From: an uncultured Clostridia bacterium
Lineage (GTDB): Bacteria > Bacillota > Clostridia > Oscillospirales > Acutalibacteraceae
Assembly: GCA_937877675.1 (NCBI GenBank)
Contig: CALEIS010000135.1
Coordinates: 173,557-237,556, forward strand
Reading direction: 5' to 3'
Length of the DNA stretch: 64,000 nt
Shown: piece after piece, positions 1-64,000 of the stretch
Layout of the letters: the number at the start of each line of letters is the position of its first letter
Position numbering within the stretch: the stretch's first letter is position 1
Program-made: the position numbers and the translations under genes
Notes under the pieces: generated by a model
What the model was told of the DNA's origin: nothing
Database searches by the model: none
The model's input: the letters and a program-made list of their open reading frames with translations, nothing else

Positions 1-1
1 G

Positions 2-1639
2 GGTGAATTCGTAACAGTTGTTTCTAAGGGTGAAGATGAACTTGACCTTTGGATTCAGAAGTCCACAATGTATCCTGAAATCAATCAGGCATTGGTAGGT
101 GCTCCTACTTCAACTGATTCTGCAAAACTTTTCTCTTGCACGGATGCAAATCAGACTCATAACATTCCTGTAACTTCTGGTAATACATATTCACAGATTA
201 CTGTTAATAAGTTGAATTCAAACTCTTGGTCTAATAATGTAATGTATCTCAAGGCTAAGACAGGTCACACAACATTCTCAGTTGATAAGACTCTTGCACT
301 CTTTGTTCGTACAGACTATAATGGGGGTACAGGTACAGTAATCAAAGTTCCTTTCAATGTTGCTGCTGGTAAATTTAGTATCGCTCAGAAGTATGAAGAT
401 GGTGTAACTGCTGCTACAACATCTCCTTTCTCTGGGTCTATGAGCAGTAAGACTGATAGCAAGGGTACAAAGGTTGAATATTTCTGTGCTCCTTTCGGTG
501 ATGCTGAAGCAGAGTTCGGTCGTATCCCTGGTCAGGCAGAAGTTGAAATCAAGATTACTCAAACTCTTAGTGATATTCTTACTTTGGGTGGTGGTAGTGT
601 TGTATTCAACTGGGCAATTGACAAAGCTACTCTCGATGCTCCTAGTGTTGCTTGGACTTCTGTAAACATGTTCTATACACAGCACAAGAAACCAACTGTA
701 ACATTTGCTTCTGTCGATTACAAGAGCAAGACTCCATCTGCTGCTGTTTCAGGTCTTATCTATAACACAGCAGGTTCAACCGCTACTGTTACGGTTTCTG
801 CTCTTAATAATTCTCAGTGGAAGTCTTCTAACACAAGCGATAAGCGTTTGACTGTATCTGCTGCTGCTAAGACTGATGGTAATGTTTTCAATGCATCTAG
901 CCTCACGAAGACTGGTGCAGATTCTGCTGCTGTTTATTCTGGTTCTGTTGATGTAACACTTGGTAGCACTGGTAATGGTAGTGCTGAAATCAAAGTTAAA
1001 CCTCATGGATTGATTGATGGTGATTACACTACTGCTAAGTATTTGGGTCAGTTCTGGGGTTCTATTCCTACATCATCAACAACGAAAGAAAACTTCGGTG
1101 TTGAAACCTATCGTATGAAGAACTATGATACTCCTACTGATTCCGACCTTAAAGTTGGTCAAACAACGGCTACTGCTGCAAACAAATACCCAAGTGCAAC
1201 ATCAGTTCTTGATGGTTCTGTCGAAACAGGTATTCCTGTAAGTGGTTATGAAGATTGTGTACAGGCTGTATGTCAATACGGTCAGTTGATGCACCCAAAT
1301 GCTGCTGCTGCTGACGCTAATGGTACTTCTTATGGTACATCTACAACCAAGCCAGCAATTTTCATCCGTAAGTTCCAATACACATCTGACCAGAAACTTA
1401 GTTTCTCAGGTACAAATCTCGGTAAGGCTACCGCTGTATATTGGTATGACGGAGCATCATGGAATCAAATCTTGCAAAATTCTGCTGACGGTTTTACTTA
1501 TAAAAAGACTGATAATTCAATTACAGTACAATGGAACAAAGACCTTCACGCACAGATTAATTCAACTAATATTCCTCTTATTGCTATTGTGTTTGCTTCA
1601 AACAATTCAACTAAGATTAGTGCTGTAACTCTTGCGTAA
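2..1639 (+). CDS. virion/tail-associated protein, 5' end outside window
   Basis: The frame of ORF 68..1639 stays open back to nt 2. Composition is Thr/Ser/Ala/Gly-rich. It directly precedes the giant fibre gene and ends in TAA. Confidence 0.6.
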   Translation, partial: GEFVTVVSKGEDELDLWIQKSTMYPEINQALVGAPTSTDSAKLFSCTDANQTHNIPVTSGNTYSQITVNKLNSNSWSNNVMYLKAKTGHTTFSVDKTLALFVRTDYNGGTGTVIKVPFNVAAGKFSIAQKYEDGVTAATTSPFSGSMSSKTDSKGTKVEYFCAPFGDAEAEFGRIPGQAEVEIKITQTLSDILTLGGGSVVFNWAIDKATLDAPSVAWTSVNMFYTQHKKPTVTFASVDYKSKTPSAAVSGLIYNTAGSTATVTVSALNNSQWKSSNTSDKRLTVSAAAKTDGNVFNASSLTKTGADSAAVYSGSVDVTLGSTGNGSAEIKVKPHGLIDGDYTTAKYLGQFWGSIPTSSTTKENFGVETYRMKNYDTPTDSDLKVGQTTATAANKYPSATSVLDGSVETGIPVSGYEDCVQAVCQYGQLMHPNAAAADANGTSYGTSTTKPAIFIRKFQYTSDQKLSFSGTNLGKATAVYWYDGASWNQILQNSADGFTYKKTDNSITVQWNKDLHAQINSTNIPLIAIVFASNNSTKISAVTLA

Positions 1640-1671
1640 TAACTTTTAAACAAATAGAAAAATAATAAATT

Positions 1672-4600
1672 ATGTCTTGGATTAGTACAAATACTACTAC
1701 TGATAATAAAGTTTATCCTAAACAAATTTCACAGGATGTTCTCTCATTCTATCACGGATTCAGTAAGACTCCTGTAGAACCTGAAATCAAAAATGGTGCT
1801 GCAACTGGTTATGCTGCAACAACACTTGCGAATGCCACAACAAAGAGTGGTCACACCGTTCTTGGCTCGGAAGTTTGGGCATCTGAACTTCCTTGGTTCG
1901 GTTTCGCTCCTAACAAAGATGTTGCTTCAACTCGTGTTTCTGGGATAACAAATAAAAACGACCTTATCCGTATAAATGATGTCGGTAAAGATTACATTTA
2001 TATCGGTAAAGGTGGAGAAACATTCACCAAAGCTACTTGGGATACCGTTTGGAAAGAAATCACTCTTACAAATGGTATGGAATTGGCTAACCAATATGGT
2101 GATAAAGTTCTTCGTTATTATGAGAAACAGAGGATGCAAGCTCTTGAGAGTGATAACAATGCTGGTATTGACTCTAAGGGTTATGCAACTCGTCTCTTCG
2201 TTGACGAATCAACTCATACCGCTGTAACTACAGTAGGTCAAGGTTCTGTTATTCCCCAGTTTGCTGCTGCTACCGATAGTATCAAAAACGGTCTTACTTC
2301 CAGTATTTTGAATCCTGTCGTTTACATTGATGGAACACAGAAAGTACCAGGTACACACTTTTATGACTACAATGTTTCAGGAACAATCCTCTGGGACTCA
2401 AACGTAAAGAGTAAAAATGTTACCATCACCTGCTTCCGTTATATTGGTAAATCAGTAACTGCAAAAACTGCTGAAATTGAATCTACAATTGAAGACCTTA
2501 AAATTACAGCAGGTGCAGGTATTACCGTAACTGATGGAACGAAGCAGAAAAAAGGTATTACTACACTTACTCTTGGTGGTTCTAATGGTGTTACTGTAGC
2601 AGTAAATGAATCAACTGGTGCTGTAACATTTGGTGTCGATACTGCTACAATCGCTACAACTGCTTCTGTAACAGCTATTAGCGATAGAATTTCTGCTGCT
2701 GCTTCCGATATTACTGCAACTAGTGAGAAACTTGTAACAGGTAAGGCTGTTTATGATTATGTTTCTGGTGCTACTCTTAATAGCGGTACACAGGGTGATA
2801 ATCAGATTCAGAACGCTTCTGGTGATACTGCTAACAAGCTCGTAACGGCTGCTCAAGTCAAGGAGTATGTAACTGAGAATGCTCAGGTTACTGTAACAGT
2901 TGGTGAAACTGATGTAACTTCTACAGGATTTGAATTCGCAGGTTCTACTGGTAGTGATGTTTCCTTGTCTGCTGCAATGGATGCAAATGGTAAGGTAACT
3001 TACTCTGCTACTCTTACTAAGGCTACTGTTGGTACTGACGGTAAGATTCTTACAGGTGATGAAAACAAGGCTGTAAGCGCAACCGATGCTAAGACTATCG
3101 TTGATACGTCTATCGCCGCTCTTTCTGCTACTGGTGGTGCAATTGCTACTCTTACAGAACGTGTTGGTCAAGCCGAATCTAATGCTGCTGCTTCTGCTAG
3201 TGCTGCTTCTGCTTCTCAGACTGCTGCTGAAGGAGCAAAGTCCGAAGCTGCTGCTGCTAAGACCGCTGCTCAGAATGCCCAAACCGCTGCTGAGGGTGCT
3301 CAGTCCGCTGCTCAGGCTGCTCAGGCTGCTTCTGAAGCTGCTAAGGGTGAAGCTTCTGCATCTGCTACTGCTGCATCTCAATCTGCTACTGCTGCTCAAG
3401 GTTCTGCTACATCTGCATCTCAATCTGCTTCCGCTGCATCTGCATCTCAGACCGCTGCTGAAGCTGCTCAGAGTGCTGCTGAGAGTGCTGCTGCTGAAGC
3501 AAAGGCTGCTAAGGAGTTTGTTGAAGCTACCGCAGAATGGCAAGCTGGTTCTGATGAAGAACTTGGTAACTTTACTGATGCTTCTGCAAGTGGTGTTGTA
3601 ACAGGTACAACTGTTAAGACCGTTGCTGATGAGGTATTGGCTCTCGCTAAGTCTTACTCTAACGGTCTTCACACAACAAGCGTAACATATCATGTAACCG
3701 ATACACTCCCAACTGTTCCAGCAGGTGAGGAAGAGAAATATAAGGGTAGAATCTATCTTGTTCTCACAGGTCTTGATGGAGTAGTTGCCGCCGATGGCGA
3801 CCGCATTGAATACATGTACGTCCAAGAAAATGGCGTATGGGGTTGGGAACAAATTGGTACTACTACTGCTGACCTTTCTGGTTATGCTAAGTCTGTAAAG
3901 ATTAATAGTTCAACTTATGCTGCAAGTGCTGATAATTCAGGTGCTCTTGACCTTGGTACTGTTGTAACAGGTTTGTATAATACACTTCCTACTGGTGTTA
4001 CTAGTGTTACTGGTGTTAATCTTGTAAATGCCAATTCTGTATATGCAGGTATTAATAATGGCATAATGGAAATTGGTGTTGCTGACGCTTCTGCTGATGG
4101 TAAGGGTCTTGTACAACTCGCTGCTAATGTTGCAGATGGTTCTACAACAGACGTTACTACTGCTAAGGCTGTAAAGGATTATGCTCAAAAGGCTCTTACT
4201 GTCAAGGATGGTCGTGGTTACAATGTAACAGAAAATGACTTGTGGGGTACTACTGCAACATTGGATGAAAATGGTAATCTTACCGTTGCTCATAATTGGG
4301 TAACTAATCCTAATGCTTCTAATAGTGTTGCTTGGAATACCTCAATTACTAAAGTTGAAGATAATGGGGCTTATACTTCTTCTAGCTCAATTGTGAACAT
4401 TCAAACTGACATGATAAAAAATGGTCAGTATATGTTCAAAGACTGTTCTGAACTTACCTCATTCTCCTCTGACATGCCTAATTTGACGAATGGTGATAGT
4501 ATGTTCCAAGACTGTTCCCATCTCACCTCATTCTCCTCTGACGTATCAAGATTGACTACGGGTTATAGTATGTTCTATCATTGTAGTGCTCTCACCGCAT

Positions 4601-5523
4601 TCAATGCTGACTTGTCTAGTTTGACGCATGGTAGTAATATGTTCGATACTTGTAATTATCTCGCAATATTCAACAGTGACATGCCTAATTTGACGAATGG
4701 TTCTTACATGTTCAATTCAACTAAACTCTCATCATTCAACCGTGACTTGTCTAGTTTGACGGATGGTCATTGGATGTTCTATCGTTGTAGTTATCTCACC
4801 ACATTCAACAGTGACTTGTCTAGTTTGATGTATGGTGAGAATATGTTCTATCGTTGTATTGCTCTCAAATCATTCTGTGGTGACTTGTCTAGTTTGATGA
4901 ATGGTTATCAGATGTTCGTGGGTTGTACTGCTCTTACTTCATTTACATCTGATTTGTCTAATTTGGGGGATGGTAGAAGTATGTTCAATGATTGTGCTTA
5001 TCTCACTTCATTCTGTGGTGACTTGTCTAGTTTGACGGATGGTTCTTGGATGTTCCTAAATTGTAAACTTGATACTGAATCAGTTGAAATTATTGCTGAC
5101 ACTATCAATGATGTAACAGGGTTTGCAGAGGGAGCTGGAGTTTCCAAGAGAATTGACATTAAGATTGGCAATACTACACCAAACGATGAGGAAGATGCAG
5201 CATTCAAACAGATGCAAGTCAAGGGCTGGAAGGTTTATGTAAATGGTTCTAATACTGAGTATGTTCCAAGAACAGGTGAAGCTTCACTTGATGAAACAGG
5301 TGAAACAACAGTTGCTCCTAAACCATACTGGGCTAAGCCTATTGAAGTAACTGAGGAAGAAGCCGAATTCGTGGGTGAAGATGGTAAGTTCTATCAGGTT
5401 GTAGGTGGTCAATTCATCTATGTAACTGACCCTGATACTTACGGAATGTTCGTAAGCCTTGAAGACGCTGTTGCTAACATGCGTTTGACAAAGTATGTAA
5501 AACCTGTTGAAGAAGAAATCTAA
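1672..5523 (+). CDS. giant tail-fibre / receptor-binding-like protein (1283 aa)
   Basis: Uninterrupted 3.85-kb ORF. It has a central Ala/Ser/Gln tract and a C-terminal array of ~26-aa Leu-rich repeats. A hairpin terminator follows. The antisense ORFs inside it are low-complexity artefacts. Confidence 0.75.
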   Translation: MSWISTNTTTDNKVYPKQISQDVLSFYHGFSKTPVEPEIKNGAATGYAATTLANATTKSGHTVLGSEVWASELPWFGFAPNKDVASTRVSGITNKNDLIRINDVGKDYIYIGKGGETFTKATWDTVWKEITLTNGMELANQYGDKVLRYYEKQRMQALESDNNAGIDSKGYATRLFVDESTHTAVTTVGQGSVIPQFAAATDSIKNGLTSSILNPVVYIDGTQKVPGTHFYDYNVSGTILWDSNVKSKNVTITCFRYIGKSVTAKTAEIESTIEDLKITAGAGITVTDGTKQKKGITTLTLGGSNGVTVAVNESTGAVTFGVDTATIATTASVTAISDRISAAASDITATSEKLVTGKAVYDYVSGATLNSGTQGDNQIQNASGDTANKLVTAAQVKEYVTENAQVTVTVGETDVTSTGFEFAGSTGSDVSLSAAMDANGKVTYSATLTKATVGTDGKILTGDENKAVSATDAKTIVDTSIAALSATGGAIATLTERVGQAESNAAASASAASASQTAAEGAKSEAAAAKTAAQNAQTAAEGAQSAAQAAQAASEAAKGEASASATAASQSATAAQGSATSASQSASAASASQTAAEAAQSAAESAAAEAKAAKEFVEATAEWQAGSDEELGNFTDASASGVVTGTTVKTVADEVLALAKSYSNGLHTTSVTYHVTDTLPTVPAGEEEKYKGRIYLVLTGLDGVVAADGDRIEYMYVQENGVWGWEQIGTTTADLSGYAKSVKINSSTYAASADNSGALDLGTVVTGLYNTLPTGVTSVTGVNLVNANSVYAGINNGIMEIGVADASADGKGLVQLAANVADGSTTDVTTAKAVKDYAQKALTVKDGRGYNVTENDLWGTTATLDENGNLTVAHNWVTNPNASNSVAWNTSITKVEDNGAYTSSSSIVNIQTDMIKNGQYMFKDCSELTSFSSDMPNLTNGDSMFQDCSHLTSFSSDVSRLTTGYSMFYHCSALTAFNADLSSLTHGSNMFDTCNYLAIFNSDMPNLTNGSYMFNSTKLSSFNRDLSSLTDGHWMFYRCSYLTTFNSDLSSLMYGENMFYRCIALKSFCGDLSSLMNGYQMFVGCTALTSFTSDLSNLGDGRSMFNDCAYLTSFCGDLSSLTDGSWMFLNCKLDTESVEIIADTINDVTGFAEGAGVSKRIDIKIGNTTPNDEEDAAFKQMQVKGWKVYVNGSNTEYVPRTGEASLDETGETTVAPKPYWAKPIEVTEEEAEFVGEDGKFYQVVGGQFIYVTDPDTYGMFVSLEDAVANMRLTKYVKPVEEEI
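3172..3532 (+). repeat. Ala/Ser/Gln low-complexity (coiled-coil-like) tract inside the fibre gene
   Basis: Translated run AAASASAASASQTAAEGAKSEAAAAKTAAQNAQTAAEGAQSAAQAAQAASEAAKGEASASATAASQSATAAQG... built from GCT/TCT/CAG-rich DNA. Confidence 0.8.
4393..5062 (+). repeat. tandem ~26-aa DUF285/BspA-like Leu-rich repeats (~9 full units)
   Basis: Repeating ..MF.dCs.LTsFnsDlSsLTnG.. units are visible in the translation (KDCSELTSFSSDMPNLTNGDSMF, QDCSHLTSFSSDVSRLTTGYSMF, and so on). Confidence 0.7.
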
Positions 5524-5550
5524 TAATCTTCTCAATAAGTAAAAATCAAG

Positions 5551-5584
5551 AAACCCTCTCAATTACGAGAGGGTTTCTTTTTTT
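5551..5584. terminator. hairpin + T-run between convergent genes
   Basis: aaaccctctc-aattac-gagagggttt followed by ctttttttt. It lies after the fibre gene and faces the 3' end of the minus-strand glycosyltransferase gene. Confidence 0.75.
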
Positions 5585-5616
5585 AGTATCAAATATTTGA
5601 ATTTGTATTAGGAGTT

Positions 5617-6402
5617 TTATACATAACTATCAACGTATTTCTCCATTACTTTCAAACTATCCTCTCTTGTCCATTTTGCATTACTAATGAACAAATTAGG
5701 TTTGAATGCAACAGAAGTATACTCTTTATAATTGATATTCTAAGGCATCATGAACGCATTACAATTACCTTTTATATTAGGTAACAAATCGACATTGATT
5801 TTCACCAAAGGAGACATTTCAATAAGAACACTAATAACCTTGTCTTCATTGTAACCCATAGTTACACGTTTCTTTAGAATCTGTGCATCTTTAGTTTTAC
5901 CTTCGTTCATCATGTTGAATAAATTATTGATTGCAACGACACCCATCTTACCAAAAGTCTGACAGCATCCCACAATACAAATCTGTGCAAAGTATGTTCC
6001 CATCTCACCAATTTGAGCTTTAGGAATTTTCAACTTATTCATTTCATTCTCAGCAGCAGTGATATAATCAAAGGAGTTCATGACACAATCTGAATCTAGT
6101 TTGATTATGTAATCACAATCAAACTTATCCATAATCTTTTTATATTCTTTGAACATTCCTTCGATACAATCATAACCATTGAGATTACCTTTTCTATCAA
6201 ATGAAGTTTTGATAAGAGTAGGGCTTCCAAAGAGTTCCTTTTTCTTTAGATGTTTCTAACATCTTCCATCATCGAAGACATAAACTCTAACCTCATGCTT
6301 ATCCTTGAACTTATCAATAGTTTTATAGAGAACTTTTAGAGAATTATTAAGGAAGTCTATATCTTTCCAATAACTAAAATAACAAACTGCAATCTTAGAC
6401 AT
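5617..6402 (-). CDS. glycosyltransferase (GT-A-like, DSD motif) read through two TAG codons
   Basis: The ATG at 6400-6402 follows the TAA of the upstream gene by one nt. In-frame TAGs lie at 6256-6258 and 5740-5742. The frame has no TAA/TGA until TAA at 5617-5619. The track shows only the 5740..6156 fragment. Motif KLDSDC. Confidence 0.6.
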
Positions 6403-6404
6403 AA

Positions 6405-7121
6405 TTATAAAATATAATGTTTTTTGATTAAACCGTAAATGCTTTCATCTTTGCAAGATTCCTTTTTTATAGAGTTTCTGTAAATCTCTCCATAAAGATG
6501 AATACACTTTGCACCAAAGACATGATTCATATTGAGCATCCCATTATAGATACCACTTGCATAAAGAGGAGGAATAGGATATAATTCTTTAGAAGGAATT
6601 ACATTGAAGTCATAAGAAGAATAAATGAGATTTACCAAATCATTACCAAGGAAACCCCAAGGAGCTTGAATACGTTGTTCTTCCACAGACAACTTTGCCA
6701 ATTCTTTTTTAGTTGAAATTCTACCATCAGTATCATAATCACAAATGATGGAAGGATTTTCATAAGCGTCAACCACAGCTTTAGCAAGAGGATGACCTTT
6801 TTCGAGAGAAATCATACCAATAGAAATTGTATTTTCTACTTGACCACAAACTGAATTAATAGGGAATTCAAATGGCTGCATACAAACGACATCCAAATCA
6901 GTCCAACGCCCACCCTTATCATAAAGAAGTTTGAATCTAAACCAATCAGAGAAAGGAGCATATGAATTATTCTTTGAATGTTTGAAAACACATTCTTTAG
7001 GAAGAATCTCAGAAGCATCTTTGAGAATACATCCTTTAGGTACTTTAAGAGATTTATTATAACTCCATAAGTTGAATTGGAAACCTAATTTGATAAAAGA
7101 TGTTATGCAAATGTTTTCCAT
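6405..7121 (-). CDS. glycosyltransferase with DXD sugar-binding motif
   Basis: The sequence ...SDWFRFKLLYDKGGRWTDLDVVC... is typical of the Gly_transf_sug-type DXD region. TAA stop. Confidence 0.6.
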   Translation of the reverse strand: MENICITSFIKLGFQFNLWSYNKSLKVPKGCILKDASEILPKECVFKHSKNNSYAPFSDWFRFKLLYDKGGRWTDLDVVCMQPFEFPINSVCGQVENTISIGMISLEKGHPLAKAVVDAYENPSIICDYDTDGRISTKKELAKLSVEEQRIQAPWGFLGNDLVNLIYSSYDFNVIPSKELYPIPPLYASGIYNGMLNMNHVFGAKCIHLYGEIYRNSIKKESCKDESIYGLIKKHYIL

Positions 7122-7130
7122 ATCAGAAAG

Positions 7131-7520
7131 CTAACCACCATGCCAAAAAGAATTAATTTCTTGTTTTTTACTTTTCAATTCAATACTTTTGACATCTTTT
7201 TCTGCCAACACGAAAGTATCAGTACGAACATCATTAGAAGGCATTAGTTCAATAAGTTTCTCAAGGAAAGTATTGAGACTAAAGTTTACAGCAGAAGTCC
7301 AACCACTGAGATTATCGAAACATCTAATCTCAAGGGAAGCTCCTTGTAATCCATAAGGTTCATCTGATTGATAACATGCCCCTTTTTCACCTGTAGGATA
7401 ACCAGGGTCAATTGTAATTTTTACACCACATTGTGCATACGTATCTTTAGGAGCTTTGTGCAACTCTAAGTGCCACAATCCTCTTGCTGCGTCATAAGTA
7501 AAAGGTTTATTAAAATCCAT
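7131..7520 (-). CDS. hypothetical protein; ends at TAG, in frame with 6405..7121
   Basis: 129-aa ORF. Its stop (7131-7133) is TAG. The same frame continues (..HGG*LSDMENIC..) into the glycosyltransferase ORF, so a 371-aa readthrough fusion is possible. Confidence 0.55.
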   Translation of the reverse strand: MDFNKPFTYDAARGLWHLELHKAPKDTYAQCGVKITIDPGYPTGEKGACYQSDEPYGLQGASLEIRCFDNLSGWTSAVNFSLNTFLEKLIELMPSNDVRTDTFVLAEKDVKSIELKSKKQEINSFWHGG

Positions 7521-7525
7521 AATTT

Positions 7526-7792
7526 TTATAATCTTGTAAAGTCTTTGTAATACATCTTATCATCTTCTGTCATATCCCAATCGTCCATGAAAGTCCAATG
7601 GGTACTTCTGACCATTCCTCCTGCGAATTCAACGGTCATTACACCCTTGTCAATACGAATGTCAATATCTTCATCGTCATCATAATCATCAGCATAAATT
7701 CTTCGATTATTGATAACAATCATCGTAGCTCTAAACGTATCAACAGGCTTAGAACTTTCAAAGCTATGGTCTGTAATTGTAAAGTAATCCAT
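7526..7792 (-). CDS. hypothetical acidic protein
   Basis: C-terminal part of track ORF 7526..8131, starting at MDYFTITDH. The upstream part overlaps the plus-strand gene and looks spurious. A TATAAT box lies 9 nt upstream of the ATG. Confidence 0.5.
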   Translation of the reverse strand: MDYFTITDHSFESSKPVDTFRATMIVINNRRIYADDYDDDEDIDIRIDKGVMTVEFAGGMVRSTHWTFMDDWDMTEDDKMYYKDFTRL

Positions 7793-7855
7793 ACATCTAT
7801 AATTATACATCAGTTCTATATAAGGGAATGAAAATAAGATAAATAATACTTGAAA

Positions 7856-8521
7856 ATGTCTAAGTATACAACAGAAACAGCAACACTTAAAGCACTTGTC
7901 ATCGACACGAATGTTCTTAGGGTAAATGGGTATGAAGTAAATTTCAATGATGCAGGGTTGAGTATTACCCCACCTAAAGTGTAGACTATTCCTGACGAAT
8001 AGCCTGAAAATCCTGGTGAGGGTGGAGATACACCATAGCCTACTCCTACTCCAATTCCACCAATAAATCCTGACATCATAATTGGTGGAGGTGCAACTGA
8101 AATCATTAAAGAAACTGTTATTGAAAAACATAATTCAGTAAAAACAGTAACACTAAATCTTGGTAATATTATTGTTGGTGTTTCTAATAAAAATTATACT
8201 TGTAATATTGACGAAGAAGAGGGTAATATAAGTTTCTCATTCAAAGGAGAAAATGTAGATTCCACAGAAAAATGGATTCCAAGTAAAGTTTTGGTAAACG
8301 GACAAGTTGTTCTAGTTCCAATTCATCGAGGATAGGCTAATGAATGGATTATTTCATTATATTCTCATGGTGATTCATTATCAGATATATATGGAGGTCT
8401 TACAGATGAAAGTATTATAAAGATTTATTTCTATCTTTCTGAATAGGTTGCCATTGAAGAGGATGACTTAGAAGGGGATGAAGAAGAATCACCTGAAAAT
8501 CCTGAAGAACCTACAGAATAA
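7856..8521 (+). CDS. hypothetical protein with five in-frame TAG codons
   Basis: ATG at 7856, TAA at 8519-8521. TAGs include 7982, 8000 and 8036, plus two more near the 3' end. Pro-rich contexts (DE*PENP, TP*PTPTP) read smoothly. The gene is invisible in the standard-code track. Confidence 0.6.
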
Positions 8522-8581
8522 TTCTTGACAATCCCACAGAATAATGCTATACTTCCCATGTAAATAAATTTAGCACATACT

Positions 8582-8893
8582 ATGGGCAAGACATGGAAGA
8601 AGCGTGACGGACATGGTAAGCATGTTGGTAATTGGCGTGGAAAAGGTGAAGAGTATGGTCACAATTGGCGACCTAATTCATACCGTGGAGCTTACAGAGA
8701 GTTCTGCGAAACTGATAAAGATTATCCTAAAATGAGAAAAGGGGCAGTTCCCCCTGAGCCTTGGGATGACCAGCAAAGTGAGGGCAGAGTTCGCCCTGAT
8801 AGTTCACGGTTTAATCACCGCTCAATGAAAAAGGCTAAAGATGCTCGCCGTGAGTTTGAAGATAACTTCCCTGACCTTAACATTGAATTCTAA
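8582..8893 (+). CDS. hypothetical basic protein
   Basis: 103-aa ORF with a TAA stop, followed by a shared hairpin. Confidence 0.5.
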   Translation: MGKTWKKRDGHGKHVGNWRGKGEEYGHNWRPNSYRGAYREFCETDKDYPKMRKGAVPPEPWDDQQSEGRVRPDSSRFNHRSMKKAKDARREFEDNFPDLNIEF

Positions 8894-8899
8894 AAACTT

Positions 8900-8925
8900 A
8901 GCCCTTATCGCTTTAGATAAGGGCT
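8900..8925. terminator. hairpin between convergent genes
   Basis: agcccttatc-gcttta-gataagggct. It overlaps the 3' end of 8913..9509. Confidence 0.5.
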
Positions 8926-9509
8926 TCATCATTTAACATCATAAAAGGACTAGGCGTATCTTCATAATAGAAATACAAACAGTAGTCATCTTTGGTATAA
9001 TCTACAAATACCTTGAACTTCTCCTTTGCTTCAAATCTCCGACAGAAGCGTAACTTACCCTCCTTGGTAACTGTATCACTCTTACATAAGATTAGACTAT
9101 TACTTGCTGTGAGTATCTTACTGTTATATTCAATGCAGTCCCATACCTTATCACCTACCTTGAAGTAATGTATGCCTAACTTGTCATCCTTGCCATGATT
9201 TTTCTTTGAGAGTTTTTTAATAGATGTTTTCATCTTCTTTAGTAACTTCTCATCAAACAACTCTTCCACATCACCTAACACATACTTACCCTCTTCAAAT
9301 TCATAAAAGTCCTTTACTTTGAGAATAGGTTTCTTGGGCTTCTTAGGCTTAGGAGGTTCAACCTTTTTAGGCTCTTCCTTTAGAGGAGGTGGTGGAGTAG
9401 ATGCTAGTTTAGGTTCTTCCTCTTTCTTTTTCCTAGTCCTCTTCTTAGGAGGTTCATTGACAATTACAATAGGCTTTACCTCTTCAACTACTTTCTTCTT
9501 CCTTGCCAT
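8913..9509 (-). CDS. hypothetical protein with Lys/Pro-rich N-terminus
   Basis: 198-aa ORF with N-terminal KKKVVEEVKP...PPKPKKPKKP. TAA stop. Confidence 0.55.
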   Translation of the reverse strand: MARKKKVVEEVKPIVIVNEPPKKRTRKKKEEEPKLASTPPPPLKEEPKKVEPPKPKKPKKPILKVKDFYEFEEGKYVLGDVEELFDEKLLKKMKTSIKKLSKKNHGKDDKLGIHYFKVGDKVWDCIEYNSKILTASNSLILCKSDTVTKEGKLRFCRRFEAKEKFKVFVDYTKDDYCLYFYYEDTPSPFMMLNDEALI

Positions 9510-10212
9510 AAGTTCTTTCCTTGGCTATTTTATAGTAGTTCTCGTCTAATTCAATACCAATGAAATTTCTATTCAATTCCTTTGCAGCAAGAGCAGTTGT
9601 TCCACTTCCCATGAATGGGTCAATAACTAAATCACCATCATTAGAAAGTGTTTTGATAAAGAATTTGATAAGGTCAAGTGGTTTCTGTGTAGGGTGAGTT
9701 CCACATTCCTTTTCTCTCTTAGGAGTAACAGACGTTTCAATGAAATCATGAAGTGCTTTACCATCGTTGTTGAAAGTCCCTGTTTTCTTCTTATAGACGA
9801 AGTATAACCAAGGCTCTGTGCTATTGATAAAGTGTAAGTTCATGTTCCTAGGCATAGGATTAGTCTTATGCCATACACCTACAGTCTTATAATAAAATCC
9901 ATGCTCTTGTGCCATTTCAATAATTGTTTCCAATTTCATAATAGACATGAACATGAGTAATGAACCACCTACTTTACTAACTCTTGCAGCTTCCTTGAAA
10001 AAAGAATTCATAAGTTCTTTCCATTCATCGTAGCCTACATTATCCCAACCTGCTGCAACAAAGAAATTGTCACGCATGTTTTGAAGATTGGCTGCTCTGC
10101 TCTTTGCAAATTCTCCCAAGTTATAAGGAGGGTCAGTTACTATCAAATCAACAGTATCATCACCTATCGTCCCTAATACTTTCAAACAGTCATCATTGTA
10201 TAATTCAAACAT
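9484..10212 (-). CDS. DNA N6-adenine/N4-cytosine methyltransferase (beta class), paralogue 1 of 3
   Basis: The DPPY motif lies N-terminal of the FMGSGTT AdoMet motif. The C-terminal tail NRNFIGIELDENYYKIAKER is shared with the two neighbouring genes. Confidence 0.85.
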   Translation of the reverse strand: MFELYNDDCLKVLGTIGDDTVDLIVTDPPYNLGEFAKSRAANLQNMRDNFFVAAGWDNVGYDEWKELMNSFFKEAARVSKVGGSLLMFMSIMKLETIIEMAQEHGFYYKTVGVWHKTNPMPRNMNLHFINSTEPWLYFVYKKKTGTFNNDGKALHDFIETSVTPKREKECGTHPTQKPLDLIKFFIKTLSNDGDLVIDPFMGSGTTALAAKELNRNFIGIELDENYYKIAKERTYGKEEESS

Positions 10213-10951
10213 TTTCTATTCTTTCTTTTGCAATGTTAAAATAGTTCTCGTCTAGTTCAATACCAATGAAATTTCTATTCAAATTCTTACAAGCAACTCC
10301 ACATGAGCCACTACCCATACAGAAGTCCAAAACAGTATCTCCCTCATTGGTAAATGTCTTAATAAGATTTTCCAACAATGCTACAGGCTTTTGAGTAGGG
10401 TGTAATGACGATGTTTGTTTTTCGCTCTTATAAGTCAATAACTGTGTAGGGTATCTATCATATGTAGGCACATACACACTATCTTTCAAAATATCACCAT
10501 ACACTTTGGTTTTAGTTGCCACATCATTTCGTTTTACATTAGCATGAGACAACTTTTCAGCCTTCCACATCTGAGGATTATATGTAGGCTGTTTTCTATA
10601 AAACACAGCAATCTCCTCAATGTTTCTCAAAGGTTGTTTCTTTGCATTCAAAAATCCTACTGATTGTGTTTTCTGCCAATAATACTTGTACTTGAAGTTC
10701 TTTATGTTGGCACTAATCACTTGACTGCTATAAGGCTCTTGACAGAATAAGATTGTAGGAACATTGACCATCGTATTGTCATTTATTAATCCCCACATCT
10801 CTTCTACATCAATTATGTTATCCCATGTTGCCTTTTTGTTCAAACATCCATAAGGAGGGTCTGCCAAAATCAAGTTAGCCCTCTCTAACAACGATGGGTT
10901 GTCTCGTAAAATTTCTAAACAATCTCCTTGGTATAATTCTATGTTAGGCAT
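10205..10951 (-). CDS. DNA methyltransferase (beta class), paralogue 2 of 3
   Basis: ADPPYG, then CMGSGSCG and NRNFIGIELDENYFNIAKER. It overlaps both neighbours by 8 nt. Confidence 0.85.
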   Translation of the reverse strand: MPNIELYQGDCLEILRDNPSLLERANLILADPPYGCLNKKATWDNIIDVEEMWGLINDNTMVNVPTILFCQEPYSSQVISANIKNFKYKYYWQKTQSVGFLNAKKQPLRNIEEIAVFYRKQPTYNPQMWKAEKLSHANVKRNDVATKTKVYGDILKDSVYVPTYDRYPTQLLTYKSEKQTSSLHPTQKPVALLENLIKTFTNEGDTVLDFCMGSGSCGVACKNLNRNFIGIELDENYFNIAKERIENV

Positions 10952-11717
10952 TTTCTATTCTTTCCTTGGCTATTTTATAGTAGTTCTCGTCAAGTTCAAT
11001 GCCAATGAAATTTCTATTCAAAATCTTACATGCAACACCTGTAGTTCCACTCCCCATAGTAAAGTCTAGGACAGTATCACCTTCGTTGGTATAAGTTTTC
11101 ACCAAGTATTCTAATAATGATAATGGCTTTTGTGTAGGGTGAACATATTTACTTTCACAATCAAAGAACAATACATTGGCAGGGTAATTCGTAAATTTCT
11201 GCACATATTCCTTTCCATCTTGCATGAGTAAGTTATCCTTATTGAGATTAGTATTGGAATAAGAAATCAATCCTTGTCGTTTAGAAGTATTCTTCTTTGT
11301 TTTGTTAATAGGCGTAAGACCTTGTGGAAAATAAGTCATGGGAAATGATTTTCCACCAGCAGAAGCATTACCATTACTGAATACAATAATGTCCTCATAC
11401 TTATTCATAGGTCTATAATTAGCATTTGCAAAACCTGTCTGATGATTTTTCACCCATTTCCAATCATATCTGTATTCTTTCAAATTACTTGTTCTAAGCA
11501 ATGAACTAAATGGCTCGTTACCAAAAAGAACAATAGGTGCTTTATCTTTACGGAGTTGTTTCAATAATTCCCACATCCTTTCAGCAGGAATTATTTTATC
11601 CCATTTACTTCTAGTGGATGAATAAGGAGGGTCAGTAATAATAGCATCAACTTTGACACCCATCTTCACCAACTCATCCATTACCTCTAAACAATCTCCT
11701 TGGTATAATTCAATCAT
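10944..11717 (-). CDS. DNA methyltransferase (beta class), paralogue 3 of 3
   Basis: TDPPYS, then TMGSGTTG and NRNFIGIELDENYYKIAKER. The start was chosen at MIELYQGDC, which forms an ATGA overlap with the upstream gene. Confidence 0.8.
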   Translation of the reverse strand: MIELYQGDCLEVMDELVKMGVKVDAIITDPPYSSTRSKWDKIIPAERMWELLKQLRKDKAPIVLFGNEPFSSLLRTSNLKEYRYDWKWVKNHQTGFANANYRPMNKYEDIIVFSNGNASAGGKSFPMTYFPQGLTPINKTKKNTSKRQGLISYSNTNLNKDNLLMQDGKEYVQKFTNYPANVLFFDCESKYVHPTQKPLSLLEYLVKTYTNEGDTVLDFTMGSGTTGVACKILNRNFIGIELDENYYKIAKERIENA

Positions 11718-12052
11718 CATCCTCCACAAGTCTTGAATAGAACGATTTGAGTATGTACATTAGTCTTGGTCTCCTCAATCGCTGTCTTTATTATTTCAAG
11801 CGCAACAGTCCTTGTAATGTAAAACTTTTCTACAAGTACATCTGCTGCTTCATCATAAAAATCTATCGTCTCAAATTGCTTCAAATCTTCATCAATCCAC
11901 ATTCTACTGCAATTCTCTCCACAGTATAGTGATAATGTATGCTTATCGAAACAACCACTTCTTATCAAATCATTGGCGTATTCTTCACCTATTTCTTGGG
12001 TTTCTTCTGCTGTCTGATTCAACAAGAAGTACAAAATGTTATCGAACTCCAT
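11717..12052 (-). CDS. hypothetical protein
   Basis: 111-aa ORF, tightly packed within the modification island. TGA stop. Confidence 0.5.
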   Translation of the reverse strand: MEFDNILYFLLNQTAEETQEIGEEYANDLIRSGCFDKHTLSLYCGENCSRMWIDEDLKQFETIDFYDEAADVLVEKFYITRTVALEIIKTAIEETKTNVHTQIVLFKTCGG

Positions 12053-12058
12053 GCTCTA

Positions 12059-12652
12059 TTATTTACTCTTTCTCCTCTTCTCCAAGTCATATAGGTAGAT
12101 TTCCTTACCTAATGTCTGCTCATAATGGGCTTCACCATTCTCAAGGGCTTCTCTCAATTTCTTGGCAAAAGGTTTCAATTCACCCTTATACTTTGCTCTG
12201 ATAGCCTTGTCATGGTGTCTCTTACCTTCATGAACAATAACCCTACCCTTGGATGTCTGACCTAAATGCTCAAAGTTGGATGCTTGGTAAATCACTCCCT
12301 TGTGACCATAAGTGTTATCAGCATAGGAGATTACCTTCTTCACATTGGTATTCTTGATTAGCCATTTGAGCGTTCTTCCTATAAAGTAACTCTCAGTATT
12401 CTTAGGCGTATCATCAATGCAACACAAGCGTCTAAGTTCAATGATGTCATCTATGGAGTCAGCATATTTCTTCCAACAGTTAGCCATACCTAATCCTCCA
12501 TAAATCATTGCTCCTACCATTGTGTCACCATCCATGAGTTTGAAGCAATAAATGGATGAGAGACCATTGATATTGTGACTGTAGTGCCACTTCTCAATGA
12601 AGTCTCTCACCTCTATTCTCTCACAAGGCTCTACTGTGTATGTAATTGCCAT
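12059..12652 (-). CDS. Mom-like DNA modification protein (putative adenine carbamoylmethylation family)
   Basis: The motifs KWHYSH ... ELRRL ... SYADNTYGHKGVIYQASNF resemble the phage Mu Mom family as I recall it. A TATAAT box lies 6 nt upstream of the ATG. Confidence 0.45.
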   Translation of the reverse strand: MAITYTVEPCERIEVRDFIEKWHYSHNINGLSSIYCFKLMDGDTMVGAMIYGGLGMANCWKKYADSIDDIIELRRLCCIDDTPKNTESYFIGRTLKWLIKNTNVKKVISYADNTYGHKGVIYQASNFEHLGQTSKGRVIVHEGKRHHDKAIRAKYKGELKPFAKKLREALENGEAHYEQTLGKEIYLYDLEKRRKSK

Positions 12653-12679
12653 GAGAGTATTATACAGTAGTTCTACTGT

Positions 12680-14044
12680 TTACATATCCCAAATGACTCT
12701 GTAATCGTTCTGTAAGTAGTTTCTTACTGCTTCTGACTTGAATGCTTTAGTTCCCTTTGAAGTTTCAAAATAAAGAAGATAGGGCTTATGATGTTCAATG
12801 AAATCTTTTATCTTTGTATATTCCTTTTCAGAAATTGTATCATTGAAAAGTCTACAGTTTTTCTTCTTTACTTGCTTTCTAAAGATGAACTTACCATTTT
12901 CTGCCTTTTCAACATAAAGCTCAATGCTCTTATACTGTTCGTTCATTTTCTTTAGATGGTACGCTTCATCCTTAACGCCCATGACTTCTGCCCAAGAATT
13001 ATCAGACTTGAAATAACAAGTAATGGAATCAACATTCTTATATTTCATAGCATTAAGAACATACGTAATAATGTCATCATATGTGAGATAATACTTCTTT
13101 TCTTCTGCATAGTAAGTCTCATAATACCTAACATCAGTAGCCAAGGTATGTTCCACAGCCTTTTTCACTTCCTCATTCTTCTCCTCAAAACAATCTTCTA
13201 TGAACTTATCTTTAGGATTTGAGAATGAATGAAGATAAGCAGTGTAATAAGTTCCATCATCATTAAGAATTGCGAAAAGATACTGTTTACTCTTTTTCTT
13301 ACAAATTCTCCATCGACCTTCGCTGTCTTTGATGTAACCCTCTTTCTTCTTCGTTTCTTCTTCGCCATTCCATGAGTATCTATTTTTCACCCAAGAGCTT
13401 CTTGAATAGACATCATGGCGACCTACGAACATCATCTTCTCTCCTTGCTTACTCTTATAGACATGCCACATCTGCAAGTTCTTAGGAGTAATGTAACCTT
13501 GAGAATTAAGAATGTTAGAATATGCAATGTTATCCTTGAAAGTCTCAGAAGAACAAGGAATCAGAACTCTGTCTTTTCCATCCCAACCATAAACAAACTC
13601 ACCCTCAATGTCACCCTTGATTATAGAACAGTTGTCAATAATCCATGCAAGATTATTTTGTGTAATCTCAAATACCCAACCTCTAGGGTCTTGAATTTCA
13701 AAAGAGACATTACGATAAGAAGCAAATCTGTTATAAGTGAAACGGTTTGCTTGCCTAAAGATTTTGAATCCCTTGGTAGGAACATTATCATGTTCCTCTG
13801 TAGGAACTTTCTCAGAAATCCAATTATTGAAAGAAGTTTCGTGACGGAATTTGCCTTTCTCATCATAATAAGAGACAAACCCAATCTTGTAAGTAGGCTC
13901 TGTTGTTTCTTCAACTTTTACATACTCACCATCAATACGAACGTATCTCTTTACATAACTATCATCCTTTACATATTTGAGGTTGAACCCACACTTGAGC
14001 TTTTTAGGGATGAAAATGTTTTCTTTGATTTCTGCGTTCTTCAT
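12680..14044 (-). CDS. hypothetical protein (454 aa)
   Basis: Long ORF with a TAA stop. No motif recognised. Confidence 0.6.
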   Translation of the reverse strand: MKNAEIKENIFIPKKLKCGFNLKYVKDDSYVKRYVRIDGEYVKVEETTEPTYKIGFVSYYDEKGKFRHETSFNNWISEKVPTEEHDNVPTKGFKIFRQANRFTYNRFASYRNVSFEIQDPRGWVFEITQNNLAWIIDNCSIIKGDIEGEFVYGWDGKDRVLIPCSSETFKDNIAYSNILNSQGYITPKNLQMWHVYKSKQGEKMMFVGRHDVYSRSSWVKNRYSWNGEEETKKKEGYIKDSEGRWRICKKKSKQYLFAILNDDGTYYTAYLHSFSNPKDKFIEDCFEEKNEEVKKAVEHTLATDVRYYETYYAEEKKYYLTYDDIITYVLNAMKYKNVDSITCYFKSDNSWAEVMGVKDEAYHLKKMNEQYKSIELYVEKAENGKFIFRKQVKKKNCRLFNDTISEKEYTKIKDFIEHHKPYLLYFETSKGTKAFKSEAVRNYLQNDYRVIWDM

Positions 14045-14047
14045 TTT

Positions 14048-14473
14048 TTAGTAAATGTCTTTATTCTTTACGAATTCAACACCTTCGAGAATCGTCTTAT
14101 GAGCATACTTCTTATTATCCGTACCTCTCACAGTATTAGTGAAACCCTCAGACCAAGCATCTTTCAAACGCTGTTCCTCAAGAGCAAAACCATCAATAAG
14201 GAAGTTACGAAGGGCAATATCAAAGAGTTTGAGTTCATAATTAACCTTTGAGAAATGGACAAACTTGACAATCATACAACCATCATACCAAGTCCATTTC
14301 CACAGTTTGAACTTGTTACAATCCTCAAGATGGAGAGTAACGGAAGTCTCATCATCAAAATAAAGTTTAGCGCAGCGATAATGATAATAATCATCATCAA
14401 ACTCCACCTTTACGAGATTGCGCTTATCAATGTAAGCCTTTACGTCATCACTGTTTGCGAATTCTGTTTTCAT
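14048..14473 (-). CDS. hypothetical protein
   Basis: 141-aa ORF, 3 nt from its neighbour. Confidence 0.55.
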   Translation of the reverse strand: MKTEFANSDDVKAYIDKRNLVKVEFDDDYYHYRCAKLYFDDETSVTLHLEDCNKFKLWKWTWYDGCMIVKFVHFSKVNYELKLFDIALRNFLIDGFALEEQRLKDAWSEGFTNTVRGTDNKKYAHKTILEGVEFVKNKDIY

Positions 14474-14482
14474 AAAAATTTA

Positions 14483-14770
14483 TTAGTTAAACCACCAATC
14501 TTCAATGTAGCCACCTTCCATGAGCCAAGTGCAACACCAATTGTCACCTTTCTTGACATCACCTTCTGCCATTGCAAAGTCCAATTCTGATTCAGCCTTT
14601 TCAATGAACCAATTAGGATTGTTTACCCTACCCTTGAAGTTCTCAATGATTTCACGAACTTCACCCTCATCATCCTCTACGAATGAGCCACAGTTAGATT
14701 CCCAATGATAAGCATAGTGTCCCCATGCTGCATTGTATGTTAGACGAAGGATTCCTGTTTGAGTATTCAT
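14483..14770 (-). CDS. hypothetical protein
   Basis: The start was moved to MNTQTGILRL, just after the TAA of the upstream gene. Confidence 0.5.
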   Translation of the reverse strand: MNTQTGILRLTYNAAWGHYAYHWESNCGSFVEDDEGEVREIIENFKGRVNNPNWFIEKAESELDFAMAEGDVKKGDNWCCTWLMEGGYIEDWWFN

Positions 14771-14777
14771 AATAGTA

Positions 14778-15191
14778 TTAGGCAAAACGAGGATAACGAG
14801 TTTCAACACCTGTAACTTCACGGAAAATACGAAGCACACAATCACCAGGGATGTTTTCAAGACTGTAAAATTCTTTCACCTTCTTTACGCCCTTATAATT
14901 GGATTCTTTTTCCAACGTCATGTCAATATAATCCCAACCATTGACGGAAAGAGTGAGAAGATTCCATTTAGAACCCACAGAACTCTTAGGGAACTTAAGC
15001 GTCATTGAGAACTTTTTAGTATCAACTTCACGGATTACACAACCTGTGCAATTTTGAAGCATTCCATAAGATTTGGAAAGAAGCTGAGCGAGTGATTCCT
15101 TAACGAAGTCTTTGTCGTACATGTTCGTGTTGTTTGTTGTTCTGAGAGGATTATACATGATTTCACGAATAATGTCAAGTTCTTTTTGCAA
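14778..15191 (-). CDS. hypothetical protein
   Basis: 137-aa ORF with a TAA stop. Confidence 0.55.
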   Translation of the reverse strand: MQKELDIIREIMYNPLRTTNNTNMYDKDFVKESLAQLLSKSYGMLQNCTGCVIREVDTKKFSMTLKFPKSSVGSKWNLLTLSVNGWDYIDMTLEKESNYKGVKKVKEFYSLENIPGDCVLRIFREVTGVETRYPRFA

Positions 15192-15218
15192 AAATTTTGA
15201 TAAATAATTGAAGAAATT

Positions 15219-16724
15219 ATGAAAATTGTTAGTCCTACAAAAGCTACATAGATTTTACAACAACTCATTGATACAGGTAAAAGTGGAGAAGTGACTATTG
15301 GTCTTAAACCTGATTATAGAGTAGATGCAACAGGTCTTGCTTCTCTTATTTCACTTTTAGGGTTGACAGATAAAACAGACCTTGAAGGTGGTGGTTATCA
15401 TGTTGCTAATCCTTTGATTTATGTAAACATTAGAAAAGTTGATTGGGATGGTGAAGTTGTAAATTGGGATTTCCCTGATATGGGACAAGTCACAGCAACA
15501 GAAGATTTTCGTAATTAGTCAAGTTTAGCAATGACAGTGAATGTAGAAGCAGGTACTACTGTTAATTTGAGAACTAATTTCATAACACCTGATAATGAAA
15601 TCATTTACGTTTCTTGGGGTGATGACGATAGTATTTCAACGTATAATACAGGAACAGAAGAAAACGTAACAGAACTTACTCATGTTTATAATACAGCAGG
15701 AACTTATACAATTTTCGTAAAAGGAAAACTTGTAAAAACAACAGTACCAGGCCCTAGCAAAACAACAGATACTGTAACAACCGCTCTTCATTTTATCAAA
15801 CCTACGGTAATTGTAGATGGTTCTATGGGTATTTTAGGTGTATATGAAAAACTTACTGATGTTATTGGAACTATTATTTTAGAGGGTACAGGAACAGTGA
15901 TTAGTAATTTGTTTGTTCTCAATAAAAATATCACTAATGTAAAAGGACTCAAATTAGTATTCCCAGATACATGTATTGACGGTTTAAATATAACTTCAAT
16001 CAATGCAATGTTTGGTATGGGTTGTCAAGAAAATCCCGAACTAAAAGCCAATTTGATAGATGATGTACAACTTATCAATTATAATAGACATTCTATAACA
16101 AAAATTAATACGGCATTCTTTACTTCTGCTATTACAGAATTTCCTTATAGATGGTTTGGAAAAAATGTACAAACTGCTTCACAAGCTTTCAAAAATTGTG
16201 GAAATCTCCAATTTGTACCATCAGGGTTCTTTGAAAAAATAACTTAGGGATATGAAATGTTTTATTGTAATCCTGATGTTGCATCCCCTCTTACAATTTC
16301 ACATAATTTGAAATTCCCAAATTTGACAAATGGAGCAGGTATGTTTGGCAATAGAACATTGTCATTCAATGACATCAAAACGATTTTTGAATCTCTCCCT
16401 AAAAATCCCAATCCTTTGAAAGGTAGAACAGGTAATACTAGGGTCGATGACGTTTCTCCATCCAGTTATTCGATTACTTTTAGTTTTGACCCTGATGAGC
16501 CAAATATCAAACAGAAACTTGTGAAGTATTTCAATCTCAATACAAAGGCTATGGAAAATTGGCATAAAGACAATGATGTGTATTATGGGCAGGAAATAGA
16601 CATGAAAAAACTTTGGGATGGTGGTTGGTATCCTATGTATTTCACTCACTATGGTGATTCATGGGATTATAATAATTATAAAGGTTGGTTCGTGAATTTC
16701 AGAAATCCATATAATTTCACATAA
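15219..16724 (+). CDS. DUF285/BspA-repeat virion protein read through three TAG codons
   Basis: ATG at 15219. In-frame TAGs at 15249, 15516 and 16245. Track ORFs 15291.., 15531.. and 16257.. all share this frame. The repeat motif continues across the last TAG (..GFFEKIT*GYEMFYCNP..). TAA stop. It could alternatively be two genes split at 15531. Confidence 0.55.
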
Positions 16725-16746
16725 ACAAAATAAATAATTACATAAT

Positions 16747-17430
16747 ATGGCTTATACTATAAAACTTAAAGACCGTGGAAATTCTGTTATCAGATGTATT
16801 GACCTCTTCGATGAGTGTCAATACGGAGCAGATAAATTATTCTTCCGTGGCAATTTTGAAACACCACAAGACGTTGCAAAACAGGTAATTGTTGCATTAG
16901 GTGGTGAAGGACTTGATAGGGATAAACTTCAAGAAATCTATGGTGTTGAAATTACTGATGAGTTCATTGCTACCAAACTTGGTATTGGTAATCCTCTCAC
17001 ACCTGAAGATGAAAATGGTATTCAAACCATTCCTACCATCGCTCTCAATCGTTTCAACATTCCTAATAAGAAGTTTTGGAATGATACTCCTCCTAGTGAT
17101 ATTGCTAATCCTTATAAGGCTTCTGCTGCTGTTACTTTCTCATTGAGATTGTATTTCAGAGATGATTATGCTTATATCACATTTGGTTGCCCTTGGAGTG
17201 AGATTATGGACGAATCAAAGTATGAAGATATTACAGTCGAAGAAGGAACTGACCTTATTCGTCATTTCAAACTTCTTCAATGTCATTTTATTTCTAAGGA
17301 AGATGCCATTATAGTTCTCAAAGAATTAGGCTTGAATGTTCCAATGTGGGATAAGAATATCCAAACTCCTGAAGCAACACAACACTTGTTAGAATTAGTT
17401 GACGAAGATGGTTCTGTTATCTCTCTCTAA
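16747..17430 (+). CDS. hypothetical protein
   Basis: 227-aa ORF with a TAA stop. Confidence 0.6.
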   Translation: MAYTIKLKDRGNSVIRCIDLFDECQYGADKLFFRGNFETPQDVAKQVIVALGGEGLDRDKLQEIYGVEITDEFIATKLGIGNPLTPEDENGIQTIPTIALNRFNIPNKKFWNDTPPSDIANPYKASAAVTFSLRLYFRDDYAYITFGCPWSEIMDESKYEDITVEEGTDLIRHFKLLQCHFISKEDAIIVLKELGLNVPMWDKNIQTPEATQHLLELVDEDGSVISL

Positions 17431-17456
17431 TTTTTGTGAGATAAATAAATTTAGCT

Positions 17457-17726
17457 ATGGCAAAGAAAACTAAAACAACTGAAGTAGAAGAGACAAAAGA
17501 ACAATTGCCTTCTTCTAATCCTACTGTAAACGAAGTGACAGATAAGTTGGAAGACGCTGCCACTGCTGTTATCGAAAAAGCTAAGGACGATAAGCACCCT
17601 TGGTATACAAAGGTTGGACTCTACATCGCTGCTACTATTCTTGGCGGTCTTGCATTCCTCTTTGCAAACTTCGGTGATACCATCCTTGTCATTATTGAGA
17701 AGTGGCTTAACGGTCTTGCTCAGTAA
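17457..17726 (+). CDS. small membrane protein
   Basis: 89 aa with one clear hydrophobic helix (VGLYIAATILGGLAFLFANF). A terminator follows. Confidence 0.55.
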   Translation: MAKKTKTTEVEETKEQLPSSNPTVNEVTDKLEDAATAVIEKAKDDKHPWYTKVGLYIAATILGGLAFLFANFGDTILVIIEKWLNGLAQ

Positions 17727-17757
17727 TTTTTATCAACATCTATAAACTAATTTTTAA

Positions 17758-17790
17758 GGAGACAACTTATTCAGTTGTCTCCCTTTTTAT
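17758..17790 (+). terminator. rho-independent terminator
   Basis: ggagacaac-ttattca-gttgtctcc followed by a T-run. Confidence 0.7.
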
Positions 17791-17956
17791 TCTCATAGTA
17801 AATGTGTTCTTTCTCAACTCTCACAACTTCTTTCTTTTCATCGTCCCATTCAAATTCGCTGTGAGTGATGATTACAGGTTTGTCCAATGGAAAATCAGCA
17901 ATCTCAAAAAGAAAATCAGGTTCTTTCATGAGATTATTTATTCTAATGCAGGACAA
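17771..17956 (-). CDS. hypothetical small protein
   Basis: 61-aa ORF with a TGA stop. Confidence 0.4.
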   Translation of the reverse strand: MSCIRINNLMKEPDFLFEIADFPLDKPVIITHSEFEWDDEKKEVVRVEKEHIYYENKKGDN

Positions 17957-18459
17957 CTCAAGAATCCATACGAAATCTCTTCTTCTTTCTTCTCACCTTC
18001 TATCATCTCCATCTCATCCTCAAGTTCAAATTCAGAACTCAAACATACCCATCTCGCATTCTCCTCACTCCTCACATGCTTACTGTTTCCTACAATAATA
18101 GGATTGTCATAACAATAGACATAATGATTCATTACTACCTCTACCTTACATACATTGTCCCAATTCACAAATACATTGCCACTTATACTGAAAATGTTTT
18201 TGTAATTCTCCCTCATCTCTGCCACTACTTCTGACATAAAAATTTGAACAACTTCTTTCTCCGTCTTAAACTTGCTCAAATACTTTACTTCAGGGATAAT
18301 GCTATAATCAACCATTGTCATAAATCGTGTAGGAATATAGGACAACGATTTGCTGCCAAAATAATCTAACTCAATTCTCTCACCATTATTAAGATGAAGA
18401 ACTATCATAGGAAAAGCCTCATACAACTTTCCCTCTTTACTCATAAAAGGAAATTCCAT
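17938..18459 (-). CDS. hypothetical protein
   Basis: 173-aa ORF. Confidence 0.55.
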   Translation of the reverse strand: MEFPFMSKEGKLYEAFPMIVLHLNNGERIELDYFGSKSLSYIPTRFMTMVDYSIIPEVKYLSKFKTEKEVVQIFMSEVVAEMRENYKNIFSISGNVFVNWDNVCKVEVVMNHYVYCYDNPIIVGNSKHVRSEENARWVCLSSEFELEDEMEMIEGEKKEEEISYGFLSCPALE

Positions 18460-18461
18460 AA

Positions 18462-18665
18462 TTAATCTCTACCGTTATATCTTTTCTTGTTACGCTGTTT
18501 CTGAATCTTTTTCAATTCATTCTTCCAACTATGCACCATCATTCGTCTCTCATTGATAGCCTTGAGTTCCTTGTCATAGGCTTCATTCAGATTGATAGTA
18601 GGTTTCAGTTTGTCCAATGCTGCAAAAGGATTAGTGGTCATGCACTTATTATAGCACATGACCAC
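18462..18665 (-). CDS. hypothetical small basic protein
   Basis: 67-aa ORF with a GTG start. Confidence 0.45.
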   Translation of the reverse strand: MVMCYNKCMTTNPFAALDKLKPTINLNEAYDKELKAINERRMMVHSWKNELKKIQKQRNKKRYNGRD

Positions 18666-18695
18666 ATACGATGCAACACTTATTTGTAAAAAAAA

Positions 18696-18965
18696 TTAGT
18701 AATTACCTCTGCGACAACGAACATCGTTGCGAACTTTACCCAAGGTGTCTACGAACTGATTTCTTGCGTAATCTACACCCATTCTTGAAGCCATAGGCAT
18801 TACATAGTTGTGCTGTACATAAGGGTCATCCCATACACTCTTCATTAACTTCTCTTCAGAAGCTTCTACTAACTGAGGGTTCTTATTGAGATGAGAGTAG
18901 AAATGTAAATTCATACCCTTTTGTAATCCTTGTAATGATTTTTCACTTGAACTTTTTCTAAACAT
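18696..18965 (-). CDS. hypothetical protein
   Basis: 89-aa ORF with a TAA stop. Confidence 0.5.
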   Translation of the reverse strand: MFRKSSSEKSLQGLQKGMNLHFYSHLNKNPQLVEASEEKLMKSVWDDPYVQHNYVMPMASRMGVDYARNQFVDTLGKVRNDVRCRRGNY

Positions 18966-19001
18966 ATATCTTATTTACCAATTCATACCATGAATGGTAT
19001 T

Positions 19002-19307
19002 TCATTTACTAATGTCTGTGAGTCTAAAATTAGTAAAGTAATAAAACGTCCCATCCTTCTCAAATGAAATGCGTCCGTCTTTCAATTCAAACTCTCCCTC
19101 ATTCAAGTAGATGCTATTCAAACCATTGACATCTAAACGATAGTTATACGATGCCTCATTGCTAATCTTTTCATAACATAAATGAATGGCAAATGAGAAA
19201 AGAAAAAGAAAAGCAAATACAATTATACATACCATGATAGTGGAAAAGTTTCTATCATACCAACTTTCAAATTTTGATTCTCTAAATTTAAGTGTACGCC
19301 AAGCCAT
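19002..19307 (-). CDS. membrane protein
   Basis: 101 aa with an N-terminal TM helix (IMVCIIVFAFLFLFSFAIHL). Confidence 0.5.
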   Translation of the reverse strand: MAWRTLKFRESKFESWYDRNFSTIMVCIIVFAFLFLFSFAIHLCYEKISNEASYNYRLDVNGLNSIYLNEGEFELKDGRISFEKDGTFYYFTNFRLTDISK

Positions 19308-19705
19308 TACTTTATGTGTCTGTTATCTTCAAGTGTATAATTAGTGAGGACATAAGTAGTTTCACCTCGTTTGATAATCAATGTAGAGCCATCCCTTGTG
19401 ATGTCCTCTTCATTACATCTCAAATGATATTTCTGCCCCCAATGAATTTCGTAATCATAGGTTCTGTCTTCTTCTGCTTCAACATATATACCAAACATGG
19501 CAATTGAAATACCAAGGATAGTGAAACCTACTACAAATAAAAACCATTCATGATTCCAATACCACCATGAACGAATGTCTTCACATCTATCATGAAACCA
19601 TTCCTTTACCTTTTCTTTGTCAATCTTCATAAAAAGAACATCAATGCTATAAATCCAATACCTAACAATACACTGAAAGTAATCATCAAAGTGAGACCAA
19701 TCCAA
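19307..19705 (-). CDS. membrane protein
   Basis: 132 aa with a central TM helix. It resembles the preceding gene in layout. Confidence 0.5.
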   Translation of the reverse strand: MDWSHFDDYFQCIVRYWIYSIDVLFMKIDKEKVKEWFHDRCEDIRSWWYWNHEWFLFVVGFTILGISIAMFGIYVEAEEDRTYDYEIHWGQKYHLRCNEEDITRDGSTLIIKRGETTYVLTNYTLEDNRHIK

Positions 19706-19802
19706 CCAATAAGGTCAGAACTTTTCTTCATCTTCTCAAAATCTTCACTTGCTGCCATCTTCTCGATGAACAACAGTTTCTCTAATTCTTCTTTTCTCAT
19801 AA

Positions 19803-20387
19803 TCAATTACAAATCAAAGAACTAATAAGAATTGCCAAGGAACATGACATTACACATGCAAAGCCAATGTACCAATAGATTTTCTCAAACTTGGTATTGT
19901 TCTCATAGATAACTCTCTTCAATTCACCTCTGCTGATAACTTCCATGTCAGATTCCAAATCCTTATGAACCATTGCATCAGCATGGATTTCAACAGTAAC
20001 TTTATCTGCATTACATTCAGCAGCAGTTTTAGTATAGCAACTACTAGCAGTCTTATTGTAACAACTATCATCAAGCGGTGCTGTTTTCTTACCATTGATA
20101 GTGACATTGCCATCCTTATCAATGACAATCTTTTTACCATTCTTCTTGATAAGAGTTTTGCCATTCACCGTAACAACAGAATTGCCATAAACGATGTCAC
20201 CTACTACATGATTGCCTTGAATAATAGGTTCATCAATGTTACCAATGTTATTAAAAACTGTATTACCTCCCATATCTGCCATCTTCTCCCCAAGTTTAGA
20301 CATCTTTTCACCAAACTTGGTCATTCTCTTTGAGAAGTCTTCTGCCCATGAGAAATCAAAATCATCATCTTCGATTGTATTTTTCAT
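19803..20387 (-). CDS. hypothetical protein with C-terminal TM anchor
   Basis: 194 aa. A consensus promoter sits immediately upstream, with TATAAT 6 nt from the ATG. Confidence 0.6.
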   Translation of the reverse strand: MKNTIEDDDFDFSWAEDFSKRMTKFGEKMSKLGEKMADMGGNTVFNNIGNIDEPIIQGNHVVGDIVYGNSVVTVNGKTLIKKNGKKIVIDKDGNVTINGKKTAPLDDSCYNKTASSCYTKTAAECNADKVTVEIHADAMVHKDLESDMEVISRGELKRVIYENNTKFEKIYWYIGFACVMSCSLAILISSLICN

Positions 20388-20393
20388 GCGATT

Positions 20394-20422
20394 ATTATAC
20401 CTCAGTTCTAATCATTTGTCAA
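20394..20422 (-). promoter_or_regulatory. TTGACA-N17-TATAAT promoter cassette
   Basis: Plus strand shows attata (20394-99) and tgtcaa (20417-22). Leaderless spacing to ATG 20387. Confidence 0.7.
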
Positions 20423-20458
20423 GTGAAATTTATAAAACAAAAAACCACCAAGAAATCA

Positions 20459-20614
20459 TTATACTTCAAGGTGGGGTGTTATTTCAAAATCGTCTTGGCT
20501 AACCAATTCCCAAGTCGGAGGTAAAGAGTTCTGTATTTCAAACTCTGGAGTAGGAGGTAAGGAATTACCGAGTGCTACCGTTGCCGTAATTAGTGTAATT
20601 AGTATCGTTTTCAT
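20459..20614 (-). CDS. small secreted peptide with internal NSLPPT repeat
   Basis: MKTILITLITATVALG signal-like N-terminus, then two copies of NSLPPT.E. Confidence 0.35.
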   Translation of the reverse strand: MKTILITLITATVALGNSLPPTPEFEIQNSLPPTWELVSQDDFEITPHLEV

Positions 20615-20804
20615 AAATGTGTTTTGTTTAAGTTGCTTAAGAATAACCCTCATGAGCGTAGTTCCCATGAGGGGGGTTAGGGTACTTCCCTAACGGATTA
20701 CTAATAACTCCGCAATTTCACTTACGAAGTAGTGAAACTCCGCATTCATTGTTACTGTTCATGACCAGTAGAATGTTGAAGCCCAAGTATAACCTAGTTT
20801 TGTC

Positions 20805-20878
20805 AGTTATGGTGAGAATTGAACTCACGACTTTCCTACGCATCACCGTATTCAGTTCTACCACTGAACTACATAACT
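20805..20878 (-). tRNA. tRNA-like gene with non-canonical anticodon arm
   Basis: Good acceptor (agttatg/cataact), D arm (gttc/gaac) and T arm (gtgag-ttcaatt-ctcac). The anticodon region folds only as tacg-gtgatg-cgta, a 6- or 8-nt loop. Confidence 0.35.
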
Positions 20879-20891
20879 AACTGATTATAAG

Positions 20892-20975
20892 AGCCTTGGG
20901 TCAGATTTGAACTGACGTGCCCATTACGGGTCTCGATTACAAGTCGAGTGCAATCGACCACTATGCGACCAAGGC
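20892..20975 (-). tRNA. tRNA-Thr(UGU)-like with long (type II-like) variable arm
   Basis: Acceptor gccttgg/ccaaggc. Anticodon arm ctcga-cttgtaa-tcgag. About 15-nt variable arm acccgtaatgggcac. T arm gtcag-ttcaaat-ctgac. Confidence 0.55.
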
Positions 20976-20983
20976 TTTAAGGA

Positions 20984-21056
20984 TTGCAGAGGCAGGACTC
21001 GAACCTGCGGTCTTCTGGTTATGAGCCAGATGAGATAACCTCTTCTCTACCCTGCG
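20984..21056 (-). tRNA. initiator-type tRNA-fMet(CAU)
   Basis: cgcaggg...ctctgca gives the C1xA72 mismatch typical of bacterial initiators. Anticodon loop ctcataa. Confidence 0.75.
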
Positions 21057-21065
21057 ATTTATAAA

Positions 21066-21860
21066 TTATTCTATAAAAGTTTTAGCCTTCTTGATTGCTT
21101 CTTTTGGATTGTTATACACATCCTTCCAAATCAATCTCAATACTTCCCATCCATTTTCTTTAAGAAGAGCATCCTTACGCATGTCACGTTCTTTGTAATC
21201 TTGAAATCTTTGGTGTTGCTCACCATCAATCTCAATACATTTCTTCTTAGCAACCCATGCAAAGTCAAGCGAAAATCTTCCAAACGAATATTCTCTAATA
21301 TAGTCTTTGTCATCAAACTCATTCTCAATAACTGACATAAACCATTTTTCAGGGTAAGATGGTTCATTATTCCATCTACTCATGCCAATGTTATGTGCTC
21401 TGTTTTCAGAATGTGCTTTCTTCATTGACTCAGAGATTTTGTTTTTGGTATTATCTGTTAAAGTCTTACCATTACACCAAACTTCAATTTCTCCGTTAGC
21501 ATATCTTCGTTTTAGTTCTTCACTACCTTTACGAACACTTTCATCTGTCTCTTTAGTTAATCCTTTATTCCATGATGTTTTGCCACCATTTTTAGTAAAC
21601 TCAGGATGGATATTTGCTACATGTTCGTAAAGTTTTGCTCTACTGCCGAAGCATTCTCCACAATGAACACACTTCCATTTTGCTGCTCGTATGTTTGCTT
21701 CGTGAATACTGTTACGATTCACAATAGAGGGTAAATTACTCACACGATTCTTAACCTTATTGAGATTGGCTTTTGACCTACAAGACGCAGAACAAAATCT
21801 ACCAGACCCATAAGAGCCATCATGTTCTTTACCACATACTTCACATTGTTTCATGTTCAT
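21066..21860 (-). CDS. homing-endonuclease-like protein (Zn fingers + NUMOD3-like motifs + DUF559/Vsr-like nuclease)
   Basis: N-terminal CxxC...CxxxC and CxxC...H motifs. WNKGLTKET and WCNGKTLTD motifs. C-terminal FSLDFAW...IEIDGEQH...D...L...GWEVLR. Confidence 0.6.
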   Translation of the reverse strand: MNMKQCEVCGKEHDGSYGSGRFCSASCRSKANLNKVKNRVSNLPSIVNRNSIHEANIRAAKWKCVHCGECFGSRAKLYEHVANIHPEFTKNGGKTSWNKGLTKETDESVRKGSEELKRRYANGEIEVWCNGKTLTDNTKNKISESMKKAHSENRAHNIGMSRWNNEPSYPEKWFMSVIENEFDDKDYIREYSFGRFSLDFAWVAKKKCIEIDGEQHQRFQDYKERDMRKDALLKENGWEVLRLIWKDVYNNPKEAIKKAKTFIE

Positions 21861-21915
21861 ACTATTATTTAGTTGAATGGAAAATGCAGGGGACTAAAAC
21901 TTTTACTTTTTTAAG

Positions 21916-22245
21916 CTCGGGTGGTAGGGGTCGAACCTACGACCTAGTGATTACCCAAAAGAATGATAAATGTTTTATCTTTCTTCCGTGGACTTTCTCT
22001 TCATCATGCCATCAATGATGGTTTAGATGCACCGTGTAAAGTCTCTGCACATAAAAGAACGATTGCTCGTTCAATCTTGCTCAGGATTGGGATAAGATTT
22101 ATAGGCACTTATCCGTTCCCTGACTTAGCGATGTTTTCACCTCAAAGTTTCCAATGAAGGCTGCCTGTGCCTCGATTATTGCATAACACGCTTATAATCA
22201 ACATGTTCTGACAGTCACCCGCTCGTTCCACTGAGCTACACCCGA
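21916..22245 (-). tRNA. tRNA-Asn(GUU) (alternatively Thr-GGU) interrupted by a group I intron
   Basis: 5' exon tcgggtgtagctcagtggaacgagcgggtgactgt (22211-22245). 3' exon taatcactaggtcgtaggttcgacccctaccacccgag (21916-21953). Joined, they give a perfect cloverleaf with loop ctgttaa. Confidence 0.7.
21954..22210 (-). ncRNA. group I intron in tRNA anticodon loop (~257 nt, no ORF)
   Basis: The 5' exon ends in U and the intron ends in G. The internal ..gcagagacuuuacacggugc.. resembles the P7/J8-7 core of tRNA-resident IC3 introns, as recalled from memory. Confidence 0.6.
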
Positions 22246-22452
22246 ATTAGTTATTTCACTATCTTTTAATTTACTTTCATCTGCTGTCAAGAACTATTAT
22301 ACATCAGTTCTATTCATTAGATGGAATCTGTGTCAGATTCATTGTCGAGAGCCGTTTGTCCCTCTTTTATTATTTATACTTTTGAGGTCAGAAAGATTGA
22401 AGATTTTGTAAGTTTTTTATCTTTTTTCTTTCTTGTTGCTCGCAACACCATT

Positions 22453-22480
22453 ATTATATCATAGTTCTGTTCGTTGTCAA
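22453..22480 (-). promoter_or_regulatory. TTGACA-N16-TATAAT promoter cassette
   Basis: attata at 22453-58 and tgtcaa at 22475-80, with A/T tracts upstream. Confidence 0.65.
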
Positions 22481-22521
22481 GCATTTTTTCATAATTTTTT
22501 GAAAAAAGTTTGAAAAAGTTT

Positions 22522-22719
22522 TCAAGCTAGAAGTTTCAAGAAAAATGCTAAACCGTAACAGATGTAGATTTTATAATGAAGTGATTTCATTGACTCTTCT
22601 ATTTCATCAGGGGAAACACCAAACTCTTCAATAAGTCTGTCAGTGCTTTTCCACGTTCTCCATAGAAGGAATGTGAGCAATAGACCTATACCGATTAGTA
22701 TGTATGCTATTGTTATCAT
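22522..22719 (-). CDS. small membrane protein
   Basis: 65 aa with an N-terminal TM helix. It overlaps the stop of the HNH gene. Confidence 0.45.
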   Translation of the reverse strand: MITIAYILIGIGLLLTFLLWRTWKSTDRLIEEFGVSPDEIEESMKSLHYKIYICYGLAFFLKLLA

Positions 22720-23477
22720 TTTATGTTATATTTTTCTTTCCACTTTCTAACTGCATTATCAGATACTTTGAAATGTCTGCCCAATGCCAACATAGATTTG
22801 TGAATTTTCATCGCTTCTCGTAATTCTTCCTCACTTGGTATGTTTCTTGCGTTCCAATTATCATAACATTTTCTACAACAAAATCTTTTCTGTTTAGTAG
22901 AAGATAACTGTTTGTTACATACTTCACAAAAACGTGGTTCTGCTTCAACTGTTACTTTTTTCTCCCTTGGTTTTCTCACAGGTTTTTCAATAGTTGGTGT
23001 AATCTTCTTTACAACTTTTGCTTTTTCCTTATGAGAAATTGTATTTGCACCTCTGTAATGTTCTGTTAATGCGTGACAATTAGGACAAACAATCTGTAAG
23101 TTCTCAAATGAGTTATCCAAACGATTGCCGTTCTTATGATGTAGTTCAAGTGGTATCTCTACACCTTGCCACTCTTTCAAGCCACATACTTCACATACTT
23201 TTTCTTTAAGATTGAATTGGAAAATTCGTCTTTTGAGATGATAACTTGATAACATTTTTTCACCTCTAAAAACTTTTTCCAAATCTTCCCTAGTAAAAGA
23301 TTGACTTGAAACTTTTTTACATCCCCTTCCCCCTTGATTTGGTTGAAAACACCCATACTTTTTAGCAAGGCGTGCAAATGCGTTATACGAAATTCCTAAC
23401 GAACCTGCTGCACCTGTTATAGTTTTTCTTTCTTCAAGTGCTTCTCGTATTATGTTTTCTTCTATATCGTATGCCAT
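22716..23477 (-). CDS. HNH homing endonuclease with N-terminal HTH
   Basis: ELHHKNGNRLDNSFENLQIVCPNCHALT, plus a second C-terminal CxxC/HTH region. Confidence 0.8.
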   Translation of the reverse strand: MAYDIEENIIREALEERKTITGAAGSLGISYNAFARLAKKYGCFQPNQGGRGCKKVSSQSFTREDLEKVFRGEKMLSSYHLKRRIFQFNLKEKVCEVCGLKEWQGVEIPLELHHKNGNRLDNSFENLQIVCPNCHALTEHYRGANTISHKEKAKVVKKITPTIEKPVRKPREKKVTVEAEPRFCEVCNKQLSSTKQKRFCCRKCYDNWNARNIPSEEELREAMKIHKSMLALGRHFKVSDNAVRKWKEKYNIK

Positions 23478-23543
23478 ACACTTATTTAGTGCTAAACATT
23501 CCGCAAGGGTTCAGATTTATGTAAATTATTGATTTTTATTGAG

Positions 23544-23627
23544 TATCACGGATGGGACTTGAACCCATACGCTCCGAAGAGCAACGGTTTTTAAGACCGT
23601 TTTGGCTACCGATTACAACACCGTGAC
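23544..23627 (-). tRNA. tRNA-Leu(UAA)
   Basis: Type II. Anticodon arm acggt-cttaaaa-accgt. Variable arm tgctcttcggagcg. T arm atggg-ttcaagt-cccat. Confidence 0.8.
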
Positions 23628-23635
23628 ATTAGTTA

Positions 23636-23719
23636 TAGGGCAAGTGGGACTCGAACCCACACGAGATTTCTCTCATCGCATTTTGAGTGCGACATGACTA
23701 CCAATTCCATCATCACCCC
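23636..23719 (-). tRNA. tRNA-Leu(CAA)
   Basis: Type II. Anticodon arm tcgca-ctcaaaa-tgcga. D loop ggaattggtag. T arm gtggg-ttcgagt-cccac. Confidence 0.8.
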
Positions 23720-23738
23720 ATTTCGTGTTGACGAGACT

Positions 23739-23766
23739 ATTATATCATAGTTCTGTTCGTTGTCAA
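23739..23766 (-). promoter_or_regulatory. TTGACA-N16-TATAAT promoter cassette driving the two tRNA-Leu genes
   Basis: attata at 23739-44 and tgtcaa at 23761-66. Confidence 0.7.
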
Positions 23767-23783
23767 CACTTTTTTTGAAATAA

Positions 23784-23803
23784 GGGGTAGTTTTTTCTAC
23801 CCC
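23784..23803 (-). terminator. hairpin terminator after the small lipoprotein gene
   Basis: ggggtag-tttttt-ctacccc. T-rich 3' flank on the minus strand. Confidence 0.6.
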
Positions 23804-23832
23804 TTGTAATCGCACGCAACAGGTCTTTTTAT

Positions 23833-23955
23833 TTACTTCTTCACAGGAAGAATCTTGACAGGAGCATCCTTCTCCGTCTGAATCTTCTGCTGTTGCTGCT
23901 GCTGACAAGCCACAAGGGCAAGTCCCATCATCGTCATTACCATTACTGTCTTCAT
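23833..23955 (-). CDS. small lipoprotein (40 aa)
   Basis: MKTVMVMTMMGLALVAC-QQQQQK... has a signal peptide with lipobox LVAC. TATAAT lies 6 nt upstream of the ATG and a terminator lies downstream. It is below the track's length cut-off. Confidence 0.5.
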   Translation of the reverse strand: MKTVMVMTMMGLALVACQQQQQQKIQTEKDAPVKILPVKK

Positions 23956-23984
23956 AAGATTATTATACATCAGTTCTTTTTTCT

Positions 23985-24464
23985 TCACCACCAATTTGTG
24001 AAAATCAATTTATCTGTATTTTCCCAATAGATGTTTCCCAACTTTCTGACAATTTCTTTGACTTCGCTATAATCATGTTCATCAAATCGTTTCTTACCAC
24101 ATCTCCATCCATTCATAGGAAACAACTTTAATAATTGCTTCTGCACATCTTCGTCAACTTTCTCAAGAATAGTAGTGAGGTCATTATATATGCTAACTGG
24201 TTCGTTCCTTATTGCATCATCTACTAGGTCAATGGCAAGTTGGCAATCCTTGAGTAGTGCATCAATGTCTTCCTTGTCAACCAAGTAATACTCACAGTTA
24301 TCGACACTGATACCCCAATGTTTATCAAACCACTCCATCAGACAATAGTTCTTTCGGAAATAAGCACACTCACTGTCCGTAGAAGTAGTGAAGAGTGTTT
24401 CCTTTGTCTTAGGATTGTGAACTTTCTTCTGAGTTACGTAATAAAAATTTGTATCAAGCCCCAT
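23985..24464 (-). CDS. hypothetical protein
   Basis: The start was chosen at MGLDTNFYY. Paralogous N-terminus to 25092..25577 (MGLDMYMY..). Confidence 0.5.
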   Translation of the reverse strand: MGLDTNFYYVTQKKVHNPKTKETLFTTSTDSECAYFRKNYCLMEWFDKHWGISVDNCEYYLVDKEDIDALLKDCQLAIDLVDDAIRNEPVSIYNDLTTILEKVDEDVQKQLLKLFPMNGWRCGKKRFDEHDYSEVKEIVRKLGNIYWENTDKLIFTNWW

Positions 24465-24726
24465 AACTATCTTTCTTCTTAGAGTCAATGTAAGTATAAG
24501 CGAAATCAATACCAATACATGCACCAAGGATAGCACAAATAATTAAATCAAACATTGTAATTAGTTCCTTATCATGGACGATGTAGATAACTATTGACAT
24601 AGTAGTGAGCAACTTGATAACAAACCACTTCCAAGGATTATTCTCACGCCAATACTCACAGAACATAATCATACCTAATTCCACGGTCAGTAGAATTCCA
24701 ATAATAATTAGCAGAATAGTATTCAT
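24454..24726 (-). CDS. membrane protein (3 TM)
   Basis: Hydrophobic 90-aa ORF starting at MNTILLIIIG. Confidence 0.5.
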   Translation of the reverse strand: MNTILLIIIGILLTVELGMIMFCEYWRENNPWKWFVIKLLTTMSIVIYIVHDKELITMFDLIICAILGACIGIDFAYTYIDSKKKDSYGA

Positions 24727-25076
24727 TTCTCTTCCTCCTTCTTCCAATTCTCAATCACCTCATCAAAGTGCTTGGAAAACGCTTTCTTTATATATGAGTG
24801 AAGCGTCCACTTGCCAATAAGGGTATTGAAGCAGACAACGAACTTATTATTCTTATATATAGAAATTTTGCCACAGAGAGAGCATTCGTGAAGAGCAATA
24901 CCCAAGGTCTGACCATCTTCCGTCATAAACTCATAGAGTTCGTAATGATGAAGGGTTTTACCATAACCAAAGGTCTGATAATTCACTGCCTTGAACTTAG
25001 TCTCTTCAAGGAACTTTTTGATTGTATTAATGTTCATACGAGATAAAAACGGTGAGTAACCAAATGAATAAAACAA
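24723..25076 (-). CDS. hypothetical protein
   Basis: 117-aa ORF. The start is uncertain. Confidence 0.5.
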   Translation of the reverse strand: MFYSFGYSPFLSRMNINTIKKFLEETKFKAVNYQTFGYGKTLHHYELYEFMTEDGQTLGIALHECSLCGKISIYKNNKFVVCFNTLIGKWTLHSYIKKAFSKHFDEVIENWKKEEEK

Positions 25077-25091
25077 ATAGGATACATAAAA

Positions 25092-25577
25092 TTAGTAAGA
25101 AGCAAGGTAAGTAATTAGTTCATCATCCTTCATTTTCTTGAGGAGATTCATGATACCATTGATAAGGTCTGCCATCATTGTTCCATCTTCGTCACCAAAG
25201 ATGTTCACAGCATTGTGACAATTTCCATAACGAAGTTCCTTATCAAAAACCTTGAGGAATACACGTCCTGCTACATAATACTCACGATGAAGCACATCAT
25301 TAGGAAGCTCTTTCTCCTCTGCATTCGTCATGTCATCATAAGCCACCATTGCAGCCTTATGAATGTTCATGACACTTTCCAAGAGATATGCAACCATATA
25401 AATTACATCATTCTTGGTGAAAATGTACTTACCCTCAACCTCAGTTCTCTTACCAAACCTGACAAAGAGGTCATGAAGGTCACGCTGACCACGCCAATAC
25501 AAGCACCGATTGTCATCACCTTCAAAGTTGATGTCATTATGATGCTTACTGTTATACATGTACATGTCTAATCCCAT
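25092..25577 (-). CDS. hypothetical protein
   Basis: 161-aa ORF. Confidence 0.55.
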   Translation of the reverse strand: MGLDMYMYNSKHHNDINFEGDDNRCLYWRGQRDLHDLFVRFGKRTEVEGKYIFTKNDVIYMVAYLLESVMNIHKAAMVAYDDMTNAEEKELPNDVLHREYYVAGRVFLKVFDKELRYGNCHNAVNIFGDEDGTMMADLINGIMNLLKKMKDDELITYLASY

Positions 25578-25582
25578 AATCT

Positions 25583-25780
25583 TTAAGCGTAATAAGTTGT
25601 ATTATCAATGGCTGCATGCTCAAAGCATTCATTCACATACTTTGTAGCGTCATCAATAAGAGTTTCATCTTCTTCAACGGCAAGGATAATCTTGGCAACC
25701 ACATCGAGAGCATCAAACTCATTCTTGGTCTTACCAATCATATCCACGAACTTCTGTAACTTTTCGTATCCTTCGCACAT
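25583..25780 (-). CDS. hypothetical small protein
   Basis: The start was moved to the first ATG downstream of the promoter (MCEGYEKLQKF). Confidence 0.45.
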   Translation of the reverse strand: MCEGYEKLQKFVDMIGKTKNEFDALDVVAKIILAVEEDETLIDDATKYVNECFEHAAIDNTTYYA

Positions 25781-25801
25781 AAGCTTTATCTTTCCACGAG
25801 A

Positions 25802-25830
25802 ATTATACACGAAATTCTAATTTAGGTCAA
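25802..25830 (-). promoter_or_regulatory. TTGACC-N17-TATAAT promoter cassette
   Basis: attata at 25802-07 and ggtcaa at 25825-30. Confidence 0.6.
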
Positions 25831-25836
25831 GACTTT

Positions 25837-26349
25837 TTATACAATTCCGTGAAAATTCTTGTGATTATCGTAATAATTCTGCTTATAGAAATTGAAAAAA
25901 CCTACGCTTTCATGAGGAAAATAATCTCCTCCACTAAATTGAGATATACCCTCATCACATGTATCCACAAAATGTTCCATAGAAACGAGTGAAGTCAACA
26001 AAGGCATACACTCTTTAATAATTGCTTCGTGGTATTTTTTATCTTTTCTAGGACGTGGACGCTCAATCGCCATGTATAATACCAATTCTTCAGCATCATC
26101 CCAACTTTCAGCATCTTCACTAATTATACCAAGACCATCTTCATCATCAATCCATTTATGAAGAGTTGCAGCGATACGAATATTTACAGGAAGATTACCA
26201 TTATGATAATCAGCACACATTTTATCATTGATTGCATCACAAATCATGATTATCTGTTCAATTGTAAACTTATGATTGTCATCCACCTCAAATTCATCAA
26301 TGTACTCCTCAATCGTTTCAGCAATGTTATTTTCAATAAGGTCTATCAT
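25837..26349 (-). CDS. hypothetical acidic protein
   Basis: Start at MIDLIENN, 9 nt downstream of a -10-like box. Confidence 0.5.
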   Translation of the reverse strand: MIDLIENNIAETIEEYIDEFEVDDNHKFTIEQIIMICDAINDKMCADYHNGNLPVNIRIAATLHKWIDDEDGLGIISEDAESWDDAEELVLYMAIERPRPRKDKKYHEAIIKECMPLLTSLVSMEHFVDTCDEGISQFSGGDYFPHESVGFFNFYKQNYYDNHKNFHGIV

Positions 26350-26358
26350 AACACGGAC

Positions 26359-26387
26359 AAAATACACTAATCTGTAATTCAAGTCAA
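26359..26387 (-). promoter_or_regulatory. TTGACT-N17-TATTTT promoter cassette (degenerate copy)
   Basis: Same cassette context (caagtcaagactttttt) as the other copies. Confidence 0.45.
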
Positions 26388-27262
26388 GACTTTTTTACAA
26401 AATATTGAGAAAAATCTTTCACACAATTTACATCAACCATGTGACATTGACATTCGTAACCATCCATAGGAGTGATAGTGAATTCCAAGTTCTTATGATA
26501 ATGTCCCATGAACCAATGTTTAGGAGTAAGATAGCAAGCCATGTCTGTCAATTCCTCTTGTTCCCTGGCCAGGTCATTCTTCAATTCCTTATCCATCACT
26601 AGGAACTTATCACAGTTACTATTGAATACAATACCGTTGGGAATAGGGCCTGTGTGTCCAATAATGAAATCAAACTGATAAGAATTCTTATAATTATCCC
26701 AAGGGTCAATGTAATCAAAACTTGCCCAATAGTTCTGACCTTCCTTCATCAACATTCTGTTCAAGGAAATTGCACCACCAAATACAAAACCTCTATAACC
26801 TCTGTATTCAATAATTCCCTTGTTCATAGGGAAGATGGTAGTGAAATGTAAGGCATAGTATTCTTGTGTATGATAATAAGCACAATCATGATTACCTCTG
26901 ATAAAGTATGCTATGCAGTTTCGCTCCCTAAAAAGATTATCAAGTTTACGGTATTGTCTCCATGAATCATCATAGAGCATTACTTGGTCTCCAAGCATAA
27001 TGAAAACACAATCACGATAATCATTTTCGAGAAGTTCCTCTTTGAAGCGTTTGTAGTTACCATGCAAGTCTCCAACTAAGAAGATTTGCTTATCGTCAGG
27101 GATTGTGTATGTCAAGATATAATTATTTACATTATAAGCATCATTTATACCTACAATGTCAAACTCATCAACACTAATACAAGGTTTGGGTAACTCCTCT
27201 AAAGGAATTACCTTACCCAAGTGTTGCAAATCTCTCTTATAACTGTTCCAATCTATTAACAT
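26384..27262 (-). CDS. calcineurin-like metallophosphoesterase
   Basis: Motifs GDLHGN, GDQ, GNHD and GHYH. Confidence 0.75.
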   Translation of the reverse strand: MLIDWNSYKRDLQHLGKVIPLEELPKPCISVDEFDIVGINDAYNVNNYILTYTIPDDKQIFLVGDLHGNYKRFKEELLENDYRDCVFIMLGDQVMLYDDSWRQYRKLDNLFRERNCIAYFIRGNHDCAYYHTQEYYALHFTTIFPMNKGIIEYRGYRGFVFGGAISLNRMLMKEGQNYWASFDYIDPWDNYKNSYQFDFIIGHTGPIPNGIVFNSNCDKFLVMDKELKNDLAREQEELTDMACYLTPKHWFMGHYHKNLEFTITPMDGYECQCHMVDVNCVKDFSQYFVKKS

Positions 27263-27549
27263 TTTATCATCTTTACTGAGTTCATAGGAACACGTACTTT
27301 AGTTCCATCCTGAAGTTTTACGAGAACATGAGAAGCAGACCATTGCCAACTATCTACAAGTTCCACATTCTTTGCCACATTATCAGTCTCAATAATAGCA
27401 TACACAGGATAACCTTTACTTAAAGCACTCTTAGCACGTGCAAACAGTTCCAATGTATCGTAATCTACTTGATAATTATGTTTGAGTCTCTGTAAAACAT
27501 CCTTGTTGTTATCCATGATGTTATCAATTTCTTGCATGTAATCAGGCAT
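27256..27549 (-). CDS. hypothetical protein
   Basis: The ORF start was chosen at MPDYMQEID. Confidence 0.45.
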   Translation of the reverse strand: MPDYMQEIDNIMDNNKDVLQRLKHNYQVDYDTLELFARAKSALSKGYPVYAIIETDNVAKNVELVDSWQWSASHVLVKLQDGTKVRVPMNSVKMIKC

Positions 27550-27754
27550 TGTTTTCTTCCTTTCTATACTCATGGCAAACCAAATTTCCATTGTCAAATG
27601 TCATGTGTGAAATTTCGTGGTCTTCTGACTCCTCCCGCAACCAATGATTATCCCAATATATTAACTCAAATTCAAAACTCATCTTTTCGAGTTCTTCCTC
27701 AGTCTTACTATTGAGAAAATTACGCAGTTCTACTAAGTTTTCAATCATTTCCAT
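27542..27754 (-). CDS. hypothetical acidic protein
   Basis: The start was chosen at MEMIENL. Confidence 0.4.
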   Translation of the reverse strand: MEMIENLVELRNFLNSKTEEELEKMSFEFELIYWDNHWLREESEDHEISHMTFDNGNLVCHEYRKEENNA

Positions 27755-27758
27755 AATC

Positions 27759-28016
27759 TTATCCAATGTAATAGTTAGCCAACTCACGAAGTTTGGTAGC
27801 AAGTCCTTGCTCAGAACTAACTACGAACTCTACTCCTACAGCCACATCATACACAATGTAACCTTCATCCCGCCGATAGGATACCATTACCTCACCCTTG
27901 TGGAAAGTAGAGGAAAGCATAGCCTCCAAGTCATCCGTCTGTTCATAGACATCAAAACCGTTACGATAAGCATCCCTATGTACAATACTGTCAAAGTTGA
28001 TTCGATTCATGTTCAT
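27759..28016 (-). CDS. hypothetical protein
   Basis: First ATG downstream of the promoter (MNMNRINFDS). Confidence 0.45.
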   Translation of the reverse strand: MNMNRINFDSIVHRDAYRNGFDVYEQTDDLEAMLSSTFHKGEVMVSYRRDEGYIVYDVAVGVEFVVSSEQGLATKLRELANYYIG

Positions 28017-28044
28017 GTTTGTGTTCCTTTCTTTGTCCACGGAC

Positions 28045-28073
28045 ATTATACACGAATTTATAATCCAAGTCAA
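28045..28073 (-). promoter_or_regulatory. TTGACT-N17-TATAAT promoter cassette
   Basis: attata at 28045-50 and agtcaa at 28068-73. Confidence 0.65.
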
Positions 28074-28176
28074 GACTTTTTTGATAAAAATTCAAATAAA
28101 AATCCCTCATAGACGAAGAATTATCTATGAGGGATACTGATAGACTGTCGCTGGCACAGGCATCTATTAGATGAAA

Positions 28177-28247
28177 TAGTCTCGCAAGGACTCGAACCTT
28201 GTCAGAGGGAATCAAAATCCCTAGTGCTACCATTACACCACGAGACT
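28177..28247 (-). tRNA. tRNA-Gln(UUG)
   Basis: Acceptor agtctcg/cgagact. D arm gtgt-aatggta-gcac. Anticodon arm aggga-ttttgat-tccct. Confidence 0.8.
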
Positions 28248-28258
28248 ATGTTTAGAAG

Positions 28259-28330
28259 GGCGAAGTAAGGGAATTGAACCCTTCTAATCCGAACCACAAT
28301 CGGAGGTTTTACCACTAAACTAACTTCACC
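28259..28330 (-). tRNA. tRNA-His(GUG)
   Basis: Encoded G-1 opposite C73. Anticodon arm tccga-ttgtggt-tcgga. Confidence 0.8.
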
Positions 28331-28331
28331 A

Positions 28332-28517
28332 TTACTTTGTGGTTTGTTCTACAGGAATTTCAATGATGTCCTCAATTACATATACACCACATTCAGGCAT
28401 ATCTCTCAATTCAGGAGCACCTTGTTCACATATGCTTGTACAACATGATGTCAAAGCACACATAATTCCTACAATTGCCATGAAAATTAATACTACTAAA
28501 ATACCTGTCTTATCCAT
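28332..28517 (-). CDS. small membrane/lipoprotein-like protein
   Basis: 61 aa with a hydrophobic N-terminus ending ..ALTSC. Confidence 0.45.
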   Translation of the reverse strand: MDKTGILVVLIFMAIVGIMCALTSCCTSICEQGAPELRDMPECGVYVIEDIIEIPVEQTTK

Positions 28518-28522
28518 GATTG

Positions 28523-28700
28523 TTATTTACTTTTATTGAATGGTGCAACTCTTGCAATTGTAATTCTACAACCAACTTCAACAAAGTCTTTCAACATATC
28601 GGCAGGAATAACCACACCCTGATTTTTTACATATGCTTCATGTAGAAACTGATGGAGTGCATCATCACTTCTCAAATCGTAACTTGTAATCTCTTTCATG
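28523..28700 (-). CDS. hypothetical small protein
   Basis: The start was moved to MKEITSYDL, because the upstream part of the track ORF overlaps tRNA-Gly. Confidence 0.45.
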
Positions 28701-28729
28701 TTTATATTATAACTATGTTCTACAAAAAG

Positions 28730-28801
28730 AGCGGACGATGGGATTTGAACCCACGACATTCACCTTGGCAAGGTGACGCTCTACCGCTGAGCTACGTCCG
28801 C
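28730..28801 (-). tRNA. tRNA-Gly(GCC)
   Basis: gcggacg/cgtccgc. Anticodon arm tcacc-ttgccaa-ggtga. Confidence 0.85.
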
Positions 28802-28938
28802 AAAAAATTAAGGGGCTGACATCCACTTCGGACCGCCCCATGACTAAAAAATGTGTTCATTTTGCTTTCAGAGGGGAACACTCCTATAAAACCTCCCTAC
28901 GAACCTTGACTTCATGCAAGCCGTAGCAGCTCACAGGG

Positions 28939-28967
28939 ATTATACACGAATTTTCCATAATTGTCAA
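28939..28967 (-). promoter_or_regulatory. TTGACA-N17-TATAAT promoter cassette
   Basis: attata at 28939-44 and tgtcaa at 28962-67. A ~135-nt structured leader precedes tRNA-Gly. Confidence 0.7.
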
Positions 28968-28999
28968 GCAAATATTGAAACTTTTTTGAACTTTTTTTA

Positions 29000-29084
29000 C
29001 GGGTGCAGAGGGACTCGAACCCCCAAGGGCATCCCTGCCCCAGCAATTTTCAAGATTGTGTCTTCATCCAGCCAGATTACACCC
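29000..29084 (-). tRNA. tRNA-Ser(UGA)
   Basis: Type II. Loop cttgaaa. Long variable arm ctggggcagggatgcccttg. Confidence 0.75.
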
Positions 29085-29203
29085 TTTTTTCCTACCAACT
29101 GTTGTCAATAGGGGAACATTTTCTCCGTCACGGCTAAAACAGTTCCATTAAAGTCCGCATGATAGTTATCATGATTATAAGAGAAATAATTTCTCAAACC
29201 TAG

Positions 29204-29293
29204 CGGGTGGTGGAGGATTTGAACCTCCGAACCGTATTAACTACGATTAAAGTCTTAGCAGGACTCCGCATTCAGCCACTCTGCCAACCACCC
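29204..29293 (-). tRNA. tRNA-Ser(GCU)
   Basis: Type II. gggtggt/accaccc. Anticodon arm gagtc-ctgctaa-gactt. Confidence 0.8.
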
Positions 29294-29299
29294 GAATTC

Positions 29300-29386
29300 A
29301 AGACACAAGCGGTGGATTTGAACCACCTTTAATTTATGTAGTTGCAGTACATTATATTATCCATTTAGATTTGCTGTAAGTGTCTT
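29300..29386 (-). ncRNA. ACAGCAAAU-box RNA 1 (tRNA-like: anticodon-type hairpin + T arm, closed by 7-bp helix)
   Basis: aagacac-tt-ACAGCAAATCTAA...atgta-ctgcaac-tacat...ggtgg-ttcaaat-ccacc-gctt-gtgtctt. It starts 5 nt after tRNA-Asp. Confidence 0.55.
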
Positions 29387-29391
29387 TTGAA

Positions 29392-29465
29392 CGAAGACGA
29401 AGGGGCTTGAACCCTCAACCTCAGCCGTGACAGGGCTGCGCTCTAACCAATTGAGCTACGCCTCC
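29392..29465 (-). tRNA. tRNA-Asp(GUC)
   Basis: Anticodon arm cagcc-ctgtcac-ggctg. Canonical D and T arms. Confidence 0.8.
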
Positions 29466-29471
29466 AATAAC

Positions 29472-29577
29472 AAGGCTCTTTCACTAATGAGATAACCAAC
29501 TTCTCTATATTTTCAACCGAAAACAATTGGACTTGAACCAATGAACTTTAGCTATGCTAATTTGCTGTATGAGCCTT
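29472..29577 (-). ncRNA. ACAGCAAAU-box RNA 2: circularly permuted tRNA mimic (YrlA/Y-RNA-like)
   Basis: Order is: aaggctc-at-ACAGCAAA; hairpin ttagc-ata-gctaa; agttc; T arm attgg-ttcaagt-ccaat; acceptor-like hairpin tgttttc-ggtt-gaaaata; ta; D arm gaga-agttggtta-tctc; ...gagcctt. Confidence 0.6.
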
Positions 29578-29582
29578 TAGAA

Positions 29583-29655
29583 TGGAGCTGACAGGAATCG
29601 AACCTGCTACCCTCTGCGTGCAAAGCAGATGCTCTACCAAATGAGCTACAACCCC
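29583..29655 (-). tRNA. tRNA-Ala(UGC)
   Basis: G3:U70 is present. Anticodon arm tctgc-tttgcac-gcaga. Confidence 0.85.
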
Positions 29656-29807
29656 AAAATTAGGAACAACCCCCATTATTTAGGGGGCTGCACCTTTTTA
29701 TAAACAAACAAAACACGAACCACAATCATCAACACAATGACTATGGTGTTCCCATCGTTTCACAACGAGAGGTAAGGAGAGGGGGACTACCCCCTCTCTA
29801 AGATTAT

Positions 29808-31340
29808 TTAGTCAACAAGCGTAATGTCAGCATAACGCTTACCATTAAGAACCTGTAACATGAAGTCAGCAGGAGTCTTACCTGAGAGAATTTGCTCAAA
29901 CATACCAGGCTTACAACCACCAACAAGAATTGCACCGTACTGATGCTGAGTTACAGGAAGATTACCGTAATCACGCTGAGCTGCATTCCAGAATACCAAC
30001 TTAGGTACTCGATACCCTGCACAAGAATACATAGTTCTGATACGGTCATATGCTGCTTCATTATTACCACCATATACACAAGCATCAAACTGCATATCAG
30101 AGATAATCACGATTGCTTCAGGCATCTCCTCAGCAGGAAGATTATGTCTCTTTGCTGCATTGAGTACCAACTCAAAGGTAGCAATTAGATTTGTAGAACC
30201 ACCCCAATCAGCAGAAGCAATGTGCTGTACCTTCTTCTTAAGTCCCCACTTGTCATCAAATTCAATGAGATGAGGATTAGACTCAAATGTAATGAACTTA
30301 TTCTTGAACACTCCCTTGTTATGCTCAGACACATACATACCAAGTGAGATTGCTACACCAATAGGCTTAGGATTATCACCCCAAGTCATTGAACCTGAAG
30401 TATCTACTACTGCAAGCCAATTCTTATGTGCTGCATCTCCAAAGTAATCAGGGAGAGAACGCCACATGTTGTCAAGCTGCTTTTCCTCAGTCTTACCTAC
30501 AGAATAGTCAAAGAACTTATTGACAATCTCATAAGGATAGAGAGTCTTGACATTCACCTTTGCCTCCTTGCAGTTTACATCTCCACGCTCAATAGCCTTG
30601 GAAACTGCATCAATGTGAGCACGATAACGCTCACCGTCCTTCTCATGGAAGCACTTACGATACTTCATGTTGGCGTTAGAAGGAACTTCGTTATAGTCAA
30701 AGGTGTAATCCTTGTTCGTAAGATAAGTCTCAAGAATGTTGATACGCTTACGAAGCATGGAAAGCGTCTTACGGTAATGCTTTTCTGTTACTCCCAACTC
30801 CTTGCACAACATCTTACCATAAAGGCGAGTGCGCTTAGAAGAAGCATTTACGGAAGGAAGCCACTTAGCCATAATTGAGATAGGCTTATCAGACTTATAG
30901 TTAGTAATGTCTGACTTCAACTGTTCAACTATGAACTGAATAATCTGCTTGTCAAGGTCATCATGAACTCCAAACAAACAGAACAAATCATCCCATCGAC
31001 CATAAGTGGGAATGTGAGAGATGATGTTAGAGTTAATAAATGTCTTAGGCTCAAGTGTGGCTACCTCATGGATACCCTTGCGGAATACCTCACGCTCACC
31101 CTGTCCACCGTTGCCACGAACATCACGAAGATAGAACAAACAACGAACTGTGGACAACTTGTCCTCTAACCATGCACTCCTTACCATAGTACGAATCCCA
31201 TTAGGATTCTTACGATAAGAAGCACCCTTAGCGAATAAATCGAGAACTGAATTCAACGTAGACTTCCAAGCAGCCATGCCGTTTGTAGTCTCAGTCAAAT
31301 TATCCGTCTCCTTGATTGCATCAAATAATGCGTTTCCCAT
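29808..31340 (-). CDS. Ro60-like protein: DUF2828-type helical domain + C-terminal vWA with MIDAS
   Basis: The N-terminus TETTNGMAAWKSTLNSVLDLF...LFYLRDVRGNGGQGERE matches my recollection of DUF2828. The C-terminus has VVDTSGSM (DxSxS MIDAS). This is the same two-domain layout as Ro60/Rsr. Confidence 0.6.
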   Translation of the reverse strand: MGNALFDAIKETDNLTETTNGMAAWKSTLNSVLDLFAKGASYRKNPNGIRTMVRSAWLEDKLSTVRCLFYLRDVRGNGGQGEREVFRKGIHEVATLEPKTFINSNIISHIPTYGRWDDLFCLFGVHDDLDKQIIQFIVEQLKSDITNYKSDKPISIMAKWLPSVNASSKRTRLYGKMLCKELGVTEKHYRKTLSMLRKRINILETYLTNKDYTFDYNEVPSNANMKYRKCFHEKDGERYRAHIDAVSKAIERGDVNCKEAKVNVKTLYPYEIVNKFFDYSVGKTEEKQLDNMWRSLPDYFGDAAHKNWLAVVDTSGSMTWGDNPKPIGVAISLGMYVSEHNKGVFKNKFITFESNPHLIEFDDKWGLKKKVQHIASADWGGSTNLIATFELVLNAAKRHNLPAEEMPEAIVIISDMQFDACVYGGNNEAAYDRIRTMYSCAGYRVPKLVFWNAAQRDYGNLPVTQHQYGAILVGGCKPGMFEQILSGKTPADFMLQVLNGKRYADITLVD

Positions 31341-31376
31341 AATTATTCTTTCTATGTTTATTATTGATAAAAATGG

Positions 31377-31521
31377 TCAATTCATTCGCCCTTGTCAGGA
31401 TAACTCTTCATATTTGAACAAGTCACTTTTTCTCCACGTTTTATAACCCAAATATAATGTGATTAGATTTGCTGTATGTGACTTTTATTAGGAATTACCC
31501 TAACAAGGATGAATGAATTAA
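31377..31521 (-). ncRNA. ACAGCAAAU-box RNA 3: long 27-bp stem enclosing a 7-bp helix, box and Pro-like anticodon hairpin
   Basis: Outer arms 31377-31403 and 31495-31521. Four of the five non-identical columns are G:U pairs only in the minus-strand RNA. Inner element 31420-31484: aagtcac-at-ACAGCAAATCTAA..ttata-tttgggt-tataa..gtgactt. It lies in the 5' leader of the Ro-like gene. Confidence 0.55.
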
Positions 31522-31522
31522 C

Positions 31523-31660
31523 AAGACCCCATTATTACATTTTTACTGCGCTCTACCAACTGAGCTACTCCCATCATTGCAACAGGAGGCAGGACTCGAA
31601 CCTGCGACATCAGGCTTACAAGGCATATGTTATAATTGATTGATTTGCTGTGTGGGTCTT
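31523..31660 (-). ncRNA. ACAGCAAAU-box RNA 4: circularly permuted tRNA mimic (YrlA/Y-RNA-like)
   Basis: Order is: aagaccc-ac-ACAGCAAATCAA..; hairpin tatgc-cttgtaa-gcctg; atgtc; T arm gcagg-ttcgagt-cctgc; acceptor-like hairpin ctcctgt-tgcaatg-atgggag; ta; D arm gctc-agttggta-gagc; ...gggtctt. Confidence 0.6.
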
Positions 31661-31666
31661 TAAGAA

Positions 31667-31749
31667 TGGGAGCGGTTGGACTCGAACCAACGAAGACCGA
31701 AGTCAGGAGATTTACAGTCTCCCCCCTTTGCCGCTCGGGACACACTCCC
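31667..31749 (-). tRNA. tRNA-Tyr(GUA)
   Basis: Type II. Anticodon arm ggaga-ctgtaaa-tctcc. Confidence 0.8.
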
Positions 31750-31993
31750 AAGTTTGTAACTATCCCTCACCACAGGGAGAACCGTTTCATAAGTTCTTTA
31801 TCCTAGTTACTGAAGATTTAGATTACATCGTACATAGAAGTTTGACGTGGATGTAATCATCCCAATGAGTATGTTCCTTACTTGCCCCCTCATCGGTTAC
31901 TGGGGCGACTGCTCTTTATACATTATCAGGGGAAAGCAGAAAATCCTTTACTGATAAGGGATGAGTTGGTGGTGTCCTACTCATCACAGGAGA

Positions 31994-32065
31994 CAAGGCA
32001 TAGGGGAATTGAACCCCTGTTTAGGGAATGAAAATCCCTTGTCCTAACCACTAGACGAATGCCTC
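31994..32065 (-). tRNA. tRNA-Glu(UUC)
   Basis: gaggcat-tc-gtct-agtggtta-ggac. Anticodon arm aggga-ttttcat-tccct. 4-nt variable loop. Confidence 0.8.
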
Positions 32066-32141
32066 ATGTGTTTTTAACATCGCTGTCAATCTTCATTAGA
32101 GGGTTTTTATTTCCTCTTCACCTTTGGCAGGTGACAAGAAC

Positions 32142-32170
32142 ATTATACATCAGTTCTTTTCTTTTGTCAA
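32142..32170 (-). promoter_or_regulatory. TTGACA-N17-TATAAT promoter cassette
   Basis: attata at 32142-47 and tgtcaa at 32165-70. Confidence 0.7.
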
Positions 32171-32209
32171 GCACTTTTTGAAAGTTTTTTGAACTTTTTT
32201 CTTGAAAAA

Positions 32210-32281
32210 CACTCCATGCGGGATTTGAACCCACCTTCACGATTTTAGAGACCGTTGTCCTAACCACTAGACGAATGGAGC
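32210..32281 (-). tRNA. amber suppressor tRNA (anticodon CUA)
   Basis: gctccat-tc-gtct-agtggtta-ggac-a-acggt-CTCTAAA-atcgt-gaag-gtggg-ttcaaat-cccgc-atggagt-g. Canonical 7-nt loop with U33 and CUA at positions 34-36 (plus-strand tag at 32246-48). Confidence 0.8.
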
Positions 32282-32288
32282 ATGAAAG

Positions 32289-32362
32289 TAGCGGGGATAG
32301 GACTCGAACCTATGACTCCACGAATATGAATCGTGTGTTCTAACCAACTGAACTACCCAGCC
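32289..32362 (-). tRNA. tRNA-Met or Ile2 (CAU)
   Basis: Anticodon arm cacga-ttcatat-tcgtg. One U:C mismatch in the acceptor stem. Confidence 0.7.
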
Positions 32363-32509
32363 ATTTTGATACCGATAACGTGTTTCTCATTACACCATAC
32401 CCACGACCGTTTAGTACGTACTCTAAGTCTTGACAGGCACAGGGAATCTCACCCCAAACATCACCGATACTAGCAGAAATTTTGCGCTAAGGATTTCTGC
32501 AAACCTTAA

Positions 32510-32581
32510 TCAGGGAGGCGAGACTCGAACTCGCAACCACTTGAACCCAAATCAAGCACTCTACCATTGAGCTACACCCTG
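32510..32581 (-). tRNA. tRNA-Pro(UGG)
   Basis: C1:G72. Anticodon arm cttga-tttgggt-tcaag. Confidence 0.75.
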
Positions 32582-33023
32582 AACTGAGGTTCTCACTACC
32601 ACTCGGAGAACACCTAAGTCTGTACACAACCTAGGTACATTATGCTTCATTACTCATAATGAAACGCTTTTGAGCATGTGTGACTCTTGCACAGGTAGCA
32701 CGTTGTCTACCTCGTTTTATAAGACGATGCACATCTTCGTCTCCGTAGATACACATTTATTATCTTCGCACCTGTATCTCATTATCTAAGCCTGATAATG
32801 CCAATCATGAACTTTTGATTGCTATCGTACACCCTATTCAGGTGAGGACTTGGTGCAGCATCTCATGTTTAACTTCCATGAGAAGAATGATAGTTTTACT
32901 ACTGCTATACTATCCAAACAGGGAAGCTCAGGTATTGCCTACCAAGGTTACTTCTTACTGCGAACCTCATAAACAGTCTACTTAGTATGATGAGTGCTTA
33001 TCTCTCATCTTTCATAAGTGGAG

Positions 33024-33095
33024 TAGCCCCTGACAGACTCGAACTGCCGACCAATTCGGTGTAAACGAACCGCTCTACCACTGAGCTAAAGGGCC
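33024..33095 (-). tRNA. tRNA-Val(UAC)
   Basis: Anticodon arm gttcg-tttacac-cgaat. Confidence 0.8.
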
Positions 33096-33128
33096 GTATG
33101 TTGTAGTATTTATCCTCGCAACAAGTAT

Positions 33129-33157
33129 ATTATATCATAGTTCTTTTTACTTGGCAA
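33129..33157 (-). promoter_or_regulatory. TTGCCA-N17-TATAAT promoter cassette
   Basis: attata at 33129-34 and tggcaa at 33152-57. Confidence 0.65.
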
Positions 33158-33189
33158 GATTTTTTTCGTATATTTGTTTAGTTTTTTAC

Positions 33190-33261
33190 AAGACACCTTC
33201 AATCTAACCCTAGAATGACAATACTTTAGTCGGTGTAAATTTGATTTGCTGTATGTGCCTT
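33190..33261 (-). ncRNA. ACAGCAAAU-box RNA 5 (72 nt, 7-bp closing helix)
   Basis: aaggcac-at-ACAGCAAATCAAA....gtgtctt. It starts 5 nt after tRNA-Ile. The interior fold is unresolved. Confidence 0.45.
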
Positions 33262-33266
33262 TAGAA

Positions 33267-33340
<74 letters not shown>

Positions 33341-33347
33341 TTTGAAA

Positions 33348-33421
33348 TGCCACACCTAGGACTTGAACCTAGAACCTCATCATTAAGAGTGATTTGCTCT
33401 AACCATTTGAGCTAGTGAGGC
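33348..33421 (-). tRNA. tRNA-Lys(CUU)
   Basis: Loop ctcttaa. One acceptor mismatch. Confidence 0.7.
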
Positions 33422-33422
33422 T

Positions 33423-33899
33423 TTATAATTTATTGACATCAAGTAATCCATAATGAGCTTCTCTATGACAGTTTGCACATAAAAGAACACATTTGGATAC
33501 TTCATCATTTATAGTATCCATTGAAAGTTGACCAAGTTTTGCTATATTCAATTCAAAACTTTTTTCATCAGGGTTTTTATGATGAAATTCCAATGCTTGA
33601 GGACAACGGTTGTAACCACATGCCATACATTTACCGCCAAACTTGGTATCAATTATTTGTTGTTTGCGTTCTCTTGCACGATTACGATTACTTACAGTTA
33701 TTCGCTTATTTCTTTTTTTACGAAGAAATTCTTTTTCTTCCTCCGTATAATCTTTTACATTGAAAGGTCTATATTTAGTTTTCAATCCATATTTTCCTAA
33801 CCAATGACGAACCGAACTAAAACTTTTATCAAGTTCTTTACAGATGTCACGGATAGAAAGATTCTTGTCAATTAGTTTTTGTAATTCTTCTCGTTCCAT
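33423..33899 (-). CDS. HNH homing endonuclease with N-terminal HTH
   Basis: LEFHHKNPDEKSFELN...LLCANCHREAHYG. Confidence 0.8.
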   Translation of the reverse strand: MEREELQKLIDKNLSIRDICKELDKSFSSVRHWLGKYGLKTKYRPFNVKDYTEEEKEFLRKKRNKRITVSNRNRARERKQQIIDTKFGGKCMACGYNRCPQALEFHHKNPDEKSFELNIAKLGQLSMDTINDEVSKCVLLCANCHREAHYGLLDVNKL

Positions 33900-33952
33900 A
33901 TCTTTATTTAGTTCACTTTACAAATAAAGGAGAGATTTTATTACTGATTTAG

Positions 33953-34026
33953 TGGTAAAGGGTGGAATCGAACCACCGACACCAACATTTTCAGTGTTGT
34001 GCTACTACCGACTGAGCTACTTTACC
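33953..34026 (-). tRNA. tRNA-Phe(GAA)
   Basis: Anticodon arm caaca-ctgaaaa-tgttg. Confidence 0.85.
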
Positions 34027-34031
34027 AATTA

Positions 34032-34105
34032 TAGGACCGCACAGACTTGAACTGTGAACCTAAGGATTATGAGTCCTCCGCTCTAACCGATTGAGCTACA
34101 ATCCC
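34032..34105 (-). tRNA. tRNA-Ile2 (CAU, lysidine-type) or Met
   Basis: Loop ctcataa. The 5' acceptor and D arm (gggattgtagctca) match tRNA-Ile(GAU). Confidence 0.7.
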
Positions 34106-34115
34106 ATATAAAGAA

Positions 34116-34188
34116 TAGGTGCTATGGGATTTGAACCCATGACCAACAGATTAAAAGTCTGCTGCTCTACCGACTGAGCTAAACACCC
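34116..34188 (-). tRNA. tRNA-Lys(UUU)
   Basis: Anticodon arm gcaga-cttttaa-tctgt. Confidence 0.8.
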
Positions 34189-34197
34189 TTTGTGAAA

Positions 34198-34269
34198 CGT
34201 CCTCGGCAGGATTTGAACCTGCGACCCCATGCTTAGAAGGCACGTGCTCTATCCGCTGAGCTACAAGGA
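34198..34269 (-). tRNA. tRNA-Arg(UCU)
   Basis: Anticodon arm cgtgc-cttctaa-gcatg. Confidence 0.8.
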
Positions 34270-34330
34270 CTTATGCGGTAATTGATAACCCACAATTACC
34301 AAAGGGTTGATGATAAATCAAGCAAGAAGA

Positions 34331-34401
34331 CAGGCTGACAAGGACTCGAACCCTGATAAACGGTTTTGGAGACCGTCATTCTACCATTGAATTATCAGCC
34401 T
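34331..34401 (-). tRNA. tRNA-Trp(CCA)
   Basis: Anticodon arm acggt-ctccaaa-accgt. Confidence 0.8.
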
Positions 34402-34634
34402 AGAATAATCATCATAACCTCGTCTCGTATGATGGTATCAATTAGCATCCCCCAAAGTAATAAAATAGATGCTAATTGATTTTTGAGCATGACGGTTTCT
34501 TTTCAAGTGCCACTACCGACAAACACTCCTGAGAGACCTTATTACTGATGGCAGTCATGGTAGGAAATAAAGAAAAACTACCATGAAAGCGGTTTACCAT
34601 CTAATGCAAAGACCTCTAATTGTCATGAAACAAA

Positions 34635-34704
34635 TACGGATAGTGAGAATCGAACTCACAACTAAAGATTGGAAATCTCCTATTTTACCACTAAACTATA
34701 TCCG
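34635..34704 (-). tRNA. tRNA-Gly(UCC)
   Basis: Anticodon arm ggaga-tttccaa-tcttt. Confidence 0.75.
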
Positions 34705-34712
34705 CATGAGAG

Positions 34713-34785
34713 TACACGAAGTAAGACTTGAACTCACAACCCCTTCGTCCGTAGCGAAGTGCTCTATCCATTGAGCTATTCGTGC
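34713..34785 (-). tRNA. tRNA-Arg(ACG)
   Basis: Anticodon arm cttcg-ctacgga-cgaag. Confidence 0.8.
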
Positions 34786-34896
34786 ATTTGTAGTGGTATT
34801 ACCCTGCCACTACTCAGGTTAGAAAGGAGGAGCATCACCTCAATGCCCCAATGAACAACAAATATCAGAACACCGTTTTACGTCTGGCAGACAAAG

Positions 34897-34980
34897 TACG
34901 GAGAACAGGACTCGAACCTGCACGAGATTTCTCTCATAACATCCTTAGTGTTACGTGACTACCAATTCCACCATCTCCGC
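34897..34980 (-). tRNA. tRNA-Leu(AAG)
   Basis: Type II. Anticodon arm taaca-ctaagga-tgtta. Confidence 0.7.
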
Positions 34981-35334
34981 ATTAAGGGGTGGTTTCCCAC
35001 CCCAATTATTGATAGAAAGCAAAAATATGAATAACATTCATGACATCAAAACGTAGGCGGCTTGCAATTCTGTCTATCGCTTGCCATTTTACTGTTTGGT
35101 CAAACTGTCATTCGGATACAACCCCTAGCCTCGTGTATCCCATAGGGTTTCACAACCTCCTATAGAGCAAGACAGTTTATAAAAAAACTGACAAAATTAT
35201 GACAAAATGAAAATACAATAGTAAATCCTGACTTATTATCTCCACCGTCAGAATAGCGCAGAACAACCTTTTAGCAGGAGGATGTAACCTATACTTTGAT
35301 TATGAATACCCACCACAACAACCGTATGATAGAA

Positions 35335-35405
35335 AATCCATGAACGGAATCGAACCGTTACCTCCCCCAAGCACTAAGGGGGCTTGCCCATTACACCACA
35401 TGGAT
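35335..35405 (-). tRNA. tRNA-like gene with 9-nt anticodon loop
   Basis: Perfect acceptor atccatg/catggat. T arm aacgg-ttcgatt-ccgtt. The anticodon arm is ccccc-ttagtgctt-ggggg. Confidence 0.35.
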
Positions 35406-35679
35406 ACCTTCGACCTGAGGTTAATTACTCCTCCAGCCTATTTTCATGAAAAATTGTCGGAAGGATTGTTACCTGCAACCCTTCGCTTAGGTAGTGATTC
35501 TCACCCGCAGAGCGTCCCCTGCGAATTACCAGTCAGAGAGAACCGTTGCCTACCTGATAGTTCCTTATTTTCCTAGGTTGGAAAGGAACTAACAACCTAA
35601 CCAAAAGCGAATTATCGTAGTCGCTAAACACACGGCTCTTATTTTTTACTTCCTCAAGTCGTTGGAAATTTTGAGAACA

Positions 35680-35759
35680 AAATGTAGGAAGGACTTGAAC
35701 CTTCACGGGATTTCAACCCCACCCTTTAACGGCGCGTCTACCATTCCACCACTCACATT
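35680..35759 (-). tRNA. degenerate type II tRNA-Leu(UAA)-like gene
   Basis: T arm gaagg-ttcaagt-ccttc. D loop ggaatggtag. 4-bp anticodon stem with loop gttaaag. Imperfect acceptor. Confidence 0.35.
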
Positions 35760-36007
35760 CATTCTCTTATAAAATCAGATGAATAATTTTGTTATAGTTT
35801 ATAATTACACATCCGATTAGAATTGTTCAATTATTATAACGCTGATACATTCAGGAGTCGAACCTGACCATTGGATAGATTGCAGTCTATCGCCCTCCGA
35901 TACGTCCCTCCCAAAGTGGGTACTTTCTTATCGGCATTACCTCATTATGAAGGGGTTTGCGACCCAAGGTATCGGCTACATACATAATGAGTTTGTTATT
36001 GAACGAA

Positions 36008-36079
36008 AGGTTCGGGTCGGATTTGAACCAACGCATGAGAGATTTGCAGTCACTTGCCTTACCACTTGGCTACCGAACC
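36008..36079 (-). tRNA. tRNA-Cys(GCA)
   Basis: ggttcgg/ccgaacc. Loop ctgcaaa, with one stem mismatch. Confidence 0.7.
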
Positions 36080-36087
36080 ATTATTTC

Positions 36088-36263
36088 ATTATCTCACATG
36101 AGAATACATTGTTCTCTCATTAGGGATTGAACCTACACATGATAACGACATATCTTAATCCTACACCATATCCAGTAGTATAATGTGAATCGAACAACAT
36201 GACTAAGATTATGAACATCTCATCCTGTCCCAACAGTTTGAGTGTACCCTCATGTGAGATAAT
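36088..36263. repeat. 15-bp perfect inverted repeat enclosing two degenerate tRNA-like fragments
   Basis: attatctcacatgag (36088-36102) pairs with ctcatgtgagataat (36249-36263). The interior holds T-arm-like ggttcaatcc and gttcgattc pieces. Confidence 0.5.
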
Positions 36264-36274
36264 TTACAGTTTTG

Positions 36275-36365
36275 GTTCTCATGAGTATGAAGAGTTCCTG
36301 TTATCACAATCCGTAGCTGTTGCTAATCCCTGTGTTCCTGTTACTCTCTTCACACTCATGAGAAC
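36275..36365 (-). ncRNA. long hairpin (20-bp stem)
   Basis: gttctcatgagtatgaagag pairs with ctcttcacactcatgagaac. The single non-complementary column is a U:G pair only in the minus-strand RNA. Confidence 0.4.
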
Positions 36366-36626
36366 TGTTTTATAGTCAGATAATGGTTATCATTGGATAC
36401 GGTAGGCTCGTCCTACACTAACGGTCTATATCACATGGTTAGATATGTTTTACACATCATCCGTTTTCGCATGAAGTTCTAATTGAACTACGCTCCAACC
36501 CACTCCAACTATAAAAAGTTTGGAAAATTTACTGATTCTGTCAATCTCTTTCCTACTGCCTACTGATGATTGGCATTCTCATCAGATTTAGTAGTGGGAT
36601 GTGGCATCCCTTGTTTGTGTGACCAC

Positions 36627-36655
36627 ATTATATCAGAGTTCTGAAACTTTGTCAA
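36627..36655 (-). promoter_or_regulatory. TTGACA-N17-TATAAT promoter cassette
   Basis: attata at 36627-32 and tgtcaa at 36650-55. Confidence 0.7.
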
Positions 36656-36779
36656 GCACTTTTTGAAACTTTTTTGAACTTTTTTTCGCTGTCCTTGATT
36701 TTCTTTTACTGATTCGGACGCTCAGTTCTGTTTCTCGCTTGTCTTTGTTTCGTTCCTCCTGTTTGGTGGCGACAGGCAC

Positions 36780-36808
36780 ATTATACACATGTTCTCCCTC
36801 ACTGTCAA
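36780..36808 (-). promoter_or_regulatory. TTGACA-N17-TATAAT promoter cassette
   Basis: attata at 36780-85 and tgtcaa at 36803-08. It is in tandem with the previous copy. Confidence 0.7.
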
Positions 36809-37076
36809 GCAAATTTTTGAAAAAAGTTGAAAAAAGTTTTCAGAAAAATTCTTGTTCATTGATTTAGAAAGAAAAAGAGCAGAACTTTTTTTAGTCCTGC
36901 CCTTTCACCATTTATGAGATTACATGCAAAGCTTATAGATGTCAAGGGCAGAGTACACACCATTTACCACAGAGCATGTAAAATGGTCTGAGTGAAATGT
37001 GCTTTTCTATGCGAATACTTGTCATCGTCTTTTTCTTATTTATACACTTGAAATTAAAATTGTAGAAATTTTTACA

Positions 37077-37757
37077 TTATTTTCCAAATTTTTTCTATAA
37101 AATTGGCAACATCATCTTTCTTGCTCTAATTACATCACTCTCAGTAACGTCATCATGTAAGCCAAATCTTTCTCTTACCCACTCTTTATTCTCTTCAATC
37201 CACTGTTCTATAACATTCCAAACTTCTTTACCACTCAATGCAAACTGATTCTCTAAATCTGCTTCTAATTCCCATGCGAGTTCAAGACAGAATTCTTCAA
37301 GAGTTTTTCTATCGTCATAATGAGCACTTATAGCACCACTGAAATCATACTCATCACCACCATCTACTCTACCACTTGAATATGCTTCACCTAATGTAGC
37401 CTTATCTTTCGTTTGAGAAGCAGCAGCGATAACACCCTTAGCAAAATCTTCTTGGTCTTGTGGAGTAGTAGAACCACTCATTTGCTTCTGACGAATTTGG
37501 TCAGCACGGTTGAATAATGCTTGTCTAGTACCATCGTCAATGTCTTGTGGAGCATTGAAGTATACATAATTCATTACATCCTTATCTTCTAATCCATCTA
37601 CATCTTTCTCTTGAAGAGTTGGTGTAGCATTAGCAACAAGGTCTGTATCCTGAGCAATATCTTCCGTAGTTTCTTCCTGTGTATCTACATTACCAGGGAC
37701 AGTGGCAGGTTGCATAATTGCTTCCTCATTTATAAATCTTACTCTAAAGCGTTTCAT
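37077..37757 (-). CDS. acidic head-module protein (unknown role)
   Basis: 220-aa ORF ending at TAG (37095-97). TAA follows 5 codons later. It lies directly downstream of the capsid gene. Confidence 0.6.
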
Positions 37758-37780
37758 TACTGTTTTATTTAATAGAAAAA

Positions 37781-37802
37781 GGAGACTTCCGAAGAAGTCT
37801 CC
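37781..37802 (-). terminator. rho-independent terminator after the capsid gene
   Basis: ggagacttc-cgaa-gaagtctcc, with a T-run on the minus strand. Confidence 0.7.
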
Positions 37803-37833
37803 CTTGAAGTTAGATTTGTTTTATCCTATTAGA

Positions 37834-39981
37834 TTAGGCGTTATGATTCCAAACAGAACCTTCAGCAGGAGTTACTGTTACAGCAGTAGGAGCAGTAACC
37901 TGTACAGCAGGGCTGATTGGGAATGCATAGGAAGGAGCAGTACCAGTGGTTTCTGCATGAGCAGCATAACCGTTAGGATACATCTTATTGTCGTTCTGAA
38001 CACCAGGGTTGGAGAAGTCGTCAATAAGGATTACATGGTAGTAGAGGTGAGAACCGAAGATATTGTCCATTACACCGTAACGAGTCATAAGACCTACGTG
38101 TGGTGAGAAGGAGTTAGTATCGGTTGCAGTCTGAACCATGATAGGAATGTATGGGCAGTAAATGATACCTGCATCATACGTATCAGCACCCTTATAACCA
38201 AGCATACAATAGTTAGGAAGTTTAACTTCCTGCTCAGTTGTGTCGAACATATCGCCATAACCCATACCGTAGTCATCAGTGCTGTAAACGGCAGTTCTCT
38301 CATCAATGTAAACATTGAACTTGTTACCACCAAGAGTACCAGCAGCAGCGGTCTGAGCATTGTTAAGCTCGATGGTGTTGTTTACCTGCATAGGAACATA
38401 GTCCTCAAGCATCTGAAGAAGAGCAGCAACGTCAGGAGTACATACGATGAAGTTAGCAGCACCACGGTGGTTGCGAACACGCATTCTCATAGCCATCTTG
38501 ATAATGAACTGATAGAATGCACGAGCACGCTCACCCATCCAACGAGCGTCAGCGAGCTTACCAGACCATACAGACCATTCATTGTGCTTGAGAGCTGTGA
38601 AGAGCATACGAACAGTCATTTCACGGTCGATTTCAGCCTGAAGCTCATAGCTCATCTGCTGAGTAGCTTCGGTGTCGATGTCAATACCGTTGGTGTTCTT
38701 GAGGTCTTCCTGAGTTTCAAGTGTCCAAGAGGTTGAAAGTCTACGAGTACCAGCTTCAACAGCCTGCTTCTCGAAACCGAAGGAGGTACGAGCGATAGCA
38801 CCAGTAGCTTCAAAAGCATGAACGCGAGCAGCGATACCAGTATCCTCAAGACGGAACTGCCAACGACCACCTGCAAGAGGCTGGAGGAGTTGCTTGTCCT
38901 GAGCACCTGTGAAGCGGGTATCAAGACGCTGATAACCCATTTCAGAGTTACCCAAGTCCCACTTACCAGTTACTTCATTGAACTTGATGTCAGAAATCTG
39001 AACGTCACCCTTAGCAGGGTCAGAGATACCAACAATCTTAGTACCATCTGTAGCATCCTCTACACGCTTTTCAGCAGCAGTCTAAATTTTGTCAAGAAGT
39101 TCTGTCTCGGATGAATCAACACCACGCTGAGCAGCAACAACAACAGCTTCCTTAATCTTGGCTTCTGTGATGGTTGTAAGTGTAGCATAATCAACTTCAC
39201 CAATAATCTGTGTAAGAACAGGGTGAACGATGTACTTCTTATTCTTTTCAGAAGCAGCCTTTGTACTTACGAAAGCAGGGTTTGCAACGATTGCAGGGAA
39301 ACTCTGTGGGAAACCATTACCAACAACAGTTACAAGAGTAGCACTACCTTCGGCTGTTGAAGTAGCGTCAGTAATAGTAAGCTTAGCCTTGGTCTCTACA
39401 CCACGGATACCCTGAGCGGTATACTCAGTAGCAGCAGAACCATTGTATACAGTATCACGCTGAGCATATTCAGTTGTTTCACCAGAAACACGAGGACTGT
39501 GAACGTGCTCTGTGGAGCTGTCACCAAGAGCGTTAGCACCCTTGAGGTAACGATAACGGATAGCGAATGCAAGAGCTACAGGGCCAGGCATAGGCTGAAC
39601 ACCAACCGTTTCATTGCTCATAAGAGCAGGATAGATACGGCGAACCATAGGAAGAATAGTCGTTGGGTTACGCATGTCACCAGGAGCATAGAAGTCACTG
39701 TTGCCAAGCTCACCACCGTGAAGACCATTCTGAGGACCGAACATAGCGGTTGTCATTGCAGGACTGTTCTCATTGAGCCAACGCATCTGGTTCTCAAGAA
39801 GCATAGCGGTGTTGTTACGAACAGCCTTGGAGCGAATAGGAGCGAAACCAGCAGTACACTCAAGAAGCTCAGACCAGTTCTTTACTGCCTTGCGAGTACG
39901 CTGACCATTTTTCTGCGTCTGGGTAAGGCGAGCCTTAGGAGCAGCCTGTGCAGTACGCTTTGTTTTAGTAATAATAGCCAT
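37834..39981 (-). CDS. major capsid protein, T4 gp23-like, with one in-frame TAG
   Basis: Track ORFs 39082..39981 and 37834..38955 share a frame. They are joined through TAG 39082-84 with no other stop (..ELLDKI*TAAEKRVED..). The N-terminal part has gp23-type motifs LLENQ..WL, PMVRRIYPALMSNETVGVQPMPGPVALAFAIRY. Confidence 0.75.
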
Positions 39982-40024
39982 AATTGTATAAAAAGTATTT
40001 AGTTATTTGTATTTATTTTAGGGT

Positions 40025-41080
40025 TTATCCCTCAAAATTATCTTCCCAATTCTTTACGAGCTTAGTAAGCCATGAGTTATTGGATTCATTGAGGGGCTTC
40101 TTAGAAGATTTTTCAATAGCAGGTTTTTTACCTTCTGTCATAATTCTGCTCAATTCCTTACGAGAATGTGCAGCGATTTGCTGACTCTTTGAATTAGCAC
40201 GTGTTCTCTCAGCTAATACAGCATTCTCCTTGAGATTGTTTGTGCGATACTGCTTTACAGTATATTCAAAGTTATCCTTGATGAACTGCAAGGAAGCCTT
40301 CTCCAATACACGCTCTACAAACATTCTCTGGTCTTTTGAGGGAATCTCAGCCAATCTCTTAGCAAGATATGCCTTGCGTTCAGCTTCAGCAATAACTGCC
40401 TTAGCCTCTGCAAGTTCTGCCTTGAGTGACTCATTTTCCTCATTGAGAGAACTGATTTCCTTCTTACCATTCTCGATACGATTATATGCTTCGAGAATAG
40501 GACGCTTGAGTGCTTCACTGTTGTAAACTTCCTCAAAATTAAGGAGTTGCTTGAAGGATTCAAGGAGTTCAATAGCCTTGGTGTTCTTTACAGCAGACTG
40601 AATCTGCTCATAAGGAATGCACTTATCAACATTCTCTACGATAAACTTACCAAGTTCCTTAGTAATGCTCTCACGGAATGACTCTGCTTCCTGAGCAGCT
40701 TTCACTTCGTAAGACTCCTTGAGAGTAGCAATAGCCTTGTTGGCATTCTCTCTCATCTCATTGATACGCTTTACAGCCTTAGCCTTTACAGCAGACATCT
40801 CTGCCTGATGATTTTCATTGAGCTTGTTTACAACCTTTACGAGATTGATTTTAGCATTCTCATCAAGTTTAGTAACAAGTTTCTGCATTCTCTCTGTAAG
40901 AGCGGCATCCAATGATACCTCAGCGGATTTAACAGCGGTAGCAATCTGCTCACTTACCTTGCTTTCAACCAACTTATCGAAAGCTTCCTGAAGAGTAGCG
41001 AGACCAGTCTCACTAACTGCTTCAAGTAACTCCTTGGGAAGCAAGTCCTTTACATTTACAGATGTGTCGTTATTATCCAT
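40025..41080 (-). CDS. prohead scaffolding protein (coiled coil)
   Basis: 351-aa Ala/Glu/Lys-rich helical protein between the protease and capsid genes, the same position as gp22 in T4. Confidence 0.65.
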   Translation of the reverse strand: MDNNDTSVNVKDLLPKELLEAVSETGLATLQEAFDKLVESKVSEQIATAVKSAEVSLDAALTERMQKLVTKLDENAKINLVKVVNKLNENHQAEMSAVKAKAVKRINEMRENANKAIATLKESYEVKAAQEAESFRESITKELGKFIVENVDKCIPYEQIQSAVKNTKAIELLESFKQLLNFEEVYNSEALKRPILEAYNRIENGKKEISSLNEENESLKAELAEAKAVIAEAERKAYLAKRLAEIPSKDQRMFVERVLEKASLQFIKDNFEYTVKQYRTNNLKENAVLAERTRANSKSQQIAAHSRKELSRIMTEGKKPAIEKSSKKPLNESNNSWLTKLVKNWEDNFEG

Positions 41081-41093
41081 TGTTATAAAAATT

Positions 41094-41252
41094 TTAGATT
41101 AGTGTTTCTTTACCTACCTTGTGAATCTGCTGACCAATACGTGCAGCCACAAGTTTGTTTAATTCTTCTCTTGCAGCTTCCTTATTGCCCATGAGAACAT
41201 TCTCAATAAGCTTGAGTGTTACTGCTTCTTGTTGTTTAGAATTATCAGACAT
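41094..41252 (-). CDS. small prohead-core-like protein (52 aa)
   Basis: MSDNSKQQEAVTLKLIENVLMGNKEAAREELNKLVAARIGQQIHKVGKETLI. It fills the gap between protease and scaffold and is below the track's cut-off. Confidence 0.45.
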   Translation of the reverse strand: MSDNSKQQEAVTLKLIENVLMGNKEAAREELNKLVAARIGQQIHKVGKETLI

Positions 41253-41310
41253 AAGTTTCAATTAGTATTTAGTGATTTTATCACGAAAAGATGTTTAGGG
41301 GAGGATTTTC

Positions 41311-41982
41311 TTACATTTTCTTCATGAAATCCATAACAGCACCTAAAAGATACTTCTCTACATCCTTCTTAGGAAGTTTAGCCAACTTCTTATCAAAGCT
41401 CTCATACTGCTCTACGTACTTCTCATTGTAGTTACAAATCCAATCTTTACTTTCAAGAATACCATTTACGAATGCTTTCTGACAAGAAGGGTCATGAACA
41501 ATGTCAAATGTGCAAAGTTGGAAATCTGTTACAATACCTGTGCTCTCATCCAAACATCCAAGTGAACGAGAAGAAACACCTAATTGTACACCGTCTCTCA
41601 AAAGGCTTTCTACAATCTTACCTGTAGGTGTGCTCAAAATCTTGGACTTACCATAGAATACATTACCATCCTGCTTGAGAGAAGTAATAAGGTGACATGC
41701 CTTTTCAGCATTCAAGTTAGGATACTCAGGATGTTCCAATTCACCTGTTGCTCTGTGTTGAAGAACGAACTTCTCATTGAACTCATTAATCTGCTGTACC
41801 ATCTCATCAAGAGGATAGATACGATTATTACGGTTACGACTGTTAGCCTCTGTGAATGGGCCTTCAATATAATATCTCTTTTCTTTTGAACCGTCAGGCA
41901 TTTCTACACTCTCATTGAGGAATGAGAATTCATGTCTGTCTTTAGGTTCTTCTACGATAAGTTTCAAACTTTTAGTAATCAT
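41311..41982 (-). CDS. prohead core protease (T4 gp21-like)
   Basis: NRNNRIYP...ATGELEHPE matches gp21-family signature regions. Synteny with scaffold and capsid genes. Confidence 0.7.
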   Translation of the reverse strand: MITKSLKLIVEEPKDRHEFSFLNESVEMPDGSKEKRYYIEGPFTEANSRNRNNRIYPLDEMVQQINEFNEKFVLQHRATGELEHPEYPNLNAEKACHLITSLKQDGNVFYGKSKILSTPTGKIVESLLRDGVQLGVSSRSLGCLDESTGIVTDFQLCTFDIVHDPSCQKAFVNGILESKDWICNYNEKYVEQYESFDKKLAKLPKKDVEKYLLGAVMDFMKKM

Positions 41983-42052
41983 GTTATAATTTATTTATGA
42001 AATTTTGAAAAATATAGTTGACAAATGAACTCTAATGTGCTAGTCTTTATTC

Positions 42053-42760
42053 ATGCAAAACAACAAACATATTATTATGATGGGTGACAATAAGTCACTA
42101 TCTGCAATTTCTGAGAATATTCTTCTTCAATATATTCCTCAAGAAGTTCTTAGAGAAAATATCATTGATACCAACTTTCCAAATTATGAACTGTATACTC
42201 TTCTTGTAGGGAAAACATACGGACATGTAATTGAGAAGAAGATTATCAATGAGCGTTTTAGTGATACACTTCCAAGTGATAATTCTATTACCGATTACGA
42301 TGCAACTTGTAACAATTTGCGTATTGAAATAAAGTCTTCACGTGTTCTTCGTAATAATTCTACAAAACGTGAAGAACTTGGTTTATCATTTTGGGAAGAT
42401 GCTGCATCAATCAATGATAAGAAATATGAATGGTCTTCTCCTTGGCAACAGGTAAAGCCAACATATTGCGATTATTTTATTTTTCACGCATTATACAAGG
42501 ACGGTTCACGGTATTTTGTAGTACCTTCGAGATGCATTGCAAGCAATATCTATGAAGAATCATCTGATGTCATACGTCTTGGAAAACAACATCCATCACC
42601 TGATGAGGGGGTTGTAAACAATAACACTATTGCTAAAAAGAATGCTCACATTTTTGAAATCACAGATGACATTCTAAATCTTCAAGATGCAATCAATTTA
42701 GTGTAGGAACGTTTAAAGACTAATAGTCTAGTTCTACCAAAACCTAGAAAGAAGAAATAA
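42053..42760 (+). CDS. putative PD-(D/E)xK restriction endonuclease
   Basis: D...EIK motif (ITDYDATCNNLRIEIKSS). Convergent with a gamma-class methyltransferase. The ORF ends at TAG 42704 and TAA follows 17 codons later. Confidence 0.4.
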
Positions 42761-42775
42761 TTTTTAAAAAAAGAG

Positions 42776-42800
42776 GGTGGCTCATTTGAGCCACCTTTTT
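42776..42800. terminator. bidirectional hairpin between convergent genes
   Basis: ggtggctc-attt-gagccacc, flanked by an A-run and a T-run. Confidence 0.6.
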
Positions 42801-44185
42801 GGTATACTGAAATAGAACCTCTTATTATTCTTCTTTTTTTCTTTGTACCAATCACTCTTAGAGACTTTGATTATGTAATCAAATACTTTCTCATAAGGTT
42901 CATCAGTATTTTCTTTCCACCATTCCTTAAACTCATCTGTGAGATTATCTTCCAAATTATCAACAGGAACACATCTTGCAGCACCAGGTGATATATTACG
43001 GTTCACATCATAATCACAGAAACCAAAATAATCACCTGAGTTACTAGACGGATTACCTGAGAAGTAAAACGATTTACAAGGATTAGGATTTATCTGATAT
43101 ACGAATTCCTTTACATTCTTCAAACTATCATCTCTATAATACCAATCTACTTTATCTCCACGATTAGTTATAGGCTTATAGTAACTTTCGTCCTTAAGTC
43201 TGTCTAGTATATTTCTACCTTGGATTACCTTTACATAAGAAAGAATAATCTCCAACTTCTTCTGTACTGCTTCACTTTCAAATGGCTTGGAGAATACTTT
43301 CAAGTGAAACTTACCATTGTAACTAAGTCTATCATAAAGTGTCTCGATAGTAATATCATTGTCTGATATAATACTTACAAGTCTATTCTTGAAATGTTCT
43401 AAAGGCTCACCATGTACAGACATCAAAAGACTTTCACAAGGAACAGAACCAAGATATGTACTTTTGAATATTTCATTATAGACAAATTCATCCTTATTTT
43501 CCATGCAGAAATAATCTCTGAGATTAGTAATAGTACCATTTACCAAAGTTTCTGTTGTAGGCGTTTCATATGTATTGAAATGAATATACATCAAATCTTG
43601 AGCAACGCCATCGAATTCATCACCATTAATTTCCTCAATCTTTACAATTTTACACTTAGAAAGCATAAACTCTTTGAACTTGTTATAGAACTTAGAGTTA
43701 TTTTTGATAATAGAGTTAGGAAGAATATAGTGAATATCACCTTGAACTTTATTTGTATAAATGATGTCAAGTGTCTTGAGGATAAAGAATACACATTCTT
43801 CTCTAATACCACTAATGCCATACTTCTTCCTAAGAGCATGAACATATTCTTTATGTGTAGTGAGGGAATATGCAGGGGTTCGATAAGGAGGATTACCAAT
43901 AAAGATTATCTTCTTGTCAGTCTCCAATTCAAAATCATAGAAGTTTTTACAGATTGTATTAGGTGTGTTATACTTTTCAAATAACTCTTCATCCAATTCA
44001 ATACCTAAAACATCATCATACTTTTGTTCCATTAGTTTTAGAAAACTACCCTCACCATAAGAAGGTTCAATATAAATGGCATCTTCATTCTCAATACCAT
44101 CAATTATACTTTTAGATAATTCGTCAGGCGTAAAGAATTGACCAAATAAATTCTTCTTTCCTTGTACATTCTTCGCATCAATCAT
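42782..44185 (-). CDS. N6-adenine DNA methyltransferase (gamma class, TaqI/Eco57I-like)
   Basis: GQFFTP...EPSYGEGSF...FIGNPPY, with a large C-terminal recognition region. Confidence 0.75.
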   Translation of the reverse strand: MIDAKNVQGKKNLFGQFFTPDELSKSIIDGIENEDAIYIEPSYGEGSFLKLMEQKYDDVLGIELDEELFEKYNTPNTICKNFYDFELETDKKIIFIGNPPYRTPAYSLTTHKEYVHALRKKYGISGIREECVFFILKTLDIIYTNKVQGDIHYILPNSIIKNNSKFYNKFKEFMLSKCKIVKIEEINGDEFDGVAQDLMYIHFNTYETPTTETLVNGTITNLRDYFCMENKDEFVYNEIFKSTYLGSVPCESLLMSVHGEPLEHFKNRLVSIISDNDITIETLYDRLSYNGKFHLKVFSKPFESEAVQKKLEIILSYVKVIQGRNILDRLKDESYYKPITNRGDKVDWYYRDDSLKNVKEFVYQINPNPCKSFYFSGNPSSNSGDYFGFCDYDVNRNISPGAARCVPVDNLEDNLTDEFKEWWKENTDEPYEKVFDYIIKVSKSDWYKEKKKNNKRFYFSIPKRWLK

Positions 44186-44269
44186 GTATATATTTTACCA
44201 TAGTTCTATAAAACACAAAAGGCTTCCCAATAACTTAGGAAGCCAATGAATAAATTGTTTTCAGATAAA

Positions 44270-44740
44270 TTAGTCAACGATGCTAATAAAGTTATTACGC
44301 TTTTTAACAAGCCACTGTTTTTCTTTCATGTCGTATACAGCACATGACTTAGAATTAAGTGTGTTTCCTGAGTATGCCCATACCCAAATTCTTCTACCAC
44401 CTGTTGCAGCACTTGAAATTTCAAGTCTATATCTTCTGCCATCTGGAGTATTTCTGTATTCACCGTAACTATATTCACGACCGTTAGACTTACACAATGA
44501 TAAGAGGTCATTTATTGAAAATTGTTCTCTTTGAAGTGGAGCTTTACGAACAGGCTTACTTGTTACTTCTGCATCTCTCATCTACAAACCATAATTCTCA
44601 AGCAAATACTTGGCAGCTTCTTTCAATACATTTCTCATTGATAACTCAGACTTGGACTTTACTACCAAGTTCTTCTGAGGAAGTACACTCTCATTGAGTC
44701 TTCCACTTACTTTCTTAATCTTTACATTATACTCAAACAT
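44270..44740 (-). CDS. MFEYNV-family protein (paralogue 1) with TAG at the N-domain/C-domain junction
   Basis: MFEYNVKIKKVSGRLNESVLPQKNLVVKSK...ENYGL*MRDAEV... TAG at 44582-84. Both track ORFs are in the same frame. Confidence 0.6.
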
Positions 44741-44770
44741 ACGTATTCTTTTATTTATAAATAATTTCAC

Positions 44771-45235
44771 ATGGGTTCTCTCAATCTCAATAGAAATACA
44801 AATTATAAGCAAGGATTCTTTTATCCAAGAAATTTAGACAAGTTCGTTGGTAAAGAAAACAAAGCAATATATCGTAGTGGCTTAGAATTAGAATACTTTA
44901 GAATCCTTGACAAAAACCCTAATGTTTTGAAATGGGGTAGTGAAGAAGTGGTTGTACCTTACTTCTTTGAAAACAAATGGCACAAGTATTACGTAGACCT
45001 TTTTGTTGTATTCAAGTTTGGTGAATCAGTGAAGAAATACTTTATTGAACTTAAACCTTACTCACAGACGGTAGAACCAAAGGTGTCTAAAAGAAAGAAG
45101 CAAATGAGTATGTTGTATGAGGCTAAGCAGTGGGCAAAGAACCAAGCCAAGTGGAAAGCAGCCACAGATTACGCTAAAAAGAATGGATGGGAGTTTCACA
45201 TTCTTACTGAAAAAGACCTAGAGAATAGGAAATGA
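44771..45235 (+). CDS. TnsA-N/PD-(D/E)xK-like nuclease-fold protein
   Basis: YRSGLELEYFRILD...YYVDLFV...IELKP pattern. Confidence 0.45.
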   Translation: MGSLNLNRNTNYKQGFFYPRNLDKFVGKENKAIYRSGLELEYFRILDKNPNVLKWGSEEVVVPYFFENKWHKYYVDLFVVFKFGESVKKYFIELKPYSQTVEPKVSKRKKQMSMLYEAKQWAKNQAKWKAATDYAKKNGWEFHILTEKDLENRK

Positions 45236-45250
45236 TTGTAAATAATCCTA

Positions 45251-46036
45251 ATGAAAGAATTGACGATTATTTTACAGAAGATGTTGGGAGTGGATGCTGA
45301 TGGTGTAATAGGTTCACAGACATTAGCAGCCATTGCCACAGCATTAGGAGCAACGGTTTCTTCCTATAAGGCTACAACAATAAAGAATATTCAGAAGGCA
45401 GTAGGAGCTACTGCTGATGGTGTTATTGGTAGTAAGACATTGAATGCAATTATTAGTAAGTTGGGTAATGGTGTTATTAAGAAGCAAGAGGTAGACCCTC
45501 TTGTACAAAAGTACATTGACAAGCCTATCAAGTATACTGATGTGAATTATAAGTCATCCCTTGTAAAGCAGAGTGTATTGAGAAGTGGTAACAGTGTATT
45601 TGGTAAGGCAGGGTGTGAGAATATGTTAGTAAATGTTCCTGTTCCTGCTAATTATCCTCTCAAGTACGATGGTAAGCCTGTCAAGTCTATTAGAATTCAT
45701 AAACTTGTTGCAGATAGATTGGCAGCAGCTCTTCAAGATATTATCAATCACTATGGAGAAGATATTGAAAAGGTTGCTCCTGGTGCTTGTGTGTATGACG
45801 GTTCTTATAACTTCCGTCAGTCACGAAGTTCTTCATCTCAATCTGTTCACTCATGGGGCGTTGCTATTGACTTCGATGCAGGTAATAATACAATGAAGAT
45901 GACAGCTCCTAAAGCACGTCTTTCACAAGACATTTATAAACCTTTCTTTGACATCCTTGAATACCACGGTTTCAACTCTCTTGGTAGAAGAGGAGATTAC
46001 GATTGGATGCACGTTCAAGCAACCCATTGGGGCTAA
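45251..46036 (+). CDS. endolysin: two PG_binding_1 repeats + M15-type peptidase
   Basis: Two copies of DADGVIGSQTLAAI / ADGVIGSKTLNAI. C-terminal SVHSWGVAIDFD...DWMHVQ metallopeptidase motifs. Confidence 0.75.
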   Translation: MKELTIILQKMLGVDADGVIGSQTLAAIATALGATVSSYKATTIKNIQKAVGATADGVIGSKTLNAIISKLGNGVIKKQEVDPLVQKYIDKPIKYTDVNYKSSLVKQSVLRSGNSVFGKAGCENMLVNVPVPANYPLKYDGKPVKSIRIHKLVADRLAAALQDIINHYGEDIEKVAPGACVYDGSYNFRQSRSSSSQSVHSWGVAIDFDAGNNTMKMTAPKARLSQDIYKPFFDILEYHGFNSLGRRGDYDWMHVQATHWG

Positions 46037-46050
46037 TAAAATTTTAGACA

Positions 46051-46085
46051 AAAAAACCCACTACTAATAATGTAGTGGGTTTTTT
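46051..46085. terminator. bidirectional terminator
   Basis: acccactac-taataat-gtagtgggt, flanked by A and T runs. Confidence 0.7.
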
Positions 46086-46089
46086 GTGA

Positions 46090-46479
46090 TTATCTAATGA
46101 ACTTTTCGTAATTATCACCTATTGTTTTGCCATCTTGTCCATATGGAATTCGCTTCAAAGACAAGATTGCAGTTTGCATTTCGTGAAGTAGTGCATTTAT
46201 TGTGCTTCCATCATATTCTCCTGTCTCGATGGACTTTGACATTTTATTGATTATTGATAATGATTTGAAGTATTGATTCTTAAAAGAATCGTCAACCATT
46301 TCCACATCAGCACTTTCAATTACGAGACCATACTTTTCCTTATAGAACTTGGAAGCCTCAGCAAATACTTCTTTATCAGACTTTTCCGTCTTGGACTTTA
46401 CAACCAAACTCTTGGAAGGCATTGCACTCTCATTGAGAGAACCACTCACTTTTTGAACTTTTACATTGTACTTGAACAT
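46090..46479 (-). CDS. MFEYNV-family protein (paralogue 2)
   Basis: MFKYNVKVQKVSGSLNESAMPSKSLVVKSK...KEKYGLVIE, plus a unique C-terminus. Confidence 0.6.
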   Translation of the reverse strand: MFKYNVKVQKVSGSLNESAMPSKSLVVKSKTEKSDKEVFAEASKFYKEKYGLVIESADVEMVDDSFKNQYFKSLSIINKMSKSIETGEYDGSTINALLHEMQTAILSLKRIPYGQDGKTIGDNYEKFIR

Positions 46480-46493
46480 AATCTTTCAATTAT

Positions 46494-46682
46494 TTATCCC
46501 TCAATGTACATCACAAAATCAAACATGTCCTTAACTTTATTCTCATGTAGAGCACTCATGAAGTTTCTACGAACATAAGCCTCTGCATTATTGAAATCAC
46601 GAAGCAGTCTTCCGTAAAAACCCTGAGACTGAGCAAGTGAAACCAACCAACTACGAACTTCTTTCTGAGTGAGCTTCTTCAT
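46494..46682 (-). CDS. hypothetical small protein
   Basis: Start at MKKLTQKEV, 9 nt from TATAAT. Confidence 0.45.
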   Translation of the reverse strand: MKKLTQKEVRSWLVSLAQSQGFYGRLLRDFNNAEAYVRRNFMSALHENKVKDMFDFVMYIEG

Positions 46683-46691
46683 GACACGGAC

Positions 46692-46720
46692 ATTATACAA
46701 AAATTCTAATCTTTTGTCAA
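46692..46720 (-). promoter_or_regulatory. TTGACA-N17-TATAAT promoter cassette
   Basis: attata at 46692-97 and tgtcaa at 46715-20. Confidence 0.7.
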
Positions 46721-46958
46721 GTTAATTTTGAAACTTTTTTCAATTATTTTTCATCATTTTCGTAACGAAAGCCATAAGTGATTTATTTTCAAGTAGTTCG
46801 ACCAAATGGGATTTTTGAGGTTTTATTTGTAAATAGAAGTAGAGAACTAGGAAAACTGGTCGCTCTAAACAAAACAAACATAACAAAACAAACACGAAAC
46901 ACACATGGTAGTAAGTCTACCAAACACAAACATAACACAATAGAAAGACACAATAACT

Positions 46959-47729
46959 ATGGAATTCAGTAATCCAATGATGACGATGCCTGTCACTACG
47001 GCAGGAGATGCTTACGGTAACGGTAACAACGTATGGAACAACCCATTTATGTATTTGATATGGCTTGCCATTTTCAGACAGGGTGGGTTCTTCGGAAACG
47101 GCACAGACCCTAATGTTGCAGGTCAAACATTAAACTCTGCACAGGTTGATGCCATCCGTGATACAGTTGCTCAGATTCATTCCGATGTAAACTGCGGTAA
47201 TGCAAATGGTATGAGAATACTCGACCAGATTGCTAATGATGCTAGAGCACTTGGCGTTGCTATAACTGATGTAAGCGGAAACATTTGTGATGCTAAAACT
47301 GCTATCCTCGGAGCACTCACTAACATCGCATTCCAATCCTCACAGGAAACAGCAAGTATTGTTGCTGCTGTAAAAGATTGTTGCTGCGCTACACAGAATA
47401 AGTTAGACATGCTCGGATGCAGTATTGAGAAGGGTATTCTCAATCAGACCATCGCAATGAACAACGGCTTCACTACATTAGGTAATGGTATCAGTAACTT
47501 GGGCTTCCAACTCGCTCAGCAAGACTGTGGTATCAAACAGTTGATTGCTAGTGAAGGTTGCGCCACAAGACAGTTGATGCGTGACCTCCATACAGAAGAT
47601 ATTATCACCCAGAAGAATACGCAAATCGCTGACTTGCAGGGTCAAATCTTCAAGTATTCACAGGCTGCTCAGACCGCTGAGATTATCAACGCTCTCAAGA
47701 CAACTACTACCACAACTACTACACCCTAA
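46959..47729 (+). CDS. hypothetical protein (Cys-containing, poly-Thr tail)
   Basis: 256-aa ORF with a TAA stop. Confidence 0.55.
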   Translation: MEFSNPMMTMPVTTAGDAYGNGNNVWNNPFMYLIWLAIFRQGGFFGNGTDPNVAGQTLNSAQVDAIRDTVAQIHSDVNCGNANGMRILDQIANDARALGVAITDVSGNICDAKTAILGALTNIAFQSSQETASIVAAVKDCCCATQNKLDMLGCSIEKGILNQTIAMNNGFTTLGNGISNLGFQLAQQDCGIKQLIASEGCATRQLMRDLHTEDIITQKNTQIADLQGQIFKYSQAAQTAEIINALKTTTTTTTTP

Positions 47730-47809
47730 CCTATAACTGAGGGAGTGTGAGAATGTTAGAGTTCTCCACTCCCTCTTTTGCATAACCAATAGAAAGGAAA
47801 TAAGGAAAT

Positions 47810-48283
47810 ATGATACCTACTCAACCTTATTCACCACATCCATTATTGCCTATACCTCCTATGCCTGATGATGTTGTAAAAACAATCAGAAAACATGTAG
47901 ATGATAGACTTGATGAAGTAATGGCAGGTAAAGACGAGAAGTTATACCACGAATTTGAGAAATATATTTGTCACATCCTTGAAAAGCATAAGAAAACTTG
48001 CTACAAGCATGATGACGATGAAAGTCTTACTTATAAAAAATCACCAATGGAAGCACTTTACTGCACTCTTCACAAACATCAGAAATGTATTCATGAAGGT
48101 AAGTCTATGATGGAAGTAGAACACGAAATTTGGAAAGAGCATGATTTATGCCCTGAAGAAAAACGAGTTCTCGCTTCTCTTCTCAGAGCAGACGGCCCTT
48201 ACACTTTAGCAGGAATGATTGGTATGCCTTATGAAACTTATATTGAGTTCATGGGCAAACTAGGTGAACGCTTTGTAGATTAA
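47810..48283 (+). CDS. hypothetical protein
   Basis: 157-aa ORF. A terminator follows. Confidence 0.55.
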   Translation: MIPTQPYSPHPLLPIPPMPDDVVKTIRKHVDDRLDEVMAGKDEKLYHEFEKYICHILEKHKKTCYKHDDDESLTYKKSPMEALYCTLHKHQKCIHEGKSMMEVEHEIWKEHDLCPEEKRVLASLLRADGPYTLAGMIGMPYETYIEFMGKLGERFVD

Positions 48284-48305
48284 TAACTTAACCATAAATG
48301 TATTG

Positions 48306-48336
48306 GGGCTGACCAATAAAGGTCAGCCCTTTTTTA
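48306..48336 (+). terminator. rho-independent terminator
   Basis: gggctgacc-aataaa-ggtcagccc followed by tttttt. Confidence 0.7.
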
Positions 48337-49062
48337 TTACATTCTTTTATCGTTATTCTTCAAGTTTCTAAACTCTACCTTGAATGTTGTTTCAATCAAA
48401 TCCTCTGTTCTAAATCTTCTAGGACTTTGATTTACATTTCCTAATGTCTCAGGGCATTCGTTGAAGAATTGGAAATAATGAGTTCCTTTATAACCCCACT
48501 TCTCTAATTCTTTTAGAATTTTATTAGCCTTTTCCTCATTGGTAATCTCAGGGTGAATTGTAGTTCTTGTCTCAAACGGAACATTATTACTAATCATGTA
48601 TTCAAGTAACTGTTCCATATGCCATCTAAGCATACTGTTACCGTGGAACTTCAAGTATTCATTAGGAAGGTCAGGGTATTTGTAGTCCAAGGCTACATAA
48701 TCTATCAATCCGTCCTCAATCATCTCAATAACCAAGTTAGGATTAGAACCATTAGTATCTACCTTTACCTTGAACCCTTGCTCTTTACACCACTTCGCAC
48801 TGTCAATTAGATAGTCTCTGTGGAGGGTACATTCACCACCACTGAATACTACATAATCAATGAGATTCTTACGAGAGAGAAGATAATCCTTTATCTCTTG
48901 TGGGTTTAACTCAGGAAGTTGCCCTTTCCATAATTGAACATTATAACAATAGCCACATCGGAAATTACATCTGCTGCTAAACAGAACACAAGATGTATAA
49001 CCTCTCATGTCAATCATGGAAAGTTTCTCCACACCACATACTTTACTAAACACATTACTCAT
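48337..49062 (-). CDS. nrdG: anaerobic ribonucleotide reductase activating protein (radical SAM)
   Basis: CNFRCGYCYN (CxxxCxxC) near the N-terminus. Size and context fit NrdG. Confidence 0.75.
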   Translation of the reverse strand: MSNVFSKVCGVEKLSMIDMRGYTSCVLFSSRCNFRCGYCYNVQLWKGQLPELNPQEIKDYLLSRKNLIDYVVFSGGECTLHRDYLIDSAKWCKEQGFKVKVDTNGSNPNLVIEMIEDGLIDYVALDYKYPDLPNEYLKFHGNSMLRWHMEQLLEYMISNNVPFETRTTIHPEITNEEKANKILKELEKWGYKGTHYFQFFNECPETLGNVNQSPRRFRTEDLIETTFKVEFRNLKNNDKRM

Positions 49063-50024
49063 ACTTTTCTCTTTATTAGAATTCTTGTATAAAGTGCTTT
49101 TCTATCGAGAACAGGGCCTCTTGTTCTCAAAACTTTGCCACTTTTTTCTTCGTATTCTGCATTTTCACCACAGATAAATCCGTTCACATAATCACTTTGA
49201 GAAAACCTATTGAAAATTCCTACAATTTCAAATAAATCCTCTCTCTGCCTATCAATGTAAGTAACAGGAACTCCCATCAGACCATCATAATCAACAGGGA
49301 TGTCTTTACTGTTTTTCACATGAATAGCATCCAAGTTATCATACTTAGGATAATCTTTTTCATTATAATGACATACAGGTTCAATTCCTTTATTATCTTG
49401 TGAGATGTCAAAGTTAGTATACCACCTTACACCATCCACTCTGATGTATTTTACACCTTTTTCATCTATTCTACTTGCCTTTTCACTTAAAGGATAATCA
49501 TCAGGAACTCTAAACTCCCTGTCACCACTATGTATTGAGACACCAAGTCTCACCTCATTTCTCTTGAAATATGGAAACACTTCCTTTGTCACCACTCCTT
49601 TATTCGTTCCAAGAGTAATGAACTTCTTACCGTGTTCCATAATCAACTTCAAATGTTGTCTGAATAAAGAGAATGGAGGATTAGTAACAACTATATCACA
49701 TTGCTTCAAAAACTCAATACATTCTTCACTTCTGAAATCTCCATTACCTTTCATTACAGTTAGTTGCATTTCATCTTTATTGATGTCCTCTAATGTACCA
49801 TGAGGATAAGAAGTACAGATAAGACGCTTCAACCCTAACTTATCAAAATTATCAAAGAAGTATTTTCTAAAATTAGAATAGTGGTCGTCACAGTTGCAAT
49901 ATACAGTTTTATCCTTGAAGAAATGAGTATAATACTTCATTTCTTTTTCAATATCTTCATACGAAGTATAAAATTCATCTGCCTTTCTTCTTTTGGCATC
50001 ATTTAATGTATTTCTAGTTCCCAT
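49059..50024 (-). CDS. adenine-specific DNA methyltransferase (EcoRI-methylase-like)
   Basis: ADEFYTSYEDIEKE...VYCNCDD...VVTNPPFSLF. Confidence 0.7.
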   Translation of the reverse strand: MGTRNTLNDAKRRKADEFYTSYEDIEKEMKYYTHFFKDKTVYCNCDDHYSNFRKYFFDNFDKLGLKRLICTSYPHGTLEDINKDEMQLTVMKGNGDFRSEECIEFLKQCDIVVTNPPFSLFRQHLKLIMEHGKKFITLGTNKGVVTKEVFPYFKRNEVRLGVSIHSGDREFRVPDDYPLSEKASRIDEKGVKYIRVDGVRWYTNFDISQDNKGIEPVCHYNEKDYPKYDNLDAIHVKNSKDIPVDYDGLMGVPVTYIDRQREDLFEIVGIFNRFSQSDYVNGFICGENAEYEEKSGKVLRTRGPVLDRKALYTRILIKRKV

Positions 50025-50881
50025 TATTCGTATCTATCTAACTCCAAGAATTTACTAATACTCAATGCAAACACTTCACAACCATTACGCTCAAAGTGTG
50101 CATCTTCGTGATAGTGACCGTTGAACCAATACTTAGGATTGAACTTGGCAATGATTTTATCAATGTTCTCACGTTCTTCCTCAATAGTTTCTTTCAAACC
50201 CTTGGGGAATTTCTTGTTAGGTTGCCAGAAGTCACCCTCTTTCTCACGGATTGCCCAGTTCTCTACAAAGTGTGACTTCATACATTCAGGAGGTGTCGGC
50301 CCACTATGAGCAAATACTCCGTAAAATTCAGATGCTTCCATCTTATCATACAAATCATACTTCATGTATTCGTCATCCCAATAAGTGAAGCCTAATACAC
50401 GATGTCTACCACTTCTGTCAATGGAGATAGAACCAGGAACTACGAGATAACGCTTACCATTATGACTAATAACAGTATCGCCATCTCTTAAACAATGGAT
50501 ATTATCAAACCAATCCCACAACTTACTATCTTCTGCGTACTTGGAAGGGTCATCATGATTACCTCTGAATACCCATACATCATTGTTGTTACCCTTTGCC
50601 CACTTATCCAATTCCTTCAACCACTTTACATCACCATAAGGCTTATAATCACTATCTTTGTAATCATACCGATAAAATCCTACACCAATGTCTCCAAGGA
50701 TGATGATGTCTGTATTCTCGAAACCACCACACTTATCAACACTATCAAAAAATCCTTTGTGCTCCTCTTCATCTCTAAGGCAACCATGAATATCACCACA
50801 GAGTAAGCACATGTCATGTTTAAGTTCGTATTCCATAATAAAAGAAAAAGGCGTAAAGTTTCCCTTACGCCCATTATACAT
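50024..50881 (-). CDS. calcineurin-like metallophosphoesterase
   Basis: CGDIHGC, LGDIGVG, RGNHDDP and GHYH. Confidence 0.7.
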   Translation of the reverse strand: MYNGRKGNFTPFSFIMEYELKHDMCLLCGDIHGCLRDEEEHKGFFDSVDKCGGFENTDIIILGDIGVGFYRYDYKDSDYKPYGDVKWLKELDKWAKGNNNDVWVFRGNHDDPSKYAEDSKLWDWFDNIHCLRDGDTVISHNGKRYLVVPGSISIDRSGRHRVLGFTYWDDEYMKYDLYDKMEASEFYGVFAHSGPTPPECMKSHFVENWAIREKEGDFWQPNKKFPKGLKETIEEERENIDKIIAKFNPKYWFNGHYHEDAHFERNGCEVFALSISKFLELDRYE

Positions 50882-50897
50882 TAGTTCTTATAAATTG

Positions 50898-51494
50898 TCA
50901 ACCGTAAGTGTAATAAATGTTACCATTTTTTGCTTGAGTGAAATAAATCTGTACATCGTTAGCATTCATCTCACCGTTTGATTCTTGGACAGTATCAATT
51001 ACGAAATTCTTCCATTCATCTTTACCTCTCCAATTATCATTAGCCATCTCAAGCACTTGTTCAAAATCGTAGTCAGTTACATCTTCACCACAAACTTCTG
51101 CCCAACCATCGAATACCTCTTTTTCGAGTGTCTCCAATTGAACATACTTATTAGCAAAGTCAATGTCTGCTTCTTCGATATAGCCACCTCTCTTAATCCA
51201 AGAAGGGCCGTGAGCATCAGCAATCTCTCTTTCCTTACCATAAATGTCAGAAGGATTGTTATGACCATTGATTACGATTTGTTCGCCATCTACCATCTCA
51301 TAGACAATAGGACTGTCAATTGCAGCTTGCTCTAATACGAGATTGTACTTTTCCTTGAGGTATTCACTCACCTTATCGAATGCCTCTTGCTCAGAAAGAA
51401 CTTTTTTAGATTTTACTACAAATGATTCTTTAGGAGTTGCACTTTCCGTCAATACTCCACTAACCTTTAGAATTGTAATATTATACTCAAACAT
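50898..51494 (-). CDS. MFEYNV-family protein (paralogue 3)
   Basis: MFEYNITILKVSGVLTESATPKESFVVKSK...KEKYNLVLE, plus a unique C-terminus. Confidence 0.6.
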   Translation of the reverse strand: MFEYNITILKVSGVLTESATPKESFVVKSKKVLSEQEAFDKVSEYLKEKYNLVLEQAAIDSPIVYEMVDGEQIVINGHNNPSDIYGKEREIADAHGPSWIKRGGYIEEADIDFANKYVQLETLEKEVFDGWAEVCGEDVTDYDFEQVLEMANDNWRGKDEWKNFVIDTVQESNGEMNANDVQIYFTQAKNGNIYYTYG

Positions 51495-51499
51495 AACCA

Positions 51500-52117
51500 T
51501 TAATAATAACTTGTTCCACTTTGAGGTTTACCATCCCACAATGTTGCATACATGTAAGATTTGATTTTGCAACCAGGTCTTCCACTCCAATCAGAAATCT
51601 TTCTTCTAAATGGCTGAGCACCTTCTACAGGTTCAGGAGTAGGAACACATGTGTAATGTCCCCAATGCTTACCATCTTCCTTTCTCTGTGACTTTACCTT
51701 TATCAATGTAACAGAAGTATCTGTCATTTTCAACACTTTGAAGAAATCAATATTGGTCTGCTCATAACCCCAATCAGCTACAAAGTATTGTGGCTCAGCA
51801 GTTTGTGTGGGCTATTCCTTTACCTTATTCTTTGAACCAGCAGGTCTACCTCTTCTCTTAGCAGTAGGCTTATTGAAAGAAGCTCCACCTTGAGTATTCC
51901 CTGTTGTTACATTACTTGGCTCTTCATTGTCAAATCCACTTACTGAGAATTCTTCTACAACCAAACCATACTTCTGCTCATAGAAATTTGCCACCTTGTT
52001 ATACAAAGTGTTCTCATCAAGTTGTGACTTGCTCTTTACTACAAGATTTTTATTAGGGAGTACACTTTCCGTCAATACTCCACTAACTTTTCTAATTTCA
52101 ACTTTATACTCGAACAT
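51500..52117 (-). CDS. MFEYNV-family protein (paralogue 4) with TAG before the C-terminal domain
   Basis: MFEYKVEIRKVSGVLTESVLPNKNLVVKSK...SKNKVKE*PTQTAEPQYF... TAG at 51812-14. Track ORFs 51812.. and 51500.. share a frame with no other stop between them. Confidence 0.6.
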
Positions 52118-52128
52118 GTTGAAATTAT

Positions 52129-53160
52129 TTATTCAACTGTACTGAGTAATCTGTTGTGAAATCTTAGATAATCTCCTACTGTAATGCCATTATCAAAACA
52201 TAAAGTATTGAGCATGTTTGTGATTCTCTCTCCCTTGGTGTATCTCACCCCCTTTGGAATCTCTTTATCTGTCAAGAAATCCTCACACTTCTTCACCCAT
52301 CTGTTAATCTCATCGTAACCAATAGGCTGCTCACTCTTCTTATAGATACCATATAACTCCGCAAGTTCAGTATACTTCTCTAAGTATTTCTCTTTCAAAG
52401 CCTTCCATCTCTTGTTGATAATGGCATAAGGAATACCTGCAACATAGAATACATAACCCTCTACTTCACAACCCTTTACATCAATCTTTCCATTGATAAG
52501 AGACTTGGAACTCTCAGCCAATTTGTCAAGTAGATTAGGAATATCTGACAATTCACAATTCTTGGGAATGTCAACTACTGTATCAATGTCCTCAGTAGGA
52601 ATCATCTCATCAATGAGGTAACACTTAAAACCTTTGTCAGCAGTAATTGTAAAGTACGTCTGAAGTTCTTTCAAAACGAAGTCAACATCCTCATCTTCAA
52701 CATTACCCTTGAACTTACGAATAACAACAGCACCCTTTTTGCCCATACGAACCTTATGATACTTGGTAGCTACTATGGTAACAGTATTGTCAGCATCATA
52801 GTATTCTTGAGGAGCATAAATCAACTCACCCTCAAACTCAAAAGCACCATACTTACGCTTCATCTTCAAAAGTTCCATGAGCATGTGCGTCTGTAAGTGT
52901 TCTACAAGAGCTTGGTGACTAGGTTCTCTGCTAATGTTATCATACTCACCTCTTGCAGTTTTGATAAGGATTCTGTTATCATCTCCTACCTTGACTGCAA
53001 AACATTGACCATCAATCTTTTCAGTAACTCCACCTCCAATACCAAGGGTAAGAAGGTGAAGTTCCTTACGGTTATCAATAAGTCGTGGTTTGAATTGAGT
53101 TCTCAAACGCTTACGACTTACCTTATTCATCTTTATTGTAGAAATTTTATTCATTTGCAA
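52129..53160 (-). CDS. ATP-dependent RNA/DNA ligase-like nucleotidyltransferase
   Basis: Motif I KxDG (GVTEKIDGQCF). Confidence 0.5.
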   Translation of the reverse strand: MQMNKISTIKMNKVSRKRLRTQFKPRLIDNRKELHLLTLGIGGGVTEKIDGQCFAVKVGDDNRILIKTARGEYDNISREPSHQALVEHLQTHMLMELLKMKRKYGAFEFEGELIYAPQEYYDADNTVTIVATKYHKVRMGKKGAVVIRKFKGNVEDEDVDFVLKELQTYFTITADKGFKCYLIDEMIPTEDIDTVVDIPKNCELSDIPNLLDKLAESSKSLINGKIDVKGCEVEGYVFYVAGIPYAIINKRWKALKEKYLEKYTELAELYGIYKKSEQPIGYDEINRWVKKCEDFLTDKEIPKGVRYTKGERITNMLNTLCFDNGITVGDYLRFHNRLLSTVE

Positions 53161-54008
53161 TCATCTTCTAATTGTTCATTCCACCACTCTTTGATTTCAG
53201 AAGGATAATCAAAACCTTCACGTTCCATTTCATCAATGTATTCCTTAACAATGAAGTCAATCCTATCGAAGAGGGGATGCTCAGGGTCACTAATCAAAGA
53301 CCATACATCCATTACATTTCTGAAACTGTGTCTTACATCAATTACATCAAGAAGAATGTACAAGATTTCTTCAGGGTCATTTGTAACGAGTTTCTTTTCA
53401 ATAGTCTTGACAGTCTTATTGATACGTCCATTCTTACCCTCATAAGAACGAGTCATTCGGAACAACCCATGTCTCTGGTCAAAGTACAGACGGTCAAAGT
53501 AAAGAACTGTGCCATCCTCATTTGTATGAACAACAGTATCCTTGTACTTGGAGATAGCACGAATAAGACCATTACGTGTAGCAGATTTCCACGGAGTATC
53601 ACCATCTGTCATCATTCCCCATTCTGCCATACCTACATTTTCCACAGGCATCAAATCAACCTGTACATAACGGTCAGTACGCTTGCCATCCTTATCAAAG
53701 ATAGGGAAAGGTATGCTGTGAATGTCTAAACCTTTAGAATAATTGTATTCAGGAAGTGTTACATACAAATCGTTCAAACGCTTGGTAATCCCTTCCTTAT
53801 CCAATCCTAAACGTCTCATCGCTACATTTACATCAAATGCAATGTCAATGTCTCCACAACTTTCACGAACTAAGAATGAACCACAAGGTACATACTCTCC
53901 AATTACCAAACCAAGGGCTTGATAGATATGTTCTCTCAGAACTTCATAAGTAGTTTCCATTTCCTCCTTATGAATTCGTCCTACTGTCTTTAGTGCTTTG
54001 CCTCCCAT
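53151..54008 (-). CDS. Pol-beta-superfamily nucleotidyltransferase
   Basis: GSF...CGDIDIAFD signature. Confidence 0.5.
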   Translation of the reverse strand: MGGKALKTVGRIHKEEMETTYEVLREHIYQALGLVIGEYVPCGSFLVRESCGDIDIAFDVNVAMRRLGLDKEGITKRLNDLYVTLPEYNYSKGLDIHSIPFPIFDKDGKRTDRYVQVDLMPVENVGMAEWGMMTDGDTPWKSATRNGLIRAISKYKDTVVHTNEDGTVLYFDRLYFDQRHGLFRMTRSYEGKNGRINKTVKTIEKKLVTNDPEEILYILLDVIDVRHSFRNVMDVWSLISDPEHPLFDRIDFIVKEYIDEMEREGFDYPSEIKEWWNEQLEDDCK

Positions 54009-54298
54009 AAAATTGTATCGTAATCTGATTCGTTAATTTCGTTAGTCTCCATGTGTCGCCATAATCCTACCACAGTGAGTCTGTGTTCGTCAAGCTCAAA
54101 CTTACGAGGATGTCCTGCAAATTCTCCCAAAGTCTGTACTATCTTTTTGAATTTCTGTTTACCAAATATCTTATACATCTGTCCTTGTGTCCAATCGACA
54201 GTTTCAGTCTTGTAAAGCTCTTGGTAACGGAAGTAATCTCCTTCCAACACAATTACCCATTCGTTAGGTATTCCGTATAATACTCCTGTAAATTTCAT
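53990..54298 (-). CDS. hypothetical protein
   Basis: 102-aa ORF. TATAAT lies 9 nt upstream of the ATG. Confidence 0.5.
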   Translation of the reverse strand: MKFTGVLYGIPNEWVIVLEGDYFRYQELYKTETVDWTQGQMYKIFGKQKFKKIVQTLGEFAGHPRKFELDEHRLTVVGLWRHMETNEINESDYDTILWEAKH

Positions 54299-54307
54299 GG
54301 CACAGTT

Positions 54308-54336
54308 ATTATACTACAACTCCTAATCTCTGTCAA
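54308..54336 (-). promoter_or_regulatory. TTGACA-N17-TATAAT promoter cassette
   Basis: attata at 54308-13 and tgtcaa at 54331-36. Confidence 0.7.
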
Positions 54337-54350
54337 TACTTTTTTGAAGA

Positions 54351-54377
54351 AAAATAAAACCCTCCATCTCAGGAGGG
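54351..54377 (-). terminator. rho-independent terminator after the nrdD tail ORF
   Basis: ccctcc-atctca-ggaggg, with a T-run on the minus strand. Confidence 0.65.
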
Positions 54378-54411
54378 TCTATTATTACATTCTGTTATCG
54401 AGGTTTAGTAA

Positions 54412-54588
54412 TCAGCAACCACAAGAGCATTGACAACCCTTGACCTTAAAGAACTCACGCTCAGCGAATTCTGACTTCTTACCAACATTGAATGAATTAA
54501 CATTACGATAGTAACCCATTACACGAGAGAATACCTCACAACGCTGTCTCTCACCCTCATACTTACTTAAAAATTCTTTCTTGCCCAT
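54412..54588 (-). CDS. stand-alone glycyl-radical domain of NrdD (58 aa)
   Basis: MGKKEFLSKYEGERQRCEVFSRVMGYYRNVNSFNVGKKSEFAEREFFKVKGCQCSCGC contains the class III RNR C-terminal RV.GY..(N).N.GK..E motif. It is below the track's cut-off. Confidence 0.6.
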   Translation of the reverse strand: MGKKEFLSKYEGERQRCEVFSRVMGYYRNVNSFNVGKKSEFAEREFFKVKGCQCSCGC

Positions 54589-54686
54589 AATTGTATAACT
54601 ATTTACATGCTACTTTTTGCTATTTCTCTTTTATTATTTCTGAATTTCTGTTGAATTTCCTTATTCATTGTCGTAGCATCAATGAC

Positions 54687-55466
54687 TTATGAAAAATCAA
54701 CAATTTCTAATCTTTTTTTGGCATACTCAGTTTGAGCTTCTGATAGTTCAATGCCTATGTAACTCATACCCAAGTTCTTACATGCCATTCCTGTTGTCCC
54801 TGTTCCACTAAAAGGGTCAAGTACAACCATTCCCTCTTTACCGTATAATGACAATAACTTCTCACACAACTCTGTGGAATATGTGCATTTGTTCAAGTCA
54901 TTAGTTCCATCGTTATTCTTTGCTTCAATGAAGTTGTAATAACACTCATAAAACTTCTGTCCATGATGACTAACACTCTTCACAGCCTTGTTTGTAGTGA
55001 ATGTTTTTATCTCATCCTTTCTACAGAGAACAAACACATGCTCCCAAATTCTTGTCAACTGAGTGGCTGATACATTATTAGGAATAGCACTTCTTTTCTT
55101 CCAACAAATGTCATCTGCCATTGTGAAGCATGTATTCCTAAAGATGTCTGCTAATGTCAAATACATACATTCTGTGTTCATTCCACCATAGTTCATGTTC
55201 CATAAGATTACTCCATTAGGTTTCAATACACGCTCAAACTCTTTGAAGTATTGAAGCATCCACTCAGAGTATTCTTCATTCGTCATTGTATCAAGTCTGA
55301 TGTCATAACGAACAGTAGGATGTCCCTTTGTGTTCTGCTTTCCTAATGTTGCTCCACCTTTTTTATTCGTATTATAAGGAGGAGAGGAAAGAATGATGTC
55401 GATAGAATGGGAGGGGTGGTTTTTCAACCACCCCAATGAATCACAGTTATGAAGTTGAAGATTCAT
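54687..55466 (-). CDS. DNA methyltransferase (beta class, SPPY motif; N4-cytosine or N6-adenine)
   Basis: LSSPPYN...DPFSGTGTTG. It sits between the two parts of nrdD. Confidence 0.8.
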   Translation of the reverse strand: MNLQLHNCDSLGWLKNHPSHSIDIILSSPPYNTNKKGGATLGKQNTKGHPTVRYDIRLDTMTNEEYSEWMLQYFKEFERVLKPNGVILWNMNYGGMNTECMYLTLADIFRNTCFTMADDICWKKRSAIPNNVSATQLTRIWEHVFVLCRKDEIKTFTTNKAVKSVSHHGQKFYECYYNFIEAKNNDGTNDLNKCTYSTELCEKLLSLYGKEGMVVLDPFSGTGTTGMACKNLGMSYIGIELSEAQTEYAKKRLEIVDFS

Positions 55467-57406
55467 TATGCCTTATTGGGGTCAATTTCATCAGCATGTT
55501 TTGCCATCAACTCCTTGTCACACAACGGACAGAACTCATGGATACCAGGGATTCTGCCATGCTTAGGACATGTGGAGAATGTTGCTGTGAAAGAAACATA
55601 AGGAAGTCTATAGTTGGTGAGAACTTTACGAAGAAGAACTTTACATTCCTCTGCTGTTACATCCTCATCATTATAAATGTGGAGAACCGTACCACCTGTA
55701 TATGCCTTCTGTAAGTCATCCTGTAAATCCAATACTGCAAATACATCATCGGAGAAATCTACAGGAAGTTGTGAAGAGTTGGTGTAATAAGGAGCATCAG
55801 GGAAACCTGCCTGAATAATGTCAGGATAACGCTTAATGTCTTCACGAGCAAATCGTGTAGTAGTACCCTCAGCAGGGGTTGCTTCCAAATTCCACAATGC
55901 CTTACCTGTTTCCTGATAACCTACCATTCGCTCATTCATCCACTTGAGAATATCCAATGCCATCTTCTGTCCACGTGGGTCAGTAATGTTATACTCATCA
56001 TTGGTGAAATTACGTACCATCTCATTCATACCATTTACACCAATCGTAGAGAAGAATGTATCCAAGGTACGAACATATCTGCGAGTGTAAGGATAAAGAC
56101 CACGAAGATTCATCTCCTCTACAAATGCACGCTTCTTATCAAGAGTAGAACGTGCCATGTCCATCAACTGTCCAAGACGCTTATAGAGAGCCTTCAAATC
56201 TCCCTTGTAAAGATAACCAAGACGAGCCATGTTAATAGTTACTACACCAATAGAACCTGTCTGTGCATCAGAACCAAAGAGACCACCACCACGCTTTCTA
56301 AGTGCCTTACGGTCAAGCTGCAAGCGACAGCACATACTTCTTACGTCATCAGTAGAGTAAGCACTTTCATCACGGATAGTGAGCTTACCGTTTTCATCAC
56401 GGAGATACTGAGAGCCAATGAAGTTCTGGAAATAGGTAGAACCATAGAGAGCAGCATTCTCAAAGAGGAATTCATACTCAGGATTATCCCATTCAAAGTC
56501 CTCAGTAATGTTTACGGTAGGAATAGGGAATGTGAAAGGCTGTCCTACGCAATCACCCTCAGAAAGAACCTCATAGTACATCTTAGAGATAATCATCATC
56601 TCTTTCTTGAAGTGTTCATAAGTGAGGGAATAGAGAATAGTTTCCTCATCACTTTCAAAGTCATTGAGACGCTTACGTGCTTCTGCGAACAATCTATTCC
56701 AACCCTCATTATTAGTATCAGTTTCGCTCTCACAGAACTCACGATAATTACGAACAAAATAAGGTTCTTCACCACGCTGAGGAGCAAGATACTTCATATG
56801 ATTAGGAACAGTCATGTCAATAGTAACATTGCTGAAAGGAGACTGACCCCATCTGCTAGGAACATTGAGATTATAGACAAATGAAAGTAGAGCTTTCTTT
56901 ACATCACGTTCATCAATACCCTCTACTGTCATATCAAAAAACACATAAGGTGCAAGGAGAGTATCGAATGAGGAGAAAGCCTGAGCACCTGCCCACTCAC
57001 TCTGTAGAATACCTACGAAATTAGCCATCTGACCTAGTGCTTCACGGAAATGCTTGGGTGGCTTAGAAGATACACGGCTTACAACACCATTGAAACCTTC
57101 CTGAAGCAAACGCTGCAAATCATGTCCACAACAATAAGCTCCAAGAATGTCAAGGTCATGAATGTGATAATCGCCATTACGGTGAGCATCGCCTTCCTTC
57201 TTAGTGTAAACCTTATCAAGCCAATAGTTAGCAATAGCTTTACCTGCGAGATTATTCACAAGCCCTGCTGCACTATAACCTGTATTAGCATTAGCATTGA
57301 TACGCCAATCACTCTTGTTAATATACTCTTCAACTGATGCTACGCAATCCATCTTCGTAGCACGAGCAGAGTCCGCTTTAATTACATCTTGTAGTCCTTC
57401 AATCAT
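55466..57406 (-). CDS. nrdD: anaerobic ribonucleoside-triphosphate reductase, large fragment lacking the glycyl-radical tail
   Basis: 646 aa with class III RNR hallmarks. It ends just after the Zn-ribbon cysteines (CPKHG...CPLCD) and has no RV.GY motif. Confidence 0.75.
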   Translation of the reverse strand: MIEGLQDVIKADSARATKMDCVASVEEYINKSDWRINANANTGYSAAGLVNNLAGKAIANYWLDKVYTKKEGDAHRNGDYHIHDLDILGAYCCGHDLQRLLQEGFNGVVSRVSSKPPKHFREALGQMANFVGILQSEWAGAQAFSSFDTLLAPYVFFDMTVEGIDERDVKKALLSFVYNLNVPSRWGQSPFSNVTIDMTVPNHMKYLAPQRGEEPYFVRNYREFCESETDTNNEGWNRLFAEARKRLNDFESDEETILYSLTYEHFKKEMMIISKMYYEVLSEGDCVGQPFTFPIPTVNITEDFEWDNPEYEFLFENAALYGSTYFQNFIGSQYLRDENGKLTIRDESAYSTDDVRSMCCRLQLDRKALRKRGGGLFGSDAQTGSIGVVTINMARLGYLYKGDLKALYKRLGQLMDMARSTLDKKRAFVEEMNLRGLYPYTRRYVRTLDTFFSTIGVNGMNEMVRNFTNDEYNITDPRGQKMALDILKWMNERMVGYQETGKALWNLEATPAEGTTTRFAREDIKRYPDIIQAGFPDAPYYTNSSQLPVDFSDDVFAVLDLQDDLQKAYTGGTVLHIYNDEDVTAEECKVLLRKVLTNYRLPYVSFTATFSTCPKHGRIPGIHEFCPLCDKELMAKHADEIDPNKA

Positions 57407-57533
57407 AACTGTGTAATGTGTAATCTTTACTTACTGCCTTTCATTATACGGCAGTTCTATTCATTTGCATGATTTTCAGATAAATTTCACTCATAATCTT
57501 TTGAGTGTTTGAGGATGATAAATAATACACAGA

Positions 57534-57980
57534 ATGTTTAAGTGTTTTAAATTTATTGATGACATGATGAAGCAGCTCAATGAAGCTGATGAAATGCCTA
57601 TGGATGATGATACTGAAATGGGTGGTGATGATGCTGCTATGGAAGACCCTGCTGCTGAGGGAGATATGGATATAGAAGGCGGTGAAGCCCCTGTTGAAGG
57701 TGCGGAAAGTAACCCTGCTTCAAATCCTGAATAGATTGCAGAAGTAGATAACGGTACGTTTATTTCTGACCTTGGTAATGCAGAAGTAGCAAAAACACTT
57801 CTCAAAGCAGTAACAAAAGCATTGCCAAATGAAATTATACCTCCTCAATTTGAAACTGTCACAACTGATAACGCTAATGCAGTAATTCAATACGCAAAAA
57901 ATCTTCTTCAACTTGATGGTACTGATGAAAGTAATCCATATGAAAATATGACTTACGATGATGCTCTCAAAAATGCTTGA
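57534..57980 (+). CDS. acidic protein read through one TAG
   Basis: ORF 57534..57734 ends at TAG 57732-34. The frame continues for 81 sense codons (IAEVDNGTFISDLGNAEVAKTLLKAV...) to TGA 57978-80. The antisense track ORFs here look spurious. Confidence 0.55.
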
Positions 57981-58023
57981 GAAAAAGCTTGACAATTTTA
58001 GATTCATGAGATAGAATTGGGCT

Positions 58024-58485
58024 ATGAGAAATCATAGCCCTTTTTATTGTCTAATACCTGGCTCATTTCGTCCTCCTCATCAAGGACATTATGAGATGAT
58101 AAGTCATTACCAATCTCTTGCTAGTGAGGCAGGAGGTAAGGTGATTGTAATGGTGTCTAAACCATCTAAGAAGAATGAGAGATTGACAGGGAGTGGACAG
58201 GTAATTACTCCACAGTTTGCTAAGGAGAAGTTACATGAAATGTTTGGAGATAGTATTGAAGTAAGAATCTCTGAGCAAAGCCCTGTACGTGATTGTTATG
58301 AATTTGGTTCTGAGATTACGGAGGGAACTGTAATGTTTTGCTGTGCGAATAAGGATAAGGATATTGAGAGATTTGATATGATAAAGGATTACTATAAAAA
58401 GAAAAACCCCCACATTAAAGTGGAGGTTAGTCCTTTTGAGATTAAGACACAGATAAGTTCTAGTGAGATTAGAAGTAATATGTAA
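58024..58485 (+). CDS. cytidylyltransferase-superfamily (HxGH) nucleotidyltransferase
   Basis: GSFRPPHQGHYEMI near the N-terminus. 153 aa. Confidence 0.5.
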   Translation: MRNHSPFYCLIPGSFRPPHQGHYEMISHYQSLASEAGGKVIVMVSKPSKKNERLTGSGQVITPQFAKEKLHEMFGDSIEVRISEQSPVRDCYEFGSEITEGTVMFCCANKDKDIERFDMIKDYYKKKNPHIKVEVSPFEIKTQISSSEIRSNM

Positions 58486-61400
58486 TATTATCAGCAGTAT
58501 GTCGCCCTTCTGCACCCTACCATTCGATAAGGTCATATGATTTATTTTTATCAGTGAAAGTAAACCAATACATGATATAATCACCTGCACTAAAAGCCTA
58601 ATTCAACTACAATTGACCTGTACTCATAGGTATTGAACATTTCTTAGCATCCTGTGGTATGTATTTTACTACTTGTGTCTAATTACCTTTTTCATCCTAT
58701 TCAGTTACAATGGTCATTTTTACTAAAATGTAATTGATAGCCAAATTTGTCATATCTTTATAATGAATGTTACATTTTACACTGAAATATTTGTAAGGTG
58801 CTACATTCTTTACTTGGTATGAATAATCCATAGCTTGATTCGACTTCAATTTTACGTCTAATTGTGGAATGATTTGGTCACATGATGTATCATTTACATC
58901 CCAACCACATTTATATATTGAACTTGAAACATTATCAGTATTAGCCGAATGATAATCAATAGTCATCGTATATTTGCCAGGTTTTCTATATGGTATACTG
59001 ACACTAAAGTTTGAACGAATGTTGGATTGATATACTTCTTTACCTTGCTAATCATACAATTTACAAATTGCATCATTAGTATCTAAAATTTCAGATGGTG
59101 ATAAGATACCTTTCACGTCTATTCTCATATAGTCATAAGCACTCTAATAATTGGAGGAAACTTCTATATTTTTTTCTTTTAAGAAAGATTTAACATCTGT
59201 CAATTTTGTTGCAGTCCAAGTATCATCAAGGGTCTAAACACATGGCTAATAACGGAAGATTTTAGCATTTGTGTCAATGTCAGTATAACGACAACCTTTG
59301 AAAAGAATCTTTAGTTCATTATCATCTACTGAATAATAATTGGCATCCTTACCATAACTATAATATACATCATTAGTGTTATTTGGAGAAGTCCATTTAT
59401 ATGCTTTCTTTATATTATAAACACTTGTGTTTATCAATTCATAACCGTTTCTTTGAATATTATCTTTATCGAGATACACTTTAGACGATGAAATGTTTTC
59501 ATTTGTGGTGTCAATATTCAAAAAGTCTTCATATAAAGTAAGAGGTGTTCTAGTGATACAATATCTTCTAGGATATTGTTCTTTTCTTTTATATATTGAA
59601 TCTTTAGAATCGTATCCTACTGCACTAATATCAGAAGATTTCAAATCAATTATTCCATTCTAATCTGCTTCATATGCATAGTTTGTTTCTAATCCAAACT
59701 AACTAATAGGTAAATCAAATGAACCATCAATGTTTGGCGTAAATGATTTAGTTCCACATAAAATTTCCAAACCTCTTTCTGAGTTATCTTCGGAAAGATT
59801 TATTAGCCCTTTCATATATGGATAAAATCTATTACCTATCTTTTTCAAATATGATACAAAATTACTAATGGTAAGTCTAGGTACAGGATAATTGTATGTA
59901 TAATAATTGTTCTAAACTCCATCAATAACTTCTTTATACATTCTAATATCTTGTCTCTGACCAACATACTTATTCATTGGAATTATATGTCCAATCTCAA
60001 CCTTATAAATTCCATTAGGAATGCTTTCACAAGAAATTTTCTAACTAAAGTATCCATCGGTCGTTGGTTTATAATCATCAAAAGGTATCTTTTTATCGAC
60101 AATATAACTTATAACCTTTTCAGGATTTTTAGTAGACATTTGTGAAACACGATATAATACATCACCTCGCTCAGGTTCATTTGTTATCCTCCAAGAAGTT
60201 TCCATCTTTTTATTGTTTATTGAAACCATTGGCTAACTCACATTACCTACACTTGTGTATAATAATGTGACAGAAGGAATTTCTGCAATTTCAGAACCCT
60301 AATACACGTTGCTCTAATACATATCATCAGAACTTTTACATATTTCCTTTACTTCAACACTAAATGTATATTCTCCATTTGGTATTTCCCTAAATGGAAT
60401 TTTAGTCTAATAATATGTTTCTGAAATTTTATCTTCTTTGCCATTCTAATCAGTTATAATAACCTCTTCCGTTTTAGGATTTTCAAAGTTAAGGTCATAT
60501 GTTATCAATAATGGCTATAATTCTCTGAAATCATCAGCATGTTTTATATCAATACCACTGTTTGAATCATCATATTTGCTTGTTGTCAAATGCAATTTTG
60601 CATATTGCAAATGGTTAGGACAAGTGTCTTGTGGCAAGCAATATCTGAATATAATAACTTTGTCATCATTTTTACACTATGTTATTGGTGAAGATTGTGG
60701 CACTTCTAATTTATCAGGTTGAATACTTTCACTTGTCTTTTTATATACATACTGAGATACTCCTGATACACCATTGATACCTGTAACCTACATGTATATT
60801 TTGTAAATACCTGTCTCCAAGTTTTCCTTTATACCATTTACTACATTGTAAATCTTAAAACTTCTTTGATTCTAATTTCTCTAAATGTTTGAAACCTCAA
60901 CATCATCAGGACTACAAACTTTGTAACATTTTGGTATCCAATTACTTTCAATGTTTACATTTTTCTAATCAAATGAACAACTAAAACATGTATATTTTCT
61001 ATTAGGTTCATTCTCCTTTTCTTCAACCTATTCAACAATATCCACATTCAAAGCAATAATAGGTACATCTGACCAATTCCATATTATACTTTCTTCATTT
61101 ACAAACTCATCAGCATAATCCTAAGAAATATAATCGTCACTTATATAGACAATCTAATCCTATCCATAAATCTTTTTCCAATTCTTTACAGCGACTACAA
61201 TCAAACTATCATCTCTTTTATCATTGAGAACAAAACTACTTCTATTCTAATTTGAAACATTTGCACTCTTCAAATTGTACTAAATGCCTAAATCGTAAAA
61301 TGATTTATAAACGAGTTTATAAGGGATATATATTGTGACTCTATCATCGAAAGAACTATAAAAAGTGATTGCAATTTTTGGTAAAACTCTAACATCATCT

Positions 61401-61723
61401 GTCAAATAAACATTGAGTTTATCCACATTAAATGTATGTTTTACAATTTTCCAATTCTACTAATTGAAAATACCTAAAGAAGATGATGCTGAGTACAATT
61501 TTTTGATATACGTATCAGAAGTATTATCACCCCAATCAATTTTTACTTTGATAATTTCGACACCTTTAATCGAAGTATCGTTATTTTGAAAAACAACACC
61601 ATCAAAATCGAGAATGAACTCATCGTTATTGAAAATCTCAATAACACCTTTCATTATATTTTGTGTTTGACCATTTAGATAATCGGTCAATTGGTATTTT
61701 TTGACAATCTGTGCAGCACTCAT
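58469..61723 (-). CDS. large virion/fibre-like protein (1084 codons) with 32 in-frame TAG
   Basis: ATG at 61721-23. Every triplet was checked by hand: 32 cta (TAG) and no tta/tca until TAA 58469-71. The four track ORFs here all share this frame. Confidence 0.7.
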
Positions 61724-61736
61724 ATTTTTCTTTTAC

Positions 61737-62870
61737 TTATTTTACAACAAATCCCTTTGGTTTTTTATATCCAAAAATAGCATATGGTGTATACATACTA
61801 GAATCTGTATAATTGGAGTCCTACCAAAATCTTTGTAATTTACTCTTTGAACTTGATTCATTTGTTACTTTTGTTCTTATACTTGACGCATTCTATTCAG
61901 ACCAAGAATATGTTTTATTTTTATGGAAAGTAATCAAATACACAACGCCTTCCTCATACTAGTAATTATATAACTTAGGGAAGAACCATTCATATTTCTA
62001 ATTATTGCCATAATTACCTGTATTACGAGACACACATAACGGTGTTGAATTTTCAAGATAATAACTAATATCTGTTGGTATTACGTTACCTGCTGTTGTC
62101 TATCCCTCAATCACATTCTGACATTTTCTTATTACACAATATACATCACTAAAAGCCTAATTTGGGTCTTTCTTTATACTCAAATAATTTAACCCATCCA
62201 TTTTAGTATCTGTTGAGTTTGGTACATATGTAAACGCAGATATATTTTTATCTACTCCACTAAAAGTTGAACTAGCCATTGCATCATGTTCTTTCTAACA
62301 TTCCTAATTATATTCTATTGATAAAACATCTAACAACTAACGCAACTAGCATAATTCCTATTCAAAAAGAGAGTTACCACCTCCACCACCGATAATCGAA
62401 CTTATTTTTAGTAACTAAGATTCAACATAATCCTTAGATGCTATTGTATTTGTATTAACAGATATCTTTGGATTTTTATCTGAGTTAGATGTATCTACAA
62501 TTATACCTGTTCCTTGAACAATAGATTGAATACCATCACCTCCAGTATCATCATCACCCGAACCAGAAGCTTCATTAGTTATGGAAGTTGGTACATAAAT
62601 GTTATAATCAAGAGTTTGACCTTTCCATGTACCTGTCTAATGTTTTATTCTGGCAGTTCCTAAATGAATGTTTAGTGTATATGGGTCAATATATAACTGT
62701 GTTTTTATATTATTTGCTATACCTGGTGAGTTTATATATACATAGTTCAAATCATTTGAATTAGAAATCTAATTCTATACAGAATTTATAGAACCGTAAC
62801 TTTTACCTCCAAGATATAAGTCTGAAGGATAAACATCTGAACTTTTTATATTGACATCTTTTTCACTCAT
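61737..62870 (-). CDS. fibre-like protein (377 codons) with 15 in-frame TAG
   Basis: ATG at 62868-70, directly after the TAA of the upstream gene. 15 in-frame TAG, no TAA/TGA, TAA at 61737-39. No track ORF exists in this frame. Confidence 0.7.
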
Positions 62871-62872
62871 AA

Positions 62873-64000
62873 TTATACCTTGGTTATCTTAACAATAATA
62901 TCAGCAGAAAGCGAATGGAATACTTCTATTACGCATCTTTCATTTTCTACAACCGCAACTTCATATTTCACATCATCTTCACTTATTTCAGGATTCATTC
63001 TCTTACCATAACAAATTGACACATCACCATTATAATTTTCATCAAAATTGTTGATAACAATATATGTACTAGAGCCTATTTCAGGATTACTAAACCAGAA
63101 TGTATATTCAGGTGCTCCCTTTGGTACAAATTCAATGAAACCTTTCTGTTGTTCCATATCAATATCAAACTCAGTTTCTTCTGAAAGTGGAGTTGCATCT
63201 ATTGGTGTATTAGTATCAGTATCGTCATTTACAATATCAGGCTAGTAAACAGCATCTCCTGTTATAACTTCACCTTTAGCGTCATATGCTACTGAACACG
63301 ATGAATGAACAACAATATCTAATAATGAATCCTTGGTGTGTAAGAATTGAACGATACCTCTATAATTTGGTGGTACTATTAGTACAGGTTGGCAATAATT
63401 TCCATCTTCTGTGTACCATCCATAATACAATACGAAGTCTTGAGACGCTCTTGCAAATCTACGCCCCTAATTAGTAAACTACTTACCATTTTCATAAACA
63501 TATGGAAGACCTGTATTATCAACAACCACGTTAGTTATTGTGCCAGGTACAGGATTTTCAAAATAAATGTATTCTTCTGTATATCCACCACCTGAGTTGA
63601 TTTCAAGAAATCCTTGTTTATTTTTCAAATCAATAATTGTAGTTTCAGCGTTATTTACAGTATCAACAACTCGGTCTTTACCAACTATTAACTAACCTGA
63701 TTCATCAAAACATGCAGCTAATGCATAAGGTGCTATTTCATTTACAACAACTTCTTCAAATCCATCAGGAGGATTGACTGGAACATCAGGTGTTCCACCT
63801 CCACCCTGTCCCCACTAAGGGTCTTGTTTAATGGCAACAATAATGTCATCTCGAATGAGTTCATAGTTCATTCGTATGTTCATTGTTTTTTCAACACCAT
63901 TTTCGTCCTTATATTTCTTATATCCAACAAATACCATTTCGTCAGGTTTTGTGTTTCTTTCAAATTCAGAAAACTTTTTACGTGATATTGCTATTGGAAC
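62873..64000 (-). CDS. virion protein, 5' end outside window, with at least 5 in-frame TAG
   Basis: The frame is open from 64000 to TAA 62873-75, apart from TAGs at 63242, 63467, 63479, 63692 and 63815. Confidence 0.65.

Follow-up and report, generated by a model that had tools for sequence, protein, structure and literature searches.

Putative small RNAs with a covarying terminal helix beside the gene of a divergent Ro60-like protein in phage tRNA arrays

The locus and its five box elements

The window, i.e. the whole stretch of 64 kb of DNA analysed here, carries on its minus strand a gene for a 510-amino-acid protein, five putative box RNAs (E1 to E5) and neighbouring tRNA genes:

29203..29656, minus: tRNA-Ser, tRNA-Asp and tRNA-Ala, bracketing E1 and E2 (ARAGORN, Rfam)
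29300..29386, minus: E1, putative box RNA; AAGACAC/GTGTCTT, read from 29386 to 29300; box 29369-29377
29472..29577, minus: E2, putative box RNA; AAGGCTC/GAGCCTT, read from 29577 to 29472; box 29560-29568
29808..31340, minus: gene of the DUF2828/vWA protein (510-aa ORF; Pfam, AlphaFold, Foldseek)
31377..31521, minus: E4, putative box RNA; core read from 31484 to 31420, AAGTCAC/GTGACTT; box 31467-31475
31523..31660, minus: E3, putative box RNA; AAGACCC/GGGTCTT, read from 31660 to 31523; box 31643-31651
31666..31750, minus: tRNA-Tyr, directly 5' of E3 (ARAGORN, Rfam)
33190..33261, minus: E5, short putative box RNA; AAGGCAC/GTGTCTT with one G-U; box 33244-33252
33267..33340, minus: tRNA-Ile, directly 5' of E5 (ARAGORN, Rfam)

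A preliminary description of this DNA had placed a 510-amino-acid ORF with a DTSGSM MIDAS at 29808..31340 and had ascribed to it a DUF2828-type N-domain followed by a C-terminal vWA domain, all of which agrees with our data. The motif reads VVDTSGSM, the MIDAS is complete (invariant residues D313, S315, S317, T383 and D415), and Pfam assigns the helical N-terminal part to DUF2828 (E 2.7e-25) and the C-terminal part to DUF7788/vWA (DUF7788, E 4.5e-43; VWA_2). More than 3600 homologues were found. The relationship to Ro60/TROVE suggested in the same description held for the fold and failed for the sequence. When the AlphaFold model (pLDDT 86, pTM 0.87) was compared with the PDB by Foldseek, the best 11 matches were all Ro60, Rsr or phage Ro60 structures in full-length alignments (E 2e-8 to 5e-5, TM about 0.5), and vWA-only structures began only at E 2e-3. 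By contrast, the protein did not match Pfam TROVE, and neither phmmer nor a profile hmmsearch with it found Ro60 in the PDB. As judged from the model, the DUF2828/vWA protein thus has a divergent, ring-shaped Ro60-like fold.

The five elements, which had been described as lying on the gene strand with a 7-bp helix joining their 5' and 3' ends, were all recovered. A 7-nt strand ends 2 nt before the box and has its perfect complement 65-138 nt downstream (one G-U in E5), the consensus being AAGRCNC/GNGYCUU; minimum-free-energy folds keep this terminal helix in five of five elements. The box that follows it, ACAGCAAAU in all five, is wholly or largely unpaired in these folds, and wholly so in E4 and E5. 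Within the 64-kb window ACAGCAAAT occurs exactly five times, always on the minus strand, as compared with about 1.0 copy expected by chance; five copies were reached in none of 100 shuffles. No sixth copy turned up when the entire window was scanned with a relaxed pattern and with the covariance model. Two details had to be amended: the three bases 3' of the box in E2 are TAG and not (C/T)(A/T)A as had been given for the whole set, and the designation "ORF-free" is correct only insofar as the few ORFs that overlap the elements (44-77 aa) are mechanical and without support.

Four elements had been noted to start just after a tRNA, and indeed only 5-6 nt separate the discriminator bases of tRNA-Asp, tRNA-Ala, tRNA-Tyr and tRNA-Ile from the starts of E1, E2, E3 and E5, respectively, with TTC(A/T)(A/T)(A) as linker; the distance is 6 nt for E3 and 5 nt for E5. 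On the 3' side, gaps of 5-6 nt separate E1 from tRNA-Ser and E2 from tRNA-Asp, the linkers of E2 being 5 nt long. Bracketed in this way, both would be excised by normal tRNA processing.

What the helix encloses differs from element to element. E1 contains a T-arm-like hairpin, GGTGGTTCAAATCCACC, and E2 likewise has a T-arm-like hairpin; both were outside the seed of the covariance model and matched it with 36.8 bits (E 3e-6) and 28.2 bits (E 3.6e-4), respectively. E4 and E5, which belonged to the seed, scored 47.4 and 37.2 bits. E3 harbours a permuted tRNA-like module of the YrlA type, consisting of T-arm, acceptor-like hairpin and D-arm. It was not called a tRNA by ARAGORN or Rfam, and it matches Rfam YrlA over the full length with 43.9 bits (E 2.4e-7; gathering score 69). 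The core of E4 is nested in a long outer hairpin of roughly 27 bp (31521 to 31377; fold of -46.4 kcal/mol, z -6.1), which could serve for release by an RNase III-type cut, and the 3' end of E4 lies 37 nt upstream of the start codon of the 510-amino-acid protein.

All five elements are syntenic in two orthologous loci, L204 and L206, whose proteins are 87% and 76% identical to that of the window. There the handle, i.e. helix plus box, is invariant, and compensatory changes occur in T-stems, including that of E1. Outer hairpin and handle of E4 are 100% conserved in both loci, and its insert diverges. A 28-nt insertion recurs at one and the same place in different paralogues, and an HNH-type gene is located at 33423-33899 inside the tRNA array of the window.

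A family of box elements linked to the gene in distant phages

The five elements are members of a large phage family of putative small non-coding RNAs, of which neither Rfam 15 nor the literature within reach of our search has any record. In 80 phage loci picked by the protein alone (homologues 35-49% identical), ACAGCAA was counted 358 times on the strand of the gene and 36 times on the opposite one. The former carries 190 complete elements, spread over 69 of the 80 loci, with 2 found in each of three controls. A search of the 80 loci with the covariance model yielded 152 matches (E<=0.01) on the gene strand and 0 on the opposite strand. Most elements (163/190) are upstream of the gene, 81 of them within 500 nt, and 54 loci have an element no more than 500 nt from the gene. 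In 11 of the 80 loci the pattern scan detected no complete element up to 5 kb from the gene, and in the locus of Vibrio phage nt-1 the covariance model had no match at E<=0.1.

The reverse search started from viral stretches picked by an 18-nt RNA pattern alone. Short stretches with the helix contained the gene in 37 of 67 cases, those without it in 5 of 53, and in the gene-containing stretches 47 of 47 motif instances shared the strand of the gene, from which they lay a median of 215 nt away. By covariance model or pattern scan, elements are next to the gene also in cultured phages: Felix O1 and Bas63 (Salmonella/E. coli), Listeria LP-064/CKA15 (P100-like), Bacillus Tsamsa, and phages of Staphylococcus, Enterococcus, Campylobacter and Mycobacterium, with hosts from four bacterial phyla. 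Thus, the box RNA family exists in distant phages, its helix covaries, and its members strictly keep the orientation of the gene and lie close to it.

Covariation in homologous loci, which had been named as a decisive point, is abundant. With conserved bases as the sole anchor, 241 elements showed complementarity at the three variable pairs in 90%, 98% and 96% of cases, as compared with shuffled means of 51-74%. In the model alignment 99.7% of the cells are paired, double changes occur in all seven pairs, and the covariation score is 0.68 versus 0.19 for shuffles. These data bear on the idea that the elements are miniature mobile DNA, MITE-like or associated with a homing endonuclease, that spread within and between phage genomes, the apparent helix being a terminal inverted repeat. 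Multiple copies with inverted ends, the recurrent 28-nt insertion and the HNH-type gene would fit such an origin. The repeat, however, varies and yet stays complementary: there are 128 distinct helix sequences with compensatory changes, a signature of RNA pairing and not of a transposase site. Considering also that the elements always point the same way as the gene (152 to 0), that positions are stable across phages with 76-87% identical proteins and that inserts are mutually unrelated, we regard a mobile origin as highly improbable.

The box is unpaired and better conserved than the rest of the element, as would be expected if it were an antisense seed through which trans-acting RNAs pair with a host or phage RNA, the helix serving as a mere scaffold. 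Given hosts in four bacterial phyla, only a universal target would do, and we know of no universal RNA complementary to the box, which is a weak argument against this idea. Moreover, base identity is conserved at helix pairs 2, 3, 5 and 7 and at the G following the helix, which fits recognition by a protein better than a seed, and we consider the antisense model very unlikely.

Helix and box might also form a cassette for processing or stability in phage tRNA operons, recognised by a nuclease or chaperone of host or phage and unrelated to the DUF2828 protein, the link to the gene reflecting only shared residence in tRNA arrays. Indeed, tRNA-containing stretches hold 82% of the pattern-selected true elements, and four of the five elements in the window abut tRNA 3' ends. 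In addition, a few elements enclose a complete tRNA (e.g., L031 4696-4768, 67.5 bits), which could point to a processing role of the helix instead. On the other hand, elements are found beside the gene in the tRNA-free loci L003, L037 and L046 and in the DirkDirk locus, which has no annotated tRNA. Instead of being evenly distributed over the arrays, they crowd into the 500 nt that precede the gene, and only 15 of the 190 start, and 29 end, within 10 nt of a tRNA. Most, with a median length of 66 nt and an AU-rich insert, contain nothing in need of processing. A cassette of this kind therefore appears quite unlikely.

The crowding upstream of the gene is also what one would expect of cis-acting leader or operator sites, where binding of the protein or another factor to the handle autoregulates translation or stability and copies further away are by-products of duplication. 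RNA-binding proteins often control their own synthesis via a mimic of their RNA target, and E4, so close to the start codon and with hairpin and handle invariant in orthologues, would be well placed for this. Yet many elements are downstream of the gene (Felix O1, Bas63, Staphylococcus and Mycobacterium phages) or kilobases away between tRNAs, E1 and E2 would be excised, and the elaborate tRNA-like modules present in about a fifth of the elements would be needless in a leader. As the sole explanation a leader function is unlikely, albeit compatible with the RNA-protein particle discussed below.

A Ro/Y-RNA-type particle as the favoured interpretation

We think it probable that the elements are Y-RNA-like partners of the divergent Ro60-like protein in a Ro/Y-RNA-type particle. 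This was the reading put forward in the preliminary description, and the Ro60 fold match, the abundant covariation and the YrlA match of E3 speak in its favour, the physical complex itself being inferred. Counted against it were the missing sequence link to TROVE, the absence of Y-RNA Ro-binding motifs from the handle, the 11 loci and phage nt-1 without an element, the minority of elements tightly flanked by tRNAs, the activity of Bas63 gp130 alone (see below), and the rarity of RNA-repair genes (RtcB and others), which only 3 of the 80 loci have near the gene and which the window lacks.

A close parallel is Rsr with YrlA and YrlB (Chen et al. 2014, PMC4201824; Rfam RF02553). Both systems combine a protein fold of ring/helical repeats and vWA/MIDAS with ncRNA genes on the gene strand within a few kb, whose products have paired termini forming a stem beside a conserved unpaired 5' motif. 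Long box RNAs have the permuted module of YrlA and short ones, like YrlB, lack it, a mix that mirrors YrlA and YrlB. The full-length match of E3 to YrlA, though below threshold, supports the analogy; E3 and its relatives score 40-50 bits, below the gathering score of 69. Unlike Rsr, the window protein belongs to Pfam DUF2828/DUF7788 and not to TROVE and shows no HMMER link to Ro60. The handle, AAGRCNC-WW-ACAGCAAWU ... GNGYCUU-G, differs from the GNCGAAN0-1G of bacterial Y RNAs, and neither this motif nor GGUCCGA is found in it. Box elements are also more numerous (2-5 or more per locus) and often inside tRNA arrays, and an operon of the rsr-rtcBA type is usually absent.

Metazoan Y RNAs are comparable small RNAs, in which paired termini form the stem that binds a protein of the same fold and the rest is a variable effector module. 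Box RNAs, however, lack the bulged-C GGUCCGA helix, the La-type U tail and the RNA polymerase III context, and some have tRNA-like modules, which metazoan Y RNAs do not. A Ro60 of Thermus phage phiLo is documented by cryo-EM as well as by binding and PNPase data; its gene is directly preceded by two Y-like RNAs, Yrl1 and Yrl2, in which a 5'-3' stem flanks a bulge with a conserved motif, CGAA (PMC12135203; PDB 9KOP, 9L5Y). In structure it matches the window protein (Foldseek ranks 4 and 10). In sequence it can be recognised as a homologue of Ro60, whereas the window protein is of another sequence family with another RNA motif.

For transcription, processing, physical binding, role of the module and biological function we infer the following scheme. 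Box RNAs would be co-transcribed with the tRNA array and the neighbouring gene. In the window, they could be excised by RNase P acting at the 5' end of the next tRNA and by 3'-end processing of the preceding one; E1 and E2 would be freed at such sites of the flanking tRNA-Ser, tRNA-Asp and tRNA-Ala, and E4 by cleavage of its long outer hairpin. The constant handle, made up of the helix W-AAGRCNC ... GNGYCUU-G and the unpaired box WW-ACAGCAA-WU, would close a variable module, which is a short hairpin in some elements and a tRNA-like body in others, and would be bound by the DUF2828/vWA ring to yield a Ro/Y-RNA-type particle. The module may tether or mimic tRNA-related partners or gate the RNA-binding surface of the protein, and the particle might function in RNA surveillance or counter-defence during infection. 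The joint recurrence of gene and box elements in hundreds of unrelated phages points to a widespread, hitherto undescribed viral counterpart of the Ro/Y-RNA particle.

Two characterized phage proteins, Bas63 gp130 and Listeria phage CKA15_055, are of the same family as the window protein. Both reports noted likeness to Ro60/Rsr and speculated that RNAs nearby are Y RNAs (PMC11482910, PMC12282133), so the Y-RNA idea as such has been floated before; neither paper identifies the RNAs. CKA15_055, which matches Rsr in HHpred, is encoded downstream of highly abundant ncRNAs, and the protein was detected in purified virions; transcriptomics revealed very abundant unannotated RNAs near tRNA genes (PMC12282133). 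Three box elements, which we found behind a sigma-A-like promoter, occupy the stretch without annotation that directly precedes CKA15_055 and are not at CKA15_059-061. For Bas63, the PhageMaP authors guessed that "some tRNA genes" are Y RNAs (PMC11482910), and we located four box elements between its annotated tRNAs. The Ro60-like gp130 counters the Ppl defence system, and gp130 by itself, whether plasmid-borne or expressed by T7, rescued T7 on Ppl (PMC11482910), so at least one activity of this protein is independent of phage RNAs.

Box elements around the Ro60-like gene

The gene for the Ro60-like protein and the five small non-coding elements around it lie, like the whole region, on the minus strand amid an array comprising some 29 tRNA genes.

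29300-29386, minus strand: element E1, preceded by tRNA-Asp
29472-29577, minus strand: element E2, preceded by tRNA-Ala
29808-31340, minus strand: gene of the DUF2828/DUF7788 (Ro60-like) protein
31377-31521, minus strand: element E4, core at 31484 to 31420 within an outer hairpin
31523-31660, minus strand: element E3, preceded by tRNA-Tyr
33190-33261, minus strand: element E5, preceded by tRNA-Ile

Each element has a 7-nt strand of the type AAG-R-C-N-C, which is followed after 2 nt by the box, and the complementary strand G-N-G-Y-C-T-T is found 65-138 nt downstream of the 5' strand. We refer to the 7-bp terminal helix and the adjoining unpaired box as the handle, and to the variable insert closed by it as the module. 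Within the 64 kb there are exactly five copies of the 9-mer ACAGCAAAT, all of them on the minus strand and confined to E1-E5; about one copy would be expected by chance, and none of 100 shuffles gave five. No sixth copy was found in the window by a relaxed pattern scan or by a covariance-model scan. In predicted folds the terminal helix is kept in all five elements, and the box is entirely unpaired in E4 and E5 and mostly unpaired in E1-E3. The preliminary description of the elements with respect to coordinates, strand, helix, box and tRNA adjacency was accurate except for trivial details, and the end helix that it claimed to be common to all five is indeed present in each and is backed by covariation.

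E1, E2, E3 and E5 begin 5-6 nt after the respective tRNAs, and the next tRNA starts 5-6 nt after the ends of E1 and E2. With regard to this spacing, a tRNA-operon processing cassette represents a less likely rival explanation of the elements. The idea that tRNA-punctuated processing is the universal mode of release was dropped since it fits the window but, elsewhere, no more than a minority of elements. The core of E4 is enclosed in a long outer hairpin (31521 to 31377; fold z-score -6.1) which ends 37 nt before the start codon of the protein gene. For an element so placed a cis-acting autoregulatory leader is a further, less likely rival, one that is compatible with the Ro/Y-RNA model preferred here.

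None of the five elements was called as a tRNA by ARAGORN or by the Rfam tRNA model (at least 29 bits), the best Rfam tRNA score within E3 being 17.2 bits. At gathering thresholds Rfam recognized only tRNAs in the window. At E<=10, E3 alone obtained a sub-threshold match to YrlA, one of the bacterial Y RNAs of Rsr (the bacterial Ro60); E1, E2, E4 and E5 had no such match, and no other described family fitted.

The same array holds further features of interest. A tRNA at 20804-20878 (minus strand; Rfam, 47.9 bits) was missed by ARAGORN, and a tRNA-like sequence at 29001-29084 (minus strand) scores 36.7 bits with the tRNA-Sec model, below the gathering score of 47; therefore, the array may exceed the 29 listed tRNA or tRNA-like genes. 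Two stretches between tRNAs on the minus strand, 32583-33022 (about 440 nt) and 31751-31991 (about 240 nt), contain no convincing open reading frame, box or Rfam match at E<=10, and could harbour non-coding RNAs of other, unrelated kinds. Between tRNA-Lys and tRNA-Phe, a 158-aa open reading frame (33423-33899, minus strand) with an HTH_38 match and HNH-like motifs (CxxC ... HH ... CxxCH) probably encodes a homing endonuclease.

Conservation of the handle and linkage to the gene

The distribution of the handle was analyzed in 80 viral contigs (858 kb) that had been picked solely for encoding a homologue of the protein at 35-49% identity. In these loci the box core ACAGCAA is present 358 times on the gene strand versus 36 times on the opposite strand, with 27-44 occurrences of the reversed or complemented control motifs. 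If an element counts as complete when its box is accompanied by a perfect 7-bp helix offset by exactly 2 nt, there are 190 complete elements, distributed over 69 of the 80 loci, as compared with two in each of three controls. The consensus of 353 non-identical copies, with a median length of 71 nt and 128 different helix sequences, reads W-AAGRCNC-WW-ACAGCAA-W-U ... A-A-N-GNGYCUU-G. A covariance model built from a seed of 55 short copies recovered the non-seed elements E1 (36.8 bits) and E2 (28.2 bits), and its search of the 80 phage loci, of the kind proposed in the preliminary description, returned 152 matches at E<=0.01 on the gene strand and none on the opposite strand. It is with this strand bias in mind that a third rival explanation, MITE-like DNA, has to be weighed.

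Covariation at homologous loci, one of the points on which the proposed Ro/Y-RNA-type RNP had been staked, was found in two ways. In the covariance-model alignment 99.7% of the cells are paired, double changes occur in all seven pairs, and the covariation score is 0.68, versus 0.19 for shuffles and at most 0.14 for slid controls. Because this alignment is fitted to the model, an independent pairing test matters, for which 241 elements were re-selected by the conserved positions of both strands only so as to avoid circularity. In these, the three variable positions pair in 90%, 98% and 96% of cases (shuffled means 51-74%), all four Watson-Crick types occur at position 6, and the observed value was reached by no shuffle. 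Base identity is conserved at helix pairs 2, 3, 5 and 7, in the box and at the 3' G, and pairs 4 and 6 are free to covary, a pattern typical of a protein-binding site. The rival reading of the conserved, unpaired box as an antisense seed needs to be judged against this pattern. No model of Rfam 15 recognizes the box or handle, and a non-exhaustive literature search on DUF2828, DUF7788, Ro-like and Y RNA-like topics yielded no description of the box family.

The elements are closely associated with the gene. Upstream of it lie 163 of the 190, 81 of the 190 are within 500 nt of its start, and 54 of the 80 loci have an element not more than 500 nt away. Together with the strand distribution of the covariance-model matches, this bears out the suggested Y-RNA-type arrangement, i.e., location near a Ro-type gene and on its strand. 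A reverse scan, in which a viral collection was searched with an 18-nt RNA pattern only, returned 120 stretches. Among the 67 with the helix, the gene was found within the short stretch in 37 and tRNAs in 55. The other 53 lack the helix and are for the most part chance matches, and five of them include the gene. In gene-containing stretches, all 47 motif instances share the strand of the gene, from which they are a median of 215 nt away, and several of the stretches scored as gene-less belong to contigs known to carry the gene elsewhere.

Cultured phages whose hosts belong to several phyla show the same association. Felix O1 has four elements between tRNAs directly downstream of ORF86, the last of which carries a YrlA-like module. 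These four also occur in Bas63, downstream of bas63_0130, at about 82072-82138, 82239-82296, 82694-82761 and 82781-82906 of MZ501086.1. In the Listeria phages LP-064 and CKA15, an unannotated gap directly before the gene holds three elements, preceded by a promoter-like site (TTGACA...TATCAT); in CKA15 they are at about 25287-25555 of OR088597.1, minus strand. The covariance model detects five elements in Bacillus phage Tsamsa, three each in one Staphylococcus and one Enterococcus phage, two in Campylobacter phage PC14 and two in mycobacteriophage DirkDirk, in which a third, YrlA-like element was recognized by eye; here, the gene is followed by the three RNAs and then by a terminator-like hairpin with a run of T. 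At the Vibrio phage nt-1 locus the model found no element at E<=0.1. In phages closely related to that of the window (87% and 76% identity of the protein), all five elements are retained in synteny, with compensatory exchange in the T-stem of E1 (GGTGG/CCACC to GATAG/CTATC) and, for E4, an invariant handle and outer hairpin around a diverged insert. Two such relatives, L204 (5655-5820) and L206 (7642-7752), share a 28-nt hairpin-forming insertion, CGAGTATCTCATACGAGGTATTCAAAAT, immediately behind the box of different paralogues: one phage has it in the orthologue of E3 and the other in that of E1. This recurrence could reflect a mini-insertion or an exchange between paralogous RNAs.

Relationship of the protein and its RNAs to Ro60 systems

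The open reading frame at 29808..31340 encodes 510 amino acids with the motif VVDTSGSM. In Pfam the protein matches DUF2828 (E 2.7e-25), DUF7788 (E 4.5e-43) and, weakly, VWA_2, and at E<=1 these are the sole matches, with TROVE (PF05731) being absent. Likewise, neither phmmer nor a 46-sequence profile found Ro60 among all PDB sequences. Sequence-level homology to Ro60 was therefore dropped, as Pfam, phmmer and the profile hmmsearch against PDB were all empty. By contrast, when an AlphaFold2 model computed from 46 homologues (pLDDT 86, pTM 0.87) was compared with PDB by Foldseek, ranks 1-11 were all taken by Xenopus or human Ro60, Deinococcus Rsr or the Ro60 of Thermus phage phiLo. These matches are full-length (520-590 columns) with E values of 2e-8 to 5e-5 and TM scores of 0.34-0.57 (about 0.5), and vWA-only matches come after them, from E 2e-3 upward. 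A BFVD search with the model also reaches TROVE and 'Ro-like' phage proteins. The MIDAS residues D313, S315, S317, T383 and D415 are invariant in the 46 homologues, and the window protein has the DTSGSM motif. Of the Ro60-type layout postulated in the preliminary description, the predicted fold (a helical-repeat ring closed by a vWA domain) and the MIDAS thus hold, whereas a TROVE or Ro60 match in sequence does not; the link of the modelled protein to Ro60 is one of fold comparison and not of sequence.

The protein family is large, with more than 3600 clusters. It is represented in at least 709 sequenced phage isolate genomes, including Felixounavirus, Listeria P100/A511-like, Enterococcus, Staphylococcus, Campylobacter, Vibrio and Bacillus Tsamsa-like phages and mycobacteriophages, and also in giant viruses. 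The mycobacteriophage homologues already bear the annotation 'Ro-like RNA binding protein', so that the resemblance to Ro has been noticed before, and it is the putative RNA partner that is new.

Particles of Ro60 and Y RNA are found, in conserved form, in organisms ranging from bacteria to humans. Ro60 binds Y RNA via a conserved stem and the 3' ends of misfolded RNAs in its central cavity. Y RNAs in general possess a stem formed by their 5' and 3' termini, to which the 7-bp helix of all five elements is the predicted equivalent, and the window system would work like Ro60 with YrlA and YrlB. The difference is that the Ro60 family has the TROVE sequence and YrlA the GNCGAA motif and scores above the Rfam threshold, whereas the window protein lacks the former and the box RNA both of the latter. 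The system is best filed as a divergent family of Ro60-fold proteins that comes with a Y-like RNA family of its own, one not described before.

Several earlier studies touched on parts of this system. The search by Chen et al. (2014) was limited to genomes with annotated TROVE proteins and defined YrlA with GNCGAAN0-1G, a motif thought to contact Rsr; 22 phages with YrlA are given in their supplementary tables (PMC4201824). The Ro60 of phage phiLo binds host PNPase as well as two Y-like RNAs that are encoded upstream and have CGAA in a bulge (PMC12135203). The Ro60-like gp130 of Bas63 (bas63_0130) counters the bacterial defence system Ppl, even when moved alone into T7 (PMC11482910, PhageMaP preprint), and its authors speculated that some annotated tRNAs are Y RNAs (PMC11482910). 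In the CKA15 study the homologue was found in virions and matched Rsr in HHpred, and very abundant non-coding RNAs upstream of it were speculated to be Y RNAs (PMC12282133). The LeBron homologue is moderately toxic on overexpression. A description of the box or handle is absent from all of these papers.

The abundant CKA15 loci CKA15_059-061, reported as the most abundant phage transcripts (PMC12282133), correspond to an ORF-poor region of about 600 nt (about 1810-2400 of L083, a stretch of the CKA15 genome OR088597.1) with a promoter-like site, TTGAC...TATAGT, before it. We had considered these highly transcribed loci to be box elements, which was dropped because they form a different region, separated from the downstream Ro-like gene by about 1.2 kb. 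No box element occurs in this region, which therefore represents a different non-coding RNA.

Modules and possible functions

The inserts closed by the handle are diverse. Among 363 distinct elements, 79 (22%) contain a tRNA-like motif; the remaining 78% have none and are short (median 66 nt). A T-arm is present in 77 (about 21%), which are 115-125 nt long, and some of these show the permuted order of T-arm, acceptor-like hairpin and D-arm typical of YrlA. The same split into long tRNA-like and short forms exists in Salmonella YrlA and YrlB (PMC4201824). In the window, E3 has a tRNA-like domain that fits the YrlA core well, and E1 and E2 have a T-arm-like hairpin only. The Rfam YrlA model (RF02553) scores E3 at 43.9 bits, an element of viral contig L031 at 50.3 and a DirkDirk element at 39.8, none of them reaching the gathering score of 69 bits; their tRNA-like cores align well and their outer stems poorly (mismatched in E3). 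The YrlA motif GNCGAAN0-1G is not the conserved motif here; its place is taken by ACAGCAA(A/U)(U) after AAGRCNC. In a few cases the handle surrounds a tRNA body whose parts are in normal order and whose anticodon arm is Ile-GAU or Gln-UUG, and in L031 (4671-4786) the handle encloses a complete tRNA (Gln-UUG; tRNA at 4696-4768, 67.5 bits). tRNA processing of such transcripts would split the handle into two halves. In another contig (L061, 1978-2080), a handle surrounds a 'Phe-AAA' that scores 55.3 bits as a complete tRNA.

A Ro/Y-RNA-type particle is the best-supported reading of the box RNAs and the Ro60-like protein. Judged from strand bias and adjacency, the RNAs would be made from tRNA and gene transcripts. 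The 5-6-nt linkers and the hairpin of E4 point to release, in the window, by tRNA 5' and 3' processing and, for E4, by cleavage of the long hairpin. The Ro60-like ring would then recognize the handle, as suggested by co-occurrence and by analogy with Ro60, and the variable module may, more speculatively, tether or mimic tRNA-related partners or gate the protein. Based on the result with gp130 and Ppl, the particle probably functions in RNA surveillance or counter-defence. As gp130 is active alone in T7, the RNAs may specify or modulate activity and not be essential.

It is tempting to go further and envisage a 'plug-in' viral RNP in which one constant handle docks several interchangeable RNA modules on the Ro60-like ring, i.e., tRNA bodies with defined anticodon arms (e.g., Ile-GAU, Gln-UUG), permuted YrlA-type tRNA mimics and short hairpins. 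With such a set of tRNA decoys or sensors, one phage might oppose host defences that target tRNA or RNA, or might redirect host RNA decay or repair enzymes, and the protein may come with the virion. Taken as a whole, we regard this scenario as rather unlikely. If true, it would represent a new class of phage counter-defence by RNA mimicry and provide a testable function for the tRNA-like domain of bacterial Y RNAs, the purpose of which is, to our knowledge, still unexplained.

The family includes the laboratory phages Felix O1 and Bas63 as well as P100-type Listeria biocontrol phages, and one member counters Ppl. With the putative partner RNAs defined, exact coordinates are at hand to delete, tag or pull them down in tractable E. 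coli and Salmonella systems, and the compact conserved handle lends itself to structural work. Box RNAs would also account for many 'empty' gaps in phage tRNA arrays, and phage genome annotation would gain because short false open reading frames are currently called over them.

A family-wide link to RNA-repair genes was considered and dropped, as no more than three of the 80 loci have RtcB within 5 kb of the gene and the window has none. In Listeria phage LP-064 (L082, 9846-15223), genes for an RtcB-like ligase, an RNA ligase, an HD phosphohydrolase and a phosphoesterase lie within about 6 kb downstream of the Ro-like gene; this gene order of P100-like phages recalls the bacterial rsr-rtcBA operon, although the linkage is not general. 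A final observation concerns the T4-type (Gp23) major capsid gene of the window (37834-39981, minus strand), which is split into two open reading frames by a single in-frame TAG (39082-39084), the two being joined by 126 nt of in-frame sequence. Because the tRNA array includes a suppressor tRNA with a CUA anticodon (32209-32282, minus strand; labelled 'tRNA-Pyl' by ARAGORN), this in-frame TAG points to a recoding of TAG in late genes of the window phage.

Follow-up and report, generated by a model that had tools for sequence, protein, structure and literature searches.

What kind of molecule is made when the parts of a tRNA are encoded in the wrong order, and to what does it belong? The 64,000-nt stretch of DNA analysed here (the window) raises this question through two small RNAs, B and D, which a sequence-only reading had described as circularly permuted tRNA mimics with a T arm, a closed acceptor hairpin and a D arm in succession. 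Direct reading of the minus strand, on which both RNAs lie, confirmed this order of elements in each of them.

31660-31523, minus strand: RNA B, handle and complete permuted tRNA-like body (sequence, Rfam, fold, covariance model)
29577-29472, minus strand: RNA D, handle and YrlA-like permuted tRNA body without anticodon loop (sequence, covariance model)

RNA B opens with the 5' strand of its closing helix (AAGACCC, 31660-31654), followed by AC, the box ACAGCAAAU (31651-31643) and a linker of 37 nt between box and T arm. A mini-hairpin, GC-CUUGUAA-GC (31624-31614), carries an anticodon loop of the tRNA-Thr type, and a second helix is formed by UUAUAACAU/AUGUAAUAA. Then come the T arm (GCAGG-UUCGAGU-CCUGC, 31605-31589), the closed 7-bp acceptor hairpin (CUCCUGU-UGCAAUG-AUGGGAG, 31588-31568), UA (31567-31566), the D arm (GCUC-AGUUGGUA-GAGC, 31565-31550), a 20-nt linker in which CAG (positions 27-29) follows G26, and the 3' strand of the closing helix (GGGUCUU, 31529-31523). 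RNA D follows the same plan: AAGGCUC (29577-29571), AU, the box ACAGCAAAU (29568-29560), a 17-nt linker with GCUAA (39-43) and AGUUC (44-48) between box and T arm, the T arm (AUUGG-UUCAAGU-CCAAU, 29542-29526), the acceptor hairpin (UGUUUUC-GGUU-GAAAAUA, 29525-29508), UA (29507-29506), the D arm (GAGA-AGUUGGUUA-UCUC, 29505-29489), a 10-nt linker consisting of A26 and UUAGU (27-31) among others, and GAGCCUU (29478-29472). The nucleotides U8, A14, G18G19, the UUCRA T loop and Y48 are all present in both. Contrary to what had been proposed, the opening of the cloverleaf does not lie between positions 26 and 27, and each of the two RNAs differs from such a break point in its own way. In B, the break falls at about positions 29/30, within the anticodon stem's 5' strand, so that positions 27-29 (CAG) come from the segment 3' of the D arm, and the anticodon-like loop is kept. 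The hairpin placed by the sequence-only reading in the anticodon-arm position has, in B, just two conserved base pairs of local pairing, and the 3' segment completes the stem. RNA D retains both strands equivalent to the anticodon stem (GCUAA with UUAGU) and lacks the anticodon loop, as does YrlA. By sequence, the 5' part of B resembles tRNA-Arg (31 of 38 positions) and its 3' part tRNA-Asp, and the D arm of RNA D is that of the phage's own tRNA-Met at 20 of 21 positions.

The comparison with YrlA, a bacterial tRNA-like Y RNA bound by Rsr/Ro60 (PMC4201824; bioRxiv 10.1101/312249), could be made quantitative for B, which aligned with the whole Rfam model (RF02553) at 43.9 bits (E 2.4e-7), below the gathering score of 69. 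RNA D gave no YrlA match even at E up to 10. At gathering thresholds, tRNAs were the sole Rfam matches in the window, and permissive scans placed RNAs A, C, D and E, the first, second and last of which are described below, in no family, so that Rfam 15 holds none for the handle that they share. ARAGORN and Rfam detected no tmRNA in the window, and this candidate was rejected. The minimum-free-energy fold of B gives the T, acceptor and D arms and that of D the T arm and the acceptor hairpin, not the D arm; for A, B and C, folding energies do not surpass those of shuffled sequences. Our own covariance model, R1, which included B and D in its training set, scored them at 52.3 and 42.7 bits, against at most 26.9 for tRNA-tRNA junctions in the window; it is not a clean detector, because its weak matches (up to 33 bits) fall on junctions between neighbouring tRNAs.

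Evidence for the fold also comes from comparison among related RNAs. The orthologues of B (loci L355 to L363) show a compensatory change in the T stem, from GCAGG/CCUGC to GCAAG/CUUGC, and those of D are almost identical, so that D by itself yields no covariation. Across 39 related modules, all stems covary, with 21 of 22 pairs changing on both sides and 90% of cells paired, versus about 40% when the partners are slid. For this alignment, the loops of the acceptor hairpin and the D arm were trimmed to a constant length, a plain MAFFT alignment having been dropped because unequal loop lengths split the 5' strand of the acceptor. The parser that collected the modules demanded T, acceptor and D stems, and pair counts for these are thus partly circular; it demanded neither the equivalent of the anticodon stem nor the tertiary Levitt pair 15:48, which is G:C in 21, A:U in 20 and something else in 3 of the 44 modules parsed. 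The full plan (T arm, 7-bp closed hairpin, 2 nt, GG-containing D arm) is found in 25 of 226 RNAs from other phages selected by their handle, compared with a mean of 0.04 and a maximum of 1 in 200 shuffles of the payloads. The Rfam match of B, the covariation of stems and of the 15:48 pair, and the neighbouring gene with a predicted Ro60 fold described below all support reading B and D as YrlA-type mimics of a circularly permuted tRNA.

The window holds three further RNAs of the same family, all with shorter payloads.

33190-33261, minus strand: RNA A, box at 33252-33244, short payload without clear fold
31420-31484, minus strand: RNA C, box at 31475-31467, anticodon-stem-loop mimic UAUA-UUUGGGU-UAUA at 31456-31442
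29300-29386, minus strand: RNA E, box at 29377-29369, hairpin UGUA-CUGCAAC-UACA at 29351-29337, T arm at 29327-29311

What unites the five is the 9-mer box ACAGCAAAU, present in five copies in the window, all on the minus strand and within 4 kb, where 1.03 would be expected and none of 100 shuffles gives five. With one mismatch allowed, two of seven matches in the window are spurious, and with two mismatches the search is mostly noise (about 35 spurious matches). All five copies carry a 7-bp closing helix, positions 4 and 6 of which vary in a compensatory manner. The RNAs are 65 to 138 nt long, with the box 2 nt past the 5' strand of the terminal helix and an A-rich strand opposite, and they thus have the shape of Y RNAs (60-140 nt, paired ends, an adjacent motif with internal loop). 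Throughout the family, this handle consists of the helix and an invariant single-stranded CAGCAA, 2-3 nt past the 5' strand and facing an A-rich 3' strand. It is not to be equated with the GNCGAA of YrlA: the motif GNCGAAN0-1G is absent from the 5' regions of B and D, where ACAGCAAAU stands instead, and the core common to the family is CAGCAA. The resemblance of the box to the Cys anticodon arm, pointed out before, is real, as ACUGCAAAUC inside the window's tRNA-Cys is one base off the box. The loops UUUGGGU of RNA C and CUUGUAA of RNA B were also rightly assigned, being the anticodon loops of the window's tRNA-Pro and tRNA-Thr. RNA C has orthologues in L355, L356 and L362; RNA E (folding z of -2.65 versus shuffles) has the T arm GGUGG-UUCAAAU-CCACC and no acceptor or D arm; and at the position orthologous to RNA A, L362 carries another payload with two anticodon-type hairpins.

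These RNAs lie within an array of tRNA genes that surrounds a protein gene, on the same strand throughout.

33267-33340, minus strand: tRNA-Ile, before RNA A
32142-32170, minus strand: perfect match to a sigma-70-type promoter (TTGACA-17-TATAAT), by consensus only
31666-31750, minus strand: tRNA-Tyr, immediately before RNA B
29808-31340, minus strand: gene for a 510-aa protein with predicted Ro60 fold (helical-repeat ring and vWA domain), between RNAs B/C and RNA D
29776-29799, minus strand: terminator-like GC-rich palindromic hairpin just past the stop codon of this gene, by consensus only
29582-29656, minus strand: tRNA-Ala, its 3' end 4 nt upstream of RNA D
29391-29466, minus strand: tRNA-Asp, between RNAs D and E
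29203-29293, minus strand: tRNA-Ser, after RNA E

The candidate promoter sits upstream of the block formed by tRNA, RNA B, RNA C and the Ro-like gene. HNH endonuclease genes are scattered through the array. A Megablast search with the region found nothing but tRNA segments among deposited phages, which means that the phage of the window is absent from that collection. The interpretation hinges on the Ro-like gene, which the sequence-only reading had overlooked.

The 510-aa protein matches the Pfam families DUF7788 (4.5e-43) and DUF2828 (2.7e-25), weakly VWA_2, and not TROVE (PF05731); it also matches PHROG 850, "RNA-binding protein" (7e-120). NCBIfam and PADLOC searches gave nothing useful, a literature search on DUF2828 returned unrelated plant and animal papers only, and neither phmmer nor a profile hmmsearch of PDB sequences found Ro60. 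The relationship became visible through structure. The AlphaFold model (pLDDT 81, pTM 0.72) has the architecture of Ro60, a helical-repeat ring and then a vWA domain, and the top 12 Foldseek matches in the PDB were all Ro60, over the full length (E 7e-8 to 1e-5, TM 0.36-0.52), with alignments of 520-600 columns and an rmsd of 9-10 Å. Matches to vWA/MIDAS proteins cover the C-terminal part only, and full-length matches are limited to the Ro60 of frog, human and Thermus phage phiLo. As modelled, the protein is thus a Ro60 paralogue by fold and not a TROVE-family Ro60 by sequence. Homologues occur in at least 709 deposited phage genomes, including Felixounavirus/Bas63, P100-like Listeria phages and cluster L mycobacteriophages, where they are annotated as "Ro-like RNA binding protein". 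The RNAs lie 80-250 nt from the open reading frame, on its strand, and since such closeness to a gene with the fold of Ro60, here one without TROVE domain, is the genomic signature of Y RNAs, we consider B and D to be, probably, the tRNA-like members of five Y-RNA-like partners of the protein that they flank. Several points speak against this reading: the protein resembles Ro60 structures only moderately (TM about 0.5) and TROVE-family Ro60 not at all by sequence, B stays under the gathering score of YrlA, D goes undetected by that model, the GNCGAA motif is missing, A, B and C fold no better than shuffles, about half of the handle loci in viral contigs show no gene within their short flanks, and 12 handle RNAs surround whole tRNAs.

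Handle and protein gene are found together elsewhere, too. The synteny of five RNAs and gene, on the same strand, is maintained in relatives with 64-87% protein identity. A scan of bacterial genomes gave 120 loci matching a 15-nt handle pattern, and the gene was found at six of the eight with a helix-bearing handle and at none of the 112 without the helix; two scans of viral contigs, despite short flanks, placed it at 33 of 66 handle loci in one and 14 of 37 in the other. Uncultured phages also combine handle and protein gene. Among phages of the laboratory, E. coli phage Bas63 (Felixounavirus) has four CAGCAA handle RNAs beside the gene, one with a permuted tRNA body; mycobacteriophage LeBron has three, one scoring 39.8 bits with the YrlA model, which follow the gene in a stretch without annotated tRNA genes; and Listeria phage LP-064 (Pecentumvirus) also has three. 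Small opposite-strand ORFs are annotated over the handle RNAs of Bas63 and are likely annotation errors. The geometry of the handle and its CAGCAA core are common to phages of Gram-negative, Gram-positive and actinobacterial hosts, and the bases of the helix covary. Earlier studies came close to these RNAs: Bas63 gp130 is Ro60-like and required against the ppl defence, and its authors guessed that Y RNAs could be hidden among the adjacent "tRNAs" (PMC11482910); virions of Listeria phage CKA15 contain the homologue, and the unannotated regions with the highest transcription, located no more than 2 kb upstream, were suggested to be possible Y RNAs (PMC12282133). Ro60 with adjacent YrlA or Yrl RNAs is known from bacteria and phages (PMC4201824, PMC12135203). 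The pairing predicted here, which by its sequence signature recurs in many phages, including laboratory ones, seems to be undescribed, though the supplement of Chen et al. 2014 may list RNAs of cluster L phages.

One might object that something else reads the handle, for instance a host protein, an RNase involved in processing or one of the array's HNH endonucleases, and that the Ro-like gene is close only because both share a tRNA neighbourhood. The HNH genes interspersed in the array and the coincidence of handle ends with tRNA processing sites fit this explanation, which we nevertheless find unlikely given the six of eight versus none of 112 loci, the RNAs that directly abut the gene in Bas63, LeBron and LP-064, and the precedent of Ro60 proteins encoded beside their Y RNAs (PMC4201824).

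The payloads allow a further objection. They are modular, consisting of anticodon-type hairpins, T arms, permuted tRNA-like bodies or even whole tRNAs, and the 7-nt anticodon-type loops in them (Lys-UUU, Ile-GAU, Arg-UCU, Thr-UGU and Pro-UGG among others) number 123, or 82 without T loops, versus 25 in shuffles, an enrichment that is suggestive only, as the sequences are AT-rich and the definition is loose. The set of 350 "handle RNAs" includes false positives; by the strict count, a perfect helix accompanies 72 of 125 exact-pattern matches. Such loops, and the identity of those of B and C with loops of the phage's own tRNAs, are what one would expect if the RNAs served mainly in free form as decoys or sponges, drawing off tRNA-modifying enzymes or the nucleases of host defences that target tRNAs, with no need for a Ro-like protein. 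That explanation leaves the conserved handle without a role, and many payloads, that of D included, have no anticodon-type loop; it too has a small chance of being right.

It is very improbable that the RNAs are inert debris of duplication or recombination in the tRNA array, with the box as a repeated spacer. The halves of B and D do resemble halves of the phage's own tRNAs, and the elements are located in inter-tRNA spacers, but handle geometry and CAGCAA are kept across phages of diverse hosts while the helix bases covary, the stems and the 15:48 pair covary, and the RNAs of LeBron lie where no tRNA genes are annotated. Barely credible, finally, is that these are true permuted or split tRNA genes, whose acceptor loop would be opened by RNase P and 3' trimming and whose handle would be removed to leave a working tRNA. 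No bacterial splicing endonuclease that could act on such precursors is known to us. An anticodon loop is missing from D and from many relatives, C and E carry only fragments, the anticodon UGU of B sits on an interrupted stem and would be redundant with the phage's normal tRNA-Thr, the loops of B and D lack CCA, and this rival offers no reason for the conserved handle or for its association with the Ro-like gene. These points outweigh the order of the halves (3' before 5'), an acceptor stem of exactly 7 bp, NCCA at the start of the acceptor loop in 7 of 46 permuted modules, the anticodon loop retained in B, the ordinary, complete tRNAs inside 12 handle RNAs, and the cutting by RNase P of Mycobacterium smegmatis YrlA, which gains CCA (PMC4201824). 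A functional permuted tRNA gene was rejected on the grounds that D has no anticodon loop, the stem of B is split across two segments and ARAGORN calls neither.

We therefore return to Y-RNA-like partners of a Ro60-fold protein, for which the following mechanism may be proposed. The five RNAs would be transcribed within phage tRNA operons and released by the processing of the flanking tRNAs, through RNase P at the 5' end of the next tRNA and 3'-end processing of the preceding one. The handle would be the putative docking site for the ring-shaped protein, CAGCAA paralleling the conserved stem and GNCGAA or GGUCCGA motif that serve Ro60 on YrlA and animal Y RNAs. The payload of B and D would display an L-shaped tRNA body with closed acceptor end, to which B adds the tRNA-Thr-type anticodon loop; that of C, E and many relatives would show just an anticodon-type hairpin or T arm. 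Presumably, the payload tethers or sequesters a tRNA-recognising factor on the Ro-like ring, the candidates being PNPase or another exoribonuclease, enzymes that process or repair tRNAs, and a host defence nuclease that targets tRNAs. The handles around whole tRNAs could mean that the handle marks tRNA precursors instead of the RNAs of stable RNPs. A decoy or adaptor role is speculation. On its widest form we are doubtful: DUF2828-Ro60 phages may possess a very widespread and so far unrecognised class of handle-tagged RNAs, with a ring-docked handle and exchangeable cargo, as a programmable decoy or adaptor library that would neutralise or redirect host tRNA-targeting immunity and RNA decay. 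The cargo of such a library, an equally tentative proposal, might be Lys, Arg, Thr, Pro or Ile anticodon loops, T arms, and permuted or ordinary whole tRNAs. If true, this would explain why Bas63 needs gp130 against defence.

Ro60 and Y RNAs extend from bacteria to humans, Ro60 being a major lupus autoantigen, and the factors that Y RNAs recruit have been identified in just a handful of systems. A distant Ro60 paralogue now has candidate partner RNAs defined by sequence, of the kind that the Bas63 and CKA15 papers supposed and left unidentified, and the handle (7-bp helix and CAGCAA) supplies their exact coordinates in tractable phages. Modular payloads made of tRNA parts hint at a link to the contest over tRNAs between phages and bacterial defence.

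Several known systems invite comparison. Species 1 and species 2 of phage T4 are stable small RNAs of unknown function, co-transcribed with tRNAs and freed by tRNA processing enzymes; to our knowledge they share no motif, and T4 has no Ro-like protein. In the permuted tRNA genes of Cyanidioschyzon merolae and the split tRNAs of Nanoarchaeum, which are matured by a splicing endonuclease and ligase, the 3' half is also encoded first and a helix of flanking sequences joins the halves, whereas many handle RNAs lack anticodon loops or whole arms and it is the handle itself that is conserved. Algal and archaeal permuted tRNAs are mentioned in the work on YrlA (bioRxiv 10.1101/312249). Animal Y RNAs and Yrn1 of Deinococcus radiodurans likewise bind the Ro60 ring through paired ends and an adjacent conserved motif, leaving the remainder to recruit an effector (PNPase in Deinococcus); their motif is another one, animal Y RNAs have no tRNA-like body, and Yrn1 orders its T and D elements otherwise. 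Thermus phage phiLo encodes a Ro60-fold protein with at least two small RNAs adjoining (PMC12135203; PDB 9KOP, 9L5Y); its Ro60 is the best structural match of the 510-aa protein (13-14% identity in the structural alignment), but is detectable by sequence, and its Yrl1 and Yrl2 bear a CGAA motif. YrlA itself differs from B and D in having GNCGAAN0-1G where we find CAGCAA, 2-3 nt past the 7-bp helix, and in a TROVE partner where ours is DUF2828/DUF7788; against its gathering score of 69, B reaches 43.9 bits and the LeBron RNA 39.8, with no match for D; an anticodon-like loop, absent from YrlA of Salmonella Typhimurium, persists in B and many relatives; and the payloads here are highly variable in topology and embedded in phage tRNA arrays. 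The features in common are T arm, closed acceptor-like hairpin, UA and D arm in identical 5'-to-3' order, the conserved nucleotides of the elbow with a covarying 15:48 pair, a stem formed from the two ends of the RNA, the presence of several paralogues at each locus, a plausible derivation from halves of tRNAs, and an adjoining gene, on the same strand, for a protein with the predicted fold of Ro60.

The window is part of the genome of an uncultured tailed phage. It contains genes for a major head protein, a head protease, an anaerobic ribonucleotide reductase and DNA methyltransferases, together with 29 tRNA genes, every one on the minus strand. The window has five copies of the motif ACAGCAAAT, confined to 29369-33252 and to the minus strand, against 1.03 expected by chance, and no shuffle of the window reached five. 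Every copy lies 2 nt 3' of a heptamer AAGNCNC, whose complement GNGNCUU, followed by a G, is found 65-138 nt further downstream, and positions 4 and 6 of the resulting closing helix show compensatory changes among the five copies. The repeated box and the compensatory closing helix thus define five small RNAs:

RNA A, 33261-33190, minus strand: box and closing helix
RNA B, 31660-31523, minus strand: box and closing helix; permuted tRNA-like body
RNA C, 31484-31420, minus strand: box and closing helix
RNA D, 29577-29472, minus strand: box and closing helix; permuted tRNA-like body
RNA E, 29386-29300, minus strand: box and closing helix

The 7-bp closing helix and the box with its CAGCAA core are called here the handle, for which Rfam 15 holds no family, and the sequence they enclose the payload. 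The sole sizeable ORF among the five RNAs (31340-29808, same strand, 510 aa) constitutes a context that the sequence-only reading had overlooked. Its product matches Pfam DUF7788 and DUF2828 and, weakly, vWA, and falls into PHROG 850 'RNA-binding protein'; it has no TROVE match in Pfam, and neither sequence nor profile searches with it found Ro60 among the PDB sequences. The twelve best PDB matches of an AlphaFold model built from 33 homologues (pLDDT 81, pTM 0.72) are all Ro60, from Thermus phage phiLo, Xenopus and human, and these matches are full-length (E 7e-8 to 1e-5, TM 0.36-0.52). Judging from the model, the protein is a Ro60 by fold, not by TROVE sequence. Homologues are present in at least 709 deposited phage genomes, and cluster L mycobacteriophage records label theirs 'Ro-like RNA binding protein'.

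The handle goes together with the Ro-like gene. Relatives with 64-87% protein identity present the same RNAs in the same order around it. A scan of bacterial genomes with the 15-nt handle pattern gave 120 loci, most of them chance matches, and the closing helix was present at eight of the 120; the Ro-like gene was inside the 8-kb locus in six of these eight, the remaining two being evident chance matches with ~180-nt spacing in GC-rich DNA, and in none of the 112 helix-free pattern loci. The gene accompanied 33 of the 66 handle loci in one viral-contig scan and 14 of the 37 in the other, although the flanks were short. Three cultured phages have the 7-bp helix, 2 nt, the CAGCAA core and the G past the return strand, adjoining a homologous gene. 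E. coli phage Bas63 (Felixounavirus; MZ501086.1) carries four handle RNAs in the tRNA array right after gp130, at 82072-82138, 82239-82296, 82694-82761 and 82781-82906; one of the four has a T arm and a D arm with the closed acceptor hairpin between them. Mycobacteriophage LeBron (NC_014461.1) has three directly 3' of gp53, at 40203-40256, 40270-40391 and 40405-40450, the middle one scoring 39.8 bits against YrlA, the bacterial tRNA-like Y RNA. Listeria phage LP-064 (NC_041862.1) has three directly 5' of its Ro-like gene, at 35002-34947, 34915-34860 and 34846-34741.

Several other features of these loci were recorded. In the Bas63 locus (L364, MZ501086.1; 7334-7546), two short opposite-strand hypothetical CDS, bas63_0137 and bas63_0138, overlap or adjoin handle RNAs, among them one with a permuted tRNA-like body; both CDS are probably mis-annotations. 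In LP-064 (L366), a ROOL RNA match at 3462-4013 (87.4 bits, E 2e-16, below the gathering score of 99.1) is located directly upstream of the block formed by its three handle RNAs and Ro-like gene; it may correspond to the 'unannotated region' for which transcription was reported to be highest in phage CKA15. RtcB-like and RNA ligase genes follow nearby, on the downstream side. A metallophosphoesterase/phosphohydrolase gene is found a few kb from the Ro-like gene in the window (26384-27262, minus strand), in LeBron (L365, 566-1654) and in LP-064 (7111-7542); the proximity could be fortuitous, or the gene could belong to a set for RNA-end processing.

The order of elements claimed earlier for B and D (closing helix, box, linker, T arm, closed 7-bp hairpin, UA, D arm with GG, linker, return strand) holds for both, coordinates included. 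In a permissive Rfam scan, B matched the whole YrlA model RF02553 with 43.9 bits (E 2.4e-7), a significant score under the curated 69 bits, and D had no YrlA match. For B, RNAfold shows all three arms; for D it gives the acceptor hairpin and T arm but misses the D arm. Folding z-scores are unremarkable for A, B and C. A comparative set was gathered with the handle pattern AAAGNCNCNNACAGCAAAT, which matched viral contigs 125 times, in 72 cases with a perfect closing helix inside 260 nt. The set was enlarged from the second viral scan and from protein-anchored loci; counts from the relaxed searches contain false positives. The complete plan (T arm, 7-bp closed hairpin, 2 nt, D arm) was present in 25 of 226 unique RNAs selected by the handle alone, against a mean of 0.04 in shuffled payloads. 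In a covariation alignment (A3) of 39 modules, that is, of parsed tRNA-like bodies with loops cut to fixed length, 90% of the cells are paired versus ~40% with slid partners, and both sides change in 21 of 22 pairs, the percentage for the T, acceptor and D stems being partly circular because the parser demanded them. The Levitt pair 15:48, which the parser did not demand, is G:C in 21, A:U in 20 and other in 3 of 44 parsed modules (C:G 18, U:A 18 and other 3 in the 39-row alignment), and the anticodon-stem-equivalent pairs 27:43, 28:42 and 29:41, likewise not demanded, form in 69-79% of modules and show numerous compensatory changes. This covariation at positions free of the parser is strong evidence that the modules adopt an L-shaped tRNA-like fold. 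B and D were among the training sequences of the covariance model built here. For D, whose own orthologues are nearly identical, it is family-level evidence that bears on the D arm and on whether a two-strand stem or a local hairpin (UAGC-AUA-GCUA) forms.

The topologies of the modules agree with a circular permutation with closed acceptor end, but not with the break point proposed by the sequence-only reading, an opening between positions 26 and 27, since several topologies exist. D and others have a two-strand 5-bp equivalent of the anticodon stem (GCUAA with UUAGU) and no anticodon loop, like YrlA from Salmonella Typhimurium (bioRxiv 10.1101/312249). B and many others present a 7-nt anticodon-type loop with merely 2-3 local closing pairs (GC-CUUGUAA-GC); in B, CUG (41-43) finds its partner CAG (positions 27-29) in the segment 3' of the D arm, and the orthologues of B keep this split arrangement and not a local 5-bp hairpin. 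Still other relatives have the entire anticodon arm 3' of the D arm. Finally, twelve handle RNAs (L065, L073, L096, L160, L164, L268 and others) enclose between box and return strand a complete non-permuted tRNA callable by ARAGORN, for example Ile-GAU, Lys-UUU, Thr-UGU, Phe-GAA or a suppressor with anticodon UUA, and the handle can therefore flank apparently ordinary tRNAs as well.

Two observations concern the inside of these RNAs. The acceptor loop begins with NCCA (e.g., GCCAU, ACCAU) in 7 of 46 modules (e.g., L010, L155, L210, L003, L164, L043), as though a tRNA carrying an encoded CCA at its 3' end had been fused to the 5' end of the next tRNA; this start is absent from B and D. A hairpin-forming insert of ~30 nt, CGAGUAUCUCAUACGAGGUAUUCAAAAUCUAA, lies directly 3' of the box in a B-type and an E-type RNA of two related phages (L355, 3655-3820; L357, 6038-6148), and looks as if it were a small cassette moved between handle RNAs.

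The 5' part of B resembles the 3' half of the phage tRNA-Arg(UCU) (31/38) and its 3' part the 5' half of the phage tRNA-Asp, and the D arm of D agrees with the phage tRNA-Met at 20 of 21 positions. By such resemblance the halves of B and D look tRNA-derived, which fits the dimeric-tRNA origin proposed for YrlA (bioRxiv 10.1101/312249). Comparison with the tRNAs of the window also confirmed that the anticodon-type loops of B and C are those of the phage tRNA-Thr and tRNA-Pro; by a loose test, payloads contain 82 anticodon-type 7-nt loops, T loops left out, versus ~25 in shuffles. The small RNAs start 3-5 nt past one tRNA and end a few nt short of the next, and the blocks are preceded by strong sigma-70-type promoter matches, which makes their release by tRNA processing enzymes plausible.

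The window has two further tRNA-like genes missed by ARAGORN, one at 29001-29084 (minus strand) with a long variable arm, a CUUGAAA anticodon loop (Ser-UGA type) and a match of 36.7 bits to the Rfam tRNA-Sec model, the other at 20804-20878 (minus strand) with a tRNA match of 47.9 bits. HNH endonuclease genes are scattered through the tRNA array (33423-33899 and 22716-23477, both minus strand), and one lies directly upstream of the B-type RNA in the related phage L359. The major head protein gene (37834-39981, minus strand) is a single frame of 716 codons with one in-frame TAG at 39082-39084 (…GAC AAA ATT TAG ACT…), and the phage encodes a tRNA with anticodon CUA (32209-32282, minus strand), which together suggest amber-codon recoding or suppression in its late genes.

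On the model of Ro60 with its Y RNAs (PMC4201824; PMC12135203), we propose that the terminal helix and the single-stranded CAGCAA box form the docking site for the ring protein and that the payload would act as an effector module recruiting a factor. This factor might be PNPase, as in the Deinococcus and phiLo complexes, or enzymes that process or repair tRNAs; the Listeria locus has RtcB-like and RNA ligase genes close by. Host tRNA-targeting defence nucleases are a third candidate; in their favour, payloads are enriched in anticodon-type loops by the loose test, and the loops of B and C equal phage tRNA loops. Bas63 gp130 is Ro60-like and required against the ppl defence, and its authors guessed that the 'tRNAs' nearby are perhaps Y RNAs (PMC11482910). 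In Listeria phage CKA15, the homologue was found in virions and the most transcribed unannotated regions lie at most 2 kb upstream of it, for which Y RNAs were suggested (PMC12282133). Neither paper identified the RNAs themselves (PMC11482910; PMC12282133), and we found no description of the handle in the searchable literature, an earlier listing of LeBron-type RNAs being possible.

Compared with YrlA, B and D have the structural features of this family, but they do not reach the Rfam gathering threshold, have no GNCGAA motif and neighbour a protein with the Ro60 fold yet no TROVE sequence. On these grounds we regard them as a class of Y RNAs that has a handle of its own and is linked to a DUF2828 paralogue of Ro60; by analogy this phage RNA-protein system would work like that of YrlA and Ro60.

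Follow-up and report, generated by a model that had tools for sequence, protein, structure and literature searches.

The window, which is the whole 64,000-nucleotide stretch of DNA analysed here, carries about 30 tRNA genes (29 according to ARAGORN and 28 according to Rfam), which all lie on the minus strand in the interval from 20.8 to 36.1 kb. One of them has a CUA anticodon and occupies the last place of a putative Val-Pro-Met-Sup unit. This gene, its neighbours and the tRNA-Gln gene used for comparison are the following:

32210..32281, minus strand: amber suppressor tRNA(CUA) with a tRNA-Glu-type body (Rfam, ARAGORN, stem pairs, ortholog, covariation)
32289..32362, minus strand: tRNA-Met(CAU), directly 5' of the suppressor, with a 5-nt gap (ARAGORN, Rfam)
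32510..32581, minus strand: tRNA-Pro(UGG), member of the putative Val-Pro-Met-Sup unit (ARAGORN, Rfam)
33024..33095, minus strand: tRNA-Val(UAC), first gene of the putative Val-Pro-Met-Sup unit (ARAGORN, Rfam)
33129..33157, minus strand: promoter-like site of sigma-70-like type (11/12), with an extended -10, upstream of tRNA-Val
32142..32170, minus strand: sigma-70-type promoter (12/12), TTGACA-17-TATAAT, between the suppressor and tRNA-Glu
31994..32065, minus strand: tRNA-Glu(UUC), the standard Glu tRNA of the phage (ARAGORN, Rfam)
28177..28247, minus strand: tRNA-Gln(UUG), comparator with A1:U72, A73, a 7-nt D loop, G46 and a different D stem

The suppressor tRNA gene and its relatives

The suppressor is encoded on the minus strand, which the first-pass annotation of this DNA had left unstated. 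That annotation described a canonical 72-nt cloverleaf with anticodon loop CUCUAAA, and the description is borne out. An explicit segmentation pairs 21 of 21 stem positions, and the covariance model Rfam RF00005, which has a gathering score of 29, matches the gene with 55.6 bits (E=2.9e-9) over model positions 1-71 of 71. ARAGORN, which the annotation had proposed as a check, places a CUA tRNA at 32209-32282 and labels it 'Pyl', a label that comes from the anticodon alone. The anticodon loop has U33 and a purine at position 37 and is the same in orthologs. The D loop is formed by 8 nt, AGUGGUUA, on a stem GUCU/GGAC, and the 4 nt GAAG, with A46 and no nucleotide 47, make up the variable region. 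The tRNA also has a G1.U72 wobble, G73, U11:A24 and U13.G22. Over seven related CUA tRNAs, 98.6% of the cells pair, 11 of the 21 pairs show a compensatory change, and none of 500 shuffles reaches the observed covariation values. The suppressor tRNA locus is thus confirmed as real.

Pyrrolysine tRNAs have a short D loop, a 3-nt variable region and an elongated anticodon stem, and are accompanied by pyl genes. A tRNA-Pyl identity is rejected here on the canonical cloverleaf, the 8-nt D loop, the GG motif, the TTC T loop and the 5-bp anticodon stem; no pyl genes are found among the ORFs that were scanned.

The gene order Val-Pro-Met-Sup given in the first-pass annotation stands, and the operon that it proposed is consistent with the promoter sites rather than proven by them. 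The 11/12 site upstream of tRNA-Val is a candidate promoter of this unit. The 12/12 site downstream of the suppressor is kept in the alignment of relatives and likely marks the start of a new transcription unit, ahead of the tRNA-Glu(UUC) gene that lies 145 nt downstream of the suppressor.

The recoded relative L028 has an ortholog of the suppressor at the corresponding place of a Val-Pro-Met-Sup-Glu-Tyr series, on a contig that also carries the recoded locus L012. The two copies differ by three fully compensatory pairs (2:71, 6:67 and 28:42) and by two wobble-to-Watson-Crick changes, and have in common the D arm, the loop, the variable region, G1.U72 and G73. The suppressor behaves as a presence/absence cassette of about 80 nt located directly after tRNA-Met(CAU), and the close relatives L015 and L017 have no suppressor at this locus, where a clean indel of about 80 nt is seen. 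Further Glu-type CUA tRNAs were found by a metagenome scan in L029, L030, L036, L035 and L032; those of L029 and L030 come after tRNA-Met, that of L032 is identical to the window copy, and L036 has two copies with the acceptor GUCCCCA, which resembles the canonical stem of bacterial tRNA-Glu. A strict pattern of the D arm and loop of the suppressor gives zero matches in IMG/VR and zero in 185,579 species genomes, and a looser tRNA pattern gives four matches of mixed quality in IMG/VR. The capsid region of a 363-kb relative (L027) contains no tRNAs. A homolog of a gene inside the tRNA array (L018) lies on an Akkermansia chromosome and not in a phage, and was set aside.

In-frame TAG codons and the residue they encode

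Genes with in-frame TAG codons in the window include the following:

58469..61723, minus strand: 1084-aa gene of the structural block, with 32 in-frame TAG and no internal TAA or TGA (14 full-length homologs, alignments)
61737..62870, minus strand: 377-aa gene with 15 in-frame TAG (ORF mapping, alignments)
62873..64000, minus strand: C-terminal 375 codons of a gene extending past the end of the window; 5 in-frame TAG (ORF mapping, alignments)
37834..40002, minus strand: T4 gp23-type major capsid protein, with one in-frame TAG at 39082-39084

The first three are consecutive minus-strand ORFs (58469-64000) that together contain 52 in-frame TAGs and no TAA or TGA, and from its reading frame the 1084-aa protein could not be made without TAG decoding. 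The three TAG-dense proteins have no PHROGs or Pfam matches. In the rest of the window, reading TAG as sense changes little, and a few genes have one to three TAGs. The TAG of the capsid gene is uninformative as evidence, being located in a hypervariable insertion. Global ORF statistics under alternative stop sets are indecisive, and the mapping of TAG in each ORF is needed. The composition of TAG-rich and TAG-free genes of the window is ambiguous for the assignment of the residue, since the recoded block has a higher AT content and NNG codons as a whole are less frequent in it.

The major capsid protein is T4 gp23-like and has about 30% identity to anything deposited. Close relatives occur by the thousands in ENA and Logan assemblies, many of them on contigs of about 250 kb and of 355-371 kb, which indicates a jumbo-phage clade. 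The window phage is a distant T4-like jumbo phage with a genome of likely about 250 kb, of which 64 kb are analysed here. The ORFs of the window include an anaerobic ribonucleotide reductase and BspA-type repeats, which suggests an anaerobic, gut-type setting.

All five relatives used for comparison (L010-L014) are recoded in the same manner. The same structural block is TAG-dense in them, while the conserved early enzymes that were checked (Dam, EcoRI-like methylase, ligase, NrdD and radical SAM) are essentially TAG-free, a distribution that agrees with the published model of early/late recoding and by which the suppressor would gate the virion proteins. In the late block, TAG makes up 2.8% of codons in the window phage and up to 7.4% in the relatives, which corresponds to 34-67% of all Glu-type codons.

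The proteins deposited in databases already carry Q in place of TAG. The database protein P0001 is the window protein itself, with Q at all but one TAG, and the homolog loci fail to give the query protein under the standard code. Residues taken from such entries would be circular, since TAG was translated as Q beforehand, and for this reason the DNA of the homologs was used. Three syntenic gene families from the window and the five recoded relatives were aligned with TAG masked as X, which gives 381 TAG codons; the pairs described below come from 5-6 related genomes and are phylogenetically non-independent.

Among the standard-codon residues opposite TAG, E accounts for 19.4% (4.0x enriched), D for 12% and Q for 4.4%. 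The enrichment of TAG-E pairs is 3.27x (2.73-3.76), compared with 3.59x for E-E and 3.99x for TAG-TAG. TAG also exchanges with D and K as Glu does and as Gln does not, and its exchange row has a correlation of 0.92-0.95 with that of E and of 0.53 with that of Q. In 17 columns with a TAG, at least three other sequences agree on a single residue, which is E in 12 of these columns and Q in one. The codon found most often opposite TAG is GAA (157 cases, against 25 for GAG), which is two mutations away from TAG, so a mutational-neighbour artefact is excluded. In the bootstraps, the fit is best for Glu in 299 of 300 replicates overall, and in 300, 282 and 270 of 300 for the individual families. The confidently aligned columns show the same pattern, with TAG-E at 6.1x and E-E at 7-10x, and TAG-Q at 3-4x and Q-Q at 18-39x. 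The TAG-Glu signal is present in each genome separately, and in the window the values are 3.13x for E and 1.12x for Q. TAG and Glu codons are statistically equivalent.

Individual sites agree with this pattern. The NrdD of two relatives contains two isolated TAGs opposite an invariant E, in near-identical context, and the sole TAG polymorphism relative to a strain of about 97% identity is an exchange between TAG and Glu. Across orthologs, E+TAG ranges from 7.6 to 11.0% of codons and Q+TAG from 1.9 to 9.2%, and Q alone from 1.2 to 2.1%. The solved structures of NrdD are too distant to add weight at these positions.

Two controls describe the behaviour of the method. When standard codons are masked in place of TAG, their own amino acid is the top partner, including Q for CAA/CAG (9.2x) and E for GAA/GAG; this control is inapplicable to TGG, the only Trp codon. 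The identical pipeline was also applied to the megaphages Lak-A1, Lak-B1 and Lak-C1, for which Gln is the accepted assignment of TAG, and returns Q at 3.97x and E at 0.62x. The method therefore separates Glu from Gln on real recoded genomes.

The conventional interpretation would be code 15, in which TAG means Gln and the suppressor is charged with Gln by GlnRS, or by a non-discriminating GluRS followed by GatCAB. Precedent speaks for it, as every published phage TAG reassignment is to Gln (Borges preprint; PMC9523058), and the TAG-Q exchange, at 2.08x, does lie above 1. This value is nevertheless the ordinary E-Q rate (2.01x) and is 3.4-fold lower than Q-Q (7.12x; 4.1-10.2), and masked Gln codons find their own residue far more strongly. 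The bootstraps, the unanimous columns and the invariant E opposite the NrdD TAGs all speak against Gln, under which the Q+TAG content would vary 5-fold among orthologs, and so does the return of Q for the Lak phages. Code 15 is therefore unlikely for these genes.

Identity of the suppressor tRNA

The first-pass annotation regarded the inserted residue as undecidable from the tRNA by itself, a reading that is upheld here, and it compared the D arm, the G1:U72 pair and the 4-nt variable loop with those of tRNA-Glu(UUC). The comparison proves correct, with positions 5-27 identical between the two tRNAs and G1.U72 and G73 common to both. The annotation also assigned to tRNA-Gln(UUG) a different D arm and a 5-nt variable loop; the different D stem is right, and the variable loop is not, as this tRNA forms 21 of 21 pairs and its variable region is 4 nt long. 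It likewise has U11:A24 and U13.G22, so that these two pairs and the 4-nt variable region do not discriminate between Gln and Glu in this phage. The positions at which the phage tRNA-Glu and tRNA-Gln do differ are 1:72, 73, 9, 12:23, 15, 26 and 45/46, and both copies of the suppressor, in the window and in L028, have the Glu state at every one of them.

With the anticodon masked, the suppressor is 71% identical to the tRNA-Glu(UUC) of the window and to a tRNA-Glu(CUC) of a 635-kb phage, whose acceptor stem is one compensatory pair away from that of the suppressor, and it is at most 50% identical to any phage tRNA-Gln, in agreement with the Glu-like body described at first. In 50,697 deposited phages, the sequence that matches it best over the full length is a tRNA-Glu(CUC). 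The likeliest ancestor, judging from these alignments, would be a CUC isoacceptor of tRNA-Glu converted by a single C36-to-A change. The D arm by itself was rejected as proof of Glu identity, since tRNA-Gln(CUG) genes of eukaryotic type, together with CUA derivatives of them, have an identical D arm on three metagenome contigs, which are probably from ciliates.

The resemblance of the anticodon stem to that of tRNA-Trp, noted in the first-pass annotation, is real (ACGGU/ACCGU in tRNA-Trp and ACGGU/AUCGU in the suppressor). A reading of TAG as Trp, which this stem could suggest, was rejected, as the TAG-W exchange is 0.2x and the likeness of the stem is lost in L028.

[quoted passage not shown] The suppressor holds all determinants of this "augmented D helix" in the window and L028 copies. 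In the anticodon loop it has U35 and A37, while position 34 is C and position 36 is A, and two strong anticodon determinants of the E. coli GluRS are thereby lost. C34 also occurs naturally in tRNA-Glu(CUC), and A36 is unavoidable for the reading of UAG. In the acceptor stem, G1.U72 is as in the phage tRNA-Glu, and the second pair (2:71) is C:G in the window copy and U:A in the L028 copy.

GlnRS recognizes U1-A72, G2-C71, G3-C70, G73, G10, U35, G36, A37 and U38 (PMC9976931). The suppressor is without five of these nine determinants (1:72 is G.U, 2:71 is C:G or U:A, 3:70 is U:A, and positions 36 and 38 are A) and keeps only G73, G10, U35 and A37. GatCAB acts on tRNAs with a first pair of the U1-A72 type, and the supernumerary D-loop nucleotide U20a is an antideterminant (PMC9976931); the suppressor has G1.U72 as first pair and a D loop of 8 nt. 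Since the D loop of the L028 tRNA-Gln is likewise 8 nt long, the first pair is a safer guide to GatCAB substrates than the D loop. The first-pass annotation had held Glu-like features to be compatible with Gln if the host uses a non-discriminating GluRS and an amidotransferase. This fallback is disfavoured by the first pair, by the D-loop nucleotide and by the comparison of the 381 TAGs.

The tRNA itself also offers arguments for code 15. E. coli GlnRS readily mischarges CUA suppressors with a weak 1:72 pair, and E. coli amber suppressors in which this pair is weakened insert Gln through this enzyme (PMC9976931); as the suppressor has G1.U72, G73, G10 and U35, a host whose GlnRS is like that of E. 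coli could conceivably charge part of it with Gln. The features that it shares with tRNA-Gln (U11:A24, U13.G22 and the variable region of 4 nt) imply that GluRS may handle tRNA-Gln in the host. Against these arguments stand the missing GlnRS determinants (U1-A72, G2-C71, G3-C70, G36 and U38) and the missing A/U first pair required by the amidotransferase.

A second alternative is ambiguous decoding, by a mixture of Glu and Gln or by two decoders, with TAG placed by selection mainly at surface-exposed sites that tolerate Glu. A tRNA-Glu-derived amber suppressor of E. coli was reportedly mischarged in part with Gln (Normanly et al. 1990), which fits such a mixture. TAG-E is also somewhat lower than E-E, TAG is concentrated in fast-evolving structural proteins, and in gene family B the TAG-Q value (2.77) is close to that of TAG-E (2.55), although the full-profile fit of this family is still Glu. 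There is, on the other hand, no excess of Gln over the normal E-Q rate, either overall or in confidently aligned columns, and TAG occupies invariant-Glu positions of the conserved NrdD, which makes ambiguous decoding quite unlikely. It is very improbable that the tRNA(CUA) is a decaying duplicate or a recent cassette and that TAG is read by another phage or host factor: the cassette is cleanly missing from L015 and L017, the surroundings of the capsid gene in the 363-kb relative are free of tRNAs, and the window covers about a quarter of a genome whose other parts could encode a further decoder, synthetase or release factor, but the cloverleaf is perfect, the compensatory changes between orthologs point to purifying selection on its structure, the suppressor is present in both recoded genomes whose array is seen (the window and L028) and identically in L032, a near-consensus promoter lies ahead of it, and this type of suppressor is in no representative bacterial genome.

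Proposed decoding and comparison with known systems

The locus probably encodes a functional amber suppressor that derives from tRNA-Glu, and TAG would be read as Glu in the late structural genes. That TAG means Glu throughout a clade of T4-like jumbo phages of about 250-370 kb from gut-type metagenomes, a code undescribed for virus or prokaryote, is probable. Who charges the suppressor and when it is expressed we infer as follows. The suppressor would be co-transcribed with tRNA-Val, tRNA-Pro and tRNA-Met from a sigma-70-type promoter, and GluRS would charge it with Glu by means of the intact augmented D helix, U35 and A37. Conversion to Gln-tRNA would be prevented by a first pair that is not A/U and by the extra nucleotide of the D loop. 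The charged suppressor would then read UAG as Glu in the late structural block and gate the production of virion proteins, presumably with the timing of the early/late recoding model and with Glu replacing Gln.

TAG→Gln and TGA→Trp are described by Borges et al. as the only reassignments in phages with a code unlike that of the host, a restriction that they explain by the inherent readiness of GlnRS and TrpRS to take suppressor tRNAs as substrates. The isotypes of 180 phage amber suppressors are Gln, Trp, Ile and Tyr, with no Glu (PMC10879173), a jumbo-phage survey of 2026 simply applied code 15, and a full-text literature search found no report of phage stop-codon reassignment to glutamate. 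If true, TAG→Glu breaks the Gln/Trp-only rule and indicates that GluRS can also be recruited, so that the takeover of stop codons by phages reaches beyond the "easy" mischarging routes of GlnRS and TrpRS. It would be a new natural genetic code and the only prokaryote-associated one with a stop codon read as an acidic residue, and TAG would be a major Glu codon of the late genes, sometimes the majority one.

Databases and gene callers that hard-code TAG as Q would in this case mistranslate the clade systematically, and the annotation with code 15 would prove to be indiscriminate; a collection of 5.8 billion proteins renders TAG as Q in the homologous proteins. An uncharged residue would then stand for an acidic one at 3-7% of the positions of virion proteins, which affects structure prediction, charge and epitope models. 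The suppressor, compact and dependent on GluRS, would also offer a natural amber scaffold of possible interest for the engineering of genetic codes. The masses of Glu and Gln are 0.984 Da apart (129.043 and 128.059 Da), so the claim is directly testable by mass spectrometry.

The code 15 gut phages (crAss-like, Lak, Garnet, Topaz and other clades; Borges, Peters) likewise have a tRNA(CUA) in the standard-code part of the genome, TAGs in late structural genes, TAG-free early enzymes and presumably a standard-code host. The window phage resembles them in that its late genes contain in-frame TAG and that it encodes a suppressor tRNA. It differs in that its TAG aligns with Glu in homologs, where code 15 expects alignment with glutamine, in the residue, which would be Glu, and in the tRNA-Glu-type body of the suppressor.

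The nearest known precedent is the nuclear code of peritrich ciliates. In this code (NCBI table 30) both TAA and TAG mean Glu. The two systems are alike in turning a stop codon into Glu through a tRNA-Glu-derived suppressor. The peritrich code is eukaryotic, nuclear and genome-wide and includes TAA and TAG, whereas here a virus of a prokaryote would use TAG only, in part of its genome, and TAA and TGA are still stops.

The augmented D helix of bacterial tRNA-Glu was described by Sekine et al. in 1996, according to a later summary (PMC9976931). Like bacterial tRNA-Glu, the suppressor has U11:A24, U13.G22:A46, no nucleotide 47, U35 and A37, to which the L028 copy adds U2:A71; it differs in its anticodon, CUA and not YUC, and in G1.U72 in place of G1-C72. 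Laboratory amber suppressors made from the tRNA-Glu or tRNA-Trp of E. coli (supE/su7-type and synthetic CUA) arise by one anticodon change, as would be the case here, and in the window copy the anticodon stem-loop differs by two bases from that of the phage tRNA-Trp. These laboratory suppressors tend toward capture by GlnRS, whereas the evolution of the recoded genes of the window phage and its relatives indicates Glu.

The TAG-dense late block and its database translation

The block of three minus-strand structural ORFs that is dense in TAG differs from the rest of the window in composition. GC content at 58000-64000 is 29-32%, against about 35-46% in the remaining window, and codon usage is also distinct, with CAG, GAG and AAG strongly depleted and TCG enriched. 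In composition, the late genes resemble a compartment of their own. In the 363-kb relative (locus L010), the structural block holds 140 TAG against 69 GAA plus GAG codons, and a single 154-codon ORF (L010 13970-14431, minus strand) carries 17 in-frame TAGs, which make up 11% of its codons.

In the public protein collection, the in-frame TAGs of this clade are shown as Q in the homologs of the 1084-aa TAG-rich protein (P0001-P0014). If TAG encodes Glu, these entries are wrongly translated at 3-7% of their positions.

TAG outside the dense block

The gp23-type capsid protein (37834-40002, minus strand) has an approximately 300-residue hypervariable insertion, which holds the only TAG of the gene and is strongly divergent even between relatives whose core is 80-99% identical. 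Three ORFs of the standard-code region end in a TAG located 6-18 codons ahead of the next TAA or TGA:

37095-37757, minus strand, ORF ending in TAG
42053-42706, plus strand, ORF ending in TAG
27711-28112, plus strand, ORF ending in TAG

Early in infection, TAG may still act as a terminator for some genes, and short C-terminal extensions may be produced once the suppressor is active.

The suppressor cassette and the tRNA array

The suppressor directly follows tRNA-Met as a presence/absence unit of about 80 nt, which is cleanly missing in two close relatives (compared regions L015 6801-6937 and L017 9165-9316) and present in the window (compared region 32066-32288) and in the recoded relative L028 (compared region 16198-16425). 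The flanks of L028 and L017 are near-identical, and only L028 has the suppressor. Endonuclease-like (DUF559, HNH) and HTH ORFs are scattered between the tRNA genes of the array:

21066-21902, minus strand
22716-23510, minus strand
33423-33917, minus strand

These interspersed ORFs, together with tRNA-Glu bodies that are unlike between the window and its close relative L015, suggest cassette turnover as a mode of evolution of the array. The array also contains a gene for a 522-aa DUF2828/DUF7788/VWA protein (29808-31376, minus strand), which keeps the same placement throughout the clade and has thousands of homologs. A copy with 56% identity adjoins a Cas12b CRISPR locus in an Akkermansia MAG (L018 10001-11542).

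Some tRNA calls are discordant or unusual. The tRNA at 20804-20878 (minus strand) scores 47.9 bits with Rfam, is missed by ARAGORN and has an anticodon arm that folds non-canonically, while a second tRNA-His and a tRNA-Leu(UAA), at 35335-35405 and 35679-35760 (both minus strand), are called by ARAGORN and absent from the Rfam output. Some tRNAs of relatives (L015 3518-3592; L016 3173-3247 and 3676-3751) have A34 anticodons, namely Cys-ACA and Tyr-AUA, a type that is uncommon among phage and bacterial tRNAs.

CUA tRNAs on metagenome contigs

One metagenome contig (L035) encodes tRNA-Glu, a Glu-type tRNA(CUA) and an ochre-reading tRNA with a UUA anticodon called by ARAGORN (1090-1162 and 2842-2914 for the latter two), and two stop codons may be reassigned there. 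Three others (L033 3225-3297; L034 2905-2976; L037 407-2625) carry eukaryote-type tRNA-Gln(CUG) genes with acceptor GGUUCCA and U73, as well as single-base CUA derivatives of them whose D arm is that of the phage suppressor. The derivatives are likely to be tRNA-Gln(CUA) genes of ciliate nuclei, and a eukaryote-type tRNA-Gln that shares the suppressor D arm cautions against calling the isotype from the D arm alone.
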